A stretch of DNA of 24,806 bases, taken from contig ML992501.1 of assembly GCA_010093995.1 (NCBI GenBank), positions 1,642,566 through 1,667,371 of the forward strand, written 5' to 3'. Under the pieces are notes generated by a model. The model did not search any database, was not told where the DNA came from, and was given only the letters and a program-made list of their open reading frames with translations. The position numbers and the translations under genes are program-made. Below, piece after piece: positions 1 through 24,806 of the stretch. This stretch comes from Elsinoe ampelina. Its lineage: Eukaryota. Numbering within the stretch: the first letter of the stretch is position 1; every line of letters starts with the position of its first letter.

Positions 1-170
1 ATTCTTTGAGTAATTGCCGAGCAGGTGTGAAGTGTCTCGATTTGAAGATTGTGGGATGCGTTGGAAATCAGGTGAATGATGAGTGAAGGTAACACTATGT
101 ATGCATCGTAAAGTCATCGGCGTGATCGGCCCGTCCTCCGACCATCTTAGGTCACGTGCTTCTTTCGCAT

Positions 171-429
171 TGTCAACCTCGGCAAGAGCTGTGGTGCCAA
201 GAAGGACCCTGATTCAGTTCACCCAAGGTTGAACTGAGCACTCTTTAACAACTTTACCAGTTCATGATCAATTTGGATGGTTATTGTCTTAATCTGTTAC
301 TATTCAGGAGTTCTCTGATTTAGCTATGTCTCAGTTCATCAGGTTGAGTATATATGTAGTTACAATCCACCTAATTTAGGTGGATCAGGCAGTAATAAAT
401 CTCTTTCTCTCCCCACACACAAGTCAACA
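171..429 (+). repeat. 5' LTR (259 bp)
   Basis: TGTCAACC...AAGTCAACA; matches 5276-5534 except for 6 transitions; contains a TATATA box-like sequence and AATAAA (394-399). Confidence 0.97.
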
Positions 430-440
430 GTTATAAGCCC
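430..440 (+). promoter_or_regulatory. Primer-binding site, half-tRNAiMet type (RIP-altered)
   Basis: GTTATAAGCCC directly after the LTR; one TG>TA change from GTTATGAGCCC, the complement of the initiator tRNA-Met anticodon arm used by Ty5/copia-type elements. Confidence 0.75.
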
Positions 441-597
441 GGTATAACTACCCCTGTACAAGCATATCATTTAGTGGCTTCTCTACTCGATTCATTGGTT
501 TATTCTCTATCATCTCGCTTTTCAAGCACTAGAATCTGTTAAGTACTGCCTTATCTACTACTATAGGATTCAGGTGTTAACAAAGAGATAAACAACT

Positions 598-3500
598 ATA
601 GATACTAACACACTAACAGCTAGAACACCTATTATTCTTGCTACATTAGCTGAATGGGCTAGCTAGCTATATATTATCAAGACTAGAGCTTTAAACACCA
701 AGATCTAGCACATTGTTAATCCCTAGGAGACAGTTAAGCTAGAAGGGCTCCCTAAGCCTTAGAGGCTAGATGTATCAGATTCTAACTTCTTAGCACTCTT
801 CTAGATCTATAAGGAGGAGCAAGCTTAGCATAACAAATAGCACAAGGCCTTAGTAGATCTAGCTAGCCTTATTTAGTTATTAATTGCACTATAAGTTCTT
901 ATAGTTATCTAACTAGAGGGAGATCCCTATCTATAGGCTATCCTTAGAGCATTAAAGAACAGATTTACACTATCTAATGCTATAATCCAGCTTAAGGTTA
1001 AAGCTCTCTAGAGGAGACAACTCTCTAGTCTATTATTACAGAACATGGACTATTAGCTTTAGCAATAGGAAGAGGTTATAGACAAGGCTAGGAATTACAA
1101 CCTACTAGAAGCTTAAGGCTTAAGGCTATAGAGAGACTTCTTGCTCTCTATCTTAAGGACTGAACTAGCATTTGCTAACAAATATCTTATTAATCTAGAT
1201 TTACTAACCCTGCTAACTATGCTTAAGTTAATTACTAAGTTTAGACAGTTTCACAAACTTTATAAGCTATATAGTAGCATAAAGGCTAGCAAGGGAGCAA
1301 TAGCATTCCCTATAGCTACTAAGGACTCCTTATAAGAGAAGCCTAGTCCTACTAGGGAGCCTAGATATATATACTAGAAGCAGCATAAGTAGAGTAAGTG
1401 CTATTACTTAAATAAGTATCTAAGGCTAGAAGGATAGTTACTAAACTAATAGACCCTTAAGGAGGTTAAGTAAAGGCTTAATAATAAGGCCTTAAGAGAG
1501 AAGGTTAAAGCTATCCTTACTAAGGAAGCTTACCTTTATAAGGGGTTATCCCTATTAGTGCTAATTAACACAGCTATAACTATTAGATCACACTTAGTAT
1601 TTATCTTAGCTACTAGTAACATCTTAAGTTTATAGATTCTAGATTCTAGAGCAACTAATTACATCTGTAATTACACTATAAAGGACAGATATAAGGTCAC
1701 TAGACTTATAGAACCTTATAAGCAAATGTTCTATAGTAACACCTTACTTACTATTAAGAGTTAGGGATCGATCACTATTATAGCGATCTATAGGGGAAAG
1801 CTAGTGACTATCTAACTTACATAGGTAGCTTATGTGCTATTAATAATAACTAATCTAGTTAGCCTTAGGAGATTCCTAAAGGGTAGAGTCTACTAGAACA
1901 CTTAAACTATAGAGATTAATTACAAAGGGAGAGTACTCTTCTTAGTGACTCTAAAACACAATTAATATATAGTAGAGAATAACTCTAAAGCTCCTTATGC
2001 TATTACTATAGCTATAGGAGGCACTAGAGATCCTTATCTATTAGCATTTACCTTAGTCATAACAAGGACTAATTAATCCTAGTATAAAGTTATAGGCTAT
2101 CTAAGCATAGAGTCTATTAATTACCTCCTAACTGCTATAGTTAGTAGTAAACGGACTTTAACTAAGCCTAACTTAGTTTAGCTAATTTATCTTAGGTTAC
2201 TATGTTAGACTTGTAAGCTATTAAATACTTAGAAGCTTATCTTAAGGAGCTCTAACACTGAGATTGTTATAACTAAGCCCTTTAAAAGGATTACCTTTAA
2301 CATTATTGTTAATAGGTTTACTAGCTATAATAAGGTAAGGTATATAAGCTATTTTGCCTATAGGGCTACTAACTATTACCTTGTAAGCAGTCATGCTTAT
2401 AGATATAAGATTAATAAAATCTATATTAAGATAATTACTTACATTAAAAGTAATCTTAGCTTTAAGGTTAGATTCGTTAGGAGTAACAATAAAGGGGCCT
2501 TTAGCCTTAGATTTACTATCTTCCTAGATAGTAAAGGTATCTAAAGAGAGCTATCTACTCTATACACTCTAGCATAGAATAGTTATAGTAAAAGGATAGG
2601 GTCTATACTATTAAGGAGAGCAAGGGTAGTAGCTATCTTTGCTAATCTTCTAAGGGAACTACACCCTAAACTATATAGATTAGTAGCCTATCTAATAAAT
2701 AGGACTCCACTTAAGAAGCTTAACTAGAAGACTCCCTTTAAGCTAGTTTATAGATGTCCTCTATTAATCTCCTATCTTAGGCCAATTGGTTGCAAGGTCT
2801 ATACACTAGATTATTATGTCATAAGTAGTAATAAGCTTATACTAAGAGCACATATTAGCTATCTAGTTAGATATAACTTAACTAATATATTTAGGATCTT
2901 TATACTAGCTTTAAAGAAGGTCATTAGAACAAGGGATGTTAGATTTAATAAGACTTAGTTCTACAAGCTAGAGGAGCAGCCTTAGCCTTAGCCTATTAGA
3001 CTACTTAATCTACTAAGACTGCTATAGGAAGTTAAGGAGAATATACCTCAAACTAAAGGGGTAACTAAAGGCCCATCTACACTGTAGAATCTAGTTTAGT
3101 ATCTAGTTTAGTATCTAGTTTAGTATCCAGTTTAGAATCTAGTTTAGAATCTAGCTTAGAATCTAGTTTAGTAGATTCTAACTAAGGAACTAAATAATTA
3201 TAGTTTATTATCATAGTTATAGGCTTAATAGGCTCTATTACCTCCACTAGATAATTATAGTCTACTATTACAGTTACAGACCCTAGATCTAAGCCCGGCT
3301 TAGATCTAGGAGGCTATATCACTAGAGTAGTTCTATAATGCTCTAGCCTCTCTACCCTTGACAGCTATATAGCCTTTACCTCTATCTAAAGCTGAAACTA
3401 TAAGGAGTAAGGTAGAAGCCCTAGCTAAAGGGGTAACGGAGGAGCCTAAATAGCCTAGAAGAAAGATTGCTATAAGGTTAGCTAACCTATTACCTAAGCA

Positions 3501-5268
3501 TATCCTTACTATAAGAAGGACTAGGAAACTAAGAAGGCAGGCCTATATTGCTAGTCTTGTATAGCCTTAGGAGGCTCCTAGATATTATTAAGCTTTTAAT
3601 GCTTATCTATTAATAAAGCTAATCTAGCTAAAGCTAGAACTAAGGGATAATCTCCCTCTACTACTAGCTAACATTAGGGAGCTATAAGCCTATCCTTATA
3701 GAGAGCAATTCTAACAAGCAATAAAGGAAGAATTGCTTACTCTCTATTTAAAAGACACTTAGGCCATTATGCTTGCATCTTAAGCTATAGGGAAGCTAGT
3801 GCCACTAATATGGGTTTTCACTTATAAAGTTAATAAAAAAGAAAAGGTTATTAAGTACAAGGCAAGGCTTTATATAAGGGGTAATCTTTAATCTATAGAG
3901 TTAGAGACTTATATAGCTACTCTAGCTGCTAAGATCTTTAGAATGCTTATGGCCCTCCTTACTTACAAGGATATAGAGGCTATCTAGATAGATGTTGTTA
4001 ATGCTTATATTAATAGTCCTATTAATAAGATAACCTACTATACTATTCTACCTAGATTTAAGCTTATACTAGAGGTGCTTATAAAGGACTATCCTAGTAT
4101 AGTATTATCTAATGCAATTCTCCTGCTAAAGAAGGCACTCTATAGCCTTAAACAAGCACTAGCTCTCTAGTATATAGAATTCACTACTATACTAAAGAAT
4201 CTTAGATTCACTTAGGCCCCTAAGGCTCTATGCCTCTAGCTAACCCCTAAGGTAATAATCTTCTTCTTTATAGATAATATTACTATTATATACCTTAAGA
4301 AGCACAAAGGCAAGGCTAATGCTATTATTATAGCCCTATATGCTAAGTATAAGATAAAGATGCTTAGAGATCTAAGCTAGTTCCTAGCCATCTAGATTAT
4401 AAGGGATAGGCCAACTAAGAAGCTATAGCTTAGTCAAGCTTAGTATATCCAGCAGATATATAGTAAGTTCATTACAGAACTAATAAGGCTAGTCTTAATA
4501 CCTCTGCTAGTTAAAATGCTCTAGCCCTCTAAAGGCTAAGTATCACTATAGGAGATCTACCTATACTAGTAGAAGGTAGAATCTATCAACTTTGCAGCAG
4601 TTATTACTAGGCCTAATGTTGCCTTTGCTACTTCTAGATTGTTAGAGCATCTAATAAATCCTTTACTAACTTATTAAAGAATAGTAAATAGAGTTATCTA
4701 ATATCTCTTTAAAACTAAGGATCTAGCCCTTGCCTTTAATAGTTCTATACCACCACCAATCTTCTAGGCCTTATCTAATGCTAGCTTTAGCAGTCACTCT
4801 TTAAGGAAGAGTCTTTAAGGCTACCTATTTAAGATGTTTAGTAGATCTATTAACTAGAAGGCTATAAAGCAGCTAATAGTTACAACCTTAAGCACTGAAG
4901 CTGAGCTACTTGCTCTTGCAGAAACCACTAAGCAAGCTATGTGGTAGAGGAGGCTAATAGCCTCTATCTATCCCCTAAAGTATGTTAGTATTTAGTATAA
5001 TAACTAGCAAACTATTAGACTTGTTACTAGTCCAATTAAGAAGCTTAACACACGTCTTCGCTATGTTAATATCTATTATCACTGGCTAAGACAAGAGATC
5101 AATTTATCTAGCCCTATCTTAGTGACATAGACTCCCTTAGCAGACACCTTAGCTAATGGGCTGACAAAGTCACTGTCTCCTAGCAGGTATAAGGCCTTCT
5201 TACAGCAGCTATCCCTCGAGCTTATAGTCCACTAACTAGCAACTGACAGATTCAGAGCTATTCAGTGA
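598..5268 (+). pseudogene. gag-pol polyprotein relic (gag, protease, integrase, RT, RNase H) in a single frame with many RIP-generated stops
   Basis: All motifs read in one frame: *ILDSRA (WILDSGA, 1633), FVRSNN (RSDN, about 2473), FFFIDNI (YVDD-type, 4261), SNASF (SDASF, 4774), STEAELL (4891), KLNTRLRYVNIYYHWLRQE (5041), ANGLTKSL (about 5152), ending at TGA 5266-5268. Start inferred from ATA (ex-ATG) at 598. Confidence 0.9.
3085..3171 (+). repeat. Tandem repeat, 7 x 12 bp (TAG[A/T]ATCTAGTT), in the integrase-RT linker
   Basis: Units read directly; one unit keeps CCA, suggesting an ancestral Q-(N/H/Y)-P-V peptide repeat in the pol frame. Confidence 0.9.
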
Positions 5269-5275
5269 AGGGGTG
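5267..5275 (+). promoter_or_regulatory. Polypurine tract of left retrotransposon
   Basis: GAAGGGGTG immediately before the 3' LTR start TGTCA. Confidence 0.75.
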
Positions 5276-5534
5276 TGTCAACCTCGGCAAGAGCTGTGGT
5301 GCCAAGAAGGACCCTGATTTAGTTCACCCAAGGTTGAACTGAGCACTCTTTAACAACTTCACCAGTTCATGATCAATTTGGATGGTTATTGTCTCAATCT
5401 GTTACTATTCAGGAGTTCTCTGATTCAGCTATGTCTCAGTTCATCAGGTTGAGTATATATGTAGTTACAATCCACCTAATTTGGGTGGATCAGGCAGTAA
5501 TAAATCTCTTTCCCTCCCCACACACAAGTCAACA
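5276..5534 (+). repeat. 3' LTR (259 bp)
   Basis: Direct repeat of 171-429, followed by the TSD CGCAT. Confidence 0.97.
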
Positions 5535-5732
5535 CGCATTGGAACACTCGTAGGTGACCCTTTCAAGGCATTTGCATATACAATCAGAGTGAGGCATGTA
5601 AGAGATGCATCCATCATTTATACAGTGGATTCAGGCATCAATCACCTGACGAGACTGCCGACTACGAGAGACCCCATTTCCATGCTCCAGGTCCTTTCCA
5701 GCTAACCACCAAGGAACCAATATCAGGACACG

Positions 5733-6167
5733 TCACTCAGAGGGTTGATTATGTGAGTGAAGTATCTGCTGTGTTTGCTTCGAAGCCGTATTGGCTCGTA
5801 GCCTCCTCTTATGCGACCAACGTTTAGCGGTATTCTTGGTGAAGACCACAGCAGCTATAGTAAGCCGTTCTATATGCACCAATTTTGTCCCTGCCACGAA
5901 GCTCAGGTAATGATCGAGGATGACTTTCGAGGTATAGATGTCGCAGGGTACTGCAGTGTTTGGTAAGACCCCAGCTACGCGGCCAGTCTCGAAATTGTCC
6001 TGGCAGTGCCGAAGTATCGAAATGATGTTGGGTGCTCCTCTAGACCCGAACCATGCCACCGCAGCAAAAACTCCAGTAGCCAGGTCCGCCTTCGTGGTTG
6101 GGAAGCTGACAGGAGCGGTCAGAAGTATGAACACCACAAGGAGGCCGAGCAGAGGGAGGAGTTTCAT
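5733..6167 (-). CDS. Possible small secreted or membrane protein (144 aa), unverified
   Basis: ATG-initiated ORF with signal-peptide-like start MKLLPLLGLLVVFILLTA in otherwise unexplained space; no recognisable family. Confidence 0.3.
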   Translation of the reverse strand: MKLLPLLGLLVVFILLTAPVSFPTTKADLATGVFAAVAWFGSRGAPNIISILRHCQDNFETGRVAGVLPNTAVPCDIYTSKVILDHYLSFVAGTKLVHIERLTIAAVVFTKNTAKRWSHKRRLRANTASKQTQQILHSHNQPSE

Positions 6168-6661
6168 CGGAGTTGGTTCGTGACGGAAGATTTATGCCAT
6201 GCGTCGAATATGACAGCTGTTAAGAAACAAAATATCATAATTGGTGAGAGTTTGGAACTCAGGAGAAGATAACTTTGCTGGTTGTGGTTCAGGACTTCGT
6301 GCTTGGTCTTTCTTGGAATCTCCATATGCTTTGCTACCTGAAACTTACCACAGTGAGAGCTTACCGTATAAACTGGACACATTCATATCATGCTTTGATC
6401 CGCATAAACGTCATGTATTATGCGAGGTACCGATTTGCGTTTCGAGGATTACTGGCATGTTCTGATGGAAAGGACGATTACTGGTCGGGAATTGTGATCA
6501 CTTACCTTGCTTGCTGACTAAGCTTCTGTGGCGATTCAACAACCACATCCTTCCCGTCAATCTGGAGACTTATAAATGTGACAAAACGGCACTCTTTGTT
6601 GACGGAAGGGTGATCTGATCGATTCGAGATATCCTACATGGGTCCTCCATAGCCGCTAATC

Positions 6662-7704
6662 ATGGATGGGGACGGACCGGCCAAGGAAGTGGTGTTTCGA
6701 CCTTCGAAAAGGCGCAAGGTCCTTCGTCAACGATCTGTGGACGAGGAGGTCGGGGCTAGCGATGTCGTTACGGTGGACCAACAACCTGGATATGACGTCG
6801 GCGGACCATATATAGCTTCGCCTGCTAGAGCGATACCATCGATCTCAAGGCGATCAAGGGGCAATCAGAAGTTTGGGGTGACCTTCAGCACGGCGAACAA
6901 AGCTGAGGGAAGCGCGGATGTATCTTCTCAGCAGCTCGCCACGGCCAATGTTGTGCCTCAGACAGCTGCGATGAATGCTGGAAGATTTATGCCGGCAATC
7001 GGAGAAGTGACAGTCAAGGACGACAAACACATGTAAGTCGTCCCATGCTGCTGTCTGTTTCATTCCACCCACGATCGTCGTCACTTGTGTCACTCGCACT
7101 ATTCTAGGAAAAAACATTACTAATCGTCAGGACCGCATATATAGACTCCAAGCTGGCTGAGATGCATTCTACAAGATCGAGATCAGTTCCACCTGTGGAA
7201 TCCATGTCGAACAGAATTCCCAATGCAGCATCTCCAAACGGCAGTGTGCCCAATCAGCCAGAAGGTATCAAGTCACGCCATCATACAGTCGAGGAAGTCG
7301 AGATAATTCCGGGCGAACCAGAAACTGCATCAGTTCCCTCCAAAGACCGCAAGCGCAAAGAGCCAAGACCTCGCCTAGATCGCCACGGAAGACCCCTTCC
7401 GCCTCGTCGGCCTCGCAATTGGCGGTCCGAAGACGACAAGGCTCGGGACTCGCTTGTGGACAGACTCTTAGCTGAGAACCGGCTCGAAGGCATCTACGAC
7501 AGCTCATCCGCCAATGCGGCGCTGGGGGCGAAAGGCGTGGACACCGATGCGGACAGGAGAATGGCAGAGGAATTCGAGCGGGAGTTCCGAGCGAACGTGG
7601 AGGAGCGGAAGATCAAGCAGGCTTCTGCATCGGCGAAGACAGCAGAGTCTGCCAGTGGACCGAAATTAGGAGGGAGCAAGAATGCGCGGATGGTGAAGAA
7701 GTGA
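6662..7704 (+). CDS. Hypothetical fungal protein, basic and likely nuclear; exons 6662-7032, 7131-7704
   Basis: Intron GTAAGT(7033)...TACTAAT...CAG(7130) joins the two ORFs in frame (DDKHM-TAYIDSKLAEM); NLS-like FRPSKRRK and KDRKRKE; C-terminal GPKLGGS. Confidence 0.8.
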
Positions 7705-7822
7705 GTATCCCAGCTAGGGACTGGCATACGAAAGCTAGCATATCTATGCCCCCATGAGCTATGCCCCAATGTATATCATGAAATTACCAGAAACACCGTG
7801 AGACTACCATCGACCCCCGATC

Positions 7823-10800
7823 CTAATTCTCCACCTCAAACTTCATCTTCACCCCCATAGCTGCCAACTCCACATCCAAAAACCTTAACACCCCCGGCAC
7901 CGCCACAACCGTAACATCCCTTCCCCCGACCCACTTCTGTCCATGCCCATCCTGCCATGTCTCATTCCTCACCTCCCCTCCCTTGGCCTTCTTACTACAC
8001 CTCCTACACCTCACCATATCCGGTCCTTGCACCCCCCTACCCCTGCGCTGATACTCGCTCACCACCGGCTGACTCGCCAAAAATCCACCACAGCTCCTGC
8101 ACAGCCAGGCTTTGGTGTAGTCGCTGCAGTTCAGCAGACGATCCTGCAGGAGGAACGCCGCTCCGTGGGCCATGAGTGCATCACGCTCCATTTCGCCAAC
8201 ACGTATACCGCCTCCCTTGGCACGACCCTTGATGGGTTGGCCCGTGAGTTGCGTCACGGGACCGGTGGTGCGGACTTGGAATTTGTCGTTGACCATGTGG
8301 CGGAGACGTTGGTAGTAGACCACGCCGACGTAGATGTCGGCGCCGAGCTCTTGGCCTGTGATGCCGCTGTACATGGGCTCGTTGCCGTGGTAGTTGAAGC
8401 CCGCGCGTTTGAGTTGGTGGCCGAAAAAGTCAGCGGCGGTTTTGCCTGGCTCGTCTTTGAAGCGGAATGGGGTCGAGTCCTGGGCGAAACCGTGGAGGCA
8501 GCCTGCTTTGCCTGCGAGAGATTCGATGAACATGCCAATGGTCATGCGAGACGGGAAGGCGTGCGGGTTGATGATGACGTCGGGTTGGATGCCGGATTCG
8601 GAGAAGGGCATGTCGATGCTTGGCCATTTTTGCGAGCAGACACCCTTTTGACCGTGGCGGGAGGAGAATTTGTCGCCGATGACCGGGGAGCGAGGGATGC
8701 GAAGACGGACGCTGAGGGTTTGGCAGGGAACGGATTCCCCTGTTTCATTGCCGATGAGCTTGATCTCGTCGATGAAGGCTTCTTCGGGATCTTTGTAGCG
8801 GTGAAAGTGAGTGATACCATCACGATTGATGTATTCACCGGTGATTGGGTCTTTGGCCACCGTGTGTGAAGCAGCGATGATATCGCCTTCCTTGACCTTG
8901 GACCCAATCATGATCAATCCGTCATCATCAAGTCTTTCTCTTGTGTTGGCTTTGACCAGTCCGCCAGGCGCAAAACCAAATAGACGGCCCACTTTTGTAC
9001 TTGACCTGCTTTTTCTGCCACCAGTATCTTCGGTCAAGTCGAGCTTCTTGGTCTTGTAGACTGTACCATGACCGAAACCTCGTTCGTGTGCAGATTTGTT
9101 GATGATCATGGCGTCGTCCATGTCGTATCCTGTGTATGAGATGACAGCGACAACAGCGTTCGTGCCATTCGGGAAATTATCGAGTCCATACTCGTTGTAG
9201 AGTGGTGGTCGCACCACGGGTGTTTGTCCAGTCTGTAGCCGGTACGTCTTGTTGTCGGTCCTGTACTTGAGAGCCGTGCCTGGCGTTCCCATCGTCTGCT
9301 TCCCCATTTGACACTGGCAGTGGATTAGCGAGACATGTAGAATTGTATTAGGGAGAAATTTACCTGATAGGCATTTCGTGGCGACTGGTTGAAATCCGAG
9401 AATGGGGTTTGATTGGCGACAATGGAAAGGATATTGGTGGGATCGTACTCTACATGAGTCGAATCGTTTGAAGTAAGTTCGGCATCTGTGCAAGCAATGG
9501 TGAGATAGGGCTGCTCGAAAGGTCCTACCATATCTTGCTTATCAAGAGGCACATATCTAACAGGACGATACATTCTTGCAGGTCCAGAAAACATGTATAT
9601 GCCGGGGTATTGCCCACCATGCGAATTGGGGATATAACCAATCTCCAGATCGAGAGGCACGCCATGAGATCCTTCCACTTTCCAGTAACGGAGTGTGTCT
9701 GCGATTGTTCGAGCTTGCTTGGGTGAGCAAAATCCCAGGATCTTCCCGTCGAGCTGTACCACAACGCTGCTCTGTAACTTCGCGAGCGACAGATCTTGTA
9801 CGCCTAGGTCGGTGATCAATTTGGGAATCCGAGACACGTTCGTGTTGGTCGTTGCAATGTGACACCTGTGTGCGAGATGGTTGAGGAGTCCACAAGGAGA
9901 ACCGTCAGGGGTGTGCACCGGACACAGATATCCCCAGCTCTCTGGCAGAAGCTTTCGAACGGTAGTGGTTTTCAGTTGCGCGAAGAAGCTACCTCTGTGT
10001 ACCATACGGAAGTGACTAATGAAGCGATAGAAGTTGATTTTCTCTGCAACCACGGTGAATCCCGATACTTGCTGCAGATCCAGACCCGTGGGACTGACAA
10101 GGTTGCCGGTCGAGAGAAAGTATTCGAGCGCCTGTGCCAGATTTTCATTGGTCTTTCGTAAGATCTGCGAATTGAAGTCCTTTTCGAATTGTTCCGAAGT
10201 GATTGGCATCCAACTGTTCTTCCTACCCCATTCTCGAAGAGCCAGACCGAATGACAACAACCACTCATCAATTCTTTCTTTGATGATCATGCCATACAGA
10301 TGACCCGGTAGTAGAATCTCTTGATTTTGAACAGCATCCGGATTGTCCACCGCACACTCCCCTTCCACCAAGGAGTATAGCTTCCTGGTCATGAATAGCA
10401 ACATCCGGAACTTGTCGATGTCACTGCTCTCGGTTGAGTCCAGTGCTCCGAGATGTGGTAAGACAATTTTCCTGATGAAAGCGACGCCGGCTTCCTCGTC
10501 TGACAGATCATCGGATACGCCGAGTACCAGCCGGAACTTGCTCCCAAGATACGCTCTCGTCTTCGCCTTGCCATGGATGTCGTACGCTCGGTATGTTCGT
10601 AATAGAAGCTCCACCCTGTCAGTGACGAACTGCTTCTCCGCAATTCCCTCACTCCCTGCTGGACCAACAATGCCCTCATAAATCTCCCTGTCGTTCGTTT
10701 CTGCCAGTGCCTTTATGATCATCAAGACTGGGACTAAGAACTCGTTCTTCCGCCATGAAAATCGGAACGTGACATTACCATCGCTGAGATAGTGTAGCAC

Positions 10801-11526
10801 ATCCGTCTGTGATGTCTGGTCTGCTCTGACACTCCTAATCTGGATACCGAACTTGGTGTAGGTTGCTCCACGATTGACGAATGAAGGACGAATAATGGCC
10901 ATAGGATAGTTCCTCCGATTAACGATCAACATTCGTATCAGCTTCTCGATACCATTGACGATAAAGTATCCTCCAAGCTCTTCTGTTTCTTCCCTTTTGT
11001 TGACAAGCTGGTCTGGCGAGAGTCCTTCAAGGTGACATCTGTTCGACCTCAGCATGATTGGAAGCTGTCCAAACTCTCTGAGCGACTCTTTCCAAGGTCC
11101 TCCATTGATGCGGTATAAGAATCTGCCAGTCAATCTTCCTCTGTACGTGACATGGCGCTCTCTACATTCAACAGGTAGGATCTCCCGCACACCTGGTTGC
11201 TTGTTGCTTGCCGGCACAACACTTCGCGCCAGGAAAACCTGGTCCACCTTGACCTCGAGTTTGTTCTTGAGCGGGGCATCTTCATCTCCCTGCGAAGATT
11301 GCTGAGGATTGCCATCGAAGAAAGTTTTCGTCCCGATATCTTTCAGGGCCTGTTCGATCTGCCCGCCCTCTGCGAAAATGCCATTGAATGAGTCAACATG
11401 TGGTTTGATAGCTTGAGCTAGCGAGGGATATGCGGTCTTGTCTTTCGGTGGCTCTTGGAAGAGCTTCTGCCGTTTGACAGTCCCAAACTCGGTCGTCCAT
11501 GTTGAAGAGTCTGCTGATGGTGCCAT
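7823..11526 (-). CDS. RPA2: DNA-directed RNA polymerase I second-largest subunit; exons 11526-9364, 9313-7823
   Basis: Motifs GGYFIVNGIEK, LCPVHTPDGSPCGLLNHL, NQSPRNAYQ|CQMGKQTMG, GYDMDDAM, GDKFSSRHGQKG, YQRLRHMVNDKFQVR, GEMERD and a C-terminal Zn site. 50-bp intron 9363-9314 (GTAAAT...GCTAAT...CAG). First in-frame ATG is 11526 (MAPSADSSTW). Confidence 0.97.
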
Positions 11527-12075
11527 GCTGGCGTGCTTGGGTTTTGTTGTCGATTTACCTGACAAGCATGGCTATATTACCAGGTCCAGAGCCAGGATGC
11601 TAATGGTCGGTAGTCCTGGGCAGTGGTAGTTCGGTATGTCGTACTTCACATTGAAAGATTTCTGGTCGTCCAAGCTCAAAAAATGCATTGCAGCATGGTT
11701 TTAAGGTTATCGATAAGAAATGCGGGAGACAACTCTAAAAAGCGCCGATCGATGCCGAAGTGAAACAATTGTGGCTTCTCCACCCGCATTTCGGGCTGCT
11801 CTGCATTCCCATTCGTGATCCATCCTATTTCTGCCCTTTGACACTTGCGCCGCATCTTGACTCGACGATCCACAGCTCAAACCGACTGTCCGCCTGCTCA
11901 GGAAATTGCGACTCCATGATCGCCATCAACTTGAGAAAATAGTACATTCAAAGGCGCTGCCTGTGACTTGTGTGAGAGCCGCGACAGTAGACTTTCTGGT
12001 CGAGCAGGTTGATCCGTTTGCCTTCGACGAGTGAAATAGGCGGCTTACAGGTGGATCTGGATACAGCAGAGCAAT

Positions 12076-12998
12076 ATGGCTGGTCTTTTGAGGAAGTTGT
12101 ATGACTGGCTATTAAGCTTGTTCTGGTAGGCATTCTTCCGCGGGCGACGAGGCAGGATCTGCTTCCGAGATCTCATCTTGCCGACATGTGGCACGGATGC
12201 CACGTAGCCATACCGTGAACACAAGGCTGATCGGATCCAGGTCTTCGGAGATGGATGTGACGATCGTCGGGTTATCGAGTGCTGGCAAAACGTCACTCGT
12301 CCGTGTGCTTGCGGTCAGTAGCGTATGGGAAACCATGGAATTAATGACTGACTTTGTTGCAGGGAGGCGAATTCACCATCAAGTATGAATGACTTACAAC
12401 AGCATTCTTTGCCAGCGCTGATCATGACCAGCTCGATACCGACAGTCGGTTTCAACATGAAGAAAGTGACCCGTGGACACGTCACTCTCAGATGGTATCG
12501 CATTGCCCGAGAACAATTTCGTTGACTGGATCACTGATTGCTTCCAGCTGGGACATCGGCGGCCAGGACCGGTTCATTCCGATGTGGAAACGATACGCTC
12601 CAGGATCCAGCGCCATCGTGTAAGTCTCTCAAGAAACGATAGGCAACGCGAATGCTAACAGCAGCAGCTTCGTGGTCGACTCAGCCAACCAAGGCGATAT
12701 GGAGCCCGGAGTACGAGATGAAGACAAGTCAGATCCGCCAGATGTAGACAGTGGTATCAAGAAGGCAAAGCGGGCCTTGCACGACCTGGTAAATGCTCCC
12801 CGAGTCGAACAAATTCCTCTTTTGGTCCTCGGCAACAAATCGGATCTGGACAACCATCGATCAGTGGATACACTGATAGAAATGCTAGACCTCCAGTCTA
12901 TCACTGGCAGAGAAGTCAGTTGTTATGGTATTAGCGCCAAGGAGGAGACCAACCTGGATGCTGTTCTCAAATGGCTGATCAACAAGGCCAGTAAATAG
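12076..12998 (+). CDS. ARL8: Arf-like small GTPase, Arl8 family; exons 12076-12125, 12241-12313, 12363-12382, 12432-12494, 12548-12619, 12668-12998
   Basis: Spliced product MAGLLRKLYDWLLSLFWSSEMDVTIVGLSSAGKTS...[27 protein letters not shown]...LVLGNKSDL...REVSCYGISAKEETNLDAVLKWL. G1-G5 boxes present, amphipathic N-terminus without Gly2; five GT-AG introns preserve the frame. Confidence 0.92.
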
Positions 12999-13695
12999 GT
13001 CAGCTGGGATGACATCCAGGGACAAATGGTGGACGACGGCTTACAGCTTTCGAGCTCACCGAGAAGAGGTGGGACACCCGCTCGAAGTGCTGTTCAACCG
13101 AGTATTGCTTGTTGCTTCCGATGGAGTAGAACAGACGGAACGCAGTTCGAGCTGCTGACCAGCAATGGTCACACCGTGATTGTTGAGTCACGACTTATGC
13201 ATCAGTAACGATATGATATCCCATTATAATGAAACACGGATCCGCACTGCCGACCGATCGTTCTTAGTTGCTATGCGATCGTGCTGTTCTGCGATCGTAT
13301 TTGGGCAAGCGAAGTGCTGGTATGTTCACAATGTCTCGACAAATGGCGGTGATGATAAAGACAGTGGTCCAGTCAGAAGGGAAATTCTGTATTGAAGCGA
13401 AGAAGCGATTGTAAAAGTCGATGTCAGGGATTTGCATGTCTGCCACGCTGGCATGCATGGAACCTACCTCAAAGTAGATAGGCCCCAAACAAAACACGAC
13501 ATGTAGACCGAGATCTGCAATCTAGGTTCGCGTGATTCGATTTTGCATCACTGCAGACTGCGGTGGCACTATTTGAGACGTCGTATCGACAATGGAATAT
13601 CCAACAAGCACAGGTAAGGTATACAAGCATGTGACAGCACATTGGTCGTGTTCGGTGCCACAAGAAAAAAAATAGGCAAGACTATGGTTCATTCG

Positions 13696-14030
13696 GGGGA
13701 ATGCTATTTACCCCCCCGTTTTTGCTAGATACCCCCCCCCAGGGCGCTAGTGCGCGGGAGGCTGAACTTATTTTACGTGCCCCTACTCACGGTATATACT
13801 TAACACCTGCCTAGCGGCGAGCGACCTAGCTAAAGATCTGTCCGGCTCGCACGAGCGTAGCGAGTAAGAGTATATATCCTTTTTATAAGGATTTAGTCCT
13901 TATAGAATAGTAGATTCTACGTAGATTGTTAAGTAGTTCGATTAAGGTTTAGAGCTACGGGCTACTCCCGCGTGGTAGCGCCTTGGAGGGGGGTATCTAG
14001 CAAAAAACGGGGGGGTAAATAGCATTTCCC
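13696..14030. mobile_element. Non-autonomous DNA transposon (MITE), Mutator-like, 335 bp
   Basis: Imperfect terminal inverted repeats of about 65 bp (GGGGAATGCTATTTACCCCCCCG... / ...CGGGGGGGTAAATAGCATTTCCC); exact 9-bp flanking duplication GTTCATTCG (13687-13695, 14031-14039); no transposase; TpA-rich interior. Confidence 0.92.
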
Positions 14031-14705
14031 GTTCATTCGACGCTCTGGCAGCCAATCAGAGGTGGTCAGGTCTAAATTCCCGGCACGGATCCAATCATCG
14101 ACAGGGACATTTCCCCAGCCGCAAATGCCTAATCCGGACACACCATGCTCGCTGCTTACAACTTTACCTAGGTAGCCTTTCCAAATTACTGAGGCAAGGC
14201 ATAAAGTGGTGCAGAAAATCAGCATCATTTAGGCAGAGGACTGTAGTCATCATTTGCCGCATGCCGACTTGTTTCCGTCCGGTCTGAACTCAGTCATCTC
14301 AAATCAAGACAAATAGACGATCAAGCCACTCGGCGACGTAATTGCCAAGCGGCAGTGCAGCCCGCCGCCAGTTTCTCAGAGGTCATCCACCAAGCACAGC
14401 CCGCCCGCCGTGTCTCTGCCGCATGCCGTCAGCCCTCGTCACCACTTTTCCCATATAATCAAGGACCCCCGCCGTCAGACCTTCTCCACCACCTACCAAA
14501 CTCCACCAAACCACCGTCTGAGATACCGGCGCAATCATGTATCTCGTCGACAGAGACCTCATCGCGCGACAAAGCAGGACGTAAGTGCTCATCTCACCCT
14601 CATTTCACCTGTCTCAACCGTTGCGCCGCAACGCTGCGTTCGCATCACCTCACATTCCTCCATCATCCTCACCTCTCCCTCTTCAACATCCACAAACAAG
14701 TCCAA

Positions 14706-15167
14706 ATGACTTATTATACCTACAGCTGTGGCTACGACCGCTACGGTCGCTACCGCTGCTACTCCGCCTGGGACAGCTGGGTACGCTGGCTCGTCTTCGG
14801 GCTGATCGTCGGCGGCGCACTGCTCCTCTTCCTGCTCTTCTCCTGCATCTCCGCCCGCCGCCGCCGCAAGGCCGGCTACCGACCATTCTGGGGCACGAAC
14901 TGGGCCGCAGGAAACACGCCCATGGGCCACGGTCGACCGCAATACAATGGCCAGCAGCCCAGCCAGTACAACATGAACAACAACGCGCAACCGTACTATG
15001 CGAACAACGATCCTACTCAGCAACCGTACCACAGCAACAATCCGCCTCCATATAACCCGAATGGCCAGAACGCGAGTTACTACAGAGGCGAGACGGGCGT
15101 GAGTGAGCCTGCCGCGACGTATCAGGGACAGTACAAGCCTCCTGAGGGACCTCCTCCTGGAAGATAG
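14706..15167 (+). CDS. RCR-family (chitin synthesis regulation / Congo red resistance) single-pass membrane protein, 153 aa
   Basis: Short Tyr/Cys-rich N-terminus, W..W.RW followed by a hydrophobic TM segment, basic stop-transfer ARRRRK.G..P..GT.W, and a Q/N/P-rich tail with PPPY and terminal PPEGPPP. Confidence 0.8.
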   Translation: MTYYTYSCGYDRYGRYRCYSAWDSWVRWLVFGLIVGGALLLFLLFSCISARRRRKAGYRPFWGTNWAAGNTPMGHGRPQYNGQQPSQYNMNNNAQPYYANNDPTQQPYHSNNPPPYNPNGQNASYYRGETGVSEPAATYQGQYKPPEGPPPGR

Positions 15168-15650
15168 ATGGGACCAGAGAGAACACGAGTAAGCCGGAAG
15201 AGTAAAGGCTTGACGAACGCATGGCACGAACCGAACGGCGTGGAGCTATTTCCTTGGATTCGAAAGAGGGGCTGGGCAAAAGATCATGATGGGATACCCA
15301 AAGGCCTTTGTCGTGCTTGAGGAGCATGTACGATATTGTTACGAAGAATTTATTTTGCCTAATTCTCCTCCTGACTTTGTCTCGCTGTGATGATGTGTCG
15401 TAGTGTGCATTTGACTCAATCCGTCGTGATACACTATAGCGCGTGGCAGTGTAGTTGCTGTCGACCACAATCACAGCTATAGTGAATCGTACAACTAATG
15501 AGTTCACGAAAATTCATCACGTGCCATGAGCAACGTAGCATAAGGACAGACAGTAAAAGAGTGACATATTTTATTCAGCGAACGACCAGGCTACCTCCCA
15601 TCATCTCGATCATTTCCCTGCGTCTTGAGCAGACCATTCGGTAGCTCAGT

Positions 15651-16687
<1,037 letters not shown>

Positions 16688-16698
16688 CTACGTGGGGT

Positions 16699-16903
16699 CT
16701 GCTTTCTCGTTAGGATGCCACATTGAAGTGGGACATTGCGATAGCATGAATCCTTCCGCTGGTATTATCCAGAGATCAAGTTCAGGCCGTATAATCTCAG
16801 AACAACGTGTGGAGGGTCAGTCTGAAGGGTGACTTTAGCACCTCTCTCCAGATCATGGTCTGCCCCACGTCGAACACCGGCTCATGCTTCTATAGGTAGT
16901 TAC
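16699..16903 (-). promoter_or_regulatory. Riboswitch-containing 5' UTR intron of THI4 (proximal 5' splice site to 3' splice site)
   Basis: GAG|GTAACT donor at 16903, branch point CTAAC at 16713-16709, CAG acceptor ending at 16699, 20 nt before the ATG. Candidate distal donors: GTACGG (16996) and GTATCG (17080). Confidence 0.75.
16743..16888 (-). ncRNA. TPP riboswitch aptamer in the THI4 5' UTR intron
   Basis: Minus strand reads AGCAUGA-GCCG-GUG...[long P3]...CUGAGAUUAUA-CGGC-CUGAACUUGAUCUCUGGAUAAUACCAGCGGAAGGAU-UCAUGCU: P1, P2, the CUGAGA motif, P5 and the GAUAAUA loop are all visible. Confidence 0.97.
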
Positions 16904-17969
16904 CTCGATCATGTTTGGATGTACCATCCTGAAAGGACTTCTCCCGCCGCAATGGGAGTCATGCTGGTCGACGTAGGTGGAGGGCGATCACCGTACCGAG
17001 GTGGGTGTTTGACGTCTGCCACGTGCATTAGTTTATGGTTCTCTACTCTAGGTGAAACGCCAGGTCGAAACCCTCGATACTTTACGGGAGTTTGGTATTT
17101 TGGGAATATCCGATTCTCGTTTGTGAGGGTCGAAAAGCGTTTGTGGGAAGAAGGACAAGCGAAGGGGACGAGAGGAAAACCCCCTCACTAGAGCTGTGGT
17201 GGGGGTTGAGGAGAGACCCACTTTTCCTGCGCTTCGGACATGATGAGCGGAAAGAGCCAATCATGGTTTGTTCTTCCAAAATCATGTCAAGCTCACGACA
17301 CTTTCCATCGTCAAGCGCTGTCACAGCATGGGTGCAAATCAAGCAATCTGAAGTCGACCAACGATTGACCAAGTGCCTGAACCCAGCAAGGATGTCGATT
17401 GACTCGGTTTAGCCGAGCAAAGGATCGTCGCTGGGTCTTGGGACTTCAGCTCTCCATTCCCCGGTCTGTCATACACCTTCGGGGAATCAACATGCATGCA
17501 TCGAGGCACCTCAGCACGCGATTGTGATCGCAGTCGACCACGAAAATCTTCTGATGTCAACTGCTCCACGTCTGTACGAGAAATGGCGCCCTGGAACAAG
17601 GAAAATTGGCCTCTTCCGGGTTGGTATTGCCTGCACTATCCCTCTTTGGTGTGGCTTTCGGACGATCCACCACCTTGTCCGAAGGTCTGATAGACGGATG
17701 CCCACTCCAACACGACCCTCACACGCCTAGTCGCCTGCACGAGCCGAGAGAACGGTCATGTAATAGGTTTGTGTGCGCGCGAGTCGAACTTTCCTTCGTT
17801 TCCCTGAATCTTCTATCGCATATACATCCTTCGTCATGCTCACATATCCTTCCCAACATCCCAGTCGTCTTACTTGCAGTCAATTCGGATATCGTGCCTG
17901 CCGGTGATTCAGTCTTTTCAACTTCTTTCGACACACTCTGCAATCATGATCATCTGCCCAGCCCCCATT

Positions 17970-18966
17970 ATGCCTCGCAACTCGCCAATGTTCCTGGAAG
18001 TGCCAAAAGCGCTCCCACACAGGCGAGCGAGGTCGCGCTCACGTCCTCGGGAACCAGAATCTCCAGGCCGGCGAACTCGTTCAAGGTCCCGCGGCTCGCC
18101 AACACGAGTGGCACCAACGCCTACCAATCTCAAAAGCACATCACCAACAAGAGGTCACCGTCGTTTGTTGAGTAGTGGCGGCGGACGGAGGTCGATCGGT
18201 TCACCACCACCTCTCCGGACTTCATCGCCAAAGACATTGCCATTGAGGAAGAAGACTCCGCCACCGCATCTGCTTCTACACAAAGCTGACCCGGAACCTG
18301 TCCATCCGAGGGAGATATTCAATGACTTGAACGGCGACTTCTACACGTTGCCGCCATCTCCGAGCCCTCCGCCGACACCAAAACTGCCTTTGCGAGAAAG
18401 ACTGATAGGTGCATGGAAGCTGGAATCATATATCGCCTATCCCACAGCATCATCACCGTTACAGCGAGCGAAATACCCAATGACAAAGAACGTTACTGGG
18501 CTGATTATGTACACGCCTGATGGATACATGAGTGCACAAATGCTGATACCCGGCCAACAACAATTCAACAAAGGACCTGGTGATGATTCCCAATGGGCCG
18601 AAGCGGGTAAACGGTGCTTCGCTTATTGTGGACCGTACTTCATCAGCAACGATGGTCCCGGTAACGAAGAAGTCCTTCGGCACAGCTTCCAATTTTGCAG
18701 TCTACCGGGATGGATCGGAGATATCCAGATCAGGACGTGGCGATTCGAAGAGGATGGAGACGTCCTCGTCCTCGGCAGTCAAGAACCGACAGAGGTCAAG
18801 GTACGATGACCTTGCCATTGCTCGCCGATATTGGCAACATACTAACACTGATTAGGGTGACTTTAGGATCCCCGTACTCAAATGGCGAAAATGCAGAGAC
18901 AACTCCGGCGGCACACCACCACCCCCAGTACCGCAGATCAAGGTCAGCGGACCTGGAGAACCATAA
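17970..18966 (+). CDS. Lipocalin-like domain protein with Arg/Ser/Pro-rich N-terminal extension; exons 17970-18800, 18856-18966
   Basis: LIGAWKLESY...GLIMYTPDGYMSAQM...AYCGPY...PGWIGDIQIR...LKWRK pattern typical of the lipocalin-like (Lipocalin_5) family; intron GTACGA...ACTAAC...TAG. An alternative in-frame ATG exists at 17946. Confidence 0.82.
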
Positions 18967-19159
18967 TGGCGGAATACTTGATTAGAATGAGATACCCAGA
19001 CAAACAAACCAGAAGGCGGCAAAGAGGAGGGATACACCAGACCACCAAGGGGCTACCACTCGCTAGACAATTTGTACCACCAGATATGTAAATACCCCAA
19101 ACCAAACGTAATGGACACGATGAATTCGTAATCTTTATTTTCGCGTTGCTATGGACATT

Positions 19160-20218
19160 TTACGCAAGCTTATACACAATCTTCTTCCCGCTGACCTTGC
19201 CCTCCTGCAAATCCTTCAGTCCCTCAGGGATCTTCTCAATAGGCCCCTCCCTCACATCCGCCGGATGCGTCTTGATCTTCCCCTCGGCCAACAACTTCTC
19301 CGTGAGCGCCCAGAACTTCTTCCCGAATTCGTAATCCGCCGGGTTCGCCGGGAAATCAATCTGCTGGGGACCAAACTTGAAGCCCTCACCCACGATACTG
19401 TACGCCAACGTGGTCTGGATCTCGATCTTCTCGTTGGGCACCTTGTCCCGTCCGACCTGTAGCAAGAAGGAAATCTTACCCGCCTGGTCGCCGATGGCTT
19501 CGGCGGAGATCTTGGGGCTGTCGCCCTCGCTGATCGTGTCGAAGACTTTGGTGAGCTTGCCTCCGGTGTAGTCGTGGATTTGCTTGCCCACGTCGGCGTC
19601 TTTGTAGTTGAATGTCTTTTCCGCGCCCAGGCTCTTGACCAAGGAGTCGTTGTGGGGGCTGTTGGCGCTGAGGACTTTGTACCCGCTGAGTTTGGCGAAT
19701 TGGATCGCGAGGGTGCCGGTTGCGGTGCTGCCGCCGTAGACGAGGAGGTGTTCGCCGTTGCCGGAGCCTTCGCCGGGGAGAGTGAGTTTGAGAGATTGGT
19801 AGAGACCTTGGCCGACCGTGCTGATGCCGACGCCGAGGGTGGAGGCTTCTTCGAACGAGAGGTTGTCTGGGATCTTGGTTGCGAGGTCGCCTTTGATGAC
19901 GGCGTAGTCGCCGAAGGCGCCGTCTTCGTGCTCTCCGCTGTTGACGCCGTGGGTGAAGCCAGTGATGCGGTCACCTTCTTTCAGGGACTTGGTGACTTTG
20001 GGACCGACTTTGACGACTGTTCCGGCAAGATCGCACCCAACGGTCGCGCCGTCAGATGGGATGTAGACGACGTGCTTCCAGTCAGTAGGGTTGAGAGCTA
20101 CCGCGTGGACTTTGATCAGGGCATAGTCGTCTCGGAGCTTGGGGGTGGGGACAGTGCGGACTTCTGCTGTCTTGTTTGAGGTGCTCTTCAGAGCTTTGAT
20201 CTCTGATGGGACGGACAT
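19160..20218 (-). CDS. MDR-superfamily oxidoreductase, trans-enoyl reductase / TOXD-like (352 aa)
   Basis: AVALNPTDWKH, GCDLAGTV, LLVYGGSTATG, VSGKKIVY motifs; intronless, strong codon bias. Confidence 0.93.
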   Translation of the reverse strand: MSVPSEIKALKSTSNKTAEVRTVPTPKLRDDYALIKVHAVALNPTDWKHVVYIPSDGATVGCDLAGTVVKVGPKVTKSLKEGDRITGFTHGVNSGEHEDGAFGDYAVIKGDLATKIPDNLSFEEASTLGVGISTVGQGLYQSLKLTLPGEGSGNGEHLLVYGGSTATGTLAIQFAKLSGYKVLSANSPHNDSLVKSLGAEKTFNYKDADVGKQIHDYTGGKLTKVFDTISEGDSPKISAEAIGDQAGKISFLLQVGRDKVPNEKIEIQTTLAYSIVGEGFKFGPQQIDFPANPADYEFGKKFWALTEKLLAEGKIKTHPADVREGPIEKIPEGLKDLQEGKVSGKKIVYKLA

Positions 20219-20466
20219 GTTTGATGATGTGCAGGTATTCGACGGGGGATTTGGTTGTGTGGTGTGCAGGATGTCAAGGAAGAATGTTGACGCAGTTCTG
20301 AACGAGCTGAAGATACACGCAGGACCCCTTGGACGTGTTTACAAATCAAATCTACCTGTAGCTTCACCGCCATCTATTTGCCGTGTCGCCATTCTTCAGG
20401 CTTCGATGTTCGAAAAGTCCAAACTCAATCCGGAGCTGCTCCTCGGTTGATCAATGACGTTTTTCT

Positions 20467-20608
20467 TGTTGTAACTAGCAAATCGGATCGAGAGACGTGT
20501 GTTTCATTCAGAGAGTTACAATAACCAATTTATCTACTGTGCGTGCGCTGACTTATCAGTACCAGTTCTTTAGTACTAGAGAAGCTATACTAGCCTTCTA
20601 TTATAACA
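20467..20608 (-). repeat. Putative 3' LTR (about 142 bp) of right retrotransposon
   Basis: Bounded by TGTTGTAA...TTATAACA inverted termini and adjacent to the PPT; partner LTR is not in the window. Confidence 0.75.
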
Positions 20609-20618
20609 CTCCCCCTCT
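20609..20618 (-). promoter_or_regulatory. Polypurine tract of right retrotransposon
   Basis: Plus-strand CTCCCCCTCT = minus-strand AGAGGGGGAG immediately preceding TGTTA. Confidence 0.85.
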
Positions 20619-20968
20619 AGTATAGATTGCTAAAGCTAGAGAACTGTCCTATCATATGTAAGTGAAGTAATTAGCTTATTACTTTATCTCTTTGTGATTG
20701 CTTATAATTGTTAGTGTTAGCCAATTATTAGTGAGAATTCACTATCAGTTTAGCTTATAATTGCTAGCAACAATAGTAACTATTAACAATAGCTAGGCAG
20801 CTATTGTTTATGTAAATAGACTGGCTTATAAGTCTTAATTAAAGAGATATAAGTATCTAACTAGCCTCTTTATAATTTCTCTTTCCTTTATTACACTTAT
20901 AGTAGTAGCTTTTTCTTTTATATAACACTTTTACCTTCTTACTATGCTATATTAATAATACTTATAAT

Positions 20969-22122
20969 ATAAGCGCTATAGTATAGTAACAGCTAGGCAT
21001 TAGTAGTATTACTACTAGTGCTAGTGCTCTAAGTAGTCTACTAGGTAGCGGAGGTAGTAGTAAGAAGAGAAATCCTCTATTAAGGTTGCCTAGTACTTCT
21101 AATGTTAATTATAATACTACTATAAGACTAATTACTCGTCTTAATACTCTTAGTAAGTAGCTATAAAGCATTAATAGTACAAGCTAATATTAATAGCCTA
21201 ATTAACTTAGACTTTAACTTAATAGTTAGTCGACATAATCTAGAATACTCTCCTTAGGCTTAGGATAATTAGTTATTATAACTATGCTAACTTGTATCCT
21301 ATCTAGAGGTCTATAGTAGTCTAGGCCTTTAGTACCTATAGTATACACCTAGTAGTTACTAATTCTATTCTAGTTAAGGATCTAACTAAGCAAGTTAACC
21401 TTACTAGATCTGCTAACTACTCTACTACTTTAATAGCTTCTAGTGCTACTAGTAGAGTAGTCTACTATAGTACTAATCGCTATACTAAGTGTTAGGGATC
21501 TAACCCTAGTAATAATTAGAGCAAGAGCAAGAGTAGTAAGTTTAGTAAGTGTATTACTTTACCTAGTTAGCTTAATAAGGCCTACACTTACTATACTTAT
21601 AGCAACTAATATACTAGATGTTTCTTAGCTAACTATACTCTAACTCTAAGGCCTATTAGCTCTCCTAAACCTATAAGGACCCTAAGTAGCTTAAGGGTTA
21701 TTACCTAGCCTATTCTATATAGCCTAATACACCTACTAATAGAGCTCCTAAGGTCTATCTCTTTTAGTAGTGCTTTACCTTAGAGGTTCTTACTAAGGGC
21801 CTATATACTAGAGGCATTATTAGGTATAGTTAATACCTCAACAACTTATACTAACTCTTGCTACTTTATAGTAGTCCCTATAAACTTTGTAGATCCTACT
21901 AACCTAACCGCTACTAAGGTTCGTAACTTAGCTACTATAGTAACAAACTATATAGCAGAGCTTATAAGGATTATAGCTACTAGCTACTCTAGTTAGCTTT
22001 CTCCTATTTATGCCTTTATACTAGGTCTAGCACTAACAAGGCATAGTAGGTCTAGATCTAACACTTCTATAAGGTCTACTAGTAGTAATAAGAGAAGGGG
22101 TTCTCCTTCTACAAAGAAGTAA
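20969..22122 (+). pseudogene. RIP-degraded extra gene inside the copia element, antisense to pol, one intron (21153-21196), Cys-rich DUF3716-like domain
   Basis: Stop-free frame 20996-21152; GTAAGT...GCTAAT...TAG 44-bp intron whose removal joins it to a second frame, ending KRRGSPSTKK-TAA; internal stops are only TAG/TAA (RIP products of CAG/TGG/CAA). Start ATA (ex-ATG) is inferred. Confidence 0.7.
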
Positions 22123-22254
22123 TTAGAGGTAGAGGATAGGTAGGGGTTATTAAAGGTAATAATAGTACTAAGTAGTAGATATAGCTTAGGTATAAGTAGC
22201 TAGTAATAGAGTTATAATAGCTTTTCCTTTCTCTCTTCTTAATAATAAAACAAT

Positions 22255-24200
22255 TTACTTTAAGCTTTAGACAAATAAGATAGCTTAATAAGTAGTAGTA
22301 GCATAAATAATATACTTAAAATAATAATATATATAAAATCTAAATAAGTATATAGTGTAGATATATACTAAGTAATTAGCCTTTACTAATTAATTAAGGA
22401 TCTTATTAGGAGACTTAGGCTTTATAAGTGCATTAGCTAATTACTAAGTTATATTAATATACTTAAGCTTAATTACTCTAAGTTTATACTACTCTCTATA
22501 GTAATAATTCCTTAAATTAACATACTTAGATCTCCTTAAATTAGTATAATCTCTTATAAGTTTAATAGCTAACTTATTGTTAATAAAGACTATAGTTAGG
22601 CTAAGGTAAATATTAGCAAGTAGCCTAAGTTTAATAATGAGATTTCTTAACTAATTAATCTCTCTATAGGTCTTAGTAAGGGTAAGGTATTTAGCCTTAG
22701 TGCTTAATAATATAATAATCTTCTATAGCCTTAACTTCTAAATAACTAGTGTACTAAGTATGTAAATAATAGTGCTAGATATAGATCTTGTAGTTAATCT
22801 ATCTCTAGCAAAGTCTAAGTTAAAGTAGGCCTTAATTGTATTAACTAATAGTCTATTAGTCTTCTTAAAGGTAAGGCCCTTTACAATAGTTCTATTAATA
22901 TACCTCTAGATCTACTTAGCTATAACTACATAAGCTATAGTTAGATTCTAAAGGAACCTAGCTAGGTAATTAGTGGTATAGCTAATATTAGGCCTTATGT
23001 TATTAGCTAGATATTATAATTTACTAATAATTCTATTAAATGTCTTATAGTACTAAGCATTAACTTAGCTATTAGTTAGTTTATAGAGTTAATTAATAGG
23101 ATACTTTATAGTTCTTACTTAGTAAAGATTATAACCTTTAAGCTTCTCCTTTAAGTAGTGTAATTGCTTAATCTTAATTAAGTTCTTAGTTCTATAAAGT
23201 TAAACACTAAGGAAGAGGTTTAAGTTTATAATCTTCATTAGAAACTTAAGATAAAGATCTTTAACTAGCTTGTCTATATGCTTCTACCTAGTAGTAATAA
23301 TCCTAAAGTTATTAACATACATAAGAACTATATAATACTTGTTAATAAAGAGATAGGCATTACTATAGGATCTAATAAAACTAAGTANNNNNNNNNNATT
23401 AACTTAGCTATTAGTTAGTTTATAGAGTTAATTAATAGGATACTTTATAGTTCTTACTTAGTAAAGATTATAACCTTTAAGCTTCTCCTTTAAGTAGTGT
23501 AATTGCTTAATCTTAATTAAGTTCTTAGTTCTATAAAGTTAAACACTAAGGAAGAGGTTTAAGTTTATAATCTTCATTAGAAACTTAAGATAAAGATCTT
23601 TAACTAGCTTATCTATATGCTTCTACCTAGTAGTAATAATCCTAAAGTTATTAACATACATAAGAACTATATAATACTTGTTAATAAAGAGATAGGCATT
23701 ACTATAGGATCTAATAAAACTAAGTAATAGAAGTGCCTTAACTATAGCGTTATACTAGAGGGCAGTAGCTTACTTAAGCCTATATAAGCCCTTTATAAGA
23801 ACAATAAGCTTGTCCTGTTTACTAGGAATTAGTACGCCTTCTAGGCAGGAGATATAGTTCTTAATATTAATATCTAGTCTAAGGAATATAGTAACTACAT
23901 CTACTATTATAATAACCTAGTTATAATAAAGAGTATATACAAGGATTACTCTCCTAGTTTTAGCTCTTAGTGTTAGTATAAAGGTTCTAACAAAGTTAAT
24001 ACCTACTCTTTAAGTAAAGCCCCTTATAGTCTAACAAGCCTTATATCTTTTAACTTTGCTATTAGTAAGCCTCTTAGTCTTAAAGACCTATTTACCTATT
24101 ATTAGCCTAACACCTCTTAGTGCCTAAGATTTCTTAATGATTAAAAAGGTTTTAGAGTTAGTTAGAGCCTTCTACTCTACCTCTATTATAGCTTACTAGT
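22255..24200 (-). pseudogene. Reverse transcriptase / RNase H relic of right copia element (approximate bounds)
   Basis: Degenerate copia RT and RNase H motifs read on the minus strand after reverting TpA. Confidence 0.85.
23388..23397. other. Assembly gap (10 N) flanked by a 329-bp duplicated overlap
   Basis: 23059-23387 is repeated at 23398-23726 directly across the N run. Confidence 0.95.
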
Positions 24201-24806
24201 AATAACCTTTAGGAGAGGATAGTATATCTCTTACTATTTATAGGTCTAGCTTAAAATTAATAGCTATAGATCTAATAATCTTACTATTGTTAAGTTTCTT
24301 ATAATTAATCTAGCGATGTATTCTAAGGGACTTTCTAATAGTTTCTTATAGTAAGAGAGATCTCTTCCTTTTACTAGTTAGAGGTTGTATGTTAAATAGT
24401 GTAATAAGGAAGTTAATATCCTTATTCTATATATACATTAGTAGTTAATTAACATTAACTATAGGATTAAAGGTTAAATATAGTTCACTAATAACTTTAG
24501 GTAGTAGTGTTATAAGGTCTTTACCTTTATAATTAGCAACATTAAGTTGCTCCCCCTATTTATTAACAGGTTAAGGATCTAGTTTAGGATGTTAGTGTTA
24601 CTCCTTCTATTCTTTAATAGGGGTAGATAATTGTTGTTTATATCTAGAGATAGAAGGGTAGTTAGATATTAGTTATTTAACTTAAGGTTGTTTAGCCTAA
24701 GTAGTTTATAGATTCTTATAACTAAAGGGTAGTTAGTTATAGCTATAGCCTTAATTATAATTACTACTAAATGTCTACTCCCTCTAAAGCTATAAAGCCT
24801 TAGGTT

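Follow-up and report, generated by a model that had tools for sequence, protein, structure and literature searches.

Which RNA element decides between the two 5' splice sites in the leader of a fungal Thi4 (thiazole synthase) gene, and how much of the sequence lying between those sites takes part in the decision? Very few expression platforms of eukaryotic riboswitches have been dissected, and that of THI4 is said, in the accessible part of PMC11900860, to be incompletely studied. The stretch analysed here, referred to as the window, comprises 24,806 nt of Elsinoe ampelina (GCA_010093995.1, contig ML992501.1, positions 1,642,566-1,667,371 of the forward strand); coordinates are positions within this 24.8-kb window, and the mRNA corresponds to its minus strand. 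We propose that the locus probably carries a THI4 TPP riboswitch expression platform, in which a 62-nt anti-aptamer (16965-16904) spans the aptamer's entire 3' half and governs the choice between the distal donor D1 and the proximal donor D2. The gene, its splice sites (splice points marked by a slash) and the predicted aptamer are as follows.

17016-17080, minus strand: upstream 5'UTR intron of 65 nt, with GU at 17080 and AG at 17017-17016
16991-16997, minus strand: distal donor D1, CUCG/GUACGG, with exon end at 16997 and intron start at 16996
16902-16903, minus strand: GU of the proximal donor D2, GAG/GUAACU, used in the joint 16904/16698
16743-16888, minus strand: predicted TPP aptamer (RF00059 match in a trimmed stretch, 31.0 bits, E 9.3e-05; fold), with P1 at 16888-16882 / 16749-16743, P2 formed by GCCG/CGGC and P4-P5 at 16780-16750
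16713-16709 and 16700-16699, minus strand: branch-site-like CUAAC and common acceptor AG, assigned from the sequence and from both joints ending at 16698
15651-16678, minus strand: Thi4 coding region (ORFs; Pfam Thi4 PF01946, E 1.8e-67), with ATG at 16678, exon 1 to 16038, a 47-nt intron at 16037-15991 and exon 2 to the stop at 15651

The predicted aptamer lies within the 5'UTR intron of the Thi4 gene (16903/16996..16699). A wide cmscan with RF00059 scored 29.1 bits (E 0.0018) and put P1 at 16857, and the search of the trimmed stretch recovered P1 at 16888-16882; P3 is long, with a 65-nt insert relative to the model. At the gathering score (54.3), RF00059 gave no match in the window, whose scores lie below it, and none in 8 relatives; according to the accessible part of PMC11683625, the model misses fungal aptamers with a long P3. 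All of P1-P5 and the conserved cores (CUGAGA junction, ACNUGA and the GGAUAAUACCAGCG pyrophosphate arm) are present in the cmscan alignment, and folding of 16890-16741 yielded P1, the long P3 and P4-P5. The same cores were found in 57 of 80 THI4 loci, and GCAUGA[GA]CCGGUGUUCG is conserved among the aptamers of the relatives.

Spliced joints were read from contigs of public sequencing runs presumed to be RNA. The joint of the Thi4 coding intron (16038/15990) is present in all four runs, and that of the 65-nt upstream intron (17081/17015), which is outside the switch, in contigs of X1 and X2. The proximal joint 16904/16698, which skips 205 nt with GT..AG on the minus strand, occurs in contigs of X2 and X15, that is, in two runs from two studies; the segment claimed in the preliminary description to pair with the aptamer is thus transcribed and ends, as claimed, at the proximal 5' splice site. 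The distal joint 16997/16698 is less firmly shown: in place of a full joint, two contigs of X1 stop at 16997 and then carry 10 loose letters, identical to plus-strand 16689-16698, the first exon bases past the acceptor. The two donors share a single acceptor at 16699, the arrangement that characterizes Type I fungal riboswitches, and the intron from D1 measures 298 nt. The distal isoform contains no upstream AUG (uAUG). The proximal isoform retains 93 nt with three uAUGs, one opening a 17-codon uORF and the other two sharing a frame that extends over the main ATG, out of register with it; this retention is limited to the proximal-donor isoform, again as in Type I, and the NMT1-type architecture suggested for the locus (two donors, one acceptor, uAUGs between the donors) is therefore present. 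Run X1 displays the distal form together with low contig depth over 16758-16979, and X2 and X15 the proximal joint, at most a hint that thiamine might shift donor use, contig depth not being a measure of level. A GUA[ACU] motif is found ≤60 nt upstream of the duplex described below in 38 of 40 THI4 loci.

Within the inter-donor piece, minus-strand 16965-16904 pairs colinearly with the aptamer 3' half through 32 bp, including 3 G-U, at -35.0 kcal/mol (RNAduplex), block by block as had been described:

16965-16959, minus strand: AGCAUGA, pairs with the P1 3' strand UCAUGCU (16749-16743) and contains uAUG1 (16962-16960)
16958-16941, minus strand: local hairpin CUCCC-auugcggc-GGGAG, between the complements of P1-3' and P4-3' in cofold structures
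16938-16931, minus strand: GUCCUUUC, pairs with GGAAGGAU at 16757-16750 (P4 3' strand and junction to P1)
16926-16922, minus strand: UGGUA, pairs with the P5 strand UACCA (16764-16760)
16920-16916, minus strand: AUCCA, pairs with the P5 strand UGGAU (16771-16767)
16910-16904, minus strand: GAUCGAG, the final 7 exon bases ahead of D2, pairs with CUUGAUC (16780-16774, P4 5' side)

The complement covers the whole aptamer 3' half, since it extends through P4-3' to include the P1 3' strand. Its AGCAUGA block is identical to the aptamer's own P1 5' strand (AGCAUGA, 16888-16882), confirming the duplicate P1 strand noticed earlier, and at its other extremity the duplex coincides exactly with the used donor (16904/16903), so that P4-P5 is complementary to the proximal-donor region, as in Type I. 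The duplex spans 61 nt of the upstream segment, against a median of 43. In the aptamer-enforced fold, the UGGUA-c-AUCCA segment was able to form a hairpin by itself (GGAUG-GUA-CAUCC). An energy of -35.0 was reached by 16 of 2000 mononucleotide shuffles, and the 120-nt upstream region as a whole gave z -3.6 (p 0.005) versus 200 dinucleotide shuffles. By duplex energy alone, the pairing ranks in the top 0.6% within the window, which is notable but not unique; it is the position of the helix and the conservation in relatives that make it more than chance.

For the comparison with relatives, the 120 nt upstream of P1 were set against the locus's own aptamer 3' half in 46 non-identical THI4 loci, 40 collected by motif and 6 missed by it (the P2 motif dropped 13 loci, of which the other 7 have too little upstream sequence). 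Between the pairing partners lie 150-400 nt, which include a P3 that cannot be aligned. Among the 40 loci, z was negative in every case (mean z -2.88) and p≤0.05 in 32, and 5 of the 6 further loci reached p≤0.01, amounting to z<0 in 45 and p≤0.05 in 37 of all 46; nine loci were not significant, and one, L028, had no signal at all. Natural control segments were as good as the upstream segment in 8 of 152 comparisons, and the upstream segment was the more stable in 13 of 13 clusters. These clusters were built by average linkage at 60% identity of the upstream segments, single linkage and loose thresholds having chained everything, and their independence is approximate because that identity was taken over short segments. 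The relatives' duplexes are colinear from P4-5' through P1-3' and end ≤3 nt from a GU[AG] in 18 of 40 loci and ≤15 nt in 38; (G)AUCAAG/GUA is widely conserved among them.

The pairing also co-varies. In 32 of 40 loci, the locus's own aptamer half paired better than the other 22 did on average, and it was the best of 23 in the lineages with divergent P5/P1 (the L010 clade, L052/L047 and L011); in the L010 clade, in which P4-3'/P1-3' is changed (AAUCGUGC), the upstream segment carries a matching change. Cognate permutation over the 13 cluster representatives gave -359.5 versus -328.6 ± 9.2 (p 0.0003). By these measures, the covariation in THI4 relatives that had been suggested earlier as a check is present. 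Counts of paired bases per block were hardly above those of shuffles (for P1-3', 34 of 40 loci versus 62% of shuffles), a statistic with little discriminating power because 44-67% of the blocks are paired in shuffles too. By eye, many relatives show a short hairpin around the proximal donor, immediately 5' of P1, but it was not significant (mean z -0.55; 2 of 40 loci).

Could the complementarity be accidental and without function? U/G-rich stretches pair easily and the target, the aptamer 3' half, is short; among 6090 unrelated 64-nt windows taken from these 24.8 kb, 38 attain -35.0 or better, and the pairing of blocks by shuffled upstream regions (RNAduplex) points in the same direction. Nevertheless, the near-uniform sign of z across the 46 loci, the rarity of equally good natural controls, the cognate permutation and a helix end placed exactly at a used donor make pure chance extremely improbable. 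Descent offers another explanation: the preliminary description suggested that the segment may derive from an inverted duplication of the aptamer, and a decayed duplicate of the aptamer half might owe its persistence to history and not to selection for a switch, as its block-by-block likeness to the reverse complement of 16780-16743 would suggest. The linkers, however, are non-complementary and differ in length (4 vs 2, 1 vs 2 and 5 vs 2 nt), and the upstream segments of the lineages are at background identity (median 54%; best identity of the window's segment to other loci, 62%), yet each fits its own aptamer, indicative of selection on pairing and not of shared sequence descent. We regard this history as very improbable, and the derivation by duplication is not supported; no trace of a duplication is left.

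A more serious contender, although still an unlikely one in our estimation, is that, as described for NMT1, only the donor-proximal complement of P4-5'/P5 works, the complements of P4-3' and P1-3' having arisen incidentally, from the near-palindromic nature of the P4-P5 hairpin, from a uAUG within CAUG or by drift. This head (P4-5' plus P5) is indeed the strongest single part (mean z -1.5, p≤0.05 in 19 of 40 loci), the 8-nt P1-3' target (mean z -0.43) and the P4-3' target each being significant by themselves in 5 of 40; upstream CAUG is the uORF start in most loci, and the published accounts, in their accessible parts, go no further than P4-P5 or 'a small region' (PMC3597705 section 17; PMC5997356). 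However, when the head was kept and the 5' part shuffled, the real 5' part remained superior, with mean z -2.28, p≤0.05 in 21 of 40 loci and z<0 in 12 of 13 clusters, and the whole-length z exceeds that of either part. The compensating change in the L010 clade lies in this extension, and the P1-3' complement is not merely a start codon, since some relatives keep it without AUG (GCGUGAU in L009; also L052 and L059/L060). In the window, the 5' part tested with the head pairing held gave z -2.8 (p 0.01), and the AGCAUGA block contributed a gain of ~6 kcal/mol in the cofold model, matched by none of 300 7-mer permutations; shuffling the 5' part gave at least the observed cofold gain 9 times in 300. 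For the P1 part, the conditional test yielded z<0 in 13 of 13 clusters, and p 0.105 for the window in the duplex model. The claim of pairing beyond P4-5'/P5 is supported for the extension through P4-3'/P1-3' as a unit, and more weakly for the P1 part taken alone.

Folding with and without constraints, a check proposed at the outset, favoured the anti-aptamer in one respect. In a 326-nt pre-mRNA, the anti-aptamer state was computed at -89.3 and the aptamer state at -82.5 kcal/mol. The minimum free energy structure of this RNA (-90.7) is a hybrid fold, and the unconstrained ensemble gave pair probabilities of 0.03-0.14 for the anti-aptamer and 0-0.03 for the aptamer. A 421-nt fold displayed no stability excess over shuffles (z 0.39), and the two-state picture is not clear from unconstrained folding of 326-421 nt, in which pair probabilities were ≤0.14.

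From these data, we infer how TPP dependence, the structural switch, a looping effect and the translational outcome might be connected through the whole-half anti-aptamer. Without TPP, the five blocks would engage P4-5', the two strands of P5, P4-3' and the 3' strand of P1; the exon side of D2 would thereby be hidden within a helix, and P1, P4 and P5 could not form. The resulting loop would bring D1, which precedes the helix by 31 nt, near the branch site, which follows it by 33 nt; splicing from D1 to the acceptor at 16699 would then produce a leader devoid of uAUGs, so that Thi4 would be made. With TPP, the bound aptamer would retain its own P1 5' strand (16888-16882) along with P4/P5, the freed segment would collapse into small local hairpins, and D2 would be exposed and used. 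The mRNA would in this case keep the 93 nt and the three uAUGs, two of which would open the out-of-frame ORF over the main AUG, and Thi4 would not be translated. Sequestration of the three uAUGs by the anti-aptamer, as imagined in the preliminary description, has no place in this scheme: the layout of the isoforms implies that it cannot matter for translation, because the aptamer is spliced out where the uAUGs stay and the uAUGs are gone otherwise.

As a tentative generalization, which we hold to be possible rather than probable, nearly the whole inter-donor exon piece of filamentous ascomycete THI4 genes may be a co-evolving anti-aptamer for the entire aptamer 3' half. It would merge P4-P5 masking of D2 with an alpha-alpha'-like capture of P1-3' that loops D1 to the branch site, the competitor being an exact copy of the P1 5' strand that doubles as a uORF start codon. 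If real, such an anti-aptamer would explain the constraint on the inter-donor sequence, unify two published fungal mechanisms, open five separate helices to compensatory-mutation tests and provide a better search signature for the fungal TPP riboswitches missed by the curated Rfam score. The finding is a refinement of the known NMT1/THI4-type splicing control and not a new principle, because both the riboswitch class and the way it operates, with thiamine repressing through an alternative donor and uORFs, were known before.

The closest counterparts are NMT1 and THI4 (CyPBP37) of Neurospora crassa, described in the accessible parts of PMC3597705, PMC5882874 and PMC5997356 as 'Type I' with alternative 5' splice sites, in which P4-P5 blocks a 5' splice site (PMC3597705 sections 3 and 17). 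The Elsinoe locus shares with them an aptamer in a 5'UTR intron, two donors with one acceptor, inter-donor uORFs, a P4-P5 complement at the proximal donor and a location ahead of a thiamine-biosynthesis gene. Unlike in the accessible parts of the published NMT1/THI4 accounts, the complement, here and in most THI4 relatives, continues through P4-3' into the P1 3' strand; the extended pairing may perhaps already be contained in Cheah 2007 and its supplement, in Moldovan 2018 or in the supplement of PMC5882874.

A second N. crassa system, NCU01977 ('Type II'), resembles the window in one mechanistic step. There, as reported in the accessible part of PMC3597705 (Li & Breaker 2013, sections 13 and 17), the P1 3' shoulder pairs without TPP with a distal element located shortly downstream of the distal donor (alpha-alpha'), a pairing proposed to exclude the proximal donor(s) in a loop and to draw the distal donor close to the 3' splice site. 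The window has that geometry: D1 precedes AGCAUGA by 31 nt, and the branch site follows UCAUGCU by 33 nt; the AGCAUGA element near the distal donor forms 7 bp with the P1 3' shoulder in the window, with the same sign, weakly, in relatives. We nevertheless did not assign the locus to Type II: NCU01977 is a transporter gene with a GC-rich alpha element, a separation of ~530 nt and a long intron of 650-900 nt inside the coding region (PMC5882874, accessible part), whereas the element here is an AU-rich 7-mer, separated by ~210 nt, in a 298-nt 5'UTR intron of Thi4, and the P1 helix here continues into the P4/P5 anti-aptamer.

In bacterial TPP riboswitches, control of an alternative structure commonly relies on nucleotides of P1 (PMC3597705 section 13, accessible part), and here, too, the alternative helix would take one P1 strand from the aptamer; unlike in the bacterial platforms, the output would be splice-site choice instead of termination or ribosome binding, and the competitor is upstream of the aptamer and therefore transcribed first. 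Finally, in the plant THIC 3'UTR riboswitch, P4-P5 pairs with the flanks of a 5' splice site without TPP (PMC3597705 section 3, accessible part), as proposed for D2, but the plant system, located in the 3'UTR, has a single donor and acts on 3'-end processing and mRNA stability.

On the minus strand of the window, an open reading frame with its start at 16678 encodes thiazole synthase, as follows from its match to Pfam Thi4 (PF01946, E 1.8e-67), and a TPP aptamer lies upstream of it; the riboswitch belongs to the THI4 class already described. No match to Rfam RF00059 in the window reached the gathering score (54.3): a wide cmscan gave 29.1 bits (E 0.0018) with P1 placed at 16857, and a scan of a trimmed stretch aligned the model to 16886-16741 with a 65-nt P3 insert (31.0 bits, E 9.3e-05). 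Comparison with relatives sets the true 5' end at 16888, reading AGCAUGA-GCCGGUGUUCG. A third CAUGA, within P3 (16853-16857, minus strand), was taken by the wide scan as the P1 5' strand, with a lower score and an aptamer start 30 nt off as the result; in principle this CAUGA, too, could compete for the P1 3' strand. The gathering score was also unreached in the THI4 aptamers of eight relatives (loci L078, L002, L006, L075, L009, L077, L054 and L069), and a published study describes fungal aptamers with long P3 as missed by RF00059 (PMC11683625). This class will escape scans built on Rfam thresholds.

The complementarity between the segment upstream of the aptamer and the aptamer 3' half is real. 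RNAduplex reproduced exactly the five colinear blocks of the preliminary description, as a duplex of 32 bp and -35.0 kcal/mol.

Pairing blocks of the upstream segment with the aptamer 3' half (RNAduplex)
16965-16959, minus strand: AGCAUGA, pairing with UCAUGCU at 16749-16743
16938-16931, minus strand: GUCCUUUC, pairing with GGAAGGAU at 16757-16750
16926-16922, minus strand: UGGUA, pairing with UACCA at 16764-16760
16920-16916, minus strand: AUCCA, pairing with UGGAU at 16771-16767
16910-16904, minus strand: GAUCGAG, pairing with CUUGAUC at 16780-16774

As had been noticed, the first block repeats the P1 5' strand of the aptamer itself (16888-16882) letter for letter, and a CUCCC/GGGAG hairpin separates this block from the second. 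An origin of the segment by inverted duplication of the aptamer, also suggested earlier, has left no trace: the linkers between blocks are non-complementary and unequal in length. From the window alone, the case for more than chance is moderate: -35.0 kcal/mol was reached by 16 of 2000 mononucleotide shuffles and by 38 of 6090 unrelated 64-nt segments taken from the window (24.8 kb), and dinucleotide shuffles gave z -3.6 (p 0.005).

Exon 1 of Thi4 was searched against metagenomes and gave 80 loci at 50-84% identity, 57 of them with the aptamer 3' part upstream of Thi4 (nhmmer). Setting aside 13 for want of the P2 motif gave 44 loci plus the window, and removal of two loci with <120 nt upstream and three exact duplicates brought the set to 40 non-identical loci, the window among them. 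With the 120 nt upstream of P1 paired, locus by locus, to the aptamer 3' half of the same locus, z was negative in 40/40 loci (mean -2.88), with p≤0.05 in 32. Six of the 13 dropouts were recovered later, five with p≤0.01; the other seven had too little upstream sequence. Among THI4 loci with an aptamer and sufficient upstream sequence, only L028, the sixth of those recovered, lacks excess complementarity (z 0.01); it may use a different arrangement. Its P5 and P1 are likewise divergent. Natural control segments of the same loci equalled the upstream segment in 8 of 152 cases, and the upstream segment was the more stable in all 13 clusters (upstream segments grouped at 60% identity).

The relatives' duplexes are colinear: beginning at P4-5', they take in the two strands of P5, then P4-3', and finish on the 3' strand of P1, with a median span of 43 nt. 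A GU[AG] lies within 3 nt of the duplex end in 18/40 loci and within 15 nt in 38/40, and GUA[ACU] occurs ≤60 nt upstream of the duplex in 38/40. The window's anti-aptamer measures 61 nt owing to the hairpin at 16941-16958, between the P1-3' and P4-3' complements, where L070 has a similar CCCAG-aug-CUGGG element. A short hairpin closing the proximal donor directly 5' of P1 was not significant overall (mean z -0.55, 2/40 loci); such hairpins, for example CAAG/GUA...CUUG or UUCAG/GUAACUAUCUGAA (slash, splice point), are possible in the last 42 nt before P1 in L005, L006, L003, L075, L002, L009, L078, L058, L044, L054 and L056.

The upstream segments share only background identity (median 54%; window's best 62%), so it is fit rather than sequence that is conserved, and a conserved uORF peptide is excluded as the cause. 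Covariation in the relatives' THI4 leaders, named earlier as a check, was borne out: aptamer halves permuted among 13 cluster representatives gave -328.6 ± 9.2, against -359.5 observed (p 0.0003), and 20 other sets of representatives gave a median p of 0.0009 (maximum 0.013). The own half was bound better than the mean of 22 other variants in 32/40 loci, and it ranked first among the 23 in those lineages whose P5 or P1 diverge most (the L010 clade, L052/L047 and L011).

Tested in isolation, single parts gave a weak signal: mean z was -1.5 for the head (complement of P4-5' and P5; p≤0.05 in 19/40 loci), -1.2 for the tail (complement of P4-3' and P1-3'; 10/40) and -0.43 for the 8-nt P1-3' (5/40, among them the window, z -3.3). 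In conditional tests, the upstream segment kept its 3' part unchanged and only sequence 5' of that part was shuffled. The tail given the head then had mean z -2.28 (p≤0.05 in 21/40 loci; z<0 in 12/13 clusters, < -1.64 in 7/13), and P1 given the rest -1.29 (10/40 loci; z<0 in 13/13 clusters, strongly in 3/13). For the window the respective p values were 0.01 and 0.105, under a duplex model that penalizes its 20-nt hairpin insert; in a cofold model the interaction gain of -13.9 kcal/mol was matched by 9/300 shuffles of the 5' part and 0/300 permutations of the 7-mer (mean -8.0). On these conditional and cofold tests, extension into P4-3' is well supported as a conserved feature, and P1 capture is supported in the window and a few clades and only suggestive across THI4 loci in general. 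The earlier interpretation is thus largely right for P4, P5 and P4-3', and plausible for P1; its side claims were wrong or unsupported.

Logan contigs of four runs, presumed to be RNA, were placed on 15500-17700 and GT..AG joints read on the minus strand. The coding intron joint 16038/15990 is present in all four, and a 65-nt GT..AG leader intron (17016-17080, joint 17081/17015) is spliced in contigs of runs X1 and X2; one X1 contig (16793-17106) keeps this intron, which is separate from, and upstream of, the riboswitch intron. Joint 16904/16698, in contigs of X2 and X15 from two studies, coincides with the proximal donor GAG/GU recognized earlier, so the helix does reach exactly to the final base of the exon. 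Two contigs of X1 break off at 16997, each with a loose end of 10 letters that matches plus-strand 16689-16698 exactly, marking a distal donor (CUCG/GUACGG) joined to the same acceptor. With transcript start assumed near 17128, the distal isoform has no uAUG, and the proximal isoform retains 93 nt with uAUGs at 16962 (a 17-codon uORF), 16927 and 16912, the last two sharing a reading frame that runs across the main ATG in another phase and terminates at 16635. The suggested sequestering of these uAUGs is moot, because in the mRNA that carries them the partner is spliced out, and where the partner is present they lie in pre-mRNA. A 287-aa ORF, Pro/Arg/Ser-rich in its first half, is divergently placed at 17946-18809 (plus strand).

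In X1 the Thi4 exons are covered by contigs at very high depth and the distal joint is seen, whereas X2 and X15 show low depth, the proximal joint and an unspliced contig; depth over 16758-16979 is low relative to exons in X1 but not in X2 or X15. This fits on and off states, contig depth being no measure of level, and is suggestive of thiamine-poor (X1) versus thiamine-replete (X2, X15) samples. For the 326-nt pre-mRNA, the predicted energies are -89.3 kcal/mol for the anti-aptamer state, -82.5 for the aptamer state and -90.7 for the MFE, which gives the first an advantage of 6.8 over the second and leaves it 1.4 short of the third. Ensemble probability is low for the anti-aptamer and the aptamer state alike; the modelled thermodynamics would allow a ligand-driven switch, without proving it.

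The donor and uORF layout is the Type I layout published for NMT1 and THI4 (PMC5882874; PMC3597705). In the literature that could be read, a whole-half anti-aptamer is nowhere described for THI4, and one account calls the THI4 mechanism not fully studied (PMC11900860). In these sources, the second donor is paired by stems P4 and P5 or by 'a small region' (PMC3597705; PMC5882874; PMC5997356), and pairing of the P1 3' shoulder with a distal element appears for NCU01977 only (PMC3597705). The riboswitch class was already known, and an anti-aptamer reaching through P4-3' refines its mechanism in a way that appears general to fungal THI4 riboswitches: in the window and most of its THI4 relatives the complement covers the whole aptamer 3' half, whereas the accounts read speak of P4-P5 or 'a small region'.

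Follow-up and report, generated by a model that had tools for sequence, protein, structure and literature searches.

What occupies the roughly 1.9 kb between the end of pol (~22345) and the end of the element (20467) in the second of two copia retrotransposons in this stretch of DNA, and does it hold a gene read from the opposite strand? An initial annotation of the stretch (24,806 nt, hereafter the window, with positions counted from its first letter) had proposed such a gene, with an intron and a Cys-rich, DUF3716-like product. Based on reading-frame counts that are blind to the mutations left by RIP, and on contigs that represent further copies of the segment, we lean towards the view that it is an additional antisense gene of a high-copy Ty1/copia family, of the aORF-3R kind, that was killed by RIP.

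Two copia elements in a RIP-mutated window

The window contains two AT-rich blocks with strong RIP signatures, at 1-5500 and 20467-24806, and GC-normal genes between them; TpA/ApT is 1.6-2.7 in the blocks compared to 0.57 in the genes. The host gene RPA2, which is also in the window, encodes a protein that is 91% identical to that of Elsinoe fawcettii and 69% identical to that of Plenodomus lingam, which marks the source organism as an Elsinoe-like Dothideomycete. On these values RLC_Pholy of Leptosphaeria maculans, listed in Table 4 of PMC3105345 with 6,981 bp, a 281-bp LTR and 1,020 copies, was rejected as the host element.

A complete copia element on the + strand makes up the left block. 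Its LTRs are 259 nt each (171-429 and 5276-5534) with an identity of 97.7%, and the target duplication is CGCAT. The pol stop is followed by the short purine tract GAAGGGG and then by TGTCAAC, i.e. pol abuts the 3' LTR, in agreement with the initial annotation, in which the pol of this element ended at the PPT.

The right block is a second copia element, which lies on the minus strand and looks unrelated to the left one. Its pol region includes the following features:

22342..24804, minus strand: RT and RNase H part of pol, in frame -mod0 and running off the window, with RVT_2 and ANALIK
23059..23726, no strand: assembly gap of 10 N (23389-23398) with a 329-nt duplicate, 99.7% identical at an offset of 339

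Two characters place the right element in Ty1/copia. The copia-type reverse transcriptase domain RVT_2 (PF07727) was detected with Pfam (E 5.2e-23, 82 bits against a cut-off of 31.6) on the minus strand, so that pol indeed lies on the strand opposite the extra frame, as had been claimed. In addition, ANALIK is found within 22440-22393 at the RNase H end, and departs from ADxxTK, the motif given for this end in section 10 of PMC5445492, by D>N and T>I alone, both of which are changes that RIP makes. An assignment to the GalEa clade was dropped, since the post-LTR motif mismatches the hairpin site sequences reported in PMC5445492. Only the end of the 3' LTR of the right element falls within the window (TGTTG... 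at 20467). The gap and the 329-nt duplicate inside its pol are an assembly artefact.

An open frame opposite pol

RIP makes only transitions (C>T and G>A) and no indels, and it leaves the purine or pyrimidine class of bases untouched. As potential stops we counted all codons of the class Y-R-R, which comprises all stops together with Trp, Gln and CGR-Arg codons, and this count is blind to transitions. The segments of the + strand to which it was applied, named according to our reading of them, are:

20969..21152, + strand: putative exon 1, frame mod 2, with ATA at 20969 or 20978 as a candidate start (a RIPped ATG)
21153..21229, + strand: putative intron of 77 nt with a GTAAGT donor and a TTAG acceptor, placed by frame closure and fewer stops
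21230..22122, + strand: putative exon 2, frame mod 1, closed by TAA at 22120-22122; the coding signal is strong from 21244

Between 21244 and 22119, only 10 of the 292 codons of frame mod 1 on the + strand (+mod1) are potential stops, compared to 15.6% in the other five frames (P 2e-11). The corresponding counts for three stretches of pol are 18/349 (5.2%), 41/469 (8.7%) and 99/1366 (7.2%), and in 2000 first-order Markov simulations not one produced a 292-codon window, in any frame, with 10 potential stops or fewer (simulated minimum 16). Real stops number 9 in the same 292 codons, whereas most other frames have 10-27 per 100; from 21250 to 22000 the frame holds 3-4 stops per 100 codons, and the pol frame holds 3-8. 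Exactly two stops fall within 21721-22119, as the initial annotation had stated.

Purine/pyrimidine 3-periodicity was significant in four of five 300-nt windows from 21217 to 21817 (p 2e-6 to 6e-4), with p 0.14 for the window at 21517. In the four significant windows it was as strong as in pol and placed the purine-rich first position on +mod1, and no such periodicity was found in 20467-20917. These results demonstrate that, before RIP, at least 292 codons formed an intact ORF on the + strand, and the open antisense region that had been reported after pol is thereby upheld. This open frame opposite gag-pol is recognised through the transition-blind counts and the simulations, its present sequence being interrupted by the nine stops.

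Open runs alone prove little, because the pol regions, too, contain stop-free runs of 45-93 codons outside the coding frame. Several frames of the segment itself contain long runs of this type, and frame mod 2 of the + strand (+mod2), for example, is open for 55 codons across the part that had been described as Cys-rich. Such runs would be in keeping with a reading in which there is no gene, and in which the skewed composition of RIP-saturated DNA, or the mirroring of a feature on the minus strand, would account for the open frame. We give this reading hardly any weight: none of the simulations, which were matched in composition, was as depleted of potential stops, and a mirrored frame is difficult to reconcile with the codon-aligned minus frame, where potential stops number 28 of 292 against the 10 in +mod1. 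Moreover, the purine/pyrimidine periodicity shows the RNY phase of +mod1, and the pyrimidine-rich third positions of +mod1 (0.26 purine) explain why +mod2 stays open.

Upstream of this frame, +mod2 is stop-free from 20990 to 21157 (56 codons), and the 3-periodicity of 20917-21217 has the +mod2 phase (p 4e-4). In putative exon 1, the purine fractions by codon position are 0.71/0.52/0.30 and potential stops amount to 3 of 61 codons (P 0.01). The -mod0 frame over exon 1 is equally poor in potential stops (2/60), and two stops fall within 7 codons after the proposed ATA start at 20969. We consider 20969-21152 to be a putative coding exon, with moderate support at most.

Over 21153-21243 both exon frames are closed, with potential stops in 8 of 30 and 9 of 29 codons, and a GTAAGT sits exactly where the +mod2 frame closes. 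Because RIP makes no indels and a consensus donor is found at the point of change, the frame change at 21153 is likely to represent an intron. The positions of the splice signals in the initial annotation (GTAAGT at 21153-21158, GCTAAT at 21183-21188 and TAG at 21194-21196) were confirmed, and excision of the 44-bp intron that it had proposed does join 20969-21152 to 21197-22122 into 1110 nt. Nevertheless, a length of 44 nt appears less likely than one of 77 nt: among eight in-frame GT..AG pairs, the pair with its acceptor at 21229 leaves 10 stops compared to 14 for the 44-nt version, which is directly followed by 6 stops in 16 codons.

If this reading is correct, the two coding segments would be exons, and splicing would remove the 77-nt intron and give a product of ~360 residues. 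Such an intron would survive retrotransposition, its splice signals being reverse-complemented on the genomic (sense) RNA. The promoter could lie either within the LTR or in the ~300 nt that separate the LTR from exon 1.

Copies of the segment and the limits of the element

Contigs from two sequencing runs of the source organism, X1 and X2, were placed on 20000-23380 at a likeness of at least 80%, giving 5608 and 2362 contigs, respectively. Coverage extends to all bins from 20452 to 23380. Summed contig depth, which is not a copy number, reaches 60-200 thousand (23 thousand in one X2 bin) compared to ~151 in the unique flank. Copies differ from one another almost exclusively by transitions, and most contigs are at least 95% alike; the copies have therefore been RIPped to near-saturation. 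All copies observed are RIP-mutated, and the antisense gene is now non-functional.

The contigs support the conclusion that the segment is much repeated in the source organism, which argues against a one-off nested insertion. In the initial annotation, nested insertion was to be recognised by copies lacking the segment or by termini of its own. One contig each in X1 and X2 does lack it, joining 20663 to 22116 and skipping 1452 nt that include the gene, and 11 letters fit both sides of this join:

20664..20674, no strand: left copy of the 11-nt direct repeat GAAGTAATTAG, from the joined contigs
22116..22126, no strand: right copy of GAAGTAATTAG, overlapping the stop codon of the antisense gene

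The depth of this joined form, ~198, is close to that of the unique flank (151), and judging from the repeat the join may be either a microhomology deletion or a trace of the segment's arrival. Inspection by eye revealed no terminal inverted or direct repeats on the 1452-nt piece beyond the 11-mer. None of the 32 pieces listed, out of 8229, bridges the borders of the segment. In X4, which is another organism, there is almost no cover over 20904-22146, with both sides covered, and the uncovered part constitutes no evidence; one 709-nt X4 contig lies on 21643-21793, with left-out letters summing to 15.

These observations also bear on whether the gene is a mere passenger, i.e. a gene of the host or a fragment of a different mobile element that reached the retrotransposon by read-through, template switching or a single insertion in a master copy, and was co-amplified without having a role for the element. 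Passages of PMC7264820 describe gene transduction by LTR elements, and according to parts of PMC8232023 the DUF3716 genes REP9-1 and REP9-2 lie within a class II transposon. Transduced genes are, however, typically present in one or few copies in the account of PMC7264820, and the segment studied here is covered by thousands of contigs. A spliceosomal-type intron would point to a cellular origin, and the 11-nt repeats bounding the 1452 nt, as well as a possible PPT/LTR-start relic between pol and the gene (described below), are in keeping with an arrival of this type. Apart from the 11-mer, though, the 1452-nt piece has no terminal repeats, and nothing similar to the ORF was found elsewhere in the window (best non-self E 0.075). 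The frame was also intact when the copies arose, which fits selection or very recent capture. Overall, we consider a passenger without function to be quite unlikely.

At the outer end of the element, the loose ends of many contigs fall at 20465-20467, and because they carry different flanks, the element terminus is fixed at 20467. One loose end has the RIP form TATTA of the terminus beside a post-LTR motif that is common to the left element. Over 20452-20677, summed contig depth (which again is not a copy number) is about twice that of the rest in both X1 and X2, and 20467-20675 is less RIPped than the rest. The features that delimit the LTR, or might do so, are:

20467..20675, minus strand: outer end of the 3' LTR, with terminus TGTTGTAAC on the + strand, from loose contig ends and depth
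20876..20889, minus strand: purine run of 14, the PPT candidate of the initial annotation, at a rise in RIP intensity
22211..22240, minus strand: 20-nt purine run (22240-22221), one C, then TATTATAAC, a RIP-form terminal inverted repeat

There are three candidates for the inner limit of the LTR, at ~20675, ~20875 and 22219. The first would give an LTR of ~210 nt, inside the range of 138-311 nt (with one LTR of 545) that section 10 of PMC5445492 gives for one fungal copia clade. Near 20870, close to the second, RIP intensity and periodicity change and the 14-nt purine run adjoins; no good LTR-terminus motif was found beside this run. A second purine run, at 20909-20919, had been part of the same PPT proposal. 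At the third candidate, 22221-22240 forms the longest purine/pyrimidine run in 20467-22400, located ~105 nt after pol and ~100 nt from the end of the antisense frame, and TATTATAAC corresponds to the inverted repeat of TGTTGTAAC after RIP. This 20-nt run is a better PPT candidate than either of the two runs first proposed. On its sequence, 22211-22240 would be a PPT/LTR-start junction of canonical form, or else what remains of such a junction. The idea of a relic LTR was rejected, as 20467-20900 and 22100-22340 have no significant transition-tolerant similarity (z 1.3 and below). In purine/pyrimidine space, no internal repeats were found except the assembly duplicate.

The position of this PPT and LTR-start motif between pol and the gene weighs against our preferred reading, as it suggests that the gene lies downstream of the original LTR start and thus outside the classic internal region. 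Were the 3' LTR to begin at 22219, it would extend for 1753 nt to 20467 and contain the antisense ORF, which would then be LTR cargo present twice per element. Such an LTR might be natively long, or might be an LTR of ~300 nt with the 1452-nt insertion in its U3, copied along with it. The left element is laid out alike, with pol stop, purine tract and LTR start in succession, and the other candidates for the LTR start do not combine a purine tract and a terminus motif of equal quality. The terminus motif is 9 nt long and separated from the tract by one base; its form GTTAYAAYA, however, occurs 3 times in 4.3 kb. A similar ambiguity applies to the joined contigs: the 20663/22116 join would give an LTR of 301 nt with perfect termini and an insertion-like 11-nt repeat, but this short form is rare at the depth given above, and we estimate that an exact 11-mer repeat is expected ~1-2 times by chance within 1.75 kb. 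An LTR of 1753 nt would also be far outside the lengths of the clade cited above. Finally, the gene (60-98 thousand) and pol (71-120 thousand) do not differ in summed depth, which is raised about twofold only over 20452-20677, although this is a weak argument given that depth is no copy number. We therefore regard a gene within the LTR as unlikely, and continue to lean towards an antisense gene between pol and a shorter 3' LTR.

Protein product and comparison with known systems

The part of the antisense frame that had been called DUF3716-like is:

21454..21633, + strand: segment rich in Tyr, Cys and His codons

Tyr, Cys and His together account for 11 of its 60 residues, which equals the maximum of 429 windows of pol (99th percentile 10.7), and several Tyr/Cys codons are in CxxC-like spacing. 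It is plausible that the segment is a former Cys/His metal-binding module, in which case the product would have had a central metal-binding stretch of this type. The candidate Cys positions are Tyr codons, the original of which could equally have been Cys, His or Tyr.

While the raw translation of 21406-21621 had been given correctly, its assignment to DUF3716 was not supported. A Pfam search of all six frames of 20500-24806, with stops read as X, returned RVT_2 only at E<=0.1, and DUF3716 (PF12511) failed to match the ORF, exon 1 or 21406-21639 alone even at E<=10. The sole Pfam match of the antisense ORF at E<=10 was DUF6457, at chance level (E 0.23). Among 1.84 billion representative proteins, none matched the X-read ORF at E<=0.001, and a word-indexed protein search with the ORF yielded 1142 candidates, none of which reached E<=10. 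In metagenome contigs, 287 pattern matches to the ORF included none that was confirmed, and an exact 26-mer of the ORF was absent. The lack of a homologue in the databases searched would be in line with there being no gene, but blank homology searches say little here, including the one for DUF3716, because RIP blunts the detection of pol and of Pfam domains likewise. The RIPped pol (821 aa) is only 22-28% identical to 10 intact polyproteins, and in the RIPped left element only 3 Pfam families (RVT_2 and two other retroviral domains) were detected, compared to 6-7 in most of the intact copia polyproteins listed.

Clusters of basic residues had also been taken to indicate a nuclear protein. Lys/Arg clusters are unsafe evidence in this DNA, because RIP turns GAR (Glu) into AAR (Lys) and so creates Lys codons itself, and the argument from them is not supported. 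Only tentatively do we suggest that the product acted in the nucleus, on the expression or silencing of the element. Products of additional antisense ORFs are suspected to be nuclear, and those of the plant elements to be nuclear regulators, in passages of PMC7264820 and PMC8365987.

The presence of an extra gene in a copia element had been presented as exceptional, which was overstated. The arrangement is of a type already known, additional antisense ORFs between pol and the 3' LTR having been described before: they are called 'relatively frequent' in plant gypsy elements, and fungal Boty with its gene brtn is a further case, in passages of PMC7264820. The plant Ty3/gypsy genes of the aORF-3R kind named there include gene23 of maize Grande and those of rice RIRE2, Silene Retand and Phaseolus PvRetro13. 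As far as these genes are described, the one studied here resembles them in lying after pol, in opposing gag-pol and in having no clear database homologue. They are found across the copies of a family, and here the bins of the segment are covered by many contigs at pol-like depth, with one lacking the segment. In contrast to the plant genes, whose hosts are gypsy elements, the present gene belongs to a copia element of a Dothideomycete fungus, an intron is suggested by its change of frame at a consensus donor, and its copies are all RIP-dead.

The finding is of limited weight in that the gene is dead in the source genome, no relatives of its product could be recognised and the arrangement is known. 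Counts of codons by purine/pyrimidine class can recover a coding frame from RIP-saturated DNA, since RIP cannot alter these classes. HBZ of HTLV-1 is an antisense gene whose spliced transcript begins within or close to the 3' LTR, and it encodes a nuclear regulator. The two are alike in being antisense genes at the 3' end of a retroelement. HBZ, in contrast, is a gene of a human retrovirus and has no sequence relation to the present one, and the right element is known here from sequence alone. An antisense HTLV promoter is mentioned in PMC7264820.

REP9-1 and REP9-2 are carried by the IS3EU class II transposon of Zymoseptoria tritici, according to parts of PMC8232023. If the DUF3716 proposal were correct, a mobile element of another Dothideomycete would be carrying this domain as well, although the carrier of REP9-1 and REP9-2 is a DNA transposon rather than a retrotransposon and DUF3716 went undetected here. 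We find it highly doubtful that the gene began as an intron-containing cellular gene for a small Cys/His metal-binding nuclear protein, perhaps of the DUF3716 type, which a copia family took up and maintained in antisense. If true, one kind of accessory factor would have been enlisted by transposons of two unrelated classes, for instance to counter genome defence.

A further likeness by description is brtn, the antisense gene that Zhao et al. 2011, as reported in PMC7264820 and PMC8365987, described for Boty-like retrotransposons (gypsy) in Botrytis cinerea and Sclerotinia. Both are additional antisense genes of fungal LTR retrotransposons, brtn being located between pol and the 3' LTR and the present gene probably so; brtn belongs to another superfamily and another fungal class, and the two are likened by description and not by sequence. 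When the main survey of ascomycete copia elements was searched for terms denoting antisense or additional ORFs, none was found, and as far as the literature searched shows, the fungal list of antisense accessory genes so far consists of Boty/brtn. Should our reading be correct, a copia-type, intron-bearing case from a Dothideomycete would join the few fungal LTR elements with an antisense accessory gene.

The right copia element: pol and the adjoining frame

Two features were recorded in the right copia element, whose pol lies on the minus strand:
23059-23726, 10-N gap with a flanking 329-nt duplicate, inside pol
22112-22315, minus strand, 68-codon stop-free run in frame -mod1, spanning the purine tract

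The two copies of the duplicate are 99.7% identical at an offset of 339 nt, and together with the gap they most likely represent an assembly artefact. The -mod1 run had only 1 of 72 potential stops (stop codons counted blind to transitions), and purine/pyrimidine periodicity was absent from it (0.41/0.46/0.38); we consider the run probably compositional.

RPA2 and an inverted repeat

Outside the elements we recorded:
7823-11571, minus strand, RPA2, RNA polymerase I subunit, in two long open frames
13696-13760 and 13965-14030, inverted repeat of 66 nt, arms 89% identical

The best named relative of RPA2 is from Elsinoe fawcettii (91%), and its open frames are apparently split near 9325-9538 by an intron or frame change. 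The inverted repeat is situated inside a GC-normal gene region.

LTR ends and a post-LTR motif

The left element is complete:
171-5534, plus strand, copia element, RIP-affected, with 259-nt LTRs, TGT..ACA LTR ends and a 5-bp target duplication (CGCAT)

Its LTRs are 97.7% identical. Some 45 nt after the end of pol come a short purine tract, GAAGGGG, and then the 3' LTR. Contigs from X3, a sequencing run guessed to be RNA, hold 60-90-nt pieces of the right element's LTR end (20467-20650) with GC-normal sequence on either side, which may be LTR fragments inside other transcripts or loci.

The 13-nt string GTTATAAGCCCGG (within 430-448) follows the left element's 5' LTR. Its reverse complement adjoins the LTR end in other right-family copies, as seen where a contig leaves the alignment at 20472, and the post-LTR motif is therefore common to both copia families. 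This motif is primer-site-like and matches none of the CHS sequences that PMC5445492 gives for GalEa elements of fungi; the two families that share it are otherwise dissimilar.
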